Source: Podospora anserina
Taxonomy: Eukaryota
Length of the DNA stretch: 64,000 nt
NCBI GenBank assembly: GCA_017654855.1
Contig: CM030332.1
Coordinates: forward strand, 496,001 to 560,000
Direction: 5' to 3'
Position 1 is the first letter of the stretch, and every line of letters starts with the position of its first letter. Positions 1 through 64,000 of the stretch are shown here, one piece after another. Both the position numbers and the translations under genes were made by a program. Below the pieces are notes generated by a model. That model worked only from the letters and a program-made list of their open reading frames with translations. It was not told the DNA's origin and ran no database searches.

Positions 1-725
1 CGGATTTCAATAGCTTCAGAGCAGGTTTTCCATCCGCATATTGATATTGGCGCCGATTTTGGGCGTTATGATCGGAGGAGTTTGAAGTGAATTCAATGAA
101 GCGGAAAAGACGCTTGATGCCTGAAACCACTAAAGAAAGTGGAATCAGATCGGTCTCATCATGGCCTTGCATATTTTCACGATTGATGGTAAAAAGAAGC
201 CGCTCAGGGTTTGCTGACAGGTCAGTTCCTGAGTCCCAGCTCTTTGCCATGGTTGACGGGCGGAATTCACTGACAGTAGACGAGCAGGAGAAGGGATGGC
301 AGCCTGGTAGAATGGAATAACTCTTTATTCATGGGCTTTATTGGGCCGGTATTTGTATCTGGTGTTGTTTGCTGAGGATAAGTGAAACTGCCTCACTTAT
401 CCGGGCCTCACTCATCAAGGTGCAGGATCAGGGCGAGGACCCCAAATTCCCCGAATGTAACCCACTTGTAATATAGGTTATCGTGGAATGATTTCAGCCC
501 CCAACTATCACTGCATGCCCTGTAACCTTCTCTTTCGACCTCTACTGACCGAAATGGCATCTTCGTTGCTCACAGTGTTTCGAGGCTAGCTTGTCAAACC
601 AGACAAATACCTTAGGTAGTGTTGTCCGCCTTCGGAGGTAAACTGATCGTTGTACCTCACCTAACCTTGGCCCTTTTTGTGCTGCTATCATTCTCAGAGT
701 CTTCCAGGCTTGGGGATATTCACCT

Positions 726-1801
726 TCATGTCCTGCCCGACACCCATAGCCTCCAGACCACCTTTTTCACCATCGACATTTTCCTCTGCGTTGCCCTCAT
801 CCTTGGCTTCCATTCGACAAAAGTGCGGCTCTCATCGATCCGCTTCTCATAAGCCTGAGCCAATTCGTCCAGGGCTTGCTCTTTAGCGGCCTTTCTCTCC
901 TCTTCCAACTCCGTCTTCGTCTTCAGTTTCACGCGCCTGTCTATAGACCACCTCCATTCATGGGTCTTGATGAAAATCTCCTTTCTGAGCTCCTCGTTGG
1001 CGGGATCTATGAAATCAGTCCTACTGTATGACTTTCGGTTCTCGTAGAAGAAATTGCTGAGGCATGTAGGGCAGCTGAACACATGCATGGTGTGCCCGTG
1101 ATCATTTTCGGCCTCATCTGTAGTTTGGGCCCAGAACCAAGATTCATCAGTCTCCCATTCCGTGTTGTAAAAGCCGCTGTCGCCGTCCTCGTCGCCGTCA
1201 TCGTAGTTGCCAATCCACCTTCAGATCGAATCTCTACGACGGCCCGCGGATACAAGTGGGGGACCTCGTAAAGAATAGGTCCTTCGCTGCAAGTAATCTG
1301 TTAACAACTCTCATTTTTCCGCTGGGGATTAACAAATATACTCACCGCCTGGCAAACTTTACCGGCCTCTGCGCATGGAACGCAAGTGTACTGGACCTCT
1401 GCGGTGTCGAGATCATTCGGGCACTCTAGAACAGTCCCTGTCTGGGCCAGGCGATAGACACATTCTAGACAAGGGGCTCTTGTCATTTGACCATCAATTT
1501 GATGATGAGGTCGAGTCATTCCTTTGGTGAGAGTAACGCTTTCAGAAAGGCTCACAATGACATCGCCATCTTCCTCGACATCGTCGCTGGGTCTGCCGGA
1601 GTCCTTGCCTTCTTTCTGCATTTGTCAAGAGACATTTAGCATAAACAAAGTTTAACACACCTTTCTTTTGTAATTTGATCTGGGAAAAACAGGCGGAGAG
1701 TCCCTGCGGGCTCACTTTCCAAGCAGCGACTCCGACTGCAACTCCGCTTTCACCAGGTCACGATTCCTCTGTTTCTGCTTGGTCTGCACTGTGCGAGCCA
1801 T
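726..1801 (-). CDS. Hypothetical multi-exon protein with Cys cluster (CxxC...CxxC) and charged C-terminus; possibly disrupted
   Basis: ATG at 1801 (MARTVQTKQ), GTGAG donors at 1715 and 1345, segments matching ORFs 1301-1621 and 726-1088. The simplest splice (acceptor 1287) meets an in-frame TGA at 1223-1221, so the model is uncertain. Confidence 0.35.
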
Positions 1802-2103
1802 TGGAGACTGTGGTCTTGTTGCTGAAGGATGTAAGGAGAAACTAGCCAGGTGGTGGCAGAAGTCGATTTGGCAAATTCTACGGAAAACAGCCAAGAGAGG
1901 TTGAGGAATTTGGTGAAAAATAGTTTGAAAAGTCAATGATCAAACGTGGGGTGGTCCCAGAAGCTGCCTGGCTAACAAACAGCTTCACAAAAGGAAAGAG
2001 CGCCCTGTGATTCACGTCATGGACAAATAAAGTAACTACGACACCAGCACGGCCTTGGAGGTAACGGCACACACCACGTTGCTTGAGCGTCTGCTAGAAT
2101 AAA

Positions 2104-5100
2104 CTAAAAGATGGAAATCTCCTCTTCCTGTTCATTGTGTGTAATCCAATCTCCCGGGAGAGACCCAACTCCCACTCTCTCGTATATTCTTCTCCCACCA
2201 CTGTCCGTCCATCCACCAATTCCAACCACCACGAGGACATGGTGCTCAAGGGCCCTGGCAGGCTTATTGCTCTTCGACTTTCGCCTCCCAACAGCCACAA
2301 CTCTCAATTCCTTGGCGTCATCTATCCCGGTAGGTCGCTGCCCAGCATCCCATTTGATCTTCTTCTCAACAACTTTCAACCCTACCACCAGTCTTCGACC
2401 CTTCCCGCTGAGGTTGTTGTCTTGATCTGTGCGCCCGGTATGCCACATGGAACTAGCAGTACTATTCCCTGACCCGCTGGTATCAAGACTCATTTCCCAA
2501 ACCGCAGCTCCCCACGGCGACCGAACGTCATCCTCCAGCCAATGAACTCCCTCGAACGGCAAATCCATGAAACCAATCGCACCCGTGTAAGCCATCCACG
2601 ACCAGCTAGGTGGCACCCTATACCGTCCCAGCCCTTCCTTGGGGAACTCGATCCTCCGCATACCCCCTGGTTCCTCGCAGGTCCAAAGCAAACTCCTCCC
2701 AAAAAAAGGGACTCTGTCAAAGATCCCATACCCCCCTCTCGTGTCGAAAGCGGCCACGAGCCTCTGCTCCAAGCCAGCGATGGCAATAGGGCGGTCGTAT
2801 GCTCTCGTGAATTGCAGTCGGGAATAGGTCTTGTAAAGGGATTCGTACAGGCGGATCTTGCCCCCTTTGCTCGAGGTCAGGGCTACTTGCGGGAAGTTGG
2901 GGTCGCCGAGAAAAGAGGATTGGTTACTTTTAAACAAGAAAGGTTAGTTAGTGTAACAAAGGAAACAATCAAGAGATCCAAGGACGTGCTTTGTCATCTT
3001 TGTAAGTGTTTCACAGCGCACCCCAGCACCGCACTCAAAATATGTCTGTCGTTCGGTGAAATAGATCGTTCGGCGCGCAAGAGCTCTTTCTTGTAGCACC
3101 CAACCACGTTGGTTGAGAGGACCATCGATGACATCTGTCTGGAAGTTGTCAATTGCCTCGCAGACATAGACCATGGCGTTGTTGTCTTCGCTGTCTCCAA
3201 CGTCGCCCTTGCCACTGTTAGCAGACAGATTGAGGGCAACAGACTTTCTTTGTGGGCGTGAAGACAAGAATCCGCTCGAAGTGCCACTGGCACTGCTGGC
3301 CGCAATCACACAATAGGCCAAACTGAACACTGTCTCCATCTTCTGAGCTTCAGTCTCAAAGTCACCCTGTGGGCCTTGAACGATACAGAGAGAGTCAATC
3401 CACAGGTACCGGATCCCAAGAGCTCTGGTCACGGAAACTGCGTCCTTGAACGTCTTAGGAAGGCTACTAATAGCTATCCCGGATGTAAGCCTGGGGCTGA
3501 CGTTGGTGGCGGTGGTGGAGAAATGGTTGTTATGGCGAGAGTCTCCCCACGGGTGTGATAGTGCGATGTACCGTGTGTCTTCTCCTTTGAGACCTAGCGA
3601 AGTTGAGGAACACAGTAAAATTGATTGCTGGCTTGCAGAGCTCCCGACATCGAGAAGTTTGGTAGGGAGAGCCAAACCCTTGTTCGACGGGATTGCTTTG
3701 AGGTAGCAGTCTGGGTGGTTGAGATCGCAATCGTTCAGCCAGTTGGCAAGAAGGGTGAAGTATGCGTCACTGTATGTTGACATCAGGGCTGGCAGTCCGA
3801 TTTGAATCTCGTCAGCTGCGTGCCTGAAACTGGGCGGCGCTCGCAACGGGTACTTTGCTATCAGCCTGTTAGTCAGTGAACTGAAGGAGTATTGCATCTA
3901 GCTAGCATTATTCTTGACTTACTCGGAACAAGACAAAGTGACAGAAAAGGATCAGGCATACGATCCAAAAAAAGATGAGAGCCGATTCTTTGTAATTTTA
4001 CCAAGTCAGTGTCACCTTTGGGCGTTGTTCCTGACTTGGTGATACAAGCATCGAAAACAAGCATGTGTAGCTCGCAATTACGGGACGTCGATTTGATAGT
4101 CGCAAAGCTATCTTGGCAAGGCTCCGGGGAAAGCAGATCTCGACTCGTGCACATTGGGCAAAGTCTCTGGATTGAGTTTGCAGGAAGTGGGTTTGATGCC
4201 AATGACCGGATACAGCGTTGGCGCAAGGCGAATTCATTGTCGACTGGATAGCTCCAAGTCGTAACTAACTGTGATTTGTTAAGCCATGTGCTGAGCCGTG
4301 AAGGGAGCAACTCAGGAGGTTGATCTTACAGGCTACATGAAGCTATCAGCGCTCATCTCCTCCGGCAGAGGCAGTAGCTGGATAAGCCAAAAAAAAAAGG
4401 AAAAAGAAAAAAAAAACTTACGATCTGGCACAGTTGACAGGCCGATGGGTCAATTTAAAGCAGAAATCGCTAGCTTTCTTACAGAATCACTCACATGCTA
4501 CAAATAAGTTCACAGTCAGATACCCGAGACGATTTAGAAATTAGTGTCCAAGGAACATACCGTCTACCCGTTCGAGCCGTGATCCTCGAGGTCAGTGAAA
4601 TCCATGAATCTGCAGATACAAAGGCGACTCACATACTGATGGTCGTCAGCTCTCGACTCTTCTCAACAGTCTTGGTTCTTTTGTATCATGAACCTACTGT
4701 CTAAATGTGTTCAGCGGAGTGAATGATGTGTCAGTTGGTCATCTTCCCAGAGTCATATCGATACTGATACGGTTCACGTACCTCCTAAAGTCCCATCAGC
4801 GGAGTTCTTCATTACAGGACAACCGGGATATCATACAAGATTCGGCTGTGTTTTGGGAAGCTCATCCCCTAGTCGGCTTTTTGCTGCTGTTCTCTTGGGC
4901 TTCATTACTTGGAGGGGTGCTGGTGGTGCAATGTTTGCTCGGTCTTTCCTAAAGCAAAGGTAATCGCCTCCCTGAGACTCATCATGTATGGCCTTTCCCC
5001 AAATAGCTTCCAACTTTTCCTTCAGCTCGCCAGCATCAGCTCGGCATCTGCTAATCTGGCTAGGCACCATGTTTTCACTGGGTAACTCAACAACAAGAAG

Positions 5101-6873
5101 TCTGTCCCTAACAAGTCGAACGATATCTGCGAGTGCCGAACCACCGGCCCGGTTGCATTCTGGATCATTCAAAATCTCAGCGATCCAATGACTCGCAATG
5201 TCACTCACTCGGGCAACATTTCGGTCCACTGTGAAGTAAAGGGTGTCTGTGTGCGGGTTCTCGCGGATTTTATGTTGGTCATAGAAGCTCGCCAACCCAT
5301 CGTTCCCGTACAAAATGATGATGACGAATTCGAGAATAACGCAACCGATAGACCAGATATCGAAGCGGCGTGACCTTGGGAGATGTAGATTGGCGACAGC
5401 TTCGGGAGCCTCGTAATGAGATGTCGTGAATTTCTGGTTTGTCATGTCCTTTCTTCGAGCGGTGGCAAAGACGTGCTGCTTGGCCAGGCCAAGGTCGGCA
5501 ATTTTCAACGTTCCCAGCCAACGGGAATCGTTGGTCTGTGACTGGTTGAACTGTAAAATATTCTCTGGCTTCAGATCGCCATGTCGCCAATGTTCATCGC
5601 TGCTTGCATCGCTCTCCTCGCTCACATAAGATCGGTTAGGGTCTTCGCTTCTAAAAGAAACTTCGTCGTCTGATGGTTCAACGAATCGAACGTGAATCTC
5701 GGGTACATTTCTCGGGGACTTGGATGTATCGGGGGTTGTGATGGGGCTGTAATCTTTTGTTTCCCCCTCTCGCGGTTTGACCGAATGCGGAACAGGTACG
5801 GTCAATCTTTCACCAGCTGCCATACCTGCCAGATCTGCTGCCCGTCGGACCACGTTGCCAGTCTTGGTCCTGTTGTTTGTGCCGTGGAGGGTTGAAAGGG
5901 CACTGACTATGCCGAGAACCTCTTCAATGACTGACATGATTCGATCAGGGTCAAGGTCTTTCGGCTCTGGGCCTTGGTTTTCCCAGAGCTCTCGAAGACT
6001 GCCTCCGTCTGCCCACTCAAACATGATGTAGTGCTCCGGACCACATCGCAAGGCGGCTAATGGGCGGATGAGATGTTTATGATGCAGCTTGTTTATCTCT
6101 TCCAAGGCAGAGGTCTCGTGGTTCCAAGCCGTTTCCACATTGTATCCAGGTTCCGAAGTTAGTGGTTTCAGCTGTTTCAATGCAACCTTGAGCGACTTTC
6201 CGAAGTATCTGTCGTCTTGGTGATGGGCATGGTGAATTTCTGCCTCGTAGACCGTACTGAAATGGCCAATATGAGGCTTCTGGGCTTTCCAGGTGATTGG
6301 GAGCACACATCCTTCCTTCAGCTCGTATGTGAACTTGTCTTTCAGAATAACAGGTGCTGTGAACATTGCTTGGTCCTGAAAGAATCGAAACGATATGTGC
6401 GCCCAGAGTTTGTCATGAAATACGTCCCATGCCTGGTGGTGGGCAACGCGTTGATGGCATGGTAACTTTCCCCCGACGCAGGGTATACGGTCCACCGGGA
6501 GGTGTTCGTCTGTCATGCTGTGTTTCCGGCAACTCTCCATGATAGCCAACAGGTCATTTGGAGAAGCCTCATTGCCAACCACTAGAATAAGAAACAGTGT
6601 CTTTCCGTGACCGCAAACAAAATCAATCACATCAGTCGAAGCCTTTTCTGGAAGCACCAGCCGAATGGTTGCATAGTTGACCAATTTATCGATTTCTGTG
6701 ACTGGGAGGAATTCCTTGCCGCTAGGAAGGGCGCTGGTGACAAAAGACTGTACTAGCCTTCTCCGGAGACTCCTAAGTTCTTCCTCTGGATTGGGCCTCA
6801 CCACAGCGGGTTCCTGGTAAGTTTCAGGGGGAGGTTTTCGACGACGACCAAAGAAGCGCCGCATGGTACCCAT
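2104..6873 (-). CDS. Ser/Thr protein kinase-HET domain fusion protein (~1364 aa, 11 exons incl. seven 3-nt micro-exons)
   Basis: Exons 6873-4837, 4784-4782, 4700-4698, 4635-4633, 4563-4561, 4497-4495, 4424-4422, 4332-4330, 4268-3923, 3857-2990, 2926-2104 all join in frame. Kinase motifs VALK, HGDLKPEN, IADLGL, YEAPE, DIWSIG. HET motifs LPTKLLDV, YIALSHPWG, LPKTFKDAV, YLWIDSLCIVQ, PLNQRGWVLQERALARR, PPSWSWMAY. An upstream in-frame ATG at 6918 is an alternative start. Confidence 0.85.
4269..4836 (-). other. Ladder of 8 phase-0 introns and 7 single-codon micro-exons (GAG ACA TAT ACG CAT ATC CCT = ETYTHIP)
   Basis: On the minus strand, YAG-NNN-GT(A/G) recurs seven times: ttag GAG gtacgt, ttag ACA gtaggt, tcag TAT gtgagt, gtag ACG gtatgt, gtag CAT gtgagt, ccag ATC gtaagt, gtag CCT gtaaga. 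Introns are 52, 81, 62, 69, 63, 70, 89 and 61 nt, with CTGA/TTGAC/TTAAC branch-like motifs. Confidence 0.88.
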
Positions 6874-7987
6874 GTTACAATAACAGAAGGACAGACGGTG
6901 TTTTTGTCGTAAAGACATCTCAACATCCAGAAAGTTTTGCTGCGAGTTGTCGTTGAAATATAGAGTCCCTCGAGGTGCGGGGTATAACCTTCTTGGCCAT
7001 CTTATCTGCTCCTAGGTCAGCAATCGTGACTTGCATATGGCTTGCTTTCTGTGGTTCTAGGGCTGATGAGTGGTTGGGTCTCGGTGATGAGGGGTTCAGC
7101 TTTTCCCCTCTCGTTGGCGCAAGTCCGTATCTGTCCCTGCATCGTGGGCATGCTGTTCGTCAATAATCAGTCAAGCGGGATGAGGAGTCAAAAGTGCAGT
7201 TCTCATGCAGCATAGGTGACCAGCGAGGACGAGGGGAAATGTGATGGATTGCAACAACGCGCATTCGATATGGCGCGGTGCAGTTGGTTGATGACACCCC
7301 GATCTGCCAGCCAGCTGCAATCAGGTGAAAACCTGGGGGAGGGGTCAGCCTTTTGGGTTCCCTCCCGTCCTGATTCCATCATTCCAACCAAAAAGGATTC
7401 CTTATCTCTGAATTCTTGATCGGCCAGAAAGGACGTACCTTATCCCGGGTTTTCATCGCATTCATCCCGTCACGGGGACAAAAAGAGTGTTGCCTAGCTA
7501 GACTAAGTCTCCGATTGCGCTTGGATGCCTTTAGACTTACCGGATCCTGAAGAAATGTCCCGATTCCTGTCCATGGCTCATTCAGGCTATGCCCAATGCC
7601 GACATGCGACTTGCACTGCGTGTTGGTCCCGGGCCCGATTCCTGGTGACCAATAGAGGGCCTCTCACACACCACCTCTTCTCTTCACACACCCTTAGCAC
7701 TTGTTTTACGACTTCGGCACCCCCCAGGCGTCCCTCAGGCATCTCCAAGGCATCCTCCACACCCTTTGAGCGAATATCGAGTCATCCAATATGGTCCGCA
7801 TGGTCCGCCATCATGAAGGGTATGTAGCCTCGTCTTGAGTCTTAAACTGGAAAAGTCCCAGATAAAACTTGCATCAATCAATTCCCTTCGCTTCTGCACT
7901 TTCGTTTACATGCGCTGAATTGCTGCCCCTGGTGCTTTAGCTTGAAGACCCGCCTGTCCGCATTTGCCAAGATCGTCCCAGGGCACC

Positions 7988-9797
7988 ATGTCAGGGCCTC
8001 TTTATAAGTCGCTGAAAGGCAGCCTTATCACGTCAAGCCTTGGCGAACTCCAGTTTCTACCGCGGAGCGTTGTGGAAGCAAAGGTTACCATTGAGAAAAT
8101 CACCCCACATCTCAGTTTTGGATCACGACTTTACACTCTGGTCTCCGAAGATAGCCTGGCCCGTCAGATTCATCAACAGGCAAGGAGAGTGTTTGCTATT
8201 CTTGTCCTTATCGGCAAGCCATCAGCAATCCAGACCTTATTCACGAAGGACGGCCTTATCGATAATCATCTCCCTCTTGAGGTTGTCAAAAATGGAGAGC
8301 ATGATACCATCGTCTCTTCAACCACTCAGAAAACGTTTCCGGCGTTCGACAACTGGGGAGATCCGGCTGCCGTCGACAGCTTTCTCGAGAAGCAATACCT
8401 TGTTCTGGCACCAGTGTTTCACACAGCTGGCCAGGCCCTGAAGTTGAACCGCAGTCATCCCCTACCCTTCGAGGAATGCACATGGAAGGCGAGCGGGAGT
8501 GACGGCGTATCGGTCTATCATGGCAGACTTCATCCTTCCCACCAGTTGCCTCCTTTCACGGTAAGAAGTTCGTTTTGCGGCCCTGTCGCTCTCCTGTACT
8601 AATTGCAAATATTTAATGTAGGCCACCTCGTACGACAGGATCGCTATCAAAGAAATCCCAGACAAGAAAGCCTTCGACCGGGAAAAGGAGAACCTCGACA
8701 GAATCCAATCCTTACACCACAAGCATCTGATACGTCTTCTCGGAAGCTGCGAGAAAGGTTCCGTAAATTACTTCTTCTTCCCTTGGGCAGCTGGTGGTAA
8801 TCTGAGGGACCTTTGGCACCTCCAAGGGGATGGCTCACGCACGAGCTTGTGGACACCGCAGACCATTGCATGGGCTCTCGATCAAATGCTTGGTCTCGTG
8901 GATGCCATCAGAATCCTCCACGACAATGGAATCCGCCATGGGGACATCAAACCCCAGAATATCCTTCACTTTCCTGAAGCCACCCAAGGATCCGGTAAAA
9001 TTGGAGGTAGACTTGTCCTTGCGGATGTCGGAGTGTCCAAGTTTCACCACGAGGCGACGGCACTCAGAAACGAGGCCACAAACACTCGAGATGCGACCAT
9101 ATCTTACGAAGCCCCTGAGGCCACCTCCGAGTTCAGAAACGGAAAACCAAGGCCTCGTCGCTATGACATGTGGTCACTGGGCTGCATGTTTTTGGAGTTT
9201 GTGGTCTGGCTTCAATACGAATTCGAGGCCGTCGAGATGTTTCGCAAACAGCGGATGCCGCGACGAGGAGACCCCAGGACAGCTCCTGGAAACTTCTTCA
9301 CACAGTCCACCACCGACGATGGCCCGGCGACTATTCATTCCAAAGTGACTGATGCAATCGGGCTTCTGCGAGATGACCCTCGCTGCTGCAGTGACGGGGA
9401 CAGCACTACCGCTGTGGAGGATCTCATTACCTTGATTGAGCGAGATCTTTTGCAGATAGATCCTGAAAAGCGCGCCAAAGCACCTGCACTACACAAGAAC
9501 CTCAACCGGATTGTGCAACGGGCGCACCGGGACCCTCAGTACCTCTGCCGACTTGTCAACCCTTCCCCCGAGATTCCCAGGTTCTTCCAAAGGAGTAAGC
9601 GGAGAGATAGCAAAGGAAGTACTAGAAAGCTCTCTTTGTCATCCTCCTCGTCTGTCAGCAGTTATTCGGGCTCTTCATTTACGCCAACCGACACAGGGAG
9701 AAGTCGACGGTCATCGGTTTCATCGGTCTCCAATGTTGGACGAATGTCAAAAATGTCTTTAGGTGACGAGGCCGCGGTGATTGAGGAGGAATCATGA
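7988..9797 (+). CDS. Ser/Thr protein kinase (~582 aa), paralogous to the kinase part of the neighbouring kinase-HET gene, Ser-rich C-tail
   Basis: Exons 7988-8560 and 8622-9797 (intron gtaaga...actaat...tag) join in frame. Motifs IAIK, HHKHLIRLL, FPWAAGGNLRDLW, HGDIKPQN, LADVG, YEAPE, DMWSLG. Confidence 0.9.
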
Positions 9798-10329
9798 TGG
9801 AAAAGAAAGGCCAATATGACAAAAACTGTCTTTTGGTACTCTGCTGTCTTTCTTCACATTTCTGGGATGGAAACGGCGCTCGGGTTGGTCACAGGTTATG
9901 AAAAGGGTCTTGGCTATCTTCTTTATGTTTATTACCAACAAAGCTATTTGTAGGCGACTCACCTACCTAGCTGCCTATTTCTCGGGATAGATCTACCAAT
10001 ACGTTAAAGCTTCAATTCAGGATGTTGTTCATTTCCTCAATCTTCAGGCTGTGGAGTTTCATCACCTAGCCAACGCCTAACCATTGTTTAGTTTACCCCC
10101 TACTCACCCAAATTTGTCCCACCGTGCAAGTTATTTTGTCCACAGTTTGACCGGCTACCTGCATCTGCAGCACTAGCACGCACCTGTCACGTGTTAATCC
10201 CAAGCCCCAAAATTTCTCCTCTAGCGATATCGCTTGTCCAGGGCGCTTCGCCAATCACCACTCACCTTGCCACAAGAAAACCCTAGGTACCTCAGTGACT
10301 GTTTTTGCTAAACTACCGATACGGTAACC

Positions 10330-11361
10330 ATGCGGACCAATCTAGAAATCGTCCAAGAATGCGACAAGTTAGTTGACATCCCCCCAATTTTTGGTTTCAG
10401 CACAACCAATCACTGACATCATACCCCCTTACCTAGCTTCCCCTACCCCAACCTAACCAACAACACCGCCTACACCAAAGCCATTGAACCACTATGGCTC
10501 TTCTTTCTCCCAGACGACCTAGAACCCCACGGCTTACTCATCCAATCAGTAGTCGACCGCATGCCATGGACCCCCTCCTTCCGCCTCATCCCTGAAAGCA
10601 AACAAGTCCACCTTCTCAAATACCCCGGAAGAAAAGATTGGCAAACCGCCTGCAACGAAGCAATCGATGAACTCCTCGATCTTACCCGTGCCAAAAAGGT
10701 TTTTCCCCGCCTAGGCAAGAAAAGAGATGAGAAGTTCCCTATCGTCGGCGCCAAATTCGATATTGGGATCGAAAGGTCAGCGATGAGCTTGTTCGGGATT
10801 ATTGGACAGGGTGCTCACATGACGGTTTACACTCGTACGTCATTGGGGGAGATGAAGTTCTGGATTCCGAGGCGGAATGCCAACAAGTCGACTTATCCCA
10901 ATATGCTGGATCAGGCTGTTGCTGGTGGGGTGGCGCAGGGGGAGACGCCGTTTGAGTGCATCGTTCGTGAGGCGGGGGAGGAGGCCGCGTTGGATGAGGA
11001 GGTGGTGAGGAGGGATGTTGTTGCGGCGGGGACGGTGACGTGGTTCAATGTTTCTGATGAGAAGGCGGGTGGGGAGGTGGGTTTGATGAATCCGGGGGTA
11101 TTGTATGTTTATGATCTGGAGGTTGGGCGAGAGGTGGTTTTCAAGCCGGTGGATGATGATATTCAGGCTTTTCATTTGATGAGTGTGGATGAGGTGAGAG
11201 ATGCGATGAGGAATGGGGAGTTTAAGCCGAGTTGTGCGGCGGTCATGATGGATTTCTTTGTGAGGCATGGGTTTATCACGGCGGAGAATGAAGTGGATTA
11301 TGTTGAGATTGTGTCGAGGCTGCATCGTAAGCTGCCGTTTAGAATCAGCCCTGGTTTTTGA
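10330..11361 (+). CDS. Nudix hydrolase, thiamine-pyrophosphokinase-related (YJR142W-like)
   Basis: Exons 10330-10367 and 10437-11361 join in frame. Motifs IERSAMSLFGI, WIPRR..KSTYPNMLDQAVAGG and Nudix box GETPFECIVREAGEEA. Confidence 0.88.
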
Positions 11362-12092
11362 TTGGGATACTACGAAATCGACAGTCTTCAGGAGCTTGGG
11401 GCACGGATTATGTCTACCAGTCATTTAGTGCCGTTGGTGGTGATTGCTGCTCAATCAGGGCCGCAGCCACCAATCTTCAAGCTCACAGTAGACAGGCTGT
11501 AGAACGTATTTGCACTGCGGACCCCGAGATCATCCCTTCTTTTTCGACCATCTCGCAAATGACGAAGAAAATAGGGCTGATCCGACCAGTCGGTGCCCAA
11601 CCCGATTGGCCGAGGACGATCTTGAAACCTTGTCTTCAAGATCTCAAGCGCTGCAACGGTGCAACTTGGTGTTAGTCATTTTCCAATTAGCGCACATGCA
11701 TGGCGTCGGGGTTGAGACCTCGGTGGATTTGAGGCTGAAAGAGCCGAACCCGGGAAGCGACGACAGTCAGTCTCAGCTCCTTCACAACAACCCATGATTC
11801 CCAGTTGACATCTCAACGCCACTGGGTACCGATTGGCTCGAGTGAGCAAACTATCGATCTCTCTGCCGCAAGCGCCAAAATTAAAGCTGTCAAATTTAGG
11901 GGACTTCCATGCTTCAGGCCCAGAGTGCCGAACCGGCAGATGGAAAACATGAGATGCGTGCCCCTTAGCAACATCTGTAGTATGTAGTTATGTCGCTTCT
12001 TCCCCCTCTTCTCTTTGCGATTCCCCTGAGGTTGCTACGAGCCATTCACTCTTTCAATCATCGGCTCCTTTGATCCCTAATAACGCAAAGCT

Positions 12093-14759
12093 ATGGCTTT
12101 CACTCATTCAAGCCTACGGCTCTTGCCTCTAATCTCTCTGTTTCTTTCACTCGGTTCTGCCCTTCCCAGCAAGCACTTGAACCGACAGGCTGCGCCTTCC
12201 TACAGTTCTCTCGGTTGCTTCAAGGACAACGAGGGTGGCCAAAGAGCGCTTACTGGCGGAAGCTACGCAGCTGATGACATGACTGTTGCCAGCTGCGCAT
12301 CATTCTGCTCCAAGTTCGAGTTGTTTGGTGTCTCTTACGGCCGTGAGTGTTACTGCGGTCAATCAGTCACAAACGGCAACACCGAGGTGGATGCTGCCGA
12401 CTGCTCTTTCCCATGTGGAGGAGATCCAAGCGAGAAATGCGGCGCTGGCAACAGGGTCAACCTGTACTCCAACGACAACCCATCGATTCGAAGCCCTGCA
12501 ACTCTACCCGGCATTACTTCACTCGGCTGTTTCGTCGACACCGCTGCTCGCATCCTACCACACAACATCATCGGCACCGATGACATGACGGCTGCGAAAT
12601 GCGCGGAGAATTGTGCTGATTACGACTTCTTTGGCACGCAATGGTCCCGCGAGTGCTTTTGTGGCTCGATCTTGCCAACAGAACAGGCAACAGCATCGGA
12701 TTGCTCCATGCCTTGCTCAGGCGATGACAATGAGCTATGCGGTGCCGGCATGCGGTTGAATGTCTATAGCTTCGATAAGGAAACAACGACAACCTCCTCC
12801 TCGGAGCCCACGTCTTCACCGACATCTGAACCAGCTACACCCGTGGCCATCATCGATGGGTTCGAATACCTAGGTTGCTACAACGATAATGTCCCACAAC
12901 GCGTCTTGGGAGGAAAGGTTGTGGTGGATACTGCCATGACACTGGAAAGATGTGCTTCGGAGTGCAAGGACGGCGGGTATGCACTTTTTGGTGTTCAGTA
13001 CAGCTCCGAGTGCTTCTGTGGCACCTCTCTCGATGTCGATAGTGTTCAGGTCCCCGAGGCAGAATGTGCCATGGCATGCAGTGGTAACTCATTGCAGAAG
13101 TGTGGTGCTGGCAACCGGTTGAGTCTTTATGCTGATCCTGGCATTGAGCAAACCGAAACGACTAACCCGGAATCCATTGGCCAGTTTACTTACCGATCTT
13201 GCTGGACGGATGATGTTGGCAACCGGTCTCTTGCGGATTTGGAGCACCGGACAGACGACATGACGGTAGCCAAATGCGCAGATATCTGCCAAGAATATAC
13301 ATACTTTGGTGTCGAGTATGGGAGGGAGTGCTACTGCGGTGACAAGCTTGTTGGTCAGGCTGCTTTGGAAAAAGAGTGCAGGGTTCTGTGCGTGGGTGGA
13401 GGTTATAACTGGTGTGGTGGACCTCTCCGGCTGAACCTGTATGCGAAAGAAGCTATCACTACAATTGCGTCCACCACTGTTTTCGAGACTTTCACGACCT
13501 CCGAGGTTGAATCAACTACAGTGCCAGAGCCAACTACCACTGCCTCTGACATTATTACCACGGCAGATGAGCCATCAAGCACTCCTTCGGAAACCTTGAC
13601 CACAACAGTCCAGGAAATCTCGATCTCGACCGAAGAACCAGGCACCACGACTGAGGAATTCACCACAACAACCGAGGAGTCAACCATCTTAACCGAGGAG
13701 CCAACCGCATTGACCGAGGAATCAACCACGTCCACAGAGGAGCCGACCTCTCCAACCACCGAGGAGCCTACTACGACATTCACTGTTGAAGCGAGCACCA
13801 CCGTTAAACCGTCAACAACTTCGGACATGGTCTTGTCAACAACGACTCTGGTAAGCTCCCCTTCATTGGCCCCGACAACAACCGCAACTTCGACCACCAC
13901 GACACAAGGCCCCAGCTCAGTCACGATCACCAGATGTCCTCCAACCCCAACGTGGGTAGGAAGACCTGAGATGTGCTACGACAGTTCTCTCCCCGGTCAA
14001 TGCGAACTGCTTGCATCGACATTGTACCAACCTCAGGCGATGTCCATGTACTTGTCCAACTGTCACTACATTCTCACCCGCTATGGCCTGCAGCCAAACC
14101 CGGTCACATGCTTCCCTACCTCAACAGCAACCAGTCCAGATGCCGCTGCTGCCACCTCGACTATCAGAAGTGTTCACTCATGCTTACGATCCTCCTATGT
14201 CTGCAGTAAAGCCATGACCTGCGAAACAAGCACCCATCCTGTCGGCCAGGTTCCCGTGCCAACTCAAAGCGTTGGCGTCGAGACTCTCAGCGATGGTGGC
14301 TTCGAGAGCGGGCAATTTGGTAGCTGGAACTTGACTGGAGACACCAGGCTCTTGACTGGCCAAATCTCGGCTTTTCAGGCCAGGACAGGAAATCATAGCT
14401 ACTATGTCTACAACCCCAACTACTACCATGCCGGCCTCGTGCTCACGAGACGAGTCGTCGGTGTGGAACCGGGAAAATACTATCGTTTCAAGGCCAATGT
14501 TTGGATTTCGAATAATCAGGTCAACAACTATATCCAGCTGAGTGTATCTCCGCCGGGGCTTGGTCAGCAGTTTATGCAGCGCTACAGTACGGCGGGCGTG
14601 TGGAGGGAGATTGCAGTACATTTTACGACGACGTCTTCTTGGCTTGAGTTGCAGCTTACTGTCGTTGCACAGCCGATGTATATCAACAACCCGCAGCAGT
14701 GGGAGGGGCCGAATAGTATCTTTATTGATGATATTAGTTTGGTGCGTTTGGGGTACTAG
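12093..14759 (+). CDS. Secreted protein with four WSC domains, Thr/Glu-rich stalk and C-terminal CBM-like beta-sandwich
   Basis: Signal peptide, four repeats of GC.D...R.L...MT...C...C...FG..Y..EC.CG...C...C.G....CG...R...Y, TTEEP repeats, and C-terminal LSDGGFESG...W...IFIDDISL. Confidence 0.9.
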   Translation: MAFTHSSLRLLPLISLFLSLGSALPSKHLNRQAAPSYSSLGCFKDNEGGQRALTGGSYAADDMTVASCASFCSKFELFGVSYGRECYCGQSVTNGNTEVDAADCSFPCGGDPSEKCGAGNRVNLYSNDNPSIRSPATLPGITSLGCFVDTAARILPHNIIGTDDMTAAKCAENCADYDFFGTQWSRECFCGSILPTEQATASDCSMPCSGDDNELCGAGMRLNVYSFDKETTTTSSSEPTSSPTSEPATPVAIIDGFEYLGCYNDNVPQRVLGGKVVVDTAMTLERCASECKDGGYALFGVQYSSECFCGTSLDVDSVQVPEAECAMACSGNSLQKCGAGNRLSLYADPGIEQTETTNPESIGQFTYRSCWTDDVGNRSLADLEHRTDDMTVAKCADICQEYTYFGVEYGRECYCGDKLVGQAALEKECRVLCVGGGYNWCGGPLRLNLYAKEAITTIASTTVFETFTTSEVESTTVPEPTTTASDIITTADEPSSTPSETLTTTVQEISISTEEPGTTTEEFTTTTEESTILTEEPTALTEESTTSTEEPTSPTTEEPTTTFTVEASTTVKPSTTSDMVLSTTTLVSSPSLAPTTTATSTTTTQGPSSVTITRCPPTPTWVGRPEMCYDSSLPGQCELLASTLYQPQAMSMYLSNCHYILTRYGLQPNPVTCFPTSTATSPDAAAATSTIRSVHSCLRSSYVCSKAMTCETSTHPVGQVPVPTQSVGVETLSDGGFESGQFGSWNLTGDTRLLTGQISAFQARTGNHSYYVYNPNYYHAGLVLTRRVVGVEPGKYYRFKANVWISNNQVNNYIQLSVSPPGLGQQFMQRYSTAGVWREIAVHFTTTSSWLELQLTVVAQPMYINNPQQWEGPNSIFIDDISLVRLGY

Positions 14760-15149
14760 TTGGAGTTGGTTGAGGACGGTTTTGGGTATAGAGACGAGAG
14801 ACTTGCAATTTTCAGACCATAAGCACGTGGTGTGGTCTTTTATTTCTTGCTACTGAGTAATCCCTTGTACTCTTTGGGCAAGTGTACATGTGCACTGCAT
14901 ATCTGAGCAAAGAATGTATTTAGAACATCAAATTTAGAACAAAGCCTGCGATTTCAGGTCCCCTTCCCGATAATTACATCCTCTTTCTATGCTTGCCAAT
15001 CCATCTCCTGTGCAGTGTTGCTATACAACTGCTCCGTCTTCCAGCGTTATATACGCCTTCCAAATCTTTGAGGGCAGCCTGCACTGTGATATCTCCTGCT
15101 GAAGCCAGCCACCATTTGACAGTCGCGCTTGAAGAAGGGTACCAAGGGT

Positions 15150-15900
15150 GAAGGTTCCGTCAAAGGTCGAGAGAGAATAGTAAGCCGAGAAGAGGTTATG
15201 TGCCAAGACAAAAGAGCCTGACAACTGCTGATAACTTGGGAAGAAAGCTGGAAAAGGTGCGGAAAGGGTCGGCGTCCCCTAGAAAACAGTTAATGCATCA
15301 AGTTAAAAGATCCAGCCTCGCTGGTAGCGCCTATAGTGGGTTAGTACCATTGTTGTGCAGGGCAATGCATATGAAACTTACTCTCGGTCTGTAGCAGGCT
15401 CAAGATCTTGTCGAGATTTGTGTTGATGGCTGCCTCTGTCTTGTCGATAGCCTTGACCATGGCTTCGGAGGACCTCACCATAGTCCTGGCTTGCACCATG
15501 TTCGGCAGTGGAGGCCTGAATGTCGACAAAGTTCTCCTCCTGCCTCTCCAACTCGCTTTTCCGGTGCTCCAAGTCCATCTTTTCTTTGGCCAAGGCCATC
15601 TCGGCATCCTTGACAGCTTTCTCCCGGTCCACGATGGCGGCGAGTGTGTTTTTGTTGTCAGCAGCTTGCTGCAAGAGCTTCCACAACCTCTCCTCCTCGG
15701 CCTTGGGGCCAGATCTGACAGCCTCGTTGATGCTGCTCTTGAGGTCGCTCACGATTGGCTCCCTCTTGTTTTCGTCGGCAACGCACTTTTGCAGAATGGT
15801 GATATGCGAGCTGGTGATGACCTGTCTGAGCTCGAGCAAACACGTGAGCTTATCTGGATCGCTCCCGAACGCGGCTTTCTCCTTCCTCGAATTCAAGCAA
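15150..15900 (-). pseudogene. Decayed paralog of the coiled-coil/Cys-domain family
   Basis: LLELRQVI...TILQ and EKMDL...FVDIQA resemble 16757-17813. Frameshift near 15500-15510, phase-1 intron 15381-15331, then RLDLLT*CINCFLGD...FSSF...FCL in a shifted frame. No in-frame ATG found; ends are approximate. Confidence 0.6.
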
Positions 15901-16522
15901 ACATCCTCAGCATGTTGGTGGGTATACGGAGAACATGGAGGTACACATTTTCATGTCACTGTGTAAGGTAGCTAGCTGTATCATAACCAAAACCAAGAGA
16001 TGAAAGGTGGTTATGACATTTCCTCAGGGAAATATGGGTAGGTAACCAGTGATATCAAATACTTCCACACTCCATGCGTCAGACATTGGCCATTACAGGC
16101 ATTTGGGGTCATGATCGCTTTGGTACCTCTCGTGGTCTATTCATTCTAGAATCCAAGTTGATTATTTAGGGGCTAGATATAAAGCATCCAGTATGTGGGT
16201 ACTTCAGTGTTGAGGGAGCCCTTAGGTTCGGGAATACCAATCAGCTTGGATCAGCAACAGAGGGGACCACGTTGAGTGGACATGAAGATGGGCCTTATGC
16301 AGAGAGTCTATACAGCTAGGTACATACATGGTCAGCAGAGCTGAGACCGTGGCGTGCTTGATGCTGAAGAAAATGCGGAGAACTCGCACCTGAGCTGTTG
16401 GAAGTTTCTCGCCCTGATTCTTGAGCCCGTAATTATATATCATTGACCCACAGACCGGCTTTCTTTCGTTGCCTTCCTACTCACCCTCTCGCGACTTGAA
16501 AAGAGCCCTCTCTCCCCAACTA

Positions 16523-16586
16523 GGACACCTCTTTCGACTCTTCATCACCTCGCGGACACCTCTTTCGACTCTTCATCACCTCGCGG
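16523..16586 (+). repeat. 31-bp perfect tandem duplication
   Basis: GGACACCTCTTTCGACTCTTCATCACCTCGC occurs at 16523-16553 and 16554-16584. Confidence 0.95.
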
Positions 16587-16756
16587 CATTTCTCAAGCGG
16601 TAGACCCATTCTCTCTCAGGCCGCAGCTAGGTACTAGATATTCCAGTGTCAAGGCGTTTCTTTTGGGATTTTCAGCATGTCGACTAACTCATCAATAGCC
16701 ACTCCACTCCCCTCTTGGCCCCTCGATTCACTCTTCCACCGCGCCATTTATCAACA

Positions 16757-17813
16757 ATGTCCAACCAGATCAACCAAGGTCTCCAGGACTACTTCCGCCT
16801 TGTTTCGGAGACTTTGAAACGCATCGACCAAGAGACAGAGCGTGATGATGGTTCTCGCTTGATCGAGCTGAATGAACTCCGTAGTGTCATCTTGTGCGGC
16901 CAAGGCACAACCATTCTCAACAACATTCTTGATGCCCAAGCCAAAGTGGACGCCGCGACCCGCAATCTTGAAGCCCGAAACAAAGAGCTGTTTGAGCTGG
17001 GACGCTCCATTGAAGAGAATCGTTCTGCTTTGAAGCAGAAGGAGGATGACTTGGTGCGCGACCTTGACGCACAGCGTCGTGTTCTGGAGCAAGAGAAGAT
17101 GGATCTTCAGATCCAAAAGCAAGCCTTCCTTGACGCCCAGGCTATTTCCACTGAGACTCGAGACACAATCTCGAAGACGGAGACTGCCCTCGCCGGTGTT
17201 ATGGCAGCCCAGAGCAAGTTTGAGTCAGACCTTGGCACACTGCTGAAGGCCAGTAATGGTACGTAATCCCAAATTCCTTACCTATCGACGCAACAGACCA
17301 CTAACACCTGTGACAGTCGGTAAGGAGATGGCGCCTCCGCGAAAGAGAGCCAGGACTCAAGACGGCATCGAAGTTGACAGGGTTCAACTTCCCCCCAAGG
17401 TGGTCGCGTTCAAAGAGAAGCGGCTAGAACATCTGACATGGCTTGCTGGTGCCGCAGTTATCATTGAGGGCAGTCTGTGGTATCGCAAAAGCAACATTGA
17501 GACCGGCATTTGCATCATGAACCTCATATCCTCTAATGGCAAGTGGATTGAGAGCTTCCACGCTTTCTGCAGGAGTGAGAATGGCCTCGAGCATCCGGTG
17601 GCTTATTGCTTCTATGCGATTCTCGAAAGCGATCGGAATACCCCTTGGATTCTCGGGGGCGGATGTCACTGTCCACAGCATCGTTTTCCTTGGTCAAGTG
17701 AAGGAGGGAACTGCATTGATATTATCAAGATGGATGCTGCGGAGAGTTATGGGACGATCATGCTCGTTTTCGATGGTGTCAAGATCGTTTTTGATGATGT
17801 TAAGAGCCACTGA
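16757..17813 (+). CDS. Hypothetical protein (~332 aa): N-terminal coiled coil, NLS-like PPRKRAR, C-terminal Cys/His domain
   Basis: Exons 16757-17258 and 17317-17813 (gtacgt...actaac...cag, phase 1) join in frame. Confidence 0.75.
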
Positions 17814-18418
17814 GACGGTTGCTTTTTATCTGGACACAATCAAGATATAGAGACTATGTCCTTTTTCTCTGCTCGTTTGTCTAGGAAGAAAGGTGACGCG
17901 TGAAACCAATAGCTGAGGCATTTCACATACCTGCTTAAGGTGGGTATGTTGTCCGAAGGCTCTCAGGATAGCTAGGTAGTTTAGTCTGAAAACCCTCATG
18001 GCTTTCAGCAACAGGAGATTGGGGTCCGGCGAAGCACTGTTTGTATACTGCCATTAAGTTGAATATCAGCATCAAGCACTCCTTCGAGGATGGTCGCCAA
18101 TGCCCCGATGGCATCTGGCCTTGAAGGAATAAAATTTAGGGGAACTGTGTTCAGAGTCCCAAAGTTATATGGGGAGATCAAACTTACTTAACAGCGCCAA
18201 GGATATCTAAAAGTTGCCCTGAGTGGTTTTAGCAGCAACGGCATAGATAGCCAGCGATGTAGTTAGACTATAGGTATGTGTACAGTGGGAAAGTCTGCTT
18301 CATTATGTGAGTTCTGCTCAATTTGCTGGATCTCAAATGGAATTCCAAGATGCGATGATTGCCATTGTCCATTGTGCACAATATGAATAGGGGGGCAGGC
18401 CGCAAAGACGTCATTGGA

Positions 18419-18516
18419 GCAGACATGGCCGAGTGGTCTAAGGCGATGGTTTTAAGTTACATTTAACTTTATCACCATTATCGAGAGATGCGTGGGTTCG
18501 AACCCCACTGTCTGCA
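18419..18516 (+). tRNA. tRNA-Leu(TAA) with 16-nt intron (18457-18472)
   Basis: Acceptor stem GCAGACA/TGTCTGC, A-box TGGCCGAGTGG, anticodon stem ATGGT/ACCAT with TT-TAA-G loop, long variable arm, T-loop GGTTCGAACC. Confidence 0.93.
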
Positions 18517-18749
18517 AATATTTTCAATGATTTTTGGCTCTGAAAAATATGTTTTTGACAATGATGTGTTTCTTTTTGATTGAGTTCACGACGGCATTAT
18601 GTAAGTCTTATAAAGGGGTTTGAATATACTGGGCTTTTTCGTAGAACGGAGAAGGAATGCTGTAACAGAAAACTCATCGGTTTGCTCCGAACCATTCAGA
18701 ACAGAAGAAGCCTTCTACTACTCATAGCAACTCATCCGAGCATTTATAT

Positions 18750-19067
18750 TTTGGCGCGTTACCGAGCGGTTGAGCAACTATCTAGTCTCCTCAACCAAGT
18801 CAGATAACGAGTGCAGTAAACAACCAACAATAAAAGAGGCAATACGGTGTTTAAGGATCATCGCCTGAAGCCTAAGCCTTACCCGAAGCCCAACGCAACG
18901 GCAACCAACAACTTCTCAACAACCGGCACAAGTTACATAAGTACTTGACGGGCACCAAGTGTTATATTTGTGGCCATGCCCCTAAAGAAGCCACAAATAT
19001 TGAGCTCGTGATCTTCGTACTGGAAAATGCCTTTCGCAGTAGAGGGGACAGAATGGGTCGATTCTAA
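18750..19067 (+). pseudogene. Truncated paralog of 20051-20781
   Basis: From 18856 it translates GSSPEA*...YLTGTKCYICGHAPKEATNIELVIFVLENAFRSRGDRMGRF*, versus HLTGAKCYVCGQAPDEATNIELAIFVLENALRSGGDRMGRFH. Stops at 18873 and 19065; the 5' end is approximate. Confidence 0.8.
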
Positions 19068-20050
19068 CCCAGTTGTAGGCATGAGTCCTCTATACTCCGC
19101 CGTGCTTGAGAACGGCTACTTGTGCCTGAGAGTGAGACTTTGAGTTTAGATAACTCGTCCCAGCAATTCTTTGAAATATAATATGGTTCCATTAGCTCCG
19201 TTCGAGAAGAATCAGCTGTTGCTTTTCTTTTTATTCAATCACCGAGCTAAATCGCCACAGGTAGAAAGTGCAAGTTATATTATTTGCATATCTCAAGATT
19301 GATGGATGAGAACGCTGAACCGGGAATTTGGTGTGAGTGGGTGCCTATTTAATGATGGCGCAGTAAGCTGGCTTGATTCTCCATTTGGTCAGGGGTAAAG
19401 GGGTTTGTTTACTATAGACAAACCATCGACTTTGATGTGTTTGGCTTTTAGTACCTTTGCATGCAGCTAGCTTTTAGCCTTTCCATTAAGCCAAGACCGC
19501 GTTGAATGTGTGATTTGTGAGATTATATGGCTTATCCCCTTACTGTTATGCTTCGTGAACCTTGAAGTGCGGTCTCGGACAACATGCTGTGATAGAAGTG
19601 TTTTTACAGCCCAGGTATTGGCACCAGTTGTAGTGTTTCTGGCTGCTCATGTGTGTGTTTTCACTTGTAAGATGCATCATATATGTAGCCTACGAATTGG
19701 ATGGTCCAGGGCTTTCTTTGGACAGTTCAACATGTCTGACCTTTCCTTGTCCCGAACTGTTCGGCGAGCACTGCTCGCCGAACAACCAAACAAACCCTTG
19801 CCCTATGTTTCCCGGTACACCACGGAACACCCTGGAGTTTGCTCACAGCAAGCTATACGCCGGGTGATGTCGTCCTGCGCCCATAGCTCCATAATGGTCC
19901 AAGCAGCTTCCATTGTTTTCAAATGTTCTTTCTGCAATTCAACAGTGATTTGTTTTGCCCACGCTTCAAAATAAGTTTTCAGTAAATTCTCAAATTCTCC
20001 CCCTCTCTCAACAGCCAACAACAGCCCCAAGTAATCTTTCGATAGCAACA

Positions 20051-20781
20051 ATGTCTGACACTGAAATCTCTGACACTGAAATCTCCGACACTAATATGTC
20101 CGACTCTGGCACCGACAACCTTGAGAGTCTCCTGAGAGACATCCGAGAAGAGGATGCAGTGTTGAACGAGAACAGAGTCCTGTTCAAAAAGGACAAAGCC
20201 GAGTTTGAGAAGGAGAAGGCTAAATTCGAACAGGAGAAGGCCAAATTGGCGGAGGAGAAGGCCAAGTTGGAGGAGGAGAAGGCCAAGTTGGAGCAGGATA
20301 AGGCTGGTATGTAAATTGACGAAGTATATGACCAGATGATCACGTAACTGACTTTGAGACAGGATCCTCGTCTGAGGCCCAACGCGACAATACCCGTCTC
20401 GAGGTGCTTGAACACTTGACGGGTGCCAAGTGCTATGTATGTGGCCAAGCCCCTGACGAAGCGACGAACATCGAACTCGCGATCTTCGTGCTAGAAAACG
20501 CCCTTCGTAGTGGAGGCGACAGGATGGGCCGCTTTCATCATTTTAGGCTCAATGCCGAAGAGGACGAGCCGTTATGCTTGTATGGGGTTATGGAGCTTGG
20601 GCACGAACACCCGCAAGTCGCCCGCCAACTTTGCTGCTGTCCACGGGATATATACCCATACAGCCTCAAGCGTACTGTTTGCGGTTTTCAAGTCACGCCG
20701 TTGACACATGGAGAGTTTGCGTTTATTTTCGACGCGGCAGTTTATCCTGGCATTGGAGTCTATCGGAGGAATTGCTACTGA
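20051..20781 (+). CDS. Hypothetical protein (~224 aa): heptad-repeat coiled coil plus C-terminal Cys domain
   Basis: Exons 20051-20306 and 20363-20781 (gtatgt...actgac...cag, phase 1) join in frame. EKAKLEE repeats; C-terminal domain resembles that of 16757-17813. Confidence 0.78.
20192..20305 (+). repeat. Coding 21-nt tandem repeat (5+ units, EKAK[FL]xx)
   Basis: GAGAAGGCYAARTTSGMRSAG units at 20213, 20234, 20255 and 20276, plus a degenerate unit at 20192. Confidence 0.9.
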
Positions 20782-21686
20782 GAATTTGGCACATGGGAAG
20801 GGGGTTAGAATACTTGGCTTGAGAGTCCGCGACAACACTTCGATTGGATCCATTGGGGGTAGCAGGTTTCTATAGTTCCAAGTTCCAAAGGAAAACAAGG
20901 GTCTGGCAGCTTAGGTAGACGTAGCAGCTGATGCCAAACACCTTTATCAAGTCAAAATCATAAGCGAAGAAAGTCAGGTCCCCTCCAGTCTTTGCTACCT
21001 GCCTCAAACTCGGGCCACTATGGAGGGATGGAGACTGTGATTCAAAGTACATGCTTGAAAAGACGTGGAATACAAGGTAATAAAGGATCTGTACTTATGT
21101 TGAATTCAACAGGTAAGATACATGCTGCTAATAATCCTGGAAATTGTCTCAGATATTCCCCAAAACTGCCCGCAATTCTCTGTACACGACCTGGTACCTT
21201 CACCTCCCCTCTTCCAGAATCCAAAATCTCGTTTTACGCACCTTGACGGAGTTCTTCTCTTGGCAACTTTATACAACTCTCCCAGAGTTCCAACCGTGCC
21301 AAGTGTCAGCTGACGGTGGCGTAAGTTAGAAAAATAGACGTGAATATCGGAAAGAAAATATATGTATTTCCAAATCTGTGGGCGATGATCTCAGTCGATT
21401 GGCGAAAATGTGATGTCGGATTTAGAGGACCCTACTGGCCCCGACCACTGAGTGATGTGAGATCTCAAATCCCGTTGCTTACCGATCTAGGGCCGCCATG
21501 TGACAGCAATACGCCCTAAGCTTTTAGTTGAAAGAAGATTTCTTTGGGCACCTGTTGAAGCATACCTAAGTATAAAAGAAGCTACCCTCCCGGAGAGAGA
21601 ACTCAACACAGACAAGCACCTACAGCTTCTTTGCCAAGATACAACTCCCGTCAACTCGCACCAAAGTCTTTGTTCATCTAGTCAGC

Positions 21687-22227
21687 ATGGTTCACTTCAA
21701 GACACTTCTCACCCTGCCTGCATTTGGAGGCTTCTCATCCAATGCTGCTCCTGCAACCGACATCTCCACCTCTGGGTTGGGCGATATTGGCACACGTCAA
21801 GAACAGTCGACCGATATTTATGCCTGTGAACACAGCAGGTGGCTAGGTCATTGCCAGAACTTCAGGTCTGTTTCTAGGGTTTGCTATAAGTAATAACAAT
21901 ATCACAGGACATAGCTTGACCTCACTGATGCATGAAACGCAGTGAACATCCCCACCAACATAAACGACCGAATCAGTCCTATTCGGAACAACGATTCCAG
22001 ACTCTTTCACTGCGTGTCGTACCAGTATGAAACATTTTGTTACCCGATTCGAGTTATAGTTTTAATTCTAATGGTGTAAAATTGGGCATTCTAACTGCGA
22101 GGGCGTATGCTATACTAATTAGTATAATGCCAACCTTGCTGATGGCTACGGCTTCTTCAACGACCGCATCAGCTCTTGGCGCTGCACCTTTGGCTTCTAT
22201 TACGTCCCTTTGGCCATCGAGAAATAG
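21687..22227 (+). pseudogene. Small secreted beta/gamma-crystallin-like protein, copy A (inactivated)
   Basis: Signal peptide, YACEH..W...C, NDRISPIRN and DG.GFFNDRISSWRC. Intron-1 donor reads ATAAGT instead of GTAAGT, the intron-2 acceptor lacks AG, and exon 3 has an in-frame TAG. TATAAAA lies near 21571. Confidence 0.75.
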
Positions 22228-22712
22228 ACTAGCAGGATGCAAATACCATCCAACAAGGATTCCTGGGGAATTGACTTTCTTGTAACTGGTCGGGCAGTTT
22301 GGTCTTTACGAAAGTGAAAGCCGTATTATGAGGTAGCTTAGTAGTAGATCAATCGATTATTTTTACAACAGTCTTGTCCAAGATTCCCTAATCCCTTCCT
22401 TTATTGCCATTCGTTCGTACCAAAGCCGATTCAACCTACCATCTTTGAGACTCACCAACAGCTTTTGTATTTTAAGAGCATCTAAAATCTATAGCATGCG
22501 GCAAAGCGCAAACTTACCATGTATTGAAGACTTTTATTTGGCAGGATCAACAGTCTTGGTAGAAATGGAGCATTTATGCATGTAACAGTGCAACTCTTCT
22601 CATTATCTGGTCTATTCCCAATACCAAGTTCCCTTCAAAAGCACTAGCCCACGCAGAGGTCAACTGCTCACGACGCCATCCTTTCATAACCTGAGGTCAT
22701 AATCAGAGATCA

Positions 22713-23287
22713 TCAAATAGGGATGATGCAGCACATCGAATTGATACGATCACCAAAAAAACCATTGCCGTCATGAAGATTGGGGTCATTTTGGTTGGTG
22801 TATGTACGACCAGCACAGTTTCCATGTCTGCAATAGAAGTTCACAGGTTAGATCTTGATGACAACTCTCTCAGAGCTGGGCATGATAAACCATATTCTTA
22901 TGGGGTAGGTTATTCCACATACTCGTACCACTCGCAGTAGAATCGATCCGTGTCGAGGTTACGGATCGAACTGATCACATCATTCCACTCGGTGAGGACG
23001 TTGACTATATGAACAATGAGACTATGTCAGTGCGCTGGAGGCGGATTTGACAAGAACTAGGCAGTGGGCCCGTCAATATCCTAAAGTTTGGGATGATCCT
23101 CGCAGCCTTCGTTGTTGTACATCAGAAAGGTTCCGCAAGGAGTGCCCCAGTTGATGTAATGACATGCAAAAACATGGGCAGTCCATTGTCGTGCCTCGAG
23201 GGTGTTCTCTTTGGTGACTTGCGGTGCAGCAGTTGCGGAGAGGACGCCCAGGGCGAGCAAGGTGGTGAAAGATTTGAGATTGAACAT
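22713..23287 (-). CDS. Small secreted beta/gamma-crystallin-like protein, copy B (~126 aa, intact only if a GC donor is used)
   Basis: Exons 23287-23104 (donor GCGAGG), 23004-22923 and 22827-22713. Signal peptide, LEAR|Q propeptide site, FACHYINWG, WNDVISSIRN, HGNC.G..YTNQ.D.NL.DG.GFFGDRINS. Confidence 0.65.
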
Positions 23288-24166
23288 AGCTTCTGCGCAG
23301 AAATGTCGTGAATGCTGCTTTGAGGATGCTCAAGATAGGTCAGGAGCTTACTCGTGGTGAGACGAACCGCCTGCTCTTATACTTCTTACTTGGCTTATCT
23401 TCATGTGTTGATGCACCCAAAAGGCTCAGCAATGGTCGAGATAGGTAAGGTAGGTAGATACCTACCTACCTAGACATGTCCGAACAATTATCTGGCCCTC
23501 TCATGTTGAGTTCAGTTCATCATGAGATGCCTCGCGACAAGGGATGTTGGATCAAGTGAGGAGGGTACAGCATTGGCATCCGCTATGATGCTGCATCAAT
23601 AGTGCTGACGCCGCCTCTTGTCTTTGCGGCAACAAAGCCAGGGGTTAAACCTGAAGAACGCTCCCGCTGACGCACAGGCAAGGCTATCTCGGCGTAGAAG
23701 CATTATACTGGTTTGATTGGATTGCTACGATTGGATTTTGTTGGCGTTGGAGGTTGATGAAGTTTCTCGGACATGCACCCACCGGCCCGCTCCCTGAGAC
23801 CCAGCACTGATCAAACAACTGACCAAAATACTGGTGTCTTTGCTTCCAACATGCGTATATTTTCGCCTTGGCAGATTTCTCCACCTTTAACAACATTGGC
23901 CTTCTTGATAGGTAGGTATCACCGACTGATGCTGTTCTCATGACCCTTGCACGTAGAGGTTAGCACAAGACACTCTTATACCAGATATCTTTTGAGTCGG
24001 GTTCTATCAAGTCTGATCGATCAAGATGACGTGAATGAGTGCCATGCAGTAGAGATTTATCATTCCATATTTATTCCTTATTCACACCGTTCAGATGACG
24101 AACGAAGACCTTTCAAGGGCTGTTCATTCCATTTCAATCTCTCCCATGCTCTACGCCTCAGCGCTC

Positions 24167-24670
24167 TCAATAACAGCGCCAAGAGCTGATGCGGTCATTG
24201 AAGAAGCCGTCGCCATCAGCGAGATTGGCATCTTCTTGGTTGGTATAAAACCGACCTTCGCAGTTGCCATGTCTATGGGCTCGTGAAATATTAGCTGGAC
24301 TGAGCCTAAAAGAAAGACTGGAGGAATTGGCACTTACTCATACCAAGTGCAAGACCAAGCAGCCTGGTTGCAAATCGAGCTGATCACGTCATTTCAGTCG
24401 GATGGGACATTGACTAGATGATTGTTAATACTTGCTGCTGATTGGGTTGTCCAAATGTCGGATAGCGGCGGGTTCCTCACAGCATTGGCTAGCTTCAGAC
24501 TAAAAGGGTTGGCAAGGGGCGCCCCAGTACGTGTGGTGGCAGGCGTAAACAGCTCTTCCGGTCTGACGAGGGGCAAGCTTACCCTCTTCAGCATCCGCGG
24601 CGGGAGCGGGGGCGGCAGTGGTCAGAACGCTCATTGTCAGCAGGGCGGTGAAACACTTGAGATTTACCAT
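24167..24670 (-). pseudogene. Small secreted beta/gamma-crystallin-like protein, copy C (two premature stops)
   Basis: MVNLKCFTALL...LAPRQ...YACHHTYWGAPCQPF*SEASQC / NVPSD*NDVISSI / HGNCEGRFYTNQEDANLADGDGFFNDRISSWRCY, with the same intron positions as copy B. Confidence 0.8.
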
Positions 24671-26597
24671 TTTGATGAGGTGTTAGGGGGCGATGGGGAT
24701 CAGAGACTGTTGGATTAATGGTAGCTCTGGTGAATTGAAAAGTTCGTCTGCTCTGGGTGCCCGGTCGAGCTTTCTTTATAGTTTCCCTTCGACTGATCAA
24801 TAAGGTACCTCATCATGTCCGCAGACTGGATGTCCAAGATGATACTACTCGGTCCTTGACAGAGCCAGTGACTCCGGCACATCGGTTATTTCCAAGCCTT
24901 CACGCTGTGAAGTATGTTGGATCACATGACTGTTGGCTCAAGAACTCGTTGGTTGAGGTTCATGTCAGGTCAACGCTTATACGTTGTCGATGGTAGCTGG
25001 TAGTTTGGTTCATGCTCGATACCTTACCCTACAGGCAACTGCATTGCCAATAACACACCATAATTCTGGTTAGGCAAGTACTATTGTTTGCTGAATCTAC
25101 CACTCCATGCCTGACCAATTAAGAATAGGTAGGCATCTTCATTTTACATTCTGGTCTGAGCTGGATCCTTTGCAGGAATCTAGTTCCACTCATTTTGTAT
25201 CTGTTTAAAGAAAGTCTTTTTGCCCTGGTAGGCCGGAAAACCTAGCTATGCTTCCAAGAACTCTTTGCTTCGAAAGATGATTTAAAAAGTCACAGGTATA
25301 TCGCCCGGAAGTCTTCTCAATTTCCAAGAAACGTGTCATAGACTCCCAGTCTCCTTCAAGATACGTAGTCCATGCTGCATTCAACCAAATCTGTTCATGA
25401 TAGCTCCGCGCGATTCCTATCTTGTCTTCCCTTCCCGCTTTTACTTCCATATCAAGGCCCAACCTTAATGATTACGCACACGTGAGCTCTTTGCAGGCCA
25501 GGTATCAACTAAGCTTAACCAAACTGTATCTTGAACCCCTGTTGCGAGCTCCTATTGGTCTGTCTGTAGTGGGAAACATGTAAGTGCCAGGGGATGGTCA
25601 CCAACCACATAAATATTGGCACCATCGTCTCTCAACAGAGGCCTGCGTAGAGTGACCTTGTTCCCGAAAGAATTCGGAATGCAACCCGTCCGATCCCCAG
25701 CTGCAAGCGTTGGTACCGTGTTTTTGCCGCTCAGCTACTGAACGTCAACAAATGAGAGTGCCAAGATGGCTAGGTGATATGTTATCCTAACCAAAGAGTT
25801 AGATCCTGATTTCCAATACCAGAGCCAACACTCTAAACCAGATAGAATTGACTATCACATGCGAATCATGTAGTATCGAAAGAACGGTCAAAAAGGTCGC
25901 ATGATCAAGAATGTTGGCCAACCTGAACCAATGTCTAGTCTAACGAGACATTGTTTCCGTGTTTCGGGTGTTTCGATTCTGAGATAACCAACAGATATAA
26001 GATGGGTTGTGCGCAGGCTTGTCTGAGGATCTGCTGTCCCACACTCTCTAACAAGTTCTCAGACTGAACATGCCTGAGTTAGGAGTGCTCTCCTACACAC
26101 TAGGCACGCTGTTACCGTCGAACCGGCAGCTGGGAGCCCATGACGCTCACTTCCCTCGATGATTGCTGTCATGCACATGCTAAACGTCGACAAGTTGAGA
26201 TCATCACCGACCTTGTCAGACTGGCGTATAGCTCGGTGAAGCTTCAGACAGAAGCAGTCATATGGTAAGTAAACAGTCCCAAGTCTTCAGCCCCTATCCT
26301 TGTCGCCCTGCTTGGAAGCTCCACTGGTCGGTGGGTAGCGTCCCGATCCGCCTCCAGGTACCGGCAGGTTGGGACGCTGCGGGGTAATTAGCGGCATCAG
26401 CGGGGCCGGGAATGACGGCATCATCGACAGTCCGGCCATCGGAGCTTCGTTTGTTTTTGAGATACAAGTGGATTGGTAATCCGGGAAACGGAATCCTGGA
26501 TAACCCTTGATCGTGCTGAATGATAAAAACAATTTCGGCAACTTTTGTGTAGGCTTTGTACTTGTTCGCCAACATCAGTCCAATACCAAGCCTCACC

Positions 26598-27736
26598 ATG
26601 GCATCAGGTCCCATCAAGATCGCAGTCCTCGACGACTACCAGGGTATCTCTGAACCCAAGTACCAGAGACTTGACCCCTCAAAGTATGAGGTGTCTTTCT
26701 TCAAAGACACTCTGCCCCCGTTCAATCATTCCGATACCACCCAAGATGTCAAGGACAAACTTGTCGCCAGACTCGAGCCTTTCACGGTGATCTGTATGGA
26801 AGACGTTGCTTTCATGTGTTGAGATAATCAGATGGCTAACAATTGCTAGCCACCATGAGGGAGCGTACTCCTTTCCCAAAGGATTTGATTGCCCGCCTCC
26901 CCAACCTGAAGCTCCTCTTGACTACCGGAAACCGCAACTTGGGGCTGGACCTGGAAGCCTTCAAAGAGCGGGGCATCCCTGTTGCTGGTGCTGTCGACAG
27001 AGCTCATGCAGGGTCGGTAGGTTCTATCAGCACAACGGAGCACTGTGTCGCCATGATCCTTGCTGCGGCTCGCAACATTGCGCAAGACGATTTCTCGGTC
27101 AAAGCTGGTGGCTGGCAAACAGTTCCTGCCGTCTGTCTTCGCGGCAAGATCTTTGGCACCGTCGGTCTCGGGCGGTTGGGCATTGCCGTTGCAAAGATCA
27201 TGTACCTGGCCTTCGGGATGCGCATCATCGCCTGGAGCTCCAACCTGACACAAGATGCTGCCGATGAGAAGGCTCGGGCTGCCGGATTTCCCGTCGAAAA
27301 TGAACACGGAGAGAAGACCTTCAAGGTTGTCAGCAAGGAAGAGCTTTTCAAGACGGCAGATGTGGTCAGCATTCACCTTGTTCTCTCGGATCGGTCCAGG
27401 GGCAGCATCGCTGCTGCTGACCTCGCTCTGATGAAGCCCTCTGCCATCTTTGTGAACACGTCGCGGGGACCTCTTGTTGTGGAGAAGGATCTTCAGGATG
27501 CGCTAGAGCAAGGCAAGATCCGCGCAGCAGCTCTCGATGTATTTGAAAGAGAGCCTCTGCCGCTGGACAGCAGGTGGAGGACAACAAAGTGGGGACAAGA
27601 TGGAAGGAGTCGCGTGTTGCTCACGCCTCATATGGGCTATGTGGAAGAAGCGACACTCGATGCCTGGTATGAGGAGCAGGTAGCAAATCTGCTGAGGTGG
27701 GAGAAGAATGAAGGTCTTACAACCCCATTGTATTAG
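26598..27736 (+). CDS. D-isomer-specific 2-hydroxyacid dehydrogenase
   Basis: Exons 26598-26793 and 26850-27736. Motifs IAVLDDYQ, TMRERT, GTVGLGRLG, VNTSRGPLV, ALDVF..EPL, LTPHMGY. Confidence 0.92.
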
Positions 27737-28301
27737 CTGCCATGCATTGCTTCTTGATCAATGATAATAAGCTATGCGCTTTGTTCAGCCGTCTTTGGTC
27801 ACATCATAAGTGTTTTACACAGGGTGAATCATGGCCATTGAAGCAATAACGGTCACCTCTCTCGCGGCGTTCTTTCTCTCGGTGCCTGGCACTCCTGCCG
27901 TCTTTTACCTATGTTCAGGTTTCCGCTCATTTTACTTAGGGTGCCTTTGCGTCATCTCATTCGTGCCTTCCCTTCTCTTCAGCACTTGCTGATTCCTGAA
28001 AGGCCCGTGCTATCGGCGGCGTCGTCTGTTTACTTACCTCCTACTGCAAAGCTTCCAGGTTTCTGCTGGCTTATCCTCTCTTCTCTTGGATCCCAAAACC
28101 ACAGCTTCGTGGAGTTTCTCTGCCAGCAACAAACACGAACTTGGACAACCGCTCCGAAGAGGAAACCCACACGCCTATCCAATCATCATCTAAACCCGCT
28201 TCTGTGTTCTCGAGCAACCTGTCCGACGTCACCCTTTTCTACAAACATCCTTGGCATCTTTGCGACGGTCCTCTCATCAAAGCTGTCAAGTAAGACGAAC
28301 C

Positions 28302-29915
28302 ATGGCATCGCAGCGGGAGCCCCACAACAGTACGGAAGCACAAATTTCCATCATCAGCAGTGACATCAAGCTAAGGTTTATGTGCAGGCATGACGCTACC
28401 ACTTCGCACCCGTGAGGCTCCCCAAGGTCCCCGAAAGCAGGTCCAGCTCCAACGGGCCACAGCTAGTGGTATGTTGAATTGCAGAATTTGAAAAGCGATT
28501 GATCTAATTATTTTGACATAGATATAATGCCTCCCCTCGGTCCCTCCCGCCCCGGGTATGGAAGCCCCTCGTTCGGAATCCCTCCCGCCCCGGTCATCGA
28601 CCGTCCTCTTCATCTCTGGGGTCAAACGACCCCAGTTCAAGTCCCCCAGGGCCATCCGGGGGCTCATTACGGACCAATCCCTATTCAGGGTACCCCTCAA
28701 GATCGCTTCAGGCGCGAGGTTCTTGGTCGACGTGGAGAAGCCATGGGTTCGGGGCCTAGATGGACACCTGCTCCTCCCCTTGCCCAACAGTCTTTGAGGA
28801 GTAGCGGTGCCCTTCAGCCTTACACCCCCCGAGCCTCATCGACGCCCCCTCAGACCGCTGAAGCGCTGGCGAACGCCCCCCAAAAGCTTTCATTCGCGTG
28901 CCAACGGCGTCGCTTCAACCCAGTGTTCGAAGCCTTCGAAACCTCCGACGGCAGACACGGGTGCCATGTCAAAATAGACGGCGCACTGTTGAGAAGTGAC
29001 CGTCTTTTTGAAACAGCCCGGCAAGCCAAGGAGGATGCAGCCATGAAAGGGTTGGATTACCTTCGGCAGAACAGCCGGGCAAGTCGGTCTACGGTCCCCT
29101 CAGCGAGCTCAGGGGGCGAGCCAAGAACCCAGGTCAGTGGGTCTGCTCAGCGTTTAAAAAACAGAGAGGCTGCTACAGTTCGTCACGGTTCTCCTGCTTC
29201 TCGTTCTAACGCACCTAACACTCGTCTCTAGGCACGCCTCCTCCCATCTCAAGCGTCATCTTCCATGCGTTCTGAAGCATCCATCGCTTACCTTGCGACC
29301 TCAGTTGCTCGTCTTGAGGCGACGATCGCCCATCTCCAGGCACCCGCTTCCAGTGCACGGGATAACTTCACCCGAGTGCCTATCAAGCAAGACCAAGATG
29401 TCGAAATGACGGGCGTCCCAGCTTCCGGTGGCACTCTGGTGTCCGTCATCAGCGCGGCCCAGCAGGCAGAATTGCTAAACCAAATACAACGGATCACTGG
29501 GATGGACGTGATAAATCCATCCAGGGAGAGTGCCGAGGTGACCTGTGCCTATCTCGAAGGTTTGGCCGTGGGATCACGGCTGGCCACGGTAGCACGCGGC
29601 CGTTCCCGCTCCCCTACCCGTTCTCCGCAGACTTCCCGAGGGCGTCGGCACCGTGAGCGTTCACCCGCCGACGCCCGGGTTCGGCTGACCCCGCCCCCAG
29701 TGTACCAGCGATGGAGTGGCCGCCCTGCGACAGATCGGTACCGTCCTGGTGAAGACCGGTATTGTCCTGATGAAGTCGGGCGTCTCCGTGACGACACCCG
29801 CTCTCGCAACAGGGGCAGTGGTTCAGTGGAATCTGGGGTGACTTCTGGCCATGGCAGTGGCAGGAGCTCCGAGAATGAGAGTGGAAACACTCATGAGAAG
29901 CGCTCCTTATCTTGA
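28302..29915 (+). CDS. Hypothetical protein with one dsRBD-like domain and RS-rich tail
   Basis: Four exons (donors gtacgg, gtatgt, gtcagt; last intron 29133-29231) join in frame. QKLSFACQRRRFNPVF...CHVKIDG...ARQAKEDAAMKGL resembles a double-stranded RNA-binding motif; tail contains RGRSRSPTRSP. Confidence 0.65.
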
Positions 29916-30409
29916 TCTTGACGACGGCGTCTTCTGATACTGGGGCACATTACCGGCTCACAGGAGCTGAGCCGGTATTGTTTGTCAATGGGGGTCGTGT
30001 CCTGTCCCCATCGGTGTTTTCGTGTTTTATGTGGAGTTTTGCGTTTTGATATTGGTCTTGTCTTTCATTGCTTTTTCGGGATTGCTGTCTGCCGTTTTCT
30101 CATTCCTATTTAACATTGAAGTTCGGCAGAATTGGGGAAATGTGATATTCGGTCATCCTTTGCAGGACTTGCCGTGCCCTTTTGCATGTTTCATTGGGCT
30201 ATCACTTGCTGAACAATCTGGGATCCGGCGGGATATGGGCCGAAGAATTCATGAGGTTCATACAAAGTACTGACACTGGTTGCTTACACGGCTGTCACGG
30301 TTGATGTGGGGAGCTGGCATGTGGAGTAAAAGGCCGCCCGAGATGTATAGTAGTTTCTGTAATCACGAATGTAACAATTGTAACACAGGGAAATATGAGA
30401 AGCTGCTTC

Positions 30410-31261
30410 TTACAGCTTACTTGGCATGCGGGTTGCGCCATCCAACCGGATAACAACTCCATTCAGCATGACGTTCTCGATTGTTTGCTTCACCAAGGAA
30501 GCGAACTCCTCTGGCTGACCCGCCCTCGCCGGGAATTCCATGGCCTTTTGAAGGCCCTCTCTCACCTTGTCCGACATCATGGCCGTCATGGCCGAGTCGA
30601 ACATGCTAGGCGCAATGGTCACAACTCTAATGCCAAATCTTGCGAGATCCCGAGCCATGGGCAGAGTCATGGAGGCAACAGCGCCTTTGCTCGCCGCGTA
30701 GGCCACCTGGCCCATCTGTCCCTCAAAGGCGGCGGAGCTGGCCACCATGACAACCACACCCCTTTCCTTGTCCGGGCCATAGGGCTCAGATTTGGCCAGG
30801 AGAGGCAGAAACTGACGAGTAACATCAAGAGTACCCCGGAGGTTAATGTTGAGGACAAAGTCGATGCTATCCAGGGAGACGGGGTTGAGGCGCTTGTCGA
30901 GGATCAGACCTGGGGCGCCGACACCAGCCGCTGGGATGATACCCGCGAGGGGCTTGCCAATTTCCTTGATCCATGAGGTCACGGCGGAGACGGCAGAGGA
31001 GACTGAGTCGGTGGAAGAGACATCGCAGGGGAAGAATTTGGCTGATGGGGCGCCGCCGAGGGAGGTTACGGCTTTGGCGCCGGTTTCTTCGTTGAGATCC
31101 AGGATGGCAACGGAGGCGCCGGAGGAGATGAGGGTGCGGGCTGTGGCGAGGCCTAGGCCGGAGGCGCTGGGAGAGATGATCAGTATGGTGATAAGAAGCT
31201 GAGATGAAGCCGGGTCAGCTTACCCGCCTGAGATGACAAAGCTGCGGCCGTCGATTTTCAT
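30410..31261 (-). CDS. Short-chain dehydrogenase, 3-hydroxyacyl-CoA dehydrogenase type-2 (HSD17B10-like)
   Basis: Exons 31261-31224 and 31166-30410. Motifs SGGASGLG, ASSAAFEGQMGQVAYAASK, TLPMARDL, LNGVVIRLDGATRM. Confidence 0.92.
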
Positions 31262-32356
31262 TTTGGATCACTGGAGGAGGATGTGGATGGGATGGGATGA
31301 GAGGAACAAGGTGGGGTAGTGGTAGAATGTCAGGTTGAGATGGAAGAGGTCTAAAATTATATGTAAATGGTAAAATACCTGCCGGGCCGGTCGTGTCCCT
31401 GGTGTAAGTGACGACGATGGTCTTGGTGTTGTTAAATAAAGTGGGTCATCCGAGTGCCGAGCTCTGTGGGGGAGGTTGCATTGATCGGGAATGCCTCGGT
31501 TCCATGTTAAGCAGTCCCCAATAGATGCATGAGCACATGGAGCGGGTCTCGAGCTGTCTGAGCTCAAGCCTCAAAAATTGTGAAGCATCTGCAGGGTCTC
31601 CGCCGCATCATTGGTGTGGCTTTGTCACCGTTACGAAACGTTACGAGCCCAACTTCCACACCAGCCACATTTTCCCCCACACGCACATGTCACACTGCAG
31701 CCATCGTCCCTCGTGCTCGCTTTCCCTGCCGTCTGGTTCCCCCCTTGTCTGATCTCGTTTCTTTGCTTGCAGATAAGGCCGGCGTCGTGGAACCGAACCT
31801 TTACACCAGCTCTTTCAACAAACTGGCTTTCCTTTTTTGATTGCAGTCTGAATAAAGTTGATCGCATCACGAAGGAAAAGGAGAAAACGAAAAGAACGGG
31901 AGCCCACTTTTTTCCCATGCAGGTGTTGTACTGTGTACTACACCGCTCCTCTCTTTAATCTTGCTTGTCTTTGGTGTCGCAAAGTTCAACCTTTTCGATC
32001 GACGAAAACGCACAATTTCCGGTTGGCGCTAACGCAGGTTTCATGTGTGGCTGGTCTTTTTAGTTATTATTTTTGTTATACAGAAGGATACACGAATTAC
32101 CAGCTTCTTTGCGCCATAGAGCAACACACAGAGAGTAACAGGTTTCCACACTCGAGTAACAAAGACCACCGAGGGTCGTCAAACACTTTGAGCGAGAGAG
32201 ATCCACGACGCTACGAACGAACGAACCCCGCCCGAGACATTCTTGGAGTTGCGCGCGCATAGCATACACAGACAAACGCTACCACTACCCAACACCACAC
32301 CAGAACCCTTTTCATAAACCATATTTGAGGCGAAACACCCAGATAAAAACGATCGC

Positions 32357-33596
32357 ATGAGCAGCTACGTCGAGCTCTCCGGCTTCGGCCGGCCCCGCCG
32401 GGGATCCTCCGCCGCGAGCGACACGAGCAGCGCCGGCACAGTCACCCGCGGACAGGACAGAGAACAAGAGCTAGGGAGCATGTACGACTACTTGGCCAAA
32501 ATCATACTGCTAGGTCCAAGCGGGACTGGAAAGTCTGTTTCCCCCCATGCCACCAACCCCCAACTTTGAACTCTTGCTGACTTGCCTGTATGCATTGTAA
32601 AGGTCCTGTCTCCTCCATCGTTTCGTCAAGTCCGAGTGGCGCGTGCTATCCTCCCAGACTATCGGCGTCGAGTTTGCCTCCAAGATCATCAAAGTCGGTA
32701 CCGGCGCAAGGAGGAAGCGAATCAAACTCCAGCTTTGGGATACCGCGGGCACGGAAAGGTTCAGGTCGGTGTCGAGGTCGTACTATCGGGGCGCGGCGGG
32801 CGCGATACTGGTGTATGATGTCACCAGCCATGCGAGCTTCAACAGTCTGCAGCCTTTTCTGAACGATGCGAGGGCGCTGGCGAGTCCGAATTTGAGTCTG
32901 TTGTTGGTGGGGAATAAAGTCGACTTGGCGGCTAGCCAGACGGGAGCGTACTCGGATTATGAGGATAATGATGACTGGGGGAGGGACAATAGGCTAGGAG
33001 TAGGGGGTGGGAGGGGTGGGGGGTTGCCGACGCCGAGCAGTATCGCCAGTAGCAGTGTTACTTCTTTTCAGACTACGACGACGACGATGACGGATCGGAC
33101 TGAGCAAGGGGGGAGGGGTCAGCAGACGCCGATGGTGCCGAGTTCGTATTCTAGTATGTCGACTATTCACCCGGGGCTGGGGTCACAACTGAAGGCGACG
33201 ATTGCGCCGGATGGGAGGGAGGTCGGCGCGGTTGAGGCGTCGAGGTGGGCGAACACGGTGAACATTCCTGTGACGATGGAGGTTTCGGCGCTGAGTGGGG
33301 AGGGTGTGGATGAGGTCTTTGGGAGGTTGGCGAGGATGATTTTGACCAAGATTGAGTTGGGAGAGATTGATCCTGACGATCCGATGAGTGGGATTCAGTA
33401 TGGTGATGCTGGCGCGCTGTGGAATGCTGGCGCAAGTGATGGCGGGAGCATCAAGAGCACTTTGACGGCTGATGACGTTGGCGTCGGGGGAAGAAGGAGA
33501 AGAGGAAAGCCAAAACGGATGGGACAGGGTGGGCTGAGAGAATGGGAGGAAGTTTTCACGCTGACGGGAAGGAGAAGAAACAGGGGGTGTTGTTGA
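32357..33596 (+). CDS. ypt4: Rab4-type small GTPase with low-complexity insertion
   Basis: Exons 32357-32532 and 32603-33596. Motifs GPSGTGKS, TIGVEF, KLQLWDTAGTERFRSVSRSYYRGA, GNKVD, EVSA and C-terminal CC. Confidence 0.88.
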
Positions 33597-34820
33597 TGAT
33601 GGGAGTCGAAAGACGAGGACCTAATGATACCATGCGGCGACTAATACCTGCTGGTAATGGACTGACGATGTGTATGGACTTTTTATGGCATATTTATTCT
33701 GCACGACGCTTATCATGTGGCATGGAGTTGGTAGAGGAGCGGGCGGGTCTGTCTCTCTAGACACTCTTTGTTTTTCTTTTTGTTTTTTTTTGTTTTTTTT
33801 TGTTTTTTTTTTGGTACTGCATAGCCTACATGAGTTATTTCTTCTATATTTTTTGATCTTCGTCTGTCTTGATGCAACGGCGGGATGATTTCAGGATCTG
33901 GCACCTGAGCATAGTTCGGCGGGTGCCTTGGGGGTTATCATGCTGTTGCCGATGCATGTGATATAGATGGCAGAAACGAAGGGTCCGATATGCACAAGGC
34001 TGGACCGACGCAGTCCGTCGCTGCAGATTGTCACGGCGAAACAAAAACTTCCATATGCGCTCCTATCTGGTGAGCTGACTGGCTATACTTCGGCCATCAT
34101 GAGCTGCTAGCTGGTGAGGTGAGGTTGGAGTTTAGCCTAAAACGGACGCGGACAGCGTCCTTCCGGGCGCCCAAGGAACTTCCGCACTATCATCAGCAGG
34201 AGCTTTGATCCTCTGACTCGGCAATGTTTTCTGACACAAAGAGAGCAGAAGTGGACAAAATTCGTTTCTGAAGCATTCAAGAGAGAGCTCATGACCCCGT
34301 TATAGTTACAGGCTCATGACTGGCATCAATCATGATGGGCTGGTGCCACAAGCAACCACCAAGCAAATGCCCCAATTTTGCACTTAGATACTCCAACAAC
34401 AGCATCACAATTGGAGAAAGCAAGCTCCATCTGCAGACTCCAACACGGGATGGACGGCCAGGATGGATGGCCTGCAGCCCCTGGGCGTGTGGGGGGAGGC
34501 CAGGGGAGCTCCTTCTTCATTCGCAACGCCATTTGTTCCCTCGGGGTGCCTTCCCCCGCGGTCTTCAACACGGTGAGCGGCAGCTCGAATTCCAGGCCAT
34601 GAGAGGAAACATTGAAGAGCTATAAGACGGCTCTTGCTCTGGACATGTTCAAGAAATACACAACTCTCTTGTCGGCAGCAGCAGCAGCAACCACAGTTTG
34701 TGTCTCTCTGTGAGAGTCATCACCAGGCTGTCCCTCCTTCCACCACCTGTACCCCACTGTCGTTCCCCTCACTGCCCCTCACCACCAACAACCCCACCAT
34801 ACGATAGGGTTTTATGTACC

Positions 34821-37441
34821 ATGGCTCCCGCCGCCGTTATCGTGGTCCCCGTCGACAAGAACTGGGAGTTCAAGCAGCTCGACAAGGAAGACGCCGAGTT
34901 CCTCCCCGTTTCCCAGTTCCCGACCAACGTCCACCTCGACCTCATCCACCACAAGATCATCCCCGACCCCTTCATTGGCAAGAACGAGCTCGATGTGCAG
35001 TGGGTGGGCGAGGCGCAATGGGTCTACAAGACTACGTTCAAGGGACAGCCCGTCCCAGAGGGGGCCAAGGCTGTGTTGGCCTTCGACGGGTTGGACACCT
35101 TTGCGACTGTAAAGGTGAACGGGACCACGATCTTGGAGACAGATAATATGTTCAACCCTGAGAGGGTGGAGGTGACAGGGCTGTTGAAGGAGGAGAACGA
35201 GCTTGTTATCAGCTTTGACAGTGCCTATCTCAGGGGCTGGAAGCTGGTTGAGAAGTATCCTGAGCACAAGTGGGGTGTGTGGAATGGTGATAATTCGAGA
35301 TTGGCTGTGAGGAAGGCGCAGTATCACTGGGTATGATCTCTCTTGTGCAGGCTGTCAAGGAGTATCTTGCTAACAATGAGAAATAGGGATGGGACTGGGG
35401 CCCGGCGCTCCTGACTTGCGGACCATGGCGGCCAATCAACCTCGAAATCTACGAAACGAGACTTGCAGACCTCAGCTTTGACAGCACCATCTCCGAGAAT
35501 CTTAAGTCAGCCGGCATCAAGGCCACAGCTGAAGTTGAGGGGCCAGGTGGAAAGGTCAAATTTGAGCTCTCGCTCGATGGTGAACAAGTGGCGGCCCAAA
35601 CCGCAGACGCCAATGGCTCCGGCAGCGTCACAGTTTCCTTCCATCTCGACAATCCTTCGCTTTGGTATCCCTTCCGCTATGGAGAGCAGCCCCTTTACAC
35701 ACTCACGGCCACTATCCTGAGTGGCGATGATGAGATTTCCAGCATCAGCAAACGGATCGGTCTTCGCCGGGCCGAGCTCGTTCAGCAACCACTCCTTGAC
35801 CAGCCCGGAACCTCCTTCTTCTTCCGCGTCAACAACATTCCCATCTACTGCGGTGGCTCGGACTGGATCCCCGCCGACAACTTTATCCCCCGTATCACAG
35901 CCCAAAAATACTACGAATGGATTTCTCTTATCCGTGATGGCAACCAGTTCATGGTCCGTGTTTGGGGCGGCGGCATCTACGAGGAACAGGCCTTCTATGA
36001 TGCATGCGACGAGCTCGGCGTTCTCGTGTGGCAAGACTTCATGTTCGGCTGTGGCAACTACCCTGCCTGGCCTGAGCTGAGGAAGTCTATTGACCGGGAG
36101 GCCCGTGAGAACGTCAAGCTCCTCAGACACCACCCTTCTATCGTCATCTGGGCCGGCAACAATGAGGACTACCAGTACCAGGAGTCTGCTGGGTTGACCT
36201 ACGATTTTGAGAACAAGGACGCCGAATCTTGGCTTCAGACCGACTTCCCAGCGAGATACATCTATGAGAAGATTCTTAGTGATGCCTGCGCGGAACTCAT
36301 TCCAAGCACTTTCTACCATCCTGGCAGTCCGTGGGGTGCGGGAAGGGATACACACGATGCCACGGTGGGCGATATCCACCAGTGGAACGTCTGGCATGGT
36401 ACCCAGGAGAAGTGGCAGGATTTTGACAAGCTCTCTGGAAGATTCGTCAGCGAGTTTGGCATGCAGGCTTTCCCGGACGTCAAGACCATCGACGCGTATC
36501 TGCCTCTCGGCAAAGACGACCCGGACCGATACCCCCAATCTTCCACTGTCGACTTCCACAACAAGGCCGACGGTCACGAGAGGAGAATCGCTCTGTATCT
36601 GGTGGAGAACATGAGATATGCCCCTGACCCCTTGGAACAGTTTGTCTACTCTACCCAGTTGATGCAGGCAGAGTGTCTTGCCAGCGCGTACAGACTCTGG
36701 AAGAGGCAGTGGAAGGGTCCAGGGAGGGAGTACAACGCGGGTGCTTTGGTGTGGCAGATCAATGACTGCTGGCCGGTGACGAGTTGGTCGATTGTGGACT
36801 TTTATCTCCGGCCAAAACACGCTTTTTACACGGTCAAGCGGGAGATGGCGCCCGTTTCGGCGGGGATCACGCGCAAGATTCACAAGCACCCCAGGGATAA
36901 GTACACGCGGGTGTATATCGACACTGAGACGAAGATTGAAGTCTGGGGGAGCAACCTTACCCTTGAGGATTTGACTGTTGATGTGGTGCTCAAGGCTTGG
37001 GATGTTACTACTGGGGAGTTGACGCTTGAAAAGAAGATTGCCGAGGGGTTGGTCCTGCCAGAGAATAGATCGACGGAAGTGGGCGCGTTGGATGTTCCGG
37101 TGAGGGAGAAGGGCAAGGGAGAGGAGAACAAGATTGTCGTGACGGCGTATATTGTTCAGAATGGCAAGCAAATCGCGCGGTATGTCAACTGGCCGGAGCC
37201 GCTCAAGTATGTGCACCTCCAGAAGCCGAAGGAGCTCAAGGTGGTGCTCAATGATGATGCCACGGCTGTGGACATCAGCGCTGAGGTCCCCGTCAAGGGT
37301 GTCGCGCTGGAGTGCGAGGATGATGCGGTCAAGTTTGATGATAATTTGGTGGATATTGTTCCTGGGGAGGTGGTTTCTATTGCTGTCAAGGGGGCGACGA
37401 AGGAGACCAAGATTTCGACGAGGTATTTGGGCATGATCTAG
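34821..37441 (+). CDS. mndB: GH2 beta-mannosidase (no signal peptide, mannosidase B type)
   Basis: Exons 34821-35330 and 35387-37441. Motifs FDGLDTFA, RKAQYHWGWDWGP, VRVWGGGIYE, WQDFMFGC, WAGNNED, FVSEFGM, WQINDCWP. Confidence 0.93.
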
Positions 37442-37539
37442 ACTTTTTTGCTTTTCATTTGCTGGGATTTTTACAGGGCAAAGGGACAAAACGGACGATG
37501 TTATATTCTCAGACATACCTTAGATGATATGCAGTTGGT

Positions 37540-37780
37540 AGGCCTTGGAAGAAAGACAATAGGCCGGTTTAACATCCCCAAAAAGAACTTTCATGCAATG
37601 ACTTGGCTCAAGTATTGAGATCATCCGGGCAGACCAAGACATCATCAAGCCATTAAAATATAGTCATACGGCCTCATATTATCACTGAAACCCTTTTCGA
37701 CTACCTCTCACCACCCATTGACTACCTGTTTAGCCATACAGAATCTATTTTGGGGCCTATTAACCATCTTCAAAGGACTA
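37540..37780. repeat. Degenerate 21-bp minisatellite units in both orientations
   Basis: AGGCCTTGGAAGAAAGACAAT (37540), AAGCCATTAAAATATAGTCAT (37647), and reverse-strand AGTCCTTTGAAGATGGTTAAT-AGGCC (37779-37754). Confidence 0.55.
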
Positions 37781-38344
37781 GTGGCTTCCTTTCACTGTCT
37801 TAATTCAAGCAGCAATCTCGACTTTTCTCACATACTCGGTGTATTCACCATTCACCACTTCATGCTTCAGTTGTTCATCACATTCAACTCAACAGCGCGG
37901 ACCTCACGGGCTTTCCTTGGGCGCTCTGAGAAAGGCACTCAGAGACCGCTGCCAATATACAGTTGAGTTCACTCAGGATATATAACACGTTGACAGGGGC
38001 AAACCGTGCCGCAAGTATAGGAGACACTACGTGGCTGATATGGGAAGAGGAGACATAGAAAGTGTAGAAGGGGAAGAGTTGATAGCCGTATGGCGTAGGT
38101 ACGCAGGAATAAGACGTTGCATTCTCAAATACATTAGCGACCTGCCAAGAGTCGTTTGGACAAGCCAAGGTCCCTACAACTCTGCTGCTAAAGACGTCAA
38201 AATAAAATAAAATTTATGATATGTATGCTAAAAGACCAAGGTCACATGTCCCAATGCCGTCCGGTACGCCATAACACCCACTATGCAAGTTCTTTTTCCC
38301 TTCTCTCCGGTTGTTTTTAGTTTAACTTTGTTGATATTGCTTGC

Positions 38345-39551
38345 TTAGCAGCAGCCAGTGTTGCCCTTGGCCGCCTCAAGCTTGGCAGGGTCAACAGAGG
38401 TGTCAAGCTCGGTCTCCACCTTCTCGTTGGGGCCGGCAATGAGAATCTTGATGACCTCACCCTCCTTGACCTTCTTGAACGCCGACTCGGCATCCTTGAA
38501 CGCAACGACGCCATTGACGAGCTTCTTGACGTCAACCTTGCCAGCGGCCACGAGCTCAATAGCAAGCTTGTAATCACCGCTGCCGTAGCGGAACGAGCCA
38601 CGGGCCGTCACCTCCTTCAGGCAGAGAGCCATGATAGGGAAGTTGATGTCCGACTTGCCCATGCCGCCCTGGACGTAGGTGCCACCCATGCGGACAACGT
38701 GGAGGGAGGTCTGGATGCTAGGCTCGGCACCGGAGGCGTCAATGACAACGTCGGCGCCCTTACCGAGGTTGGCAGAGGCGATGAGGTTCTTGGCATTCTC
38801 CTCGGCGGAGACACGCTGGGAGAGGTAGGTGTGGGTGGCGGCGAAGGACTTGGCAAAGTCCAGTTTCGACTGGACAATGTCGACCTGGACGATCTTGGTG
38901 GCGCCGAAGGAGGCAGCGACGGCGGCACAGAGGAGGCCGACGGGGCCGGCGCCCATGACGACAACGCTGTTGCCAGGCTGGACGCGGGCCTGCTTGACGA
39001 TGTGAACAGCCACGGCGAGAGGCTCGATGAGGGCGCCCTCTTGGAGAGACACGTTGTCGGGCAGCTTATAGCAGAAGTCGTGGGGAGCGGACCAGAAGCC
39101 TGTTAGCGTGCCGTCGTAGGGGGGAGTGGCGGCGAAGACCATCTCGTGGCAGAGGTTGTAGCTGCCGCCGAGGCAGTCGGGGCAGCGGCGGCAGGGGTAG
39201 CCGGGCTCGAGGGCAACACGGTCGCCCTTCTTGAGGTCTGTGACTCCGGAGCCGACCTCAACGACGGTACCGGCGGACTCGTGGCCGAGGACCATGGGGT
39301 CCTTCACGACGAAGTGGCCAATGGCGCCGTGGACCCAGTAGTGGACATCAGAGCCGCAGATGCCGGTGTAGTTGATGGCGACGAGAACATCGTGGGGGGA
39401 CTTGAGCTTGGGGATTGGGCGCTCCTCGAAGGAGACGTCATTGGGCTTGTTGAGGACGAAAGAAAGGTTCTGTTTGGCATCGGTTAGCTTGCGCGGTAGG
39501 GGGGTAGTTGTTGAAGCTCTTGAAAGCTATGACGGAACTTACGGAAGACAT
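38345..39551 (-). CDS. xdh: Xylitol (sorbitol) dehydrogenase, Zn-dependent MDR
   Basis: 9-nt first exon 39551-39543, second exon 39469-38345. Motifs [51 protein letters not shown]. Confidence 0.93.
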
Positions 39552-40789
39552 TGTGACTATGGGAGGGCTGCGCAAGAACTGTACAAGAAAGAATAAGAGA
39601 GATTCAATGAGCTATCAGCGCTTGCTTGCGGAGCGGAACTGATTAGGGGATTGTCAAGAAAAAGTATGGACAAGAGAGAGAGAGAGAAGGAAGACACCAG
39701 GGCCTACGAATATATACGAAAGCCAAGTCGAGCCACCCCGACTCAGGAGCTAATGTTCAATCTCCCAGCAAGAAGAGTAAACCCGCTTCTCGGAGATATC
39801 CCAGATGGCCAGAACCTACCAGGAGGACCGCAACGATGGATGAACTGGATGGAGGGGGGGGCGAGTGCGGGGAGCTTCTCCTCCAAAGTGCCCCTCCATG
39901 CGCGTGTACCTGACCGGTGACCACCAGTGTGACAATCTCGGTGGCCTGGAAGGTTGGGCTCGATACCATGCTGTAGAGAAAACCCCCCACTGCAGGGCGG
40001 GCATTACGCCATGGATTCCATGGCTTTACACGGCGCCCATCTTGGTCTCTTTTCCTGGTGTTGGAGGTGAAGGATCGAGCTCTGGGAGAGCTTGAAGCAG
40101 AGGACCCCACCCCTCGAAATGCTCGACATTTATCCAGACATTTTACCCGCTCCAATCAAAATCGGAGCGCATTTCCGGTGGTATCCGCTCCTGCGAGGGG
40201 GATATCATCTTTTTCACTCCTTCTGGTGCCTGATGCAGCGCTGTCAAAACCTGGACACCTGGACCAGGTGTCAGCTGAGAGTCAGAGACTTCTCAGGATA
40301 AAAACAAAAAAAGGAGAATGGTTAATGTCGGCTGAAGTTGTTTTGTTGGATTGCCGCAGGGTTGGACTCGGGCGCCCGAGCGACTGGGTGGACTGGGATG
40401 AGAAAGCACCATGAGGGCATTGTGGGCTGATTGAGTTCTTCGGAGCCTGGTTCGTGGGAGGCAGAGGATTTGATATGCCGCTGCAACGGAACCTCAAATG
40501 CAAGTGCGGCTCGAGGGTGGTGTGCGGTCGCTTGCGCGTGATCGAGATGCATTCGCTACTGCACCAATGCCTTTGACATATCTATTATACCGCTGAGCGC
40601 GGCAGTTGGAGCTGCGATCTCGGAATGATATCAGTTTTACGATATGTAACCTATCCAAGGGGGATCACCAAGGGTAAAACAGCCCAAAGATGCAATCATC
40701 ATTTTTGTACCAGTTGGCATTAGGTCAGTGGAAGATATACAATACAAAAAGAAAAACCGCAGCTACTATTTAGCCAATAAGTAAAAGAA

Positions 40790-40901
40790 TGATGAGAGTG
40801 GGATTCGAACCCACGCCCCTTTCGAGACCAGGAAATACTTTGCAGTATGGTAATTCAGGTGGACCTGAACCTGGCGCCTTAGACCGCTCGGCCATCTCAC
40901 C
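40790..40901 (-). tRNA. tRNA-Leu(CAG) with intron
   Basis: GGTGAGA...TCTCATC acceptor stem, TGGCCGAGCGG A-box, CCAGG-TT-CAG-G...CCTGG anticodon arm, variable arm, GGTTCGAATCC. Confidence 0.93.
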
Positions 40902-41153
40902 GGATTGTCATGTAAACTGGTGGCAAATTTTATTCCTAAGTTCGTACAAGACACTCGGCATCTGAATGTACCTTGAAAAGGGGCCCCCTTTTCCCTGTAT
41001 CTCGGCGCAACCCAGACTCTCAATCCTTAAAACCACGACACTCAAACATCTTCACGCTAATTCTCAGAAGCCAACTAATCCGAACGTTGAGTAAGTGAAT
41101 ATGTGGCTCTTTTCATGGTACCAATTACGACTCTATGACTATCAATACGCAGC

Positions 41154-42164
41154 TTAACCGCGGTAGCCCGATCCCATCCAGGGTGGCAACGCCAACGTGC
41201 ATCCTCCGTCCTCATTAACTTTCATTTCTGAGTCTTTCTCTTTCACAGTATCCCTAGAATCAAATCTGTGAATTCTCATCATACCTCGCAAAGATAAATC
41301 CGGCAGTTTGCCGATGGCAGCCTCGTTTGAGGAACCGTAATACCTATCCGGCCGCATTGTGACTGCCACGACTGTATTGAGATCAGCCAGAGTCGCATCA
41401 CAGACCAGAGCACGGCGCCAAATCGGGCGGTTTGGCAGCAAAGCAAAGACTTCTGCCTGTATTGTTGTGTTTTGCGCTTCGCTCTTATTTTTCGGCCATC
41501 GTGCCACCATCTTTCCCAGATTTGCCTCTTCAACAAAATTCTGGTCGTTGCTAAAGAGGTAAACAGCGACAAGCCATTTACCCGTCAAATAAGTCTTTGA
41601 AGGGTCCTGCTGCGAGTACACCATTTGTCTGCCCCAGGTTCGGTAAGGTCTGCAGCAACAACCATAGGCTTTTCCTTCACACGGGCATCTAGCTTTGTAG
41701 CGGTGCAAAGGAGAGGTGATTTTGGCCGAGGGTGGCGCGACTGGATAGTTTCGCCAATTGACCAGTGATTCCAAGTCTGGGTTCTTTCCCACAGATAACA
41801 ACAGCTCCACCAGAAGACATCACACGATGATTTCCCATGGCGCATCGCTTGGCTCATACCCAGGTGTTGTTTGGGATGAATGGATCAAATAGCGAAAGTT
41901 TCGGACCGGAGGTATGTTTGATTCCCGCGTGGCAGTGAAGTAGTCTTCTTGATTGCGGTAACGGCCGTAGATCGCCCACTCGATCATATCCCAGATTTTG
42001 CAAGATAGAGAGCTGAGCCGCAGCCATCGGCGCAGCGTGTTATTCTCGGCATCTTCCTCAAGTGGCTCGCGGATGAGCATGTTCTCGGGACGAACATGAT
42101 GACTTCTCAACGAGTGTAATTCCATGTTAGCCGTTGGCGTCTCATACTTTGTCATCTTTGCCAT
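41154..42164 (-). pseudogene. Hypothetical ~336-codon ORF interrupted by one in-frame TGA
   Basis: ORFs 41820-42290 and 41154-41810 share a frame and are separated only by the TGA at 41822-41820. ATG at 42164; TATTTAAA ~135 nt upstream. Confidence 0.5.
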
Positions 42165-42619
42165 TGTGGGCGTCTGCTCAAGTGGCACCGTCGTTGTTGG
42201 TGAGAGAGAACGTGACTGCCTTGAATCTCGAGGTCGGAGGTGTTGATTGTAAGAGATGCGAGAAGAAGAGAAAAGAAATGTGGGATCCAAGCGAAATTTA
42301 AATACCGCAGAGGAGGCGCCCGTCTCAAACTGAGTTGACGAGGCTTAATTTAGTCAAACCTTGCAATCGTTTACGAGATATCCGCCACACTGTGGGCAGA
42401 AACCAGGCCAATATAAGCTTGGAATAGGACTGTGAAATATGGACCGAGGCTGGTCTTATCTGATGCACCCTCAAAATAGTGTTTCTTATCGGTATACGGA
42501 TTACGGGATGTCCTAAACCAAAACCTGTCAGTTGAATAACAGGCTATTTCGGGCAAGTCCAGTGGTCAAGACACACTTCAACTCTGCCCCTCTGACGTCT
42601 AATTGCTTGTAACCGATGT

Positions 42620-44335
42620 TTAAAGAGCATCAGCTTTCTCCAAAATTCCCAATGCTCCGCCAACAAGATGTAAACTGCCTGTGATGAGTGCTTGTACCTT
42701 GCTGCCGTCTTCTCCCTCAGAATTTGCCAACCCTCTCGCAGTGTTGATGGCTTCCTCAATGCTAGGTATCACTAGAATCTTGGCAGATGTGTCGAGTGAT
42801 GCCCATTTCTCAGCAAATATACGTTGCTGGGTCATTTTCTCGATGTCAGCTGGGTTGTACTGGTGATTCACAAAGTCTGGTTGAGGTTAGCTATGAGCTT
42901 TGTCCAAAATTGTGGTGCAGGGGACTATACCCCTCTTATAGCCCGTCGTGGCATATGTGACATTCGTGCAGAAGATGACATGCTGGAACCCTTGACCTGT
43001 CGAACCGGCGTTCTTCACAGTGTTGCATAATCCGTCCAGGAAGTCGACGGCCTCGCTCCGCCCTTGTTGGTTGAATATTAAAACTTTTGGTCCCTTGCCC
43101 TCAGTCTTGGTTTCCTCAACGAACCACCTGGCCGCCATCTTCAAGCTATCCACGGTGTGCGCACCGTCCACGTGCCAAATAATATTGTCCTCTTCTTTGA
43201 CCTCACACCGTCCCCTCCAAACGACTTGTTCTATCCCATCAACAAACTCACTTGGCAATGCCGCCGCATCCGGCTTAAAATCGGGATCCAGCTTTTTCAG
43301 CGCCGTCTCAGCCAATGCAATTGCGAGCGTAGCATTCTTCTTCTGGAAATTCGCATCGGGCCTAACTCTCACGCCTTGGAGCCTTTGATCGACCTCGAGG
43401 ACCTTCAGATCGACACCCTTCTCCTCCGCTCTGTTCTTGAGCACCTCGGCAGCAGAACCGACCTGCTCGATGGTGAAACCAGGGCTGCCTTTCTTCAAGA
43501 TTCCTGCCTTGTGCCACGCGATCTTGTCAACTGTGTCGCCCAACACATAGACATGGTCAATGCCCAATGTGCTGATGCCGCTCGCCACAGGCCGCTCCAC
43601 CACATTCGTGGCATCGTACTCGCCCCCTATTCCCGTCTCATAAATGGCAACGTCGACGCCTTCCGACAGGTAGACATGGTAGCTCATGAGAGTCAGGTAC
43701 CGCGCGTAGATTGGTTTCGTGCCAGGCTCGACGAGATCAGTCGCAACTGTGCTGTTGTCCTCTAGCCTGTCCCAGACCTCGAAGAAATACCTTGCAAACA
43801 TCTCCTCTGAAATCGGCCGAGAATTGATTCGTATCCTTTCGCGGACTGCGATCAAATGTGGGCTGGTGAATAAGCCAACCTTTTTTGGAATCCCTTTCGT
43901 CTGGTGCCATTTTGACAAGATGGAATCGACAAAAGCACACGTGCTTCCCTTCCCCTTGGTGCCAGCAACGTGCACGATGTTGAGCTTCTCGAGATCAGAT
44001 GATGTCGAGTAACCTATCCGGGCCAGATAGCCTCTCATTTCCTGGACGGAGTTCGCATCGGGGCGAATGCCTGCTTTCCGGCGGGCCTCAATGACAGCGA
44101 AGGGGGTCTGGAGGGTGTTGAGGGTGTCGATTGCGTCCTTTATTACTGGTTAGTGAATGATGATCGCAGGATGGAGATGGCAGTTTACATTATATGTTCT
44201 TGACGCCATCTCTGAAAAGTGTTGCCGCCGGTAGCTGACAAGAATTGAGATGAGGGTATTCCTTGTGGTGGTGGACTTGAAAGATGTCGTCGGTAAACCG
44301 CCGAAGATTGCTTTTCGCTTCAGCACATGATGCAT
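42620..44335 (-). CDS. met-6: Folylpolyglutamate synthase (MET7/met-6 type), probable mitochondrial (ATG 44335) and cytosolic (ATG 44209) starts
   Basis: Exons 44335-44189, 44137-42931 and 42876-42620. Motifs YNDAIDTLNTLQT, HVAGTKGKGST, FTSPHL..VRERIRIN, ETGIGGEYDATN, IAWHKAGI, DGAHT, ITGSLHLVG. Confidence 0.92.
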
Positions 44336-44817
44336 TGAGGTCGAGTCTGAATATCGGTTGTGGATGTGGGTTTATCACCGACTTCTTATCTTGTATAATT
44401 TGATGATGGTTCACATATAATTCCCGAATTAAGCGCAAGATAAAATGTAGACGGATGTGGGATAGTGCGACAAGATGCTGGAAGCGGAATACTCCGGGTT
44501 GCTTCGACCCCCGAACATCGGCGTCGGTGCAGACGTCAGAGGCCCACTTATGTTGCAACTGCTGTCTATATCGGACGGAACAACAAGCTGCCGGACTTGG
44601 TGAGGGTGAGACCCGACGTTCCGGTCTTTATTATTTGCCTTCAACTTGTACTTGTATCAGACAAGCAAACGACAGGCCTGAGAATGGTATTCTAGTAGGA
44701 TAGCTTTGAGAATTTATACTTAGGGACTTCCTGTCCAAACTTCGCATCTTCTCCGGTGTCACATCCTGAAAGCTCGTCCGCGTACGGGCATGATTTCGCT
44801 GTTGGATGAACCCCAAT

Positions 44818-46503
44818 CTATGCACTGATTCTCTTCAAGACAGTCCCAACAAGATGGAAACTTCCCGTCGCCAGCACCCGGCACTCCTTTCCTTCCGCTC
44901 TTGCCTTTGCTGTCAAATATTTAACCCCTTCAATAGTCAACTGAACATTGTCGGACACTCTACTTTCCACCTCACCGTTGTACTCCTTCATGATCTCGAG
45001 TGCTTTCGTCTGCACACTCAGGTCTCTCTTCTCGCCTTCCTTTGGCGGTAGCTCTTCGTTTCTCGTGAAAAAAGCATGTGTAAACACCTCCTTTAACCCA
45101 CTAGCTTCCTTCTCTGCGCCCTTGAGCAACGCAGTAAGCAGTATCTTTGGGTCCCGTTCCTGCTGGTTAAACACCAGAACCCTCAGCCCATCTCCTGCCC
45201 TTGAAGCAAACCACTCTCCCACACCCGCCAAACTATCCTCTGTATGCGCTCCATCCACAAGCCACTCGGTCCCATCCTTCCCATCCCTTACAACCTCACA
45301 TCTCCCTCTCAAACTCGCCTCTCTAAGACCCTTCACAAACTTATCCGGTATATCATCCAGCCCCCACTCCTCATCAACCCCAAACCTCCCTTCAAACTTG
45401 TGGCCTGTTTTAACAAGATGCTCCCGAGCAGCATACACAGCCAAAGCCATATTCCCCTTCTGAAACGGTCCCTGCAACATCCCCCCTTCCACCCCCTTCC
45501 ACCCCTTCACCTCTTCCTCACCAATCTCCACTAATTCCGCCCCCTTCTCCCTCGCCCTCTCCCTCAAAACCTCCCCCACCGTCTCCCGTGGATGCCTAAT
45601 CGTAAAAGCCTTCACCCCCCGTTTGAAAATCCCCGCCTTATGCCACGCAATCTTTTCGACAGTATCCCCAAGCATACCAACATGATCAATCCCCAACTGC
45701 GTCACCACCGCAGCACTGACACTCTCCTCCGTGAGCACATTAGTAGAATCATACTCCCCCCCAATCCCGCACTCCACCACCGCATCCCTCACCCCCTCGT
45801 CCAGAAACGCCCTCAAGGCAACAATGGTCAGAAACCGAAAATAAAACGGCTTCGTCCCCGGCCCCTCCAACTCCTCTTCTTTTGCCTCGGCACCAAGCTG
45901 CTTCCTCGCCTCCGCAGTCATGGTATCCCACACCAGATTGACGTACTTGCCAAACTTCTCCTCATCAATCATCCCTTCTTTTTCCTGTGGCGATAAAAGG
46001 GAGATCCGCTCCCTTTGGTCAACAAGATGGGGAGAGGTGTACACTCCCACCTTTTGAGTGGGGGGGTTTGAGTATTGGGCGAGGATGCTCCCCACAAAAG
46101 CGCTGACGCTGCCCTTGCCTTTTGTCCCGGCGACGTGCACGCATTTCAGGCCTGAGGAGGCGATGCTCTCGGGGGAGAGCCCCGCGCGGGAGAGCCAGAA
46201 GAGCATTTCGGGGATGGCGGCCGCGTTGCGGTCTGTGCCGTCTGGCAAGGGGACTGTGAAGAGGGAGGTGATGGCGAGGTTGGATTGGAGGGCGGAGAGC
46301 CGGGAGAAGGCTTTTTGGTAAGAGACAGAGGAGGACATGTTGGGGGTTATGTGGATGGGTCGTCGGGGGTGAGATGAGATGTATGCCGGCAGCGAGAAAG
46401 AGGTTGGCACCCTGGATGGGATGAAAGATGGTTGCTGGAAGCGGGAATTTGTGATGGTGCTGATGACAGGTTGTCGTGAAAGTGAGCGATAGATAGCTCG
46501 CAT
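44818..46503 (-). CDS. Second FolC/FPGS-family Mur ligase, intronless
   Basis: Motifs LSALQSN, HVAGTKGKGS, YTSPHL...RERI, ECGIGGEYDSTN, IAWHKAGI, DGAHT, ATGSFHLVG. Arg/Ser-rich presequence before the second ATG at 46338. Confidence 0.9.
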   Translation of the reverse strand: MRAIYRSLSRQPVISTITNSRFQQPSFIPSRVPTSFSLPAYISSHPRRPIHITPNMSSSVSYQKAFSRLSALQSNLAITSLFTVPLPDGTDRNAAAIPEMLFWLSRAGLSPESIASSGLKCVHVAGTKGKGSVSAFVGSILAQYSNPPTQKVGVYTSPHLVDQRERISLLSPQEKEGMIDEEKFGKYVNLVWDTMTAEARKQLGAEAKEEELEGPGTKPFYFRFLTIVALRAFLDEGVRDAVVECGIGGEYDSTNVLTEESVSAAVVTQLGIDHVGMLGDTVEKIAWHKAGIFKRGVKAFTIRHPRETVGEVLRERAREKGAELVEIGEEEVKGWKGVEGGMLQGPFQKGNMALAVYAAREHLVKTGHKFEGRFGVDEEWGLDDIPDKFVKGLREASLRGRCEVVRDGKDGTEWLVDGAHTEDSLAGVGEWFASRAGDGLRVLVFNQQERDPKILLTALLKGAEKEASGLKEVFTHAFFTRNEELPPKEGEKRDLSVQTKALEIMKEYNGEVESRVSDNVQLTIEGVKYLTAKARAEGKECRVLATGSFHLVGTVLKRISA

Positions 46504-47125
46504 TCTCAGTTGAGGTTCGGCGACATTCGGCTGTGAGTGAGAGCTCAGGTGAAATCTGACCGGGCTGATGTGTCACTGTAAGAATTGCTCAGTCGGTCCG
46601 GACCGGAGTAAGACTGTGAAACATATCAGGATAATGTTCTCGCCTCATTGATTTCAATCTCACTACTTACGACACAAAAATCAATCAATAGGCCAAAAGT
46701 ATCAATCTTCGGCTTGATGTGATGAAAGATGAAAGAACATGATCAAGTCAAGATTGATCACCACATAAAAGCGGGTCACTCCGAAATGCGGCTCTAAAGA
46801 GAAGCACAATGCAGGGGCGCAACAAGAACTGCGAGCAATTAAAAAAACAGGGAAAAAATCAGGAATATGTAGGAAGAGTAAGCCATTCTGAAATTCTAGC
46901 TGGCAGAATTACGCCATGGTCATGCTCACTCAGCTGGCTGAAAGGTAAAAGAAACTATACCGCAACCACACAGCAACGGCACATCACATACATGGTATCA
47001 ACACAAGCCACTCTATTGAATACTTAATACAATCCGGCCTAGCTATCCTTCCACGGTGTAGACGCGGTCTAAACAAGGCCAATGTACACAACAAAAGAAA
47101 AATTTTGACGTCCCGTTGGTCCCTT

Positions 47126-49283
47126 TTACTCCACCTTCAAACTTTGCAGTCTGGCCTCGGTTGTGATGACCTATCATATTCATTAGTAAATTGTGTTGCA
47201 TAGCTTCAAAAGGAAGATAACTTACGTCCAAAGCCTGCTGCACCTCCAACACCTTGCGCACCTCGCTCAGCCAGTCCCTGCTCAGCGTCTTGGCCCACCC
47301 ACCAAGGGTGTTCATCTCACGCGCCGCGTTGTCAAGGTCGCCCTCCTCCAAGAAGGTCTGAGTGCGGGTAAGAATGCTCTCAACATCGTCACCGGCCGCC
47401 AAGCCCTGCTTCTTGAACATCACCTTGCTCAAGAGGTAGCTAGAGGCGTGGCTAGCGACACCAGCATCCTCGGGAAGAAGAGACGCCTTGCGCACCTCGG
47501 CGGCAACGCGGCGGAATCTGTCAATCAGCTCGGCGGAAGTAGAAATACCGCGCTGGTAAGCAGAAGGGTGGATGGAGGCGATGGCCGCATCGACAACCGG
47601 GTCGTCAGCGGCGATCTCCTTGAGAGCGACAAGCTCCTTGATGAATGGCCGGGGGTGGTGGGCATCCTCCAAGCTGGCACGGACGGCCTCAACAGCGACG
47701 TGGAGTTGTTGGGTGCGCAGGTTGGTGTCAACGACCTCGTTCAAACCAGTAGTAAGCTTCTCGAGCTCAGAGACAGCCCTGGAGAGAGACTCGATACGGC
47801 CAAGACGTCCTTCACGCTCCTCCTCGACATGCTTCTTGATGTCCCGAGAAAACTGACGCTGCAGCTCGACAGCTTGCTCCAAAAGTTTGTTCTGGAGCTT
47901 CTGCTCAGAAAGTTTCTGCTCACGCTCCTGAATCAGCTTGATCTTGTCGTCGTAGTTGTGCTTCAATCTCTCAACCTCAGCCTCAAACTCCTGACGCCAC
48001 TGCTGCTCCTGGGCCAGCATGATAGCCTCCAAACGAGACACAAGGTCGTTGGCATGCTTGTCGAATGAGTCGATGCGGGCCTTGACCTGCTTGGCAGCCT
48101 CTTCCTCCGCGGCAGACTTGATGCTGAGAATTCTCTCTCCGACTTTGCTGACCTCATCCTTGGCCTTCCAGATGGTCTGGGAGTACTTGTCGGCGGCACC
48201 GTCGTAGTTGATCACCGTGATGATGTCGTTGAGCATATGAACCAATTGTTGAACGATGGCGTCGTCGGCATGGGGAACAGACAGAGGATCGATTGGCGAA
48301 GCAGGGGGCCACACAGAAGGCTCGTTGACATCAGGGGCCCTGAACTCCTTGGGCTTGGAAGAAGTAGCGGCAGCCGGAATCACAGCAACCTCCTTCTTCT
48401 CCTCCACACCCTTGACCTTCTTCTCCAGAGCCGCATCCTTGGCTTCGACCTTGGGAAGAGCCGCAGTCTCCTTCTTGGCCTTGGTTACAGCAGCAGGCTC
48501 GGGCTTGACGATATCCTTGACAGTGTCCTTGACGGCGTCCTTCGCAGCAACAACCTTTTGGGCCACACCGCTCGACTGGCGGCCGGCATGGTCACCATCG
48601 GCCACCCTCCATGACGCACCGCTCTGGGCTGGGATGCTGACTTGCTCGCTGGCCGTATCGGCCCGTCTGCCTGTTACCCGGTTCGCAACGTTGGGGAAGC
48701 GTTTCCTAAAGTCGAGCTCCTCAAGGTACAGAACGGCCTCCTCGCCGTAGGGGACATATTGGGTGAAGAAGTCGTGGAAGTTGTCATTGATGCGGGAGTA
48801 CCAAACGCCGCCACCAAACCCGAGGACACCGAGAAGTACTAGCTTCAGGAGGAAGTTGCGGAGTCTGCGGAAGAAGCCCTTCTTCTTGGGGACGATGGGA
48901 GCGACGGGAGGAGGAGGAGGGGGTACAACGGCGGGGCCAGGGGCCGGTGGTGTCAAGGGTGCTTGCTCGGGAGTAATCGTCGCGGCGGGGGTAGTCTGGG
49001 GAGGAGGTGGTGGGGGAGTTGTTGGGGCAGTAAGGGTCTCAGCGGCGGGAAGCTTTGCTTCGTCGACGACGGGCTTCTTGTCGTCGGCATAGAATCTCTA
49101 GATGCAAACAGAAGGGTTTAGTTAGCTTCCCGTTGCAACCGATTCTAATACTTGAAAATGAGGTCATACCTGACCCGAGACAACCGCACGTCGGGCTGCG
49201 GAAGCCTGCCATTGGCGCCCGGCAACGGCAGCCGCAGGCCTGCTGCCCAGCGCCCTCACTGATCGTATCGATGTACGCAACAT
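47126..49283 (-). CDS. MIC60: MICOS subunit Mic60 (mitofilin)
   Basis: Exons 49283-49170, 49097-47226 and 47170-47126. Presequence, TM segment followed by NDNFHDFF..YVP.GE, coiled coil, and mitofilin domain (ASLLPEDAGVASH, LEEGDLDNAAREMN.L.GW). Confidence 0.95.
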
Positions 49284-50340
49284 GAGGGAGATGGAGTGGC
49301 CGGTTCGGCGCAATTGGGAGGGTTAGACGTGGTGTTTTGGGGGAAGAATGCTGAGCAAAAAAGAGCTCGGCAAAGTTCCGGGAAGAAGCTGCGGGCCACA
49401 GCGAGAATCCTGGCGACAGGGTCTTGGCACGCTATCAGCTGTGCGTTGCAAACGGGACTTCCACAATATACACTTTTTTTTGGCAGCCTCACACGCCTTC
49501 GATGCCCGTGCGCGAGATATTGTATTTTTACACTTTTAAGTATAACTTACCCGCAACGTTTAACGTATAAATATAATAAATATAGCTATGTAGTCCTACT
49601 TACAACGATTATTTTGTAAATATTAATTCTTATGCGCGGATAATGCGCGTGTTAAATCGACTAAGAACGAAATCTGATTATTTTTGGTTTTACTGGCCCG
49701 AGCGGCTATCAAGAAGTCTCACTGGCCAAAAAAAGTATGGTTTGGTGGAAGTCTGGTTTGCAACGCACAGAGGTCCCGTCACGAAATGACATCCGACATC
49801 AGCACACCTGCCTCACTTTGAATGATACAATATATGGGATGAATAGTTCGTTTTTTAAAGACCAAAACAGGTTGAAAGATACGCTTTGCATTATACTCAC
49901 GCCTGTATACCCGTCCCCTCTAGTCCCTGCCGGCACCGCATCTGTCACTGAATTACCGCGGCCGTTGCAAGCTGCTGCTTCTATCTGTCTGCATACCATA
50001 CTGTACAGCGAAATGCGCCAGTCCGGCTCTCCCACACCAGGTGGCCTACCTACGCTTTCTCCTCGACCATGGTGCCGAGAAAAACACACCCGTTAAAAAA
50101 CAATCCCATAAGAAAGATGAGGTATTTAAAAAAAGCAACACTGGTACCCTCCTCCCAACAATACTCCGATCAAAGATGTGTGTGTGTGTGTGTGTGAATG
50201 TCGATGTCCCTGTCCCCGTTCAACAAAAGCCCAGATTAGCCCCAAACTGCTCTATATTCTTCCTCTGACATCCACTGCCGGTCATACGCCTGAGTCCTTG
50301 AATATGCTTCTAACCGTGTGGTTTCAAGAACCGTCTCTCA

Positions 50341-51114
50341 TCAGCACGCGCAGGGCCCACCGGCTTGCGTGTTGGCTCCTTCGGGAGCAAGACTGACTCC
50401 GGGCCGCTGACCAGGCCGGGCATGTCTCGGCCCAACCTGATCAAGTGGAAGTTTCTTGGCAATAGCAGTAAACAACTCTTGAACGTTCTCGGCAGTCTTT
50501 GCGGATGTCTCAAAGAAGAGAAGGCCGGCTTCCTTTGCGTAGGCCTCGGCTTCGGCGGTAGGGATGGCGCGCTTGTCTGGTTGCTCCGTCACCAAATCCA
50601 ACTTGTTTCCGGCAAGGGCGATGATGATGTTCTCGTTGGCTTGTCGTTGGAGTTCCTTCACCCACGACTTGGCCTTGTCGAGCGACGCCTACAGCAGTTC
50701 GATTAGTCAGGGATGCTTCCAAAGAAGGGAGGATCCTAAACGTACGGCTTGCGTGATATCATAGACAACAACGGCGCAGTTTGCATTCCGGTAGTACATG
50801 GGCGCGAGGGACTTGTAACGTTCCTGGCCAGCGGTATCCCAAATCTCAAACTTGACAGTCGTGTTCTCGTCGAGCGAAATGGTCTGTGTTAAGAAGGCGG
50901 CACCAATAGTGGATTCCCTGTAGGAGTCAAATTGATCCTATCATCTTTCAGTCAGTTGTGTCCGGAACCTGCAGAATCCGACAGCCCGGCTCACCTTGAC
51001 GAAGCGCAATACTATCGAGCTCTTTCCCACAGCAGATTCACCTAGCAAGACCAACTTGAACTGCGCGAAGCGGTTGCTCATGCCGCGAGCGCCAGGGGGT
51101 CCTCGGGAAGCCAT
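50341..51114 (-). CDS. ypt52: Rab5-family GTPase
   Basis: Exons 51114-50995, 50937-50746 and 50688-50341. Motifs [53 protein letters not shown] and C-terminal CAC. Confidence 0.9.
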
Positions 51115-51979
51115 GGTGAATGTGGTGATATGGTGTACGTTGGCTGTGGTTTGGGTGATGCAAAAGTCAAAGACCAAACCGTCGTTGACCGTTGATGGGA
51201 CCTGCTGACAAGGCGGCGTTCGCTGCCAAGGAAGGTTACGGCGGGCGCTGGCGAAATGACAATGCGCGGCGGGGACTCAAGTTTCGCGGGTCGGTGTTCG
51301 CGGGGTTCTCGATAAACGCTGGAGAGACTTGTCGAGACAAAGGGTGCTCGCCGAGTTGACTGGAGTTGGATGCTGAAATGTGGTTGCCTCGAGTGATACC
51401 ACGGGACCAAGAATTGGGGAAATCAGTCAAGAGCTGGGGCTGGTTGGCAGAGGTCGTTGAGAAGCAATGAGAGCAACCAGCCTGGGTCCTGGCCAATGTC
51501 AGTGCTTTCAGCGCTCAGCGGCGGCGCATGCACACGTCAGGTCGCCCGATAGGCGCAGATGCCACCATGAGGTCTGTGCAGATTTCCACGTGATAGCAGC
51601 GGCAACTTTGGTTACGTCGCCATCCTTGCCAGCCGGTCGCGGCAGATGCCAGTGGGCCATAAATGCCACAGTGCGAATGCGACTCGTGTCACGCAGATTA
51701 GGGAGAGCTTGGGAGAGCTGGCACCAAAAGGGCAGAGCAGCAACGCCTCCTGTTGGTCGCCTCTGGCTGGGATGTCATCACTTTGGATGAGGCTCGAGAT
51801 TTCCATAATTAGATGACATGTTTCAACACCGACTCTGAAGCTGCACAAAATTGACGATCTGCAGCAACCGTTCCCTTCGTTTAGACACCTCGATCGCTAT
51901 CTGCACCTGCATGACGACCAAGAAATAAAAAGATAATAGCTTCGATTCCGTCGTTTGGCGGCGCAACCTCTTGTCCAAC

Positions 51980-54226
51980 ATGACGCTCCCTTTCCGCGAT
52001 ATCAACGTCCAGACGGCGTCTGATGCCTACATCTTCACTTCGCCCTCGAGCCCCAATGCACCAGCTCTCGCTATCGACCGCCCAACTGGCGATATCCGTC
52101 TTCTTGATGCTTCCTTACTTTCCGGGAAGCGCGTCTCGCGCATTACCAGCATTGCCGGTATCCTGGGCGTGATCCAGCTGCGGTTAGGTGAGCTTCTTTA
52201 TGATGGTTGCGGAGGGTTTGGGTGCGAAGAGCTTGTTACTGACTATGGTTGTGAAGACAAGTACATCATCGTCATCACAAAAGCCCAACCCGTCGGTCGT
52301 CTGCGAGGGCATATGGTCTACAAGGTTGTCTCGACAGATATCCTGCCCCTCCGCGAAAGACAAGTCAGCGACCCCGATGAGGACCGCTTCCTCAACCTTC
52401 TCCGCGGCTTCATCAAGCCCGGGCCAATGTACTTCTCGTACTCTGTCGATATTACCAACAGCTTCCAGCGCCAAGCGCAACAGGACGCCGAGAGCCCGCT
52501 CTGGAAGCGTGCTGACGACCGCTTCTTTTGGAACCGCTTCATCCAGTCCGACCTGATCAACTTCCGCAACAGTGGCGGCCGCGGTCAGCCTGCTCCTCAG
52601 CCAAACATCGACCCTTATATCCTCCCGGTCATCTTTGGCATGCTCGAGATCCATCCAACAACGTTCAAGGGCACCCCTTTAACGATTGCGCTCATTTCCC
52701 GTCGCTCCCGCCACCGCGCTGGAACCCGTTATTTTACCCGTGGTCTCGATGACCAAGGCCACGCCGCCAACTACAACGAAACCGAACAGGTTGTCATTCT
52801 CAACGACCACACCACCGGTCTTGGCGGCTCGTCATGGCAGCAACAACAAAAGTCATCCTCTCTCGCCGACGGTGTAGGCAAGGAGATGCAAATCCTCTCC
52901 TACGTCCAAACCCGCGGCAGCGTCCCCGCCTACTGGGCTGAAATCAACACCCTAAAGTACACCCCCAAGATCCAGATCCGCGCCATCGAAGCCGCCTACC
53001 CAGCCGCCAAAGCCCACTTTGACGAACAGATCCGCATCTACGGCGACAACTACCTGGTAAACCTTGTCAACCAAAAGGGCCGCGAAGTCCCCGTCAAGGA
53101 GGCCTACGAGAAGGTAGTAGAGATGCTCGTCTCTCGGCCCAAAGAACACGTCCAGGGCGACCAGCGGACTGACGAGAAGTTCCACACCATCGAGACAGCC
53201 AAGAAATCCCAGTTTGACAGGCTGCACTACATCTACTTTGACTTTCACGCCGAGACCAAGGGGTTGCAGATGCACCGCGCCCAGCTGCTTATCGACCGGA
53301 TGCGCGAGGCGCTCGTGGCCCAGCAGTACTTCCGTGCTAGTGTTGACTCTACCCCCGGTAACAACAACAAGACCGACGGCGGGAGGTTGGACGTCCGGTC
53401 GCTGCAGACGAGTGTAGTGAGGACAAACTGCATGGATTGTCTGGACAGGACGAACGTGGTACAGTCTATGCTTGCTCGGTGGACGCTGGACAGGATGTTT
53501 ATTGATCTTGGCTTGCTGGCTAGGGGGAGCAGGTTCGCGGATGAAGACGCGGCGTTTGAGCTGATGTTCCGAAATATGTGGGCTGATAATGCGGATGTGG
53601 TGTCGAATGCGTATTCCGGTACCGGGGCTATGAAGACTGATCTGACGAGAACGGGCAAGAGGACCAAGGCTGGTGCGCTGCAGGACGGAAACGTGGCTGT
53701 TACGAGATACTGCAAGAACAACTTTTTGGACGGGCCGAGGCAGGATGCGTTTGATTTGTTTTTGGGTGTGTATCAACCCAGCGTGGGGGGGGGTCTGGTG
53801 TTTGTGGACAGGAGGCCGGTGTTGATCCAGGCGGTGCCGTATATTGCGGCGTTTGGGCTTTTTTTTGTGCTGATGGGGATGTACTCGCCGAGACTGCCCG
53901 ACGCGGCCGTGTGGCCGATGAGGTTGTTTATTTTGTTTTGGACGGGGGTGACGGGGTGGGCGCTGTGGTTTATTTTCAATAACGGGATGCTCTACGTAAG
54001 TTTTTTTTCTGTCTCTTTTTGGGACCTGTAACAGTTTGCTGACATACTACAACAGGTAAACTGGCCCAAACTCAACCCCAGACCTTGGGCAACGGAGGGC
54101 TACCACGAGACGATTAGCCGGGTGCGCAAGGACAAGATTCTCGGGCCGCTGGTGGCCAGGCACGAGAGGGGCTTGTCTGTCGCGAGGTACATCAATGCCG
54201 AGGAAGGCAAGAAGAGGATCGAGTAG
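51980..54226 (+). CDS. SAC1: Sac1 phosphoinositide phosphatase
   Basis: Exons 51980-52187, 52257-53995 and 54056-54226. Motifs DDRFFWN, RAGTRYFTRG, YVQTRGSVP, catalytic RTNCMDCLDRTN, two C-terminal TM segments, and KKRIE end. Confidence 0.95.
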
Positions 54227-54679
54227 ACCACACAGCAAGTGTCACTCCTTCATGGCATCGAGGGGGGAACAACACTTGTTTTCTTGGCTTCATTCTTGTA
54301 CGCCCACCCCCTCGAGCTGGTCTTGTTTCTTTTGTCAGCTTTTTTTTGTGAATGGACCGCTTTTGAAGGAATTGTTTTAGTACTGGTTAGACTTGTCTTC
54401 TTGTTTTGTCTTCGCTTCGCACACAACTACTACTTCGATTCGTATAATAGCCTGCTGCGGGAAGAGACAACGAGCAAGGGGTTAATCAAAGGTTATTTAT
54501 TTGGTTGCATTTACCTTGAATACATTCTAAGTCTATCGGGTCATTTGATGGGTTGTATTTTCGAAATTCGCTTGATTTGTATTGCAAGTAGATTTTCAAT
54601 AGCAAGAGTGTCAGAAGCATTGGACTCAACCATCTGCAAATAGAGTAGATGGAACGAGGAGAAAAAATGCAAAAGAATT

Positions 54680-54774
54680 GGGCCGAGCCAGGGCTTGAAC
54701 CTGGGACCACTTGCAAGTTGAAACACTTGGAACGAATTCCCAAAGCAAGTATGCTACCACTACACCACACGGCC
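54680..54774 (-). tRNA. tRNA-Pro(TGG) with intron
   Basis: GGCCGTG...CTCGGCC acceptor stem, TGGTGTAGTGG A-box, CTTGC-TT-TGG-G...GCAAG anticodon arm, CCAGG-TTCAAGC-CCTGG T arm. Confidence 0.9.
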
Positions 54775-55117
54775 TGTGATTTGTTGTTGAATTGAAGTTA
54801 GTGGAAAGAGTTTATCAATGGGTCCCACGTTGGGCTGCGCCACAAGCCACGCCGCTTGACTCAACACTCGACGACAACTTTGGGCGATATCAACATTTCA
54901 CTTCTCTCATCCTTCTTCCACTTCATTCGTTCATTCTTTCAATTCAATTACTCAAATCCACAGTTGCTATTTCTGACTGCTTGCTTCCTCTCTTCAACCG
55001 CATCTTTCCATCCTTGGGTATCGATCCCTCTTTGAACCCCAAGCAAAGAAACGGTGCTATAGAAACCCAAAAAAGAGGCTAGCAAACAACACCCTATCCA
55101 AGAAAAAAAACCATATT

Positions 55118-55166
55118 TCTCTCTCTCTCTCTCTCTTTCACACACACACACACACACGCGCGCGCC
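55118..55166. repeat. Compound microsatellite (CT)n(CA)n(CG)n
   Basis: tctctctctctctctctctttcacacacacacacacacacgcgcgcgc, read directly. Confidence 0.95.
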
Positions 55167-55238
55167 CACCTACTCCCCAATTATCCTATTACCCATTACC
55201 TTGTTCAACCCTCACCTTCAAAAATGATATGATTTACC

Positions 55239-58200
55239 TCACTCCAACCACAACAACCACCTAACCAACCTCCACCCTCCCCTCCCAAGCCCAATCACCA
55301 CCCTCGAAATCATCACCATAAACCAAACCCACCACATAAACCCAACAAGCACCCACTCCACTCCCAACCACCCCGCCCTCCTAAGCCACCTAAACCGCCT
55401 CCTACGGCGCCGCAACATCTTCTCAATGTGGTCCACCACCCTCTTGACCTTCAGCCTCTGGCCCGCAACCATATCATGATTCGCCTCGTCCGCCTCGTCC
55501 GCAGCCCTATGCGCGAGGTCGGTCAGCTCCCCGGCGATCTTCCACCTTGTTGCCTCGACCTTCTTCTCCAAGTGGGGCGCCGTCTCCCTGGCGAACTTGT
55601 CGTGCGTGAATTGAAAGTGCGCGGCTGTGGCCTCCATTGCAGATGACAGAGTCCGTGCGGCGAGGGGATAGAGATCTATTTGAGCAACGGGGCGGGTGAC
55701 CAATCTGTGTCTCGTTTCTGGGTCAGGACATAGGGATATAACGTCCTTCCAGGCAAAGTCCGGTTGGCCATCTGGGGAGTGGCTAGAGATATGGGAGGAG
55801 TGAGGGGACGTCAAAAGCTTGCGCTCTTTGGCACGGCGATCTACCTCCATTGCATGGATTCCAGAGCTGAGAATCAGCGCCTTCAAGCGGGCGATTTCCC
55901 GTTTGGAGATTGCTGGCCGCGTTGGAGTGCTACCGCCACGGTCGGCAATGGACCAGTGGCGGCTGGAAGATACGGTAGAGAATTGTCGGGGTTTGTGAAA
56001 GGGTAGTGGTGCCATGTCGGTACGATCGATCCCCCAGTCGGCGCTCTTCCGGGACTTGACGTCTGATTCAACCTGTTCCTTGCGCCTCTCCAACAAGGGA
56101 GGCGGCGATGCACTTGGTGATGCATCTTGAATATCGATCCTTGGCGGCTTGAGGAGGTCGAACCGCGATGATCGTCGGCTGAGTGGCTGTGCTGGTGGGT
56201 GTGGTAGCAACCCAGTTTGCTGTTCACTGTTCGGTGGCTTGGCGGTGTTTGCTACCGAGACGAACTGTGGTAAAGGCTCAACCTGATGCTTTCCGTTTTG
56301 CGTCGATGGCGTCCGACCATGACCCCGTCGAAAAACCCGAGGACCACGGGACCTACCCCTGGCCTCGGCCTCAGAATCTGACGAAGAGGTGGTAGAGTAC
56401 TGATCATCACCAGCGTCCTTTCGCCAAACCATATCACTGATCTTGGACACGCCGCTTCGCAGGACAGTGTCGATACGAGGGCCACGGAACAGCGACCTGA
56501 AGCCGCCTCCAACATCTTCAGGTTTAAGCTTGACACTGCCGACACTCTTATGTGACCGGTGACTCGAGTCTGTGCCTTTGGTTACTATCCTGCCGATCGG
56601 ACTCCTTGACGGTCTTCTTTCCGGGGATGACACGGCACTCCAATCCGGCTCGGGCGAGACAAAGAGCTTCTCGTTCAGCGGCGCTGGTGTCTCGGGCTCT
56701 TCTGCGCTTGCATAATTGTCCGTAATGCGCTCCTTACTACGCTCACGGAAAATGCTCTTAACCTTGCTCAGCGGGTTTCGTGATGGAGAGCTTGGTCTGC
56801 TGGACAAGGGTGATAAATCCATCCCGATTGCTGGGACTAGACCGACATCTCGATTTGGCCGCAAATCTGGGGAGTTGGGCTGTGACGTATCATAATCCAC
56901 CGAGAATCTTCTACCTCTCGAAGGGACCTCGAGACTAGCACGGCCCGGAACAGGTGGAGAAGGACGGTGGTGTAAGCCTGTGAGCCTGCATTCGCTCTCG
57001 CTCAGGTCGGCGCGCGAATCCGTCCCACGAGACAAAGGCTTAGTCTGGGTCGCATCTGATGCGGCGTTGTTCAAAAGATCTCGCTCAGGGGTCGCCGGGT
57101 TGAGGCTAGCAAACTTCATACGTAGCGCCTCGTGGTCATAAAGGGCTGGTGAAGACTCCGACTCCCTCTGTTCCCTGGCTATCATCTCCTCCATCTGCTT
57201 CTCCAAAACAGATCTTACAGTAGTTGTGGCAGTGCCGGCTCTGGCCCGCCGCCGCCTGTCACTGTCTGTGTCTGATGATTCGGATACAGAGGCTCTTCGG
57301 ATACGCAGAAAATCTCTGTTGTTAACAGAGCTATTCTGGCGGTGATGGGATCCTTTCAGAGCTCGTAGCTTCTGCTGTGCGCGATCCCTAGCTGTACTCA
57401 GGACATGCTCATGCTCATGTTTGGGTGGCGGGGCTTCTGGCTGTGGCTTCTCGCCAGAGTCTGAAGAATCTTTAGTTGAGCCCGGTGTTGTCAACCGTGG
57501 GGCCTCGTCGCGTAATGGCAATGGCCTGGCAGCGTCCGTTCCCTGGGGAAACACTCGCTTCCAATGGCGATCCTCTACCAGCCGTTTATTATCATCAAGC
57601 TCCAGCCAGTAGACATCTGCGATCATGTCTGCAGGATCAATCGCCCAGTCGACTCGCGGTCTCTTTGGTTTAGCAGCAGAGGTCGTTGACCGAGAAACGT
57701 TGGATGGCGGAGAGCTTTGAAATGATGCAGCTTGTGCGCCTGAAAAGGGGGGCAAGGCAGGATTGCCTGGTATTTGAGCTTGACCGGTGGCCACCCATTT
57801 GGCAACCTCGTCAATCCACTCAGATACTCTGGGGACATCGTTAAACCCCTGGCCTTCACCATCAATAGCTTTCCGCTCGCGGGCTCTGACTTTGCGATTG
57901 CGTATGTACTGAAGAGGATTGTACGGGCGTCCAATCCTAGTCTCAGACTCGTTGGTGGAAGTTCTAGACATCTGAATAGAGTCAGTTGATGTGCTAGGGG
58001 GACTGGCTATCAACCCTTTGGTCGTTCGAGGTACCTCCAATGGCGGCAACAGTTCCAGGACTCTTCTGTATTGGGCCATGAGGTCCAAATACTCTTTCGC
58101 CTTCTGCGCGCGTGCCAAAGTAGATTGAGAAAAATGGTAGCGGTAGCCCCCTTCGGGTTCAAATGCTGGCTGTAGAGGGCTGAGCACCCTCCCCGGACCT

Positions 58201-59012
58201 ATCCTCGGTGACCGATCAGGCTTGGGAGAGATAGTTTGTGAAATTCTTCTTTGTTGCTGAAGGTGATGTCTCAAGCTGCCTCCTGTGGTACCATCAGGCA
58301 ACGGTACCAATCTAGGTGGCGCTGGCTGCGTAATGCTTCTCCTAGACGCGAGGCGTCTGGATTCGCTCAGGTTTAGGGCCATATTAACAATCTGTGCCGA
58401 TTCCAGATCCATTTGCGTAATGCTCGTTCGAGGCGACGATCCAACAGCTGTGTCCCCCGCAAGGGAGTCGCGCTCGCGCCTGGTGAGGGTAGAGGATGCC
58501 GATATTGGATCAGAGTGGCCACTCCCCGTTGGCTCATACTCCCCAGTGAGCATAGAAGGCCCTGAGCTGCCCGAGAGAGTTCTCGGGTAGGGTCTGGTCT
58601 GGTCATGCTGAGCATTTCGAAGCCTGTATTGATCGGTCGACTTTCGGTATTGCCTATCGGCTCGCGGGTTGATATGCGCGTCGCGCTCGCGAGTATGGGG
58701 GTTGAATAGAGGGTCGTTGAGAAGAAAAGCACCACTCGGTCGATGTTTATGGCCACGGGACGCATTAAGTGACCGCCGCTTCTCGATCGGGTTTCGGCTG
58801 TCCAGGCGCATCGACGACTTCGCTAGAGGGTCGAGCTCCTCGTGGAGCGGTGCCGGGTTAGAGTCGGGGGTTGATACGTTTATAAAGCTGTTCTGTAAGC
58901 TGGAGGACGGTCCTCGTTCGAACGCACTGGAGTGGCGTGCCGCCCGCTGTGGAGGCAGATGGGAGGGTGGGCTAACATCGTGGGCGGTGGTGTTGGTGGT
59001 GTGGTCAGTCAT
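55239..59012 (-). CDS. MTC4: Mtc4-like protein (maintenance of telomere capping 4 family)
   Basis: 1257-aa ORF containing GRPYNPLQYIRNRKVRARER and a C-terminal RRRRFRWLRR plus hydrophobic TM segment, recalled as Mtc4-family features. Confidence 0.75.
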   Translation of the reverse strand: MTDHTTNTTAHDVSPPSHLPPQRAARHSSAFERGPSSSLQNSFINVSTPDSNPAPLHEELDPLAKSSMRLDSRNPIEKRRSLNASRGHKHRPSGAFLLNDPLFNPHTRERDAHINPRADRQYRKSTDQYRLRNAQHDQTRPYPRTLSGSSGPSMLTGEYEPTGSGHSDPISASSTLTRRERDSLAGDTAVGSSPRTSITQMDLESAQIVNMALNLSESRRLASRRSITQPAPPRLVPLPDGTTGGSLRHHLQQQRRISQTISPKPDRSPRIGPGRVLSPLQPAFEPEGGYRYHFSQSTLARAQKAKEYLDLMAQYRRVLELLPPLEVPRTTKGLIASPPSTSTDSIQMSRTSTNESETRIGRPYNPLQYIRNRKVRARERKAIDGEGQGFNDVPRVSEWIDEVAKWVATGQAQIPGNPALPPFSGAQAASFQSSPPSNVSRSTTSAAKPKRPRVDWAIDPADMIADVYWLELDDNKRLVEDRHWKRVFPQGTDAARPLPLRDEAPRLTTPGSTKDSSDSGEKPQPEAPPPKHEHEHVLSTARDRAQQKLRALKGSHHRQNSSVNNRDFLRIRRASVSESSDTDSDRRRRARAGTATTTVRSVLEKQMEEMIAREQRESESSPALYDHEALRMKFASLNPATPERDLLNNAASDATQTKPLSRGTDSRADLSESECRLTGLHHRPSPPVPGRASLEVPSRGRRFSVDYDTSQPNSPDLRPNRDVGLVPAIGMDLSPLSSRPSSPSRNPLSKVKSIFRERSKERITDNYASAEEPETPAPLNEKLFVSPEPDWSAVSSPERRPSRSPIGRIVTKGTDSSHRSHKSVGSVKLKPEDVGGGFRSLFRGPRIDTVLRSGVSKISDMVWRKDAGDDQYSTTSSSDSEAEARGRSRGPRVFRRGHGRTPSTQNGKHQVEPLPQFVSVANTAKPPNSEQQTGLLPHPPAQPLSRRSSRFDLLKPPRIDIQDASPSASPPPLLERRKEQVESDVKSRKSADWGIDRTDMAPLPFHKPRQFSTVSSSRHWSIADRGGSTPTRPAISKREIARLKALILSSGIHAMEVDRRAKERKLLTSPHSSHISSHSPDGQPDFAWKDVISLCPDPETRHRLVTRPVAQIDLYPLAARTLSSAMEATAAHFQFTHDKFARETAPHLEKKVEATRWKIAGELTDLAHRAADEADEANHDMVAGQRLKVKRVVDHIEKMLRRRRRRFRWLRRAGWLGVEWVLVGFMWWVWFMVMISRVVIGLGRGGWRLVRWLLWLE

Positions 59013-59450
59013 TTCGGAGCTCCCTTCGCCCTGGGGCGAATCTCTCGGGGTTCCAACTCAAAGATATTCGATATGGCGATACATTTTCTACGCCGTGTTG
59101 CAGGTGGTGTCTGGTGCGCTAGGCGATGCTGGCAGAGGAGCTGAGAGCCAGAATTTTCCATGTGAAGCTCCGACGTCAGGAGGGAGGTGGTGGGAATCCT
59201 CTTATTCGCCAGGGTCCAAGTTCAATGTCTGGTTGGTGTTCCCCAGAGAACCAAGCTTGGCTTCATCTTCAGTGAGTTTCAGGGAAACCCCTCGGGTCGG
59301 CAGGCAACTGGCCCACTGTTAGCCGCAAACAAGCATGGGGTTGAAGTCGCTGTCAGCGCTATCCATGCACAATGCATGGGACTTTAAACGGCCCTTGGCT
59401 TGTCACTGGCACATTGTACACAAATAACTGGCACTGCAAAACATTAAACG

Positions 59451-59522
59451 AGGTCTTAAAAGATAGTCAAAAGGTTTTAAAAGATAGTTAGTAGGCCTTT
59501 AAAGATATTTCAAAGGCCTATT
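59451..59522 (+). repeat. 21-bp tandem minisatellite (~3.5 units)
   Basis: AGGTCTTAAAAGATAGTCAAA / AGGTTTTAAAAGATAGTTAGT / AGGCCTTTAAAGATATTTCAA / AGGCCTATT. Confidence 0.8.
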
Positions 59523-59705
59523 AGTTTACTGTCGAGGCATGGTATACAACATCATATGGGCCAACTTACTCTTGCTGTGTCAATTATTTTGTGGGCAGGG
59601 TGCGCTCCACACTTCAACTCCATCTTATATTTGAAAATGCAACGTCTTGTTCCTGCGTATATCATGCGGCTACTAGTAACTTCTCTCCCTCTGATACCTC
59701 CTATG

Positions 59706-60842
59706 TCACCTCCTCAGAATACTTCCCACGTAGTGCTTCTTGCACTTGCGGCACGCTCTGCCTTTACAGGCAGGGCACTGTCGAGTACAACTCATCCACC
59801 CCGTCACCCTTCCACAAAGGAAGCACTCAGCTCGTCCAAACCTCACGGCCCAGCCTGTGAGAGCATGGCGGCAGTAAAACGGTGCCTCTTCTGTTGCCAC
59901 ACTTTGAACTTCACTTTCAGAATATGTTTGAGTGCTTTCGCTCTCTGAGTTCTGAGCACTTTGAACCGGCTCTTGGGTCGGAAATGCCTCCGTCCACAAA
60001 TCGTCCTCTGCCCCCCTGAAGCTTTCCTGGTGTTGGTGAACCATCCTTTCGCTTTCTTCCACCCATCTTTGCCATCGTCTCCGCTCCCATTCTTCTTTTT
60101 GGCGGTTTCCTTCTCGTCTAGCCCGTTCGTATCTTTCGGCTCGCTCAGCTTGCAGAACTGCCTCGAGTTCCTCAATATGCCGAACTGCCCTAAGCCTCCG
60201 CTCCTCCCATTCCATGTCCCGTCGCTCTTGCTTTTGCCCTCTAAGCTTGTCTTTGGCCTCTTGTTCTTCTTGCTCTTTGGCCCTCCTTGAAGCTTCCTCG
60301 GCCTGTCTCTCTGCTTGGAGGCGGATCCATTCAGCCACAAACTCCCGTTGTCTCTTGGCTTCAAATCGATTCCACTCATTTCGAATCTTTTCGAGTCTTT
60401 CCGCTTCTCTTCGTGCTTTTCCCCGTGTGGTGATTTCCCTTTCAGAAGCCTCAATTTCTCGTCTTGCAGCATCCTCTTCTTCGGAAGCCAGCTTCCGGTA
60501 GCGGAGCCACTCCACTCTAATTCGAGGGTATTCTTCGTCGTAACGTGTGCGTTTGTCCTCATCGCGAAGGTAGTCATAAGCTTCTTGAACCTACCTCACT
60601 TGTCAGCGAGTGCCAGAAATTGACAACATGAGGAGGTAACAAACCCTGCGGAACACGGCCGTATCACCGTCGTTGCCTGGCCCCCTCTTGTCAGGGTGAT
60701 GCTGCTTGATCAGCTTGAGCCAAGCGGCCTTGATATCCCTTCTCTCGATATAGGTGTGTTCGTCGTCAAAGGTTGGGAACTCGAGATCAAAGTAGTAATC
60801 TGGCTTTGCTGGCTCAACGTTGGTAGGGTATATGAGGTCCAT
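59706..60842 (-). CDS. DnaJ-domain protein with coiled coil and C-terminal Cys-rich domain
   Basis: Exons 60842-60645 and 60590-59706 join in frame. DYYFDLE...IKAAW.KL..QHHPDK...FRRVQEAYDYLRDEDKRTRYD, and C-terminal CRH...CFLC...CPAC...CRKC. Confidence 0.85.
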
Positions 60843-61666
60843 GATTGCTTGACTGTCTCATTGGCATTGTTGAACGCGAGAGAGAGAGGGTATCGAGGAG
60901 ATCTTGATGAGTAAGGAAGGCCAACGACCCAGTCGTTGCCAAAGGAAGCGTGAGGATTTGAACTGAAAACTTTTCACGAAAAATGAAGCCAGCCAGCTGG
61001 GGGCGTTGATATCGGATGAAGCCATATTATAAATTCATCTTATCGATGAGATATCTATTGTTGATTTCTTTGTCAATAGGAGCACTATCTGGATAACTGA
61101 GTGGGACTTGCACAATACAAAACCTCGAGATGGGACGAACATTGAGCCCATCTGAATGAATGGCACTATTCATTCCATTGTGCCAGCGCACTGAGCATGC
61201 TCTTTAGCCATGATATCTTGAGGCATTGTCCTGTTCAGGTGTGTTATAGGCAGGTAAGACCTTCAATGGAGGTTGATGAGGTTGGTGAGTGATGAATTTG
61301 GTCATGGTGAACTGAGCCTGGTTTGGTGAAATGTCGGTGAAAACTCAACTGTACTGCTTGATAAAAGCTGAGAAGAAAAGATCGGACGGGTGCCATGAAA
61401 CGTGTAAATTTTTTCCCAGTAATTATAGCGCGCGAGCAAGATACCTAGTACATTGAAACAGGAACTGGGAAGGGGCGTTTATTGCCCACACTTCTCGGCG
61501 CCTGATCAAGCCTGCCCAAGCTCACGGTGTTATACGCATACTTCCCCCTCACGCACATTTCTTTCTCTTCATTATCTGTCTCGAATCTTTCAGCAGCTTC
61601 TCAATGCCATTATGCTCCCAAAACACCTTTCATAAATCCGCTTCGACGCTTCGAACTATAATCAAC

Positions 61667-61808
61667 AGGCCTCAAAAGACAACTAACAGGCCTAAAACTA
61701 GTTGATAAGTCTCTAAGAAAACAAAAAGGTTGTTAAATATAGCTTATAAGGCTTTAAAAATAATCAACAAGCCATTATATTTTTAATAAGCCCTTGAAGA
61801 TGGTCAAT
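61667..61808 (+). repeat. Degenerate 19-21-bp tandem minisatellite (7 units), same family as 59451
   Basis: Units start at 61667, 61688, 61707, 61727, 61748, 61769 and 61788, e.g. AGGCCTCAAAAGACAACTAAC and AAGCCCTTGAAGATGGTCAAT. Confidence 0.75.
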
Positions 61809-62092
61809 ATGTATTTATGGTCTTCTTGCAGGTTTTTATTCTGTATCACAGTCTCCATGTTTCTGTCCACAACCTAGGTCTACAAAAAGATTTATTTAGC
61901 GCTGACCACCAATATATCGGCAGGTAAACAGCAAAGTGTTGGCATAAGTCTCCTGCAAACTGTGTAAACACACCGAGCCCAACTATCCGACAAAACCCAG
62001 GATATCTACCTCCTCAAAGCTGAACATCATTCGCTGCCCCAAACGCCTTTCCATGGTTCGAGCTCTTAGGGGGGAAGGAGAAAAAGACGCCA

Positions 62093-63637
62093 TTAAAAGA
62101 CGGTAACAGCACTCACAAACCCACTTCTCAACACCTCAAACACCAAGCCCGGGTACCCATACAGTGTTGTCGTAGAGTCCTCACCCCCATCAAACTTGTT
62201 ACCCATACCGGCCCCGGGTTCTTCCCACCCGCCCAGCATCTCTATACTGCTGCCCGGCGAATCACCCCAGCCGCGGTTCAGGACCATACCCCTCTGCTTC
62301 TGCTGGGCTTCGCTCTCCGAGGCATACATCGACTTCCACTCCTCCTTCAACTTCTTCTCCAGATCTGGAAAGTATGTCTCCGAGTTTGGCACTTTGTCAT
62401 CGTGATCTCCCTTGGCAAGATAGGCAATCTCCCACCTACACCGACGGTGCCGGTTGAACGGATAGGAACCCGGCACGTTGCCGTGCAAGATCAGCTTTGT
62501 TGCCACCTGTCGGTGAGGGTTTGTGGATCTGACAAGTGGTCCAGGTAGTGACTTGCCGCTTGACGAAGGGGGAGTCTCTGACGGCTCTGTGGGCGTTGAA
62601 ACCAGGATATCAAACCCAAGGTAAAAGTAATTGTAGAAACACTCCCCTGCTACATTAACAGCTTCGTCCTCGACAACCTCCTCCTCCTCCTCGTTGGATT
62701 GATAGCCGTCAGAGTGGTTCAGAGATGACTGGTCCGTATCCGTCATGTCGTCCTTGAGATCCTTGCCGTTTGGTCTCCCGGCTGCGTTGCTTGCTGTCCT
62801 CAACTTATGGATGTACATGCGCTGGTCATTCTTGCGATATATAGCATCTGGGGGCCCCAGTTCGGCTACTAGTTCCTGAGGGGTAGTCTCACCGAAGAAT
62901 ATCCAGAACGAGTTGTTGGTCCATTTCCGAAAGAGCTGTACTTTACCACCACCGTGGAGTTTCACAAGCGACACCTCATCGGGGCAGACATCTTTACCCT
63001 TGTTTAGAGGGGCGAAAGTCTTGATGCTGGGGAGCACTTCTGTCCACATTGTCTTGCGAGCCTGTGCCCACGAGTCACCACTGAAGATGGCCATGGATTG
63101 GGGCACCGCCGTGGATGACAGCAAAGAGACAACATCCTTATTTGGCGAATACTGGGTCTTTTTCATGGGAAAGACGAAACCCACGCCCGGGTACGAGAGG
63201 ATGTACAATCCAGCATTTCCAGGCTTCTTCACGAACTCTCCACCATAAGTAGGGCCCAAGAAGCGTTGGTAAATGTGTCGGAATGTTGGTTCGGGCGTGC
63301 TGTCGGCCGCGGGGAGATCGCTCGGTGGCCGGACAAGGTCTCGCTCTTTATCATTTGCTGGCTTGAAGAATATGTGGTTTTTCGTAAAGTCGATGACTTC
63401 GATTAATCGGAGTCGTTGTTCTGGCCCGTCAAATTGCAACCGGAGACCGTTGGCCGGCAAGCCAACGATGGTTTCCTTTGTAACTGGAATTTGTGAATCG
63501 TAGATCAAGTCGATCTTGGGGAAACGTTGTGGTTCGGCTTTGATTCGTGTCAATATGTCATGGAGTGAGGCCCCGAGGACAAGAAATCCAAGGGCCCGCC
63601 CGGGATACAACTGGGCAGAGAAGAGGGACGACGACAT
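62093..63637 (-). CDS. UPF0183 / PHAF1 (C16orf70)-family protein
   Basis: Likely start ATG 63637. Motifs PGRALGFLVLG, GLRLQFDGPEQRLRLIEV, FLGPTYGGE, LSYPGV.F, FYNYFYLGFDIL, KLILHGNVPG.YPFN, TTLYGYPGLVFEV. Confidence 0.85.
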   Translation of the reverse strand: MSSSLFSAQLYPGRALGFLVLGASLHDILTRIKAEPQRFPKIDLIYDSQIPVTKETIVGLPANGLRLQFDGPEQRLRLIEVIDFTKNHIFFKPANDKERDLVRPPSDLPAADSTPEPTFRHIYQRFLGPTYGGEFVKKPGNAGLYILSYPGVGFVFPMKKTQYSPNKDVVSLLSSTAVPQSMAIFSGDSWAQARKTMWTEVLPSIKTFAPLNKGKDVCPDEVSLVKLHGGGKVQLFRKWTNNSFWIFFGETTPQELVAELGPPDAIYRKNDQRMYIHKLRTASNAAGRPNGKDLKDDMTDTDQSSLNHSDGYQSNEEEEEVVEDEAVNVAGECFYNYFYLGFDILVSTPTEPSETPPSSSGKSLPGPLVRSTNPHRQVATKLILHGNVPGSYPFNRHRRCRWEIAYLAKGDHDDKVPNSETYFPDLEKKLKEEWKSMYASESEAQQKQRGMVLNRGWGDSPGSSIEMLGGWEEPGAGMGNKFDGGEDSTTTLYGYPGLVFEVLRSGFVSAVTVF

Positions 63638-64000
63638 TGCGAATAGCTTTAGCAGCGGATTAACGCCAGAAGTATTGATGAATGATGCTGATGCAAAAAG
63701 CGGACGCCTAACCTCGTAGGGAAGACGAGGACTCGAGCGCCGTACTTGATGGAAAGAGTACTTCGTAACCAAGACAAGTTCCAAAAGATATGTCGATGCG
63801 ACGCAAGAGACAATTTAAGATAACTGGATCACTCGTGACAAAGGCACTGGAGTATTGTAAAACTTTGCTTGCAGCCACTGAGCAGCTGGCGGGATCACGA
63901 GGCAGTCGCGCTGGAGCTCAGTGCTCACATGGGACGGACGGTGTAGGGGACCGCTCCAGCGGTACGTCATCCCGGCAGACAGATAAGGATAGCGAACGAT

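Follow-up and report, generated by a model that had tools for sequence, protein, structure and literature searches.

Seven consecutive single-codon exons between the kinase and HET parts of a Podospora anserina gene

Ultra-short exons have been described in Coprinopsis cinerea (3 nt), in the CYP621A gene of Fusarium (1 nt) and in the plant genes APC11 and VPS55 (1 nt), and the available text of these reports counts 27 exons of 3 nt in 26 genes of C. cinerea and one adjacent pair, of 5 and 12 nt, in rice (PMC12230235, PMC12940212, PMC8831610). According to the same text, ultra-short exons often lie in conserved motifs and are missed by annotation pipelines, which breaks the gene models (PMC12230235, PMC12940212, PMC8831610). 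The chain of introns analysed here, which we call the ladder, resembles these cases in so far as they are described there, since internal exons of 1-3 nt are flanked by canonical introns. However, the ultra-short exons in these sources are single or at most two adjacent, whereas the ladder has seven consecutive ones, each supplying one codon of a motif. The accessible text of the literature searched for runs of 3-nt exons, including papers on stwintrons and micro-exons, describes no such array, and relative to the single or paired exons found there seven in a row would be new. The literature search on the names of the locus found nothing.

Recursive splicing and stwintrons, as the available sources present them, share with the ladder that a stretch as long as several introns is removed by consecutive reactions in an order that is probably imposed. 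At a ratchet point AG and GT are juxtaposed, the exon has zero length and nothing is added to the mRNA. Recursive sites, as described, leave nothing in the message, whereas the ladder retains 3 nt per step; recursive splicing at ratchet points is ruled out because each AG is separated from the GT that follows it by 3 nt, which are kept in RNA. The stwintrons described from Pezizomycotina consist of an intron within the splice signal of another, whereas each ladder intron has complete signals of its own. Identity with stwintrons is likewise ruled out, as the ladder introns are serial, their signals are intact and 3 nt remain between them in RNA.

HET domains are reported to be sufficient for the induction of cell death and are regarded as remotely TIR-like in the part of the source available (PMC10197012). 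For the plant genes RPS4, tobacco N and RCT1 the accessible text reports retained-intron isoforms that shift on infection and are needed for resistance (PMC4100160).

Anatomy of the ladder

On the minus strand of the window (the whole stretch of DNA analysed, 64 kb in length), positions 4836-4269 are made up of eight complete GT-AG introns of 52-89 nt with seven 3-nt exons between them (Table 1). The seven codons amount to 21 nt and spell ETYTHIP (Glu-Thr-Tyr-Thr-His-Ile-Pro). All eight introns are in phase 0, their donors fit GTRNGH, CTRAY/TTAAC-like branch sites lie 9-30 nt before the 3' end in each of them, and the acceptors are YAG (TAG or CAG). Compared with the U2-type reference signals (donor about GTRNGT, branch site CTRAY near the 3' end, acceptor YAG), all eight are U2-type GT-AG spliceosomal introns by donor, branch site and acceptor, and all seven exons are micro-exons, defined as internal exons of 15 nt or less. 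No other ladder was found in the 64-kb window: a chain of eight introns with splice signals and 3-nt spacers occurs there only once, and the runner-up chain has two introns. The longest chain in 40 block-shuffled windows has one or two.

Table 1. Exons and introns of the kinase-HET gene in the window, in the direction of transcription
Feature	Positions	Strand	Signals and evidence
Exon 1, coding, N-terminal region and kinase domain (~6267-5316), ends ..TQPNL	4837..6918	-	ORF, Pfam, contigs
Ladder intron 1, 52 nt	4785..4836	-	donor GTATGA, stop at +4..+6; branch-like GCTGAT
Micro-exon 1, GAG (Glu)	4782..4784	-	letters in spliced contigs
Ladder intron 2, 81 nt	4701..4781	-	donor GTACGT
Micro-exon 2, ACA (Thr)	4698..4700	-	contigs of X1, X2, X3
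Ladder intron 3, 62 nt	4636..4697	-	donor GTAGGT
Micro-exon 3, TAT (Tyr)	4633..4635	-	RNA-type contig letters
Ladder intron 4, 69 nt	4564..4632	-	donor GTGAGT
Micro-exon 4, ACG (Thr)	4561..4563	-	among 12 letters between 4633 and 4268, X1/X2/X3
Ladder intron 5, 63 nt	4498..4560	-	donor GTATGT
Micro-exon 5, CAT (His)	4495..4497	-	RNA-type contig letters
Ladder intron 6, 70 nt	4425..4494	-	donor GTGAGT; weak branch-like GTCAAC/ATTGAC
Micro-exon 6, ATC (Ile)	4422..4424	-	RNA-type contig letters
Ladder intron 7, 89 nt	4333..4421	-	donor GTAAGT; long U-rich run 4389-4416
Micro-exon 7, CCT (Pro)	4330..4332	-	12-letter form in 3 runs; skipped in one X1 contig
Ladder intron 8, 61 nt	4269..4329	-	donor GTAAGA; branch-like CTTAAC
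Exon 9, conserved N-terminal element of HET module (LVTTWSYPVDNEFA.., CxxC)	3923..4268	-	contigs, ORF, alignment
Intron 9, 65 nt, GT-AG, phase 1	3858..3922	-	joint 3857>3923 in 3 RNA-type runs; none in DNA run
Exon 10 with HET domain (~3570-3088)	2990..3857	-	Pfam PF06985 E=6e-30; contigs
Intron 10, 63 nt, GC-AG	2927..2989	-	donor GCACGT; joint 2926>2990, CT..GC on + strand, 3 RNA-type runs
Exon 11, coding, C-terminal region and stop codon	2104..2926	-	contigs continue to ~2062

The borders of the eight introns and the position of the first phase-0 stop in each, as given in the earlier note, were recovered when the stretch was re-parsed: GTA TGA in intron 1, ..AAC TGA in intron 2, GTA GGT TCA TGA in intron 3, the acceptor TAG itself in intron 4, ..TTC TAA in intron 5, ..AAT TGA in intron 6, ..AGA TGA in intron 7 and ..TCC TGA in intron 8. 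The AND logic proposed from these stops holds as well, since an ORF with any single intron retained stops after 695-722 aa and does not reach the HET part. The introns do lie precisely where the kinase module gives way to the HET module. The caveat that stops are commonplace in introns was justified: in 12% of 5000 shuffles of the intron interiors every one of the eight has a phase-0 stop, and the in-frame stops are accordingly rejected as a signal. Five of the eight intron lengths are not multiples of three.

An origin of the ladder from introner-like elements or from tandem duplication of an intron is ruled out because the introns lack mutual similarity (best pairwise local score 20; shuffles reach 19 at the 99th percentile and 22 at maximum) and the search for tandem repeats found none apart from an A/T run. 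In predicted RNA structure the eight introns do not go beyond shuffles (z from -1.1 to +1.2), and the weak hairpins that cover the donor and the branch site of intron 3 lack significance.

Kinase and HET parts in one reading frame

The evidence on splicing comes from assembled contigs of three runs from three studies (X1, X2 and X3), classed as RNA by their spliced joints only, and of one DNA run (X16); such contigs give no isoform ratios and drop rare variants, and uncovered stretches and depth differences between parts were left out of the evidence. The predicted letters of the micro-exons are found exactly in RNA-type contigs of the three studies, and X16 is without any joint. All three RNA-type runs join GAG and ACA to 4837 and have the 12 letters of micro-exons 4-7 between 4633 and 4268, and micro-exon 3 is joined to both of its neighbours in X3 record 14, from which introns 1-5 are gone and in which intron 6 is kept. 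Intron 1 is removed in contigs of X1, X2 and X3 (the joint is listed as 4702>4836 because the aligner shifts the GAG exon), intron 2 in the X2 joint 4700>4782, which skips 81 nt and reads CT..AC on the plus strand, intron 4 in the joints 4268>4633 and 4498>4633, intron 5 in the X1 joint 4497>4561 (63 nt skipped, CT..AC), introns 6 and 7 in the joint 4268>4633 of three runs, and intron 8 in joints ending at 4268. The borders of introns 7 and 8 were placed from the letters ATC and CCT together with canonical sites. One X1 contig has only GAT between 4495 and 4268, which joins ATC to 4268 and skips the CCT exon in frame.

Over exon 1 the RNA-type contigs span 4836-7094, 4836-7173 and 4836-7295, with the first ATG at 6918 and a Pfam Pkinase match (E=1.6e-20). 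Complete splicing yields one ORF, of 1379 aa from the first ATG or 1364 aa from the second Met cluster; the products of about 680 and about 1364 aa expected earlier agree with these values and with the 695-722 aa of the truncated forms. The kinase ORF and the HET ORF are shown to be one transcription unit with one reading frame. The frame runs from kinase to HET only via the seven micro-exon codons, X3 record 13 runs from the HET exons across the ladder into the kinase exon, X1 record 5 likewise bridges both parts, and no ATG precedes the conserved N-terminal element in the HET frame. Active protein kinases are marked by the catalytic Lys, the HRD Asp, the DFG Asp and the APE motif; read by eye, the predicted spliced translation contains VALK, HGDLKPEN (non-RD), DLG and YEAPE.

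Pkinase and HET occur in one protein in 85 of 93 long homologues. The gene has the marks of the kinase-HET fusion family, namely the domain order in one ORF and the conserved junction, which in the alignment with homologues falls at ..NL / LDxTW.. and consists of ..NL, a short Tyr motif and then L-[DE]-x-x-W-x-F-x-V-D-N-x-F-A. ETYTHIP directly precedes the conserved element L-x-x-x-W-x-[FY]-P-V-D-N-x-F-A. In the 109 homologues in which the HET N-terminal motif was placed by HMM, Y-[STA]-[HL] lies at most 10 aa upstream of this motif in 15, as against 0.3% in random windows. The alignment shows that the ladder codons, as predicted to be translated, rebuild the conserved linker motif of the family, and since they encode this motif the fully spliced product would be the ancestral protein and not one with an incidental linker. 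An AF2 model of homologue P0081 places the motif in a hinge of low confidence (pLDDT <50 at 554-558) with ordered parts on either side.

The kinase-only ORFs of relatives (identity 39-78%) have a Val-stop directly at the first donor in 10 of 15 cases. In another species, a Logan contig of 4086 nt contains a kinase ORF of 674 aa and a HET ORF of 652 aa, broken at the same junction, and the search among 'longer' homologues found no fused Podospora-like ORF (>54% identical). The ladder in orthologues was judged from protein models only: the Logan protein P0180 (5 contigs) ends in ETVGS and the P. comata model in ETVGP, and the GAG micro-exon is also used in protein models of P. pseudoanserina and P. 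comata that end in PNLE... The public annotation of the Podospora anserina type (PODANS_1_1400) has a separate kinase model of 695 aa and a HET model of 640 aa, and public models are split in the same way into kinase-only and HET-only in Podospora, Cercophora and Triangularia. As regards annotation, what is listed as two adjacent models in a classic model fungus and in its relatives is one kinase-HET gene, and many split or oddly joined models of other species break at the same junction.

Incomplete splicing ahead of the HET part

Each of the three RNA-type runs has a contig that keeps intron 3 (X1 record 5, X2 record 9 and X3 record 13); the intron is removed only in X3 record 14. In the long gene-spanning contigs, X1 record 5 and X3 record 13, the seven other ladder introns are out and intron 3 is in; the retention in X2 is seen in a short contig. 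With intron 3 retained, the ORF ends ..PNLETVGS stop and codes for a kinase-only product of 699 aa. Retention extends to other introns: intron 1 in one X2 contig, intron 4 in X1 records 3 and 4, intron 5 in X1 record 3, and intron 6 in X1 record 2, X2 record 8 and X3 record 14. The main block appears to lie at intron 3 and not in equal measure at all eight, an apparent dominance that depends on the paths kept by the assembler, and the retained introns could be ordinary unspliced precursor. As no contig of X1, X2 or X3 has all eight ladder introns removed, we infer the full-length mRNA from overlapping pieces. The word depth of the HET-part contig exceeds that of the kinase contig in all three RNA-type runs, which could reflect a separate HET-only transcript or merely 3' bias. 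Of the earlier proposal of a ladder that sets kinase-only against kinase-HET products, the use of the introns and the kinase-only messages in three studies stand, and the in-frame stops turned out to be uninformative. A de facto splicing bottleneck before HET is supported; that it serves as a regulated safety catch we would only infer.

We consider the ladder to be a constitutive leaky splicing bottleneck that limits kinase-HET output, with a probability of about 0.5. The splice sites of adjoining introns are just 3 nt apart, so that their simultaneous recognition is probably impossible and adjacent introns would probably have to leave in succession. Eight splicing efficiencies would multiply to give the yield of full-length kinase-HET mRNA, which is why the ladder would act as such a bottleneck. 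By default the gene would yield a kinase-only product or a target of decay, with little of the potentially lethal kinase-HET protein being made.

One could argue that the ladder is a neutral relic, be it of accidentally gained introns or of an old complex intron, and is not easily lost; the retention would then reflect slow, sequential splicing intermediates or noise and have no selected dosage effect. Such an origin would agree with the chance level of the stops, with ladder introns that have neither special structure nor mutual similarity, with contigs that give no quantities and with the finding, in the available part of one source, that splicing in fungi varies most commonly by intron retention (PMC9801653). 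However, the Val-stop at donor 1 in 10 of 15 relatives' kinase-only ORFs requires a non-consensus donor, intron 3 is kept in three studies while its seven neighbours are out in the long X1 and X3 contigs, and the ORF breaks at the same junction in the compact Logan contig of another species; we hold a neutral relic to be rather unlikely. It is very unlikely that the ladder diversifies the length of the linker. With every intron in phase 0 and every exon 3 nt long, any subset of micro-exons could be skipped in frame, which would give up to 128 kinase-HET linkers. The X1 contig that omits the CCT exon in frame would fit this, as would the symmetric exons of 3-81 bp used by schistosome MEGs in the accessible description (PMC10526429), but the complete set of micro-exons 4-7 is the form found in all three runs and the conserved encoded motif argues for keeping all codons. 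The annotated alternative, two separate genes with 568 nt of UTR or intergenic sequence between them and spurious splicing, would account for the split public models in the three genera and for the deeper HET-part contigs. It is already contradicted by the single contigs that bridge both parts, by a frame that is continuous only via seven codons, by the 85 fused homologues out of 93, by the fit of the micro-exon peptide to the family motif and by the HET frame that lacks an ATG upstream of the N-terminal element, and is hardly tenable.

Detained introns are features of polyadenylated, nuclear transcripts that are insensitive to NMD and are spliced later on a signal. A signal-regulated switch would finish such transcripts upon incompatibility, microbial attack or stress and thereby release the kinase-HET effector, and its output would be ultrasensitive to splicing capacity because the eight efficiencies multiply. 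The long X1 and X3 contigs with seven of eight introns out and one kept are in line with it, the intron-3 form is abundant despite a premature stop and many downstream junctions, which fits nuclear detention, and the available text on the plant TIR-NLR genes RPS4, N and RCT1 offers a precedent (PMC4100160). However, a fully spliced contig is seen in none of X1, X2 and X3, no fungal precedent was found in the accessible text of the literature, and we regard the switch as improbable. The specific version in which the gate has evolved as ultrasensitive, with intron-3-detained kinase-only transcripts parked and then completed on a danger or incompatibility signal or a change of spliceosome capacity, is distinctly improbable. 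If it were true, RNA processing itself would be both sensor and safety catch for cell death in the kinase-HET family, and introns would have been fixed between every codon of an ancient conserved hinge motif.

With the leaky bottleneck as the preferred reading, the HET effector domain of a fungal immune-type protein would sit downstream of a bottleneck in which splicing efficiencies multiply and the kinase-only form is the default, a directly testable model of how a HET/TIR-like death domain could be restrained post-transcriptionally. For splicing, seven successive single-codon exons probe the minimal exon size and site spacing under intron definition and imply an enforced order of intron removal. 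How introns came to stand between every codon of a conserved motif is an evolutionary puzzle.

The ladder gene among related systems

The kinase-HET fusions of Pezizomycotina, which are named 'related to tol protein' or 'serine threonine kinase', have the same domain order, about 1200-1350 aa and the junction motif; in contrast to them, the public models of the window species and its nearest genera are split into kinase-only and HET-only. The schistosome MEGs, as far as the available text describes them, are alike in their serial symmetric exons, which are multiples of three and can be skipped without loss of frame. However, the MEGs have exons of 3-81 bp with long introns along the whole gene and encode secreted variable proteins (PMC10526429), whereas the ladder is a 21-nt hinge in an intracellular protein of 1379 aa with minimal introns. 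The plant TIR-NLR genes, in the part of the literature available, share with the ladder gene an immune or cell-death protein, a TIR-related effector domain and retained introns that lead to truncated proteins. In the plants the ratio of isoforms matters (PMC4100160), the introns concerned are one or two normal ones between large exons, and the truncation keeps the TIR domain. In the ladder gene, by contrast, the truncated product has lost the HET effector, and the block consists of eight introns in a chain.

One gene with seven single-codon exons

Our analysis shows that the kinase and HET parts on the minus strand form one gene, with eight real introns and seven single-codon exons encoding a conserved hinge motif. 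The protein kinase domain lies in an open frame of 726 codons, frames with the HET domain follow further downstream, and the sequence between them parses into eight GT..AG introns with micro-exons of exactly 3 nt each (see table). All eight donors are of the fungal type GTRNGH, a CTRAY/TTAAC-like branch site stands 9-30 nt before the end of every intron, and the acceptors are TAG or CAG in 8/8. All of these introns are in phase 0, so that any subset of micro-exons can be skipped without a frameshift.

Features of the kinase-HET locus, in window positions
Feature	Position	Strand	Details
Neighbouring kinase gene	7946-9797	+	divergent, paralogous
Kinase contig	4836-7094	minus
Kinase domain	5316-6267	minus	H-G-D for H-R-D, D-L-G for D-F-G (translation)
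End of kinase frame	4837	minus
Ladder	4836-4269	minus	568 nt
Ladder introns 1-8		minus	52, 81, 62, 69, 63, 70, 89, 61 nt
Micro-exons 1-7		minus	GAG, ACA, TAT, ACG, CAT, ATC, CCT
A run	4389-4416	+	28 nt; U-rich run inside intron 7
Micro-exon 7	4330-4332	minus	CCT (Pro)
HET part	2062-4268	minus
Intron	3922-3858		GT-AG
Last intron of gene	2989-2927	minus	GC donor, GCACGT..AAAAG

Fifteen sequencing runs (~17-29 million letters each) contain 0.84-0.87 of the sampled words, and six runs of 31-36 million letters each contain all of them. From the former group we aligned X1, X2 and X3, which come from three studies and are recognised as RNA by their spliced joints alone; from the latter we aligned X16, a DNA run, whose single contig crosses the whole stretch with no joint. 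The 3922-3858 intron is spliced out in X1, X2 and X3, and so is the last intron of the gene, which is thus a genuine GC-AG intron. A joint 4633->4268 with twelve extra letters occurs in all three runs, and on the minus strand these letters read ACG CAT ATC CCT, that is, micro-exons 4-7 in order. A further joint, recorded as 4702>4836, owes its non-canonical ends to an aligner shift: 4701, 4702 and 4836 received three letters identical to those at 4782-4784, and the joint really represents the GAG exon after removal of introns 1 and 2. Intron 2 alone is out in X2 (joint 4700>4782, skipping 81 nt) and intron 5 alone in X1 (4497>4561, skipping 63 nt), while one X3 contig (record 14) runs from the kinase exon through GAG, ACA, TAT, ACG and CAT into intron 6. 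These joints and letters therefore demonstrate removal of each of the eight ladder introns at the predicted borders in at least one contig, the borders of introns 7 and 8 being deduced from the letters ATC and CCT together with canonical sites.

When the exons are joined at the borders seen in RNA, the mRNA is 4.36 kb long and contains one ORF of 1379 aa (1364 aa if counted from the second Met cluster), which reads ..TQPNL, E-T-Y-T-H-I-P, LVTTWSYPVDNEFA.. at the junction and continues into the HET domain. Public annotation treats the locus as two genes, and in Podospora, Cercophora and Triangularia, the sources of the closest proteins (97% identity for Podospora species, 68-78% for the other two), the models are split into kinase-only (~670-711 aa) and HET-only (625-663 aa) proteins; the HET model of Podospora anserina S mat+ is PODANS_1_1400, and the kinase model for the window itself, 695 aa long, runs into intron 1 and ends in Val-stop. 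The two-gene annotation is contradicted: another X3 contig (record 13) physically joins HET exons, micro-exons and kinase exon. Moreover, of 93 proteins that are related to the kinase part and at least 1193 aa long, 85 carry both Pkinase and HET, in Sordariales, Hypocreales, Xylariales, Dothideomycetes and Leotiomycetes, and the fusion is therefore the normal architecture of the family. In each of the RNA-type runs the mean word depth is greater over the HET part than in the kinase contig (55.8 vs 40.3, 77.5 vs 25.7 and 31.9 vs 16.1), which could reflect 3' bias or an extra HET-only transcript, between which contigs cannot decide.

The kinase domain, putatively of the non-RD type that is linked to immune kinases, has an insert of ~100 residues ahead of the catalytic loop. 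The neighbouring kinase shares 33-37% identity with the kinase part in two stretches (residues 262-356 and 441-680); within the window it has neither a HET part nor a ladder. About 1 kb of upstream region is common to both genes.

Incomplete splicing and the broken junction in relatives

Partly spliced, kinase-only messages are abundant. The long contigs X1 record 5 and X3 record 13 lack introns 1 and 2 and retain intron 3, introns 4-8 also being removed in the latter, and X2 has a separate contig over 4633-4702. Intron 3 is out only in X3 record 14, which retains intron 6. Retention was also seen for intron 1 (X2), introns 4 and 5 (X1) and intron 6 (X1, X2 and X3); X1 contigs seem broken at the A run, so that retention of intron 7 cannot be judged. 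Retention of intron 3 ends the ORF at ..PNLETVGS (699 aa), a form with independent traces in a Logan-derived protein ending in ETVGS, found on 5 contigs, and in a P. comata model ending in ETVGP. Further traces are four more Podospora models, in which the GAG exon is used but intron 2 is read through. No contig in X1-X3 has all eight introns removed, and no Podospora-like fused ORF occurs among the long proteins related to the kinase part; this is weak evidence, because rare variants are lost from contigs.

Relatives give two hints of a break at the same junction. At the protein level (last column of alignment A1), 10/15 kinase-only ORFs of relatives (proteins P0095-P0105 and P0125) end in Val-stop where donor 1 lies, five metagenome ORFs of 44-49% identity among them. 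Such an end requires an unusual GTN-stop donor, as the window's GTATGA, which suggests that this donor is conserved, perhaps selected for a clean kinase-only C-terminus. In a 4086-nt Logan contig from another species, a kinase ORF (674 aa) and a HET ORF (652 aa) leave at most ~100 nt for anything else; thus the contig represents largely spliced RNA with the frame still broken at the junction.

A conserved motif in the hinge

An alignment of 30 fused homologues gives the junction as ..NL followed by L-D-x-T-W-x-F-P-V-D-N-x-F-A. At this point Sordariales models show peculiar short insertions (TTH-P, T, P, TY..P, ETHAR), which is what gene callers would make of a ladder. With the HET N-terminal element placed by HMM in 109 homologues, Y-[STA]-[HL] lies within 10 residues upstream of it in 15; in random 11-residue windows drawn from these proteins the frequency is 0.3%. 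Examples are D-Y-T-L-P-P before L-E-D-W in Xylariales and Pleosporales, D-T-Y-T-H-A in a Venturia protein, T-Q-Y-T-H-T in a Diplodia protein, and T-Y-S-H-A-P and T-Y-A-H-E-P in two Logan ORFs. In the window this conserved motif reads T-Y-T-H-I-P, each codon on its own exon. AlphaFold2 modelling of homologue P0081 from an alignment of 60 sequences (mean pLDDT 79) places the motif, residues 554-559, inside a low-confidence hinge (pLDDT <50 at 554-558). On one side of it the kinase module has a helical end, and on the other lies the well-ordered L-K-D-W-Q-F-P-V-D-N element. The motif therefore resembles a short linear motif set in a flexible hinge.

A proposed leaky bottleneck and its alternatives

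The earlier note proposed a splicing gate before the HET domain. Its list of the first phase-0 stops is exact for all eight introns, and its AND logic holds, as retention of any single intron leaves a kinase-only ORF of 695-722 aa. The stops as a signal do not stand: when the intron interiors are shuffled, 12% of 5000 trials still show a phase-0 stop in every one of the eight, which is chance level, and 5/8 intron lengths would shift the frame anyway. The ladder itself is beyond chance. On both strands of the whole window, the chain of 8 signal-bearing introns with 3-nt spacers is followed by a next longest chain of 2, and in 40 block-shuffled windows the longest was 1 (10 shuffles) or 2 (30 shuffles). 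As to origin, copying of the introns from one another was ruled out by best local scores within the shuffled range, and the ladder holds no tandem repeat apart from the A/T run in intron 7.

What remains of the proposal is a de facto gate, supported by the partly spliced kinase-only messages. As a mere 3 nt separate the splice sites of neighbouring introns, these probably leave one after another, the yield of full-length mRNA would be the product of eight efficiencies, and the ladder may form a leaky bottleneck, by which little kinase-HET protein would be made. In the main rival reading the ladder would be a neutral relic, its splicing slow in the ordinary way. A detained-intron switch regulated by a signal is less likely, and so is an in-frame diversifier of the linker; micro-exon 7 is skipped in frame in one X1 contig, where the ATC exon joins directly to 4268.

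Restraint of the kinase-HET protein by the ladder is plausible, since HET domains are reported to be enough to cause cell death and to be distantly TIR-like (PMC10197012, PMC12881547); plant TIR-NLR genes offer a precedent for control by retained introns (PMC4100160). We found no description of such an array in the accessible literature on the locus names, 3-nt exons, consecutive fungal micro-exons, and stwintrons with micro-exons; the P. anserina re-annotation supplement (PMC9801653), outside this search, might list events at these loci. Stwintrons and recursive splicing have defining features that differ from those of the ladder. Coprinopsis has 27 exons of 3 nt in 26 genes (PMC12230235), a 1-nt exon in Fusarium was reported as unprecedented for fungi (PMC12940212), and rice has two adjacent micro-exons (PMC8831610). 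Thus the ultra-short exons in these published accounts, as accessible, are single or paired, whereas the ladder consists of seven consecutive exons of 3 nt.

Follow-up and report, generated by a model that had tools for sequence, protein, structure and literature searches.

A divergent pair of kinase genes in Podospora anserina and a chain of one-codon exons between kinase and HET coding regions

Microexons and HET-domain genes described in fungi

Codon-sized microexons have been described in the nank (NACHT-ANK) genes of Tuber melanosporum by Iotti et al. 2012 (PMC4986451, PMC3689799, PMC10197012, PMC9815663, PMC13449251). In the available sections of these sources, dozens of microexons lie in the ankyrin part that serves recognition at the C-terminus of NLRs, and they are proposed to diversify recognition. 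In Trichoderma virens, the transcription factor gene Xlr2 has also been reported to have a single microexon that, by being included or not, determines the protein produced, and functional microexons are called previously undescribed in filamentous fungi (PMC11121469, excerpts).

Few fungal cell-death modules are as numerous as HET domains, of which nearly all are without known function, and HET domains other than the one described here are known to cause cell death on expression (PMC10197012, in the sections available). In the het-B locus of Podospora anserina, as far as the accessible text goes, two neighbouring genes, Bh (HET plus a lectin fold) and Bp (PII-like), have highly divergent alleles under balancing selection (PMC10890737).

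The locus described here lies in a window of 64,000 nt of P. anserina (GenBank assembly GCA_017654855.1, contig CM030332.1, positions 496,001 to 560,000 of the forward strand), and coordinates below count from its first letter. Gene A carries kinase and HET coding regions with a chain of microexons between them, and gene B is a kinase gene on the opposite strand. Our preferred reading, to which we give a probability of roughly 0.55, is that filamentous ascomycetes have an ancient kinase module of two genes, in which a chain-joined kinase-HET gene A is paired with kinase gene B.

Gene A resembles nank, as partially accessible: both belong among fungal non-self or cell-death genes, both have short canonical introns separating successive 3-bp exons, and both are alternatively spliced. 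Unlike nank, its chain has seven microexons, lies in the kinase-HET linker, encodes a conserved motif and recurs at many Pezizomycotina loci, and its alternative forms arise by intron retention, which truncates the protein. The host gene is a kinase-HET gene and not a NACHT-ANK NLR (no NACHT or ANK match was found with Pfam), and the array lies outside a repeat domain. Xlr2 resembles the chain in that microexon inclusion decides the protein made. With het-B, again judged from partial text, the locus has in common a pair of neighbouring genes for which joint action is proposed or shown and of which one carries a HET death domain. Unlike at het-B, the partner gene B is paralogous to gene A outside its HET half, and orthologues of the kinase pair are 96-99% identical across species.

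The same order of N-domain, kinase, linker and HET is found at 40-54% identity in annotated proteins of Fusarium, Xylaria, Cladorrhinum and further fungi, named 'serine threonine kinase' or 'HET-domain-containing', which are database records without a study. The 1364-aa model from the window fits their length, whereas Podospora records end after the kinase, and none of the annotated homologue proteins compared has the full E-[T/S]-[Y/F]-[T/S]-H peptide. A parallel in logic alone is offered by SARM1/TIR-1 (SAM-SAM-TIR) and IRAK-type kinases with TIR adaptors, in which a TIR-type death or NADase domain works with a kinase, with a helical domain that oligomerises, or with both. HET resembles TIR only remotely, as far as the partly available source tells, and no membership is claimed. 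No published description of the kinase pair or of the chain was found, the nearest precedent being the nank microexons.

Two divergently transcribed paralogous kinase genes

Genes A and B stand back-to-back and are divergently transcribed, with spliced RNA contigs of both in all four runs (X1, X3, X10 and X14). Their contig ends (7819 and 7893) are 73 nt apart. The features of gene A, apart from the chain, and of gene B are as follows.

2091..7819, minus strand: gene A transcription unit (kinase and HET), a single RNA contig of 5012 nt (X3 record 14)
7331..7436, minus strand: gene A 5' UTR intron, 106 nt, canonical ends (joint 7330/7437 in X1 and X3)
6873, minus strand: gene A ATG, with a further ATG upstream at 6918
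4837..6873, minus strand: gene A coding exon 1, N-domain and kinase, 679 codons, ending ...PNL on a codon boundary (open reading frame; Pkinase 74 bits, cut-off 31.7)
6289..6771, minus strand: N-terminal domain common with gene B, residues about 35-195 (hhalign of A and B N-terminal profiles)
5590..5883, minus strand: Ser-rich, acidic stretch of about 98 aa inserted directly N-terminal of the kinase A catalytic loop (a gap in the A/B alignment, missing in B; kept in the A-type consensus)
3923..4268, minus strand: linker exon starting on a codon boundary, L-V-T-T-W-S-Y-P-V-D-N-E-F-A, with two Cys-containing stretches (translation; RNA contigs)
3858..3922, minus strand: intron, 65 nt, GT..AG (joint in all four runs)
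2990..3857, minus strand: HET-domain exon (Pfam PF06985 match at about 3088..3570)
2927..2989, minus strand: intron, 63 nt, GC..AG, the GC donor reading GCACGT (joint in all four runs)
2104..2926, minus strand: last exon, C-terminal region beyond HET, stop at 2104..2106 (translation; tblastn alignments of kinase-HET homologues reach the end)
7820..7892: gap between gene A and gene B RNA contigs, presumed shared promoter (A contigs to 7819 in X3, B from 7893 in X1)
7988..9797, plus strand: gene B, ATG at 7988, one intron, stop at 9797, 582 aa
7988..8560, plus strand: gene B exon 1, with the N-domain at 7988..8431 and the first part of the kinase (open reading frame and translation)
8561..8621, plus strand: gene B intron, 61 nt, GT..AG (sequence; RNA joint in all four runs)
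8622..9797, plus strand: gene B exon 2, kinase and a disordered, Ser-rich basic tail at about 9603..9794 (Pkinase 60.7 bits)

Kinase and HET of gene A form one transcription unit: X3 record 14 runs through blocks 7819..7437, 7330..4836, 4702..4633, 12 more letters, 4268..3923, 3857..2990 and 2926..2091. Coding exon 1 is 97% identical to QC764_101410, and a 582-aa database protein matches the gene B exon-2 query at 100% identity. The tail of gene B has a pLDDT of about 30 in the predicted structure, and its translation contains the RRxS/RKxS sites.

The earlier note had proposed paralogous kinases placed head-to-head, and closer comparison bears this out. All the sequence features it quoted lie at the positions it gave, and all its motif pairs were found in the A and B translations. 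The kinase parts are 33-38% identical (BLASTP E 1e-29 and 8e-17), and both pass the curated Pfam PF00069 cut-off of 31.7 (74 bits for gene A, 60.7 bits for gene B exon 2). BLASTP of the N-terminal parts gives 24% identity only (E 0.012), and hhalign of their profiles aligns 152 columns at a probability of 99.4 (E 2e-21); no Pfam family matched this common domain. The HET match of gene A (PF06985), farther along in the frame used by the kinase, scores 104.9 bits against a cut-off of 22.5 (E 6e-30) and covers the full profile, 1-146.

The catalytic Lys, HGD.K..N and Mg-binding Asp noted previously are invariant across families. Among 15 A-type sequences the invariant positions are K233, E253, H431-G-D433, K435, N438, D460, G462 and E488-P490-E491, and among 15 B-type sequences they are K201, E212, H297-G-D299, K301, N304, D326, G328 and Y353-E-A-P-E357. 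We take these columns to be the beta3 Lys, the alphaC Glu, the catalytic-loop Asp and Asn, the Mg-binding Asp and the APE motif; the catalytic Lys, alphaC Glu, HGDxKPxN, DxG and APE are invariant in both sets of 15 sequences. Sequence comparison indicates that A and B are paralogous Ser/Thr kinases with intact catalytic residues. The Arg of HRD is replaced, H-G-D being invariant in both families, which classes them as non-RD. Non-RD kinases have no Arg ahead of the catalytic Asp and are linked to innate immunity.

The one-codon exon chain of gene A

The earlier note's 'kinase-HET' holds for the transcription unit (X3 record 14) and fails as one open frame: the kinase frame closes at a TGA (4833..4831), and 568 nt including this stop codon intervene, joined solely through seven exons of 3 nt. 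The note overlooked this interruption, and with it the chain.

4269..4836, minus strand: chain of eight mini-introns and seven 3-nt exons (RNA joints; letters between blocks)
4782..4784, minus strand: microexon 1, GAG (E), junction CTT/GAG/ACA in X1, X3 and X10
4698..4700, minus strand: microexon 2, ACA (T), running on into retained intron 3 (4697..4636) in most contigs
4633..4635, minus strand: microexon 3, TAT (Y), in RNA contigs; Tyr codon kept in chains of related loci
4561..4563, minus strand: microexon 4, ACG (T), opening the 12 letters that lie between 4633 and 4268 (X1, X3 and X10; X14 too)
4495..4497, minus strand: microexon 5, CAT (H), in RNA contigs
4422..4424, minus strand: microexon 6, ATC (I), in RNA contigs
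4330..4332, minus strand: microexon 7, CCT (P), in RNA contigs

The mini-introns, all canonical, measure 52, 81, 62, 69, 63, 70, 89 and 61 nt in order, and the microexons read GAG ACA TAT ACG CAT ATC CCT. That the chain is spliced is shown by the microexon joints in X1, X3, X10 and in part X14 (RNA contigs of four studies); the letters of the seven AG/NNN/GT units occur in RNA contigs of three to four runs. Strict AG-NNN-GT sites number 22 in the window, seven of them within 4269..4836. Every chain intron (8/8) has an in-frame stop, and any retained one has been shown to end translation directly after the kinase. With all eight spliced, the model is in frame, without a stop, and 1364 aa long.

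No contig with all eight introns removed was present among the RNA contigs of the four studies, which lose rare variants, give no quantitative isoform ratios and do not define true transcript ends. The prevailing contigs keep at least one chain intron and yield a 684-aa kinase alone, with a stop after ...PNLETVGS. A 684-aa database protein with this ending, as expected from retention of intron 3, is recorded on five contigs. The single contig in which ACA is spliced to TAT is X10 record 6, from one run, with a length of 144 nt and a depth of 6.37.

Similar chains occupy the same position in 19 of 25 related loci. In 688 kb searched on both strands, all strict chains of four or more microexons (17/17) lie just downstream of a kinase of the gene A/B family. 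The codon pattern E-[T/S]-Y-[T/S]-H had six matches, all in the kinase-HET linker, with none in the reversed sequence or in five shuffles. Apart from the window, 11 distinct loci gave in-frame paths through the chain, and the strict path-finder gave none in six chain-bearing loci. The conserved Y-x-[H/F] motif of the chain is one continuous exon in L047, L059, L061 and L064, and the chain-encoded motif also occurs in many annotated homologues. Chain-less loci fall at four separate places in the kinase tree, a quick search on 171 columns only.

These data bear on whether an ancestral fusion has been broken in Podospora, so that kinase A (684-711 aa) would be made separately from a HET protein that starts at an internal Met or has its own promoter, with the microexon stretch as untranslated RNA spliced without consequence. 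This would agree with the stop in the prevailing contigs, the recorded 684-aa product, the stand-alone kinase called in six annotated genomes, and the Cercophora, Triangularia and Apiosordaria relatives annotated at 607-674 aa. However, each of the seven microexons measures exactly 3 nt, the flanking exons end and start on codon boundaries, the encoded residues fit a motif that homologues carry as continuous coding sequence, and the frame is kept in the 11 other loci. The HET-side frame also lacks a start codon over 58 codons of conserved sequence: no Met precedes 'CPMC' in the linker exon, whose frame is open to its first base. This exon has no Pfam match, and its W..DN.FA motif is kept in homologues. 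Annotated proteins of other Sordariales include fusions of 1328-1346 aa. On balance, a broken fusion is distinctly unlikely.

Quite improbable is diversification in place of gating, whereby in-frame microexon skipping would give up to 128 linker variants, as proposed for the Tuber NACHT-ANK genes in the available parts of PMC4986451, PMC3689799, PMC10197012 and PMC9815663. The frame would survive skipping of any microexon, and some annotated homologues have partial motif sets such as T-T-H-P and N-Y-S-H-K. Yet ACG-CAT-ATC-CCT is complete in every case in the three runs covering that part, intron retention is the sole alternative form and no skipping joint is listed in the RNA contig sets, and the motif is conserved, not variable, in homologues with a continuous exon.

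The chain is a second, independent case of one-codon exon runs, RNA-supported and conserved in many fungi, at a position where it would decide whether the HET death domain is translated. It makes an old question testable, namely how dangerous domains are silenced and under which conditions retained introns are removed. Public Podospora gene models split gene A in two, the kinase being annotated as a stand-alone gene in six genomes, and the structure given here corrects them for the species complex. It is also a warning for annotation, 3-nt exons being invisible to standard gene finders.

Conservation and meaning of the pair

The linkage noted earlier recurs well beyond the window. B-type entries have an A-type neighbour by locus tag in 11 of 25 cases (NCBI entries with serial tags), QC76x_101410 adjoins QC76x_101420 in five Podospora species, and metagenomic kinase-HET loci are head-to-head in 14 of 25 cases, with no second kinase on the contig in seven and another arrangement in four. 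Annotated kinase-HET fusions number at least 120 (1191-2270 aa). In a quick-search tree, A and B form reciprocally exclusive clades with mirrored branching, split before the divergence of Sordariales, Hypocreales, Xylariales and Helotiales. Adjacency is kept across distant species, as in conserved two-gene cell-death clusters of fungi. Trees and synteny indicate that the pairing is ancient and spans fungal classes, rather than being lineage-specific. The two-gene module suggested earlier stands in part, as a co-inherited divergent unit with adjacency, mirrored trees and RNA in 4/4 runs behind it; the sensor/executor or inhibitor/toxin relation and the immune role it proposed are hypothetical, and its allorecognition part found no support.

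That the adjacency is a leftover of local duplication, with independent kinases and no functional meaning, is very improbable. Tandem or inverted duplicates often remain neighbours for a while, and the divergent partner is missing from the contig in 11 of 25 kinase-HET loci, but here adjacency persists although the split predates the divergence of four orders, and paralogous pairs within one genome branch as pairs (two each in Fusarium decemcellulare, Cercophora samala and F. lateritium assemblies).

To our knowledge, none of the characterised het loci of P. anserina is a kinase, and the A/B pair is presumably not among them. An allorecognition (het) locus, at which divergent A/B alleles would be incompatible and kill fused cells, is the least probable alternative: gene A has a HET domain and two-gene HET loci such as het-B occur in the species (PMC10890737), but orthologues from six species-complex genomes (one per species) are 95.7-99.0% identical and form single 90% clusters, the pair is kept across classes with mirrored trees, and the accessible texts report the P. 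anserina het gene set as completely characterised (PMC10890737) and most HET genes as not being het genes (PMC10197012).

Under the preferred two-gene module, gene B encodes an N-domain, a non-RD Ser/Thr kinase predicted to be active, and a tail rich in Ser. On the opposite side of a short, presumed shared promoter region, gene A encodes a paralogous N-domain and kinase, a linker and a TIR-like HET cell-death domain. Within a conserved linker motif, the chain accounts for the opening half, [D/E]-x-Y-x-[H/F]-x-P, and W-x-[F/Y]-x-V-D-N-x-F-A comes next. Fully spliced mRNA would yield small amounts of the 1364-aa kinase-HET protein, so that the chain would limit or gate the amount of HET-bearing protein and may act as a safety catch for the death domain. 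Contact between A and B would be made by the N-domains or the kinase domains, which are homologous, and phosphorylation would set when HET fires. With HET wired to a predicted active kinase and a presumably obligate paralogous partner, this family provides a two-gene system that can readily be studied in a model fungus.

A tentative extension, which we consider unlikely, is that the chain is an ancient, selected 'splicing fuse': HET would be translated only after slow, necessarily sequential splicing is completed, and a harmless kinase would be made otherwise. With kinase B and an oligomerising, SAM-like N-domain added, the fuse would make up a fungal kinase-TIR signalling module with its output set by RNA processing, for example under stress, infection or disturbed splicing.

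For the N-domain, the AF2 model of gene B has a pLDDT of 92.3 and a pTM of 0.87. Foldseek found no match for this domain; with VIA-align, the best was the Tric1 SAM domain at a Z of 5.4, below the tool's trust level (rmsd 2.2, 62/65 residues). Most of the top 50 fold matches, all with low Z, are SAM domains, including SARM1 (Z 4.6) and TIR-1 (Z 3.3). Among Foldseek matches of the kinase, IRAK4 ranks first in a top 50 that spans just 6e-11 to 2.7e-10, within a factor of five, and a profile search ranks ULK1, CaMK1 and ASK1 first.

Exon structure and transcripts of gene A

Gene A (6873..2104, minus strand) is transcribed as a single unit that holds a kinase half and a HET half. Its kinase half is a single open exon that runs down to a TGA at 4833..4831. 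The HET domain lies downstream in the same frame as the kinase (PF06985, 104.9 bits against a cut-off of 22.5); its frame is separated from the stop at 4831 by about 930 nt. RNA contigs from four runs (X1, X3, X10 and X14, from four studies), whose RNA nature was taken from their spliced joints, were aligned to window positions 2000..10000. One of these, record 14 of X3 (5012 nt), spans 7819..2091, and both halves, kinase and HET, therefore lie within one contig. Public Podospora gene models stop after the kinase. The gene A kinase ORF shares 97% identity with the P. pseudoanserina gene QC764_101410 and 95.7-98.0% with five named Podospora species.

The joints of X3 record 14 seemed non-canonical at the outset: one ran from 4836 to 4702 and another, with 12 letters left unplaced, from 4633 to 4268. 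Eight canonical introns in 4836..4269, which enclose seven exons of one codon each, account for them exactly.

Elements of gene A (window coordinates)
6873, minus strand: start codon; a further ATG lies upstream at 6918
5590-5883, minus strand: acidic, Ser-rich insert of kinase A, about 98 aa, conserved
Within 4836..4269, minus strand: mini-introns 1-8, of 52, 81, 62, 69, 63, 70, 89 and 61 nt
Donors of the mini-introns in order, minus strand: GTATGA, GTACGT, GTAGGT, GTGAGT, GTATGT, GTGAGT, GTAAGT, GTAAGA
Seven 3-nt exons between the mini-introns, minus strand: GAG, ACA, TAT, ACG, CAT, ATC, CCT

The acceptors are YAG throughout. The 12 unplaced letters are ACG-CAT-ATC-CCT (in X1, X3 and X10), and 10 such letters in record 6 of X10 are consistent with GAG-ACA-TAT-ACG. 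Strict YAG-NNN-GTRNGH sites number 22 on both strands of the 64-kb window, seven of them inside the 568-nt chain. The kinase exon closes with a complete codon (...PNL). A complete codon also opens 4268..3923, the large exon that follows, whose frame is open from the first base with no Met ahead of 'CPMC'. Each of the eight mini-introns holds an in-frame stop. Joined together, all exons of gene A give 4095 nt and 1364 stop-free amino acids, a model similar in length to the fusions of 1328-1346 aa annotated elsewhere in the Sordariales.

Tandem duplication is not supported as the source of the chain: the eight introns align at their splice signals only (mean column identity 42%) and share no recognisable relationship, and TRF reports just the poly-A/T run at 4389..4416.

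Several partly spliced forms were seen. Intron 3 (4697..4636) is retained in X1, X3 and X10, which places a stop after ...PNLETVGS, and a 684-aa protein with this same ending is on database record from 5 contigs. X14 retains introns 1 and 3; for its record 9, retention of intron 6 was derived by arithmetic, the pieces being masked. Removal of intron 3 was found in X10 record 6 only, a contig of 144 nt that keeps intron 6; its depth is 6.37 and that of the retaining contig 31.9. Contigs lose rare forms and carry no isoform ratios. Intron retention truncates the gene A product ahead of HET. Among the contigs of the four runs, none has all eight introns removed, so the existence of a fully spliced form is one that we infer.

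Three further features of the transcript were recorded. Mini-intron 7 holds a run of about 28 T (minus strand, 4389-4416), at which reads and contigs break. The 5' UTR (6874-7819, minus strand) is long, at about 840 nt once the 106-nt intron 7331..7436 is removed. The last intron of gene A (2927-2989, minus strand) has the donor GCACGT, with GC rather than GT, and is spliced in all four runs.

The microexon chain in related loci

Metagenome contigs scanned with an alignment of gene B homologues (B-type) yielded 78 loci with this kinase family, of which 36 are at least 5 kb long. The kinase is followed by HET on the same strand in 25 of these 36. Strict chains, defined as four or more AG|NNN|GT units with a spacing of 40-140 nt, were then sought on both strands of the window and of every locus (688 kb in total). 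Seventeen were found: 13 between kinase and HET, one in the window itself, one at a contig end downstream of the kinase (L074) and two in the short loci L057 and L058, downstream of the kinase match. No strict chain occurs at any other place in the 688 kb on either strand. The pattern E-[T/S]-Y-[T/S]-H, with one codon per microexon, occurs six times, always in the kinase-HET linker (window, L001, L002-4 and L036), and is absent from the reversed sequences and from five shuffles.

A complete path that stays in frame from the kinase to the reading frame downstream was obtained in L002, L012, L016, L033, L041, L042, L050, L053, L070, L072 and L077. The strict finder, the sole version applied to L003 and L004 (near-copies of L002), gave no path there, and six more chain-bearing loci have no complete path under the rules applied. 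'Paths' returned by the relaxed finder in L047, L059 and L076 were rejected as spurious, with 0-1 microexon and the wrong motif.

Six loci are without a chain. In four of them (L047, L059, L061 and L064) the linker is one continuous exon reading ...D-Y-A-[H/L]-P...W-E-F-x-x-D-N-x-F-A, and the same motif, D-Y-[T/A]-x-P-P-L-x-D-W-E-[F/Y]-x-V-D-N-x-F-A, is common among annotated homologues. The continuous exon in these relatives indicates that the linker motif is conserved and that the microexons divide its first half one codon at a time. In a kinase C-lobe tree, a weak one from a quick search (25 rows, 171 columns, B-type outgroup), five chain-less rows are spread over four positions among 18 rows that have a chain. 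This scatter would fit an old chain with several losses, although parsimony cannot separate gain from loss.

Partial microexon peptides were also seen in the annotated homologues P0241, P0254 and P0255 (T-T-H-P, N-Y-S-H-K and E-T-H-A-R). In these entries, annotation from transcripts may have picked up part of the set of 3-nt exons and missed the rest.

Kinases, N-terminal domains and the pairing of A and B

Gene B, on the opposite strand, encodes a paralogous kinase and is transcribed divergently from gene A; the RNA contigs of the two genes end 73 nt apart.

Gene B (window coordinates)
join(7988..8560, 8622..9797), plus strand: gene B, 582 aa

Its 61-nt GT..AG intron was read off the sequence, and the joints are present in all four RNA contig sets. 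A 582-aa database protein is 100% identical to the exon-2 query. The C-terminal tail, which the earlier note had described as Ser-rich, is so, and is also basic and disordered (pLDDT about 30).

That note had also claimed a shared N-terminal region, similar kinase segments and intact catalytic residues, and all three hold. The kinase parts of A and B are 33-38% identical (E 1e-29 and 8e-17). The N-terminal parts match weakly by BLASTP (24%, E 0.012), though clearly when profiles are compared with hhalign (probability 99.4, E 2e-21, 152 columns). Across 15 A-type (gene A homologues) and 15 B-type sequences there is no variation in Lys, Glu, H-G-D-x-K-P-x-N, D-x-G and A-P-E, and both kinases are therefore probably active. 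We take them to be of the non-RD kind. Both exceed the Pkinase cut-off in the Pfam profile search. Within the eukaryotic protein kinases the kinase is divergent, with ULK1, CaMK1 and ASK1 topping a profile search (about 1e-17) and IRAK4 as the top Foldseek match, not separated from further matches. The insert of kinase A follows the LH of helix E and precedes the HGD catalytic loop; it is absent from kinase B.

The N-domain model folds confidently alone (pLDDT 92.3, pTM 0.87). No Pfam family was found for the N-domain or linker at E up to 0.1, and Foldseek against the PDB gave no match for the N-domain (best E 1.4). Atlas searches returned unnamed ascomycete clusters only for the N-domain and no usable match for the linker exon. 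Among 1.84 billion proteins, the N-domain has 180 representatives at E up to 0.001. VIA-align of residues about 62-145 against SAM domains (Tric1 Z 5.4, tankyrase 5.1, SARM1 4.6) offers a possible SAM likeness as a lead only.

The same kinase family occurs with partners other than HET in four homologues, namely PF28131 with PNP_UDP, PF28131 alone, ankyrin repeats and PF26082 (P0259, P0308, P0337 and P0348). These architectures suggest that the kinase module is swapped between effector or repeat domains.

Synteny of the pair across fungi, raised by the earlier note, is seen in locus tags and gene order. Serial locus tags are available for 25 B-type entries. Among the matches listed, at least 11 of these have an A-type gene at the neighbouring number and 12 have no same-prefix A-type entry; the remainder have an A-type gene two tags off (one) or 93 off (one). 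In five Podospora species the A and B tags are 101410 and 101420, and many further same-species A and B matches have contigs of equal length. Among the 25 kinase-HET loci, 14 carry a divergent second kinase upstream (plus L008, which its contig end truncates); four have another arrangement and seven have no second kinase on the contig.

An A/B tree was built from 17 pairs with an assignable partner (34 of roughly 360 proteins, A rows cut at residue 720), including two pairs each from the F. decemcellulare, Cercophora samala and F. lateritium assemblies. The tree separates A from B completely (SH-aLRT 100), and the branching orders of the two halves largely mirror each other. It places the duplication before Sordariales, Hypocreales, Xylariales and Helotiales diverged, and indicates that later duplications carried both genes together. 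Judged from these comparisons, the A/B pair is old and moves as a unit.

In some relatives (L061, L053, L070 and L077) the second kinase is downstream, convergent or in tandem, rather than head-to-head; L061 is also without a microexon chain, as is L064. In L015 and L017 the 8-10 kb upstream of a B-type kinase hold neither an A-type nor a HET gene, and solitary B genes may exist.

Possible control of HET and the question of a het locus

An exon of three nucleotides is too short to be occupied at once by the factors for both of its splice sites, so the introns would have to be removed successively. A minority of gene A transcripts would be fully spliced to yield the kinase-HET protein, and the chain would limit or gate its production. 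Proteins A and B may associate via their homologous domains, with phosphorylation controlling HET; B may either restrain or trigger A. An immune role for the pair would rest on analogy with other HET genes, as described in PMC10197012 and PMC12881547.

Kinase-HET proteins already exist as unstudied database records. Tuber NLR genes are described as having codon-sized microexons (PMC4986451, PMC3689799, PMC10197012, PMC9815663, PMC13449251), and het-B is a known two-gene HET locus (PMC10890737). A search of the openly accessible literature found no paper on a kinase-HET and kinase pair, on the chain or on microexons in Podospora. The terms 'microexon', 'micro-exon' and 'small exon' do not occur in PMC9801653. 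The structure of gene A would surprise a specialist.

A het locus is an unlikely alternative reading of the pair. Against it stand its high identity across the Podospora species complex, its conservation across fungal classes, the housekeeping-type genes around it, and the statement, in the abstract of PMC10890737, that the P. anserina het gene set is complete. An 'immune island' reading of the surroundings was rejected, the rest of the window holding housekeeping-type genes. The neighbours include the following.

Neighbouring genes (window coordinates)
10561-11361, plus strand: ORF with a NUDIX domain
12093-14759, plus strand: 888-aa protein with four WSC domains and CBM_4_9, and a Thr/Ser-rich middle
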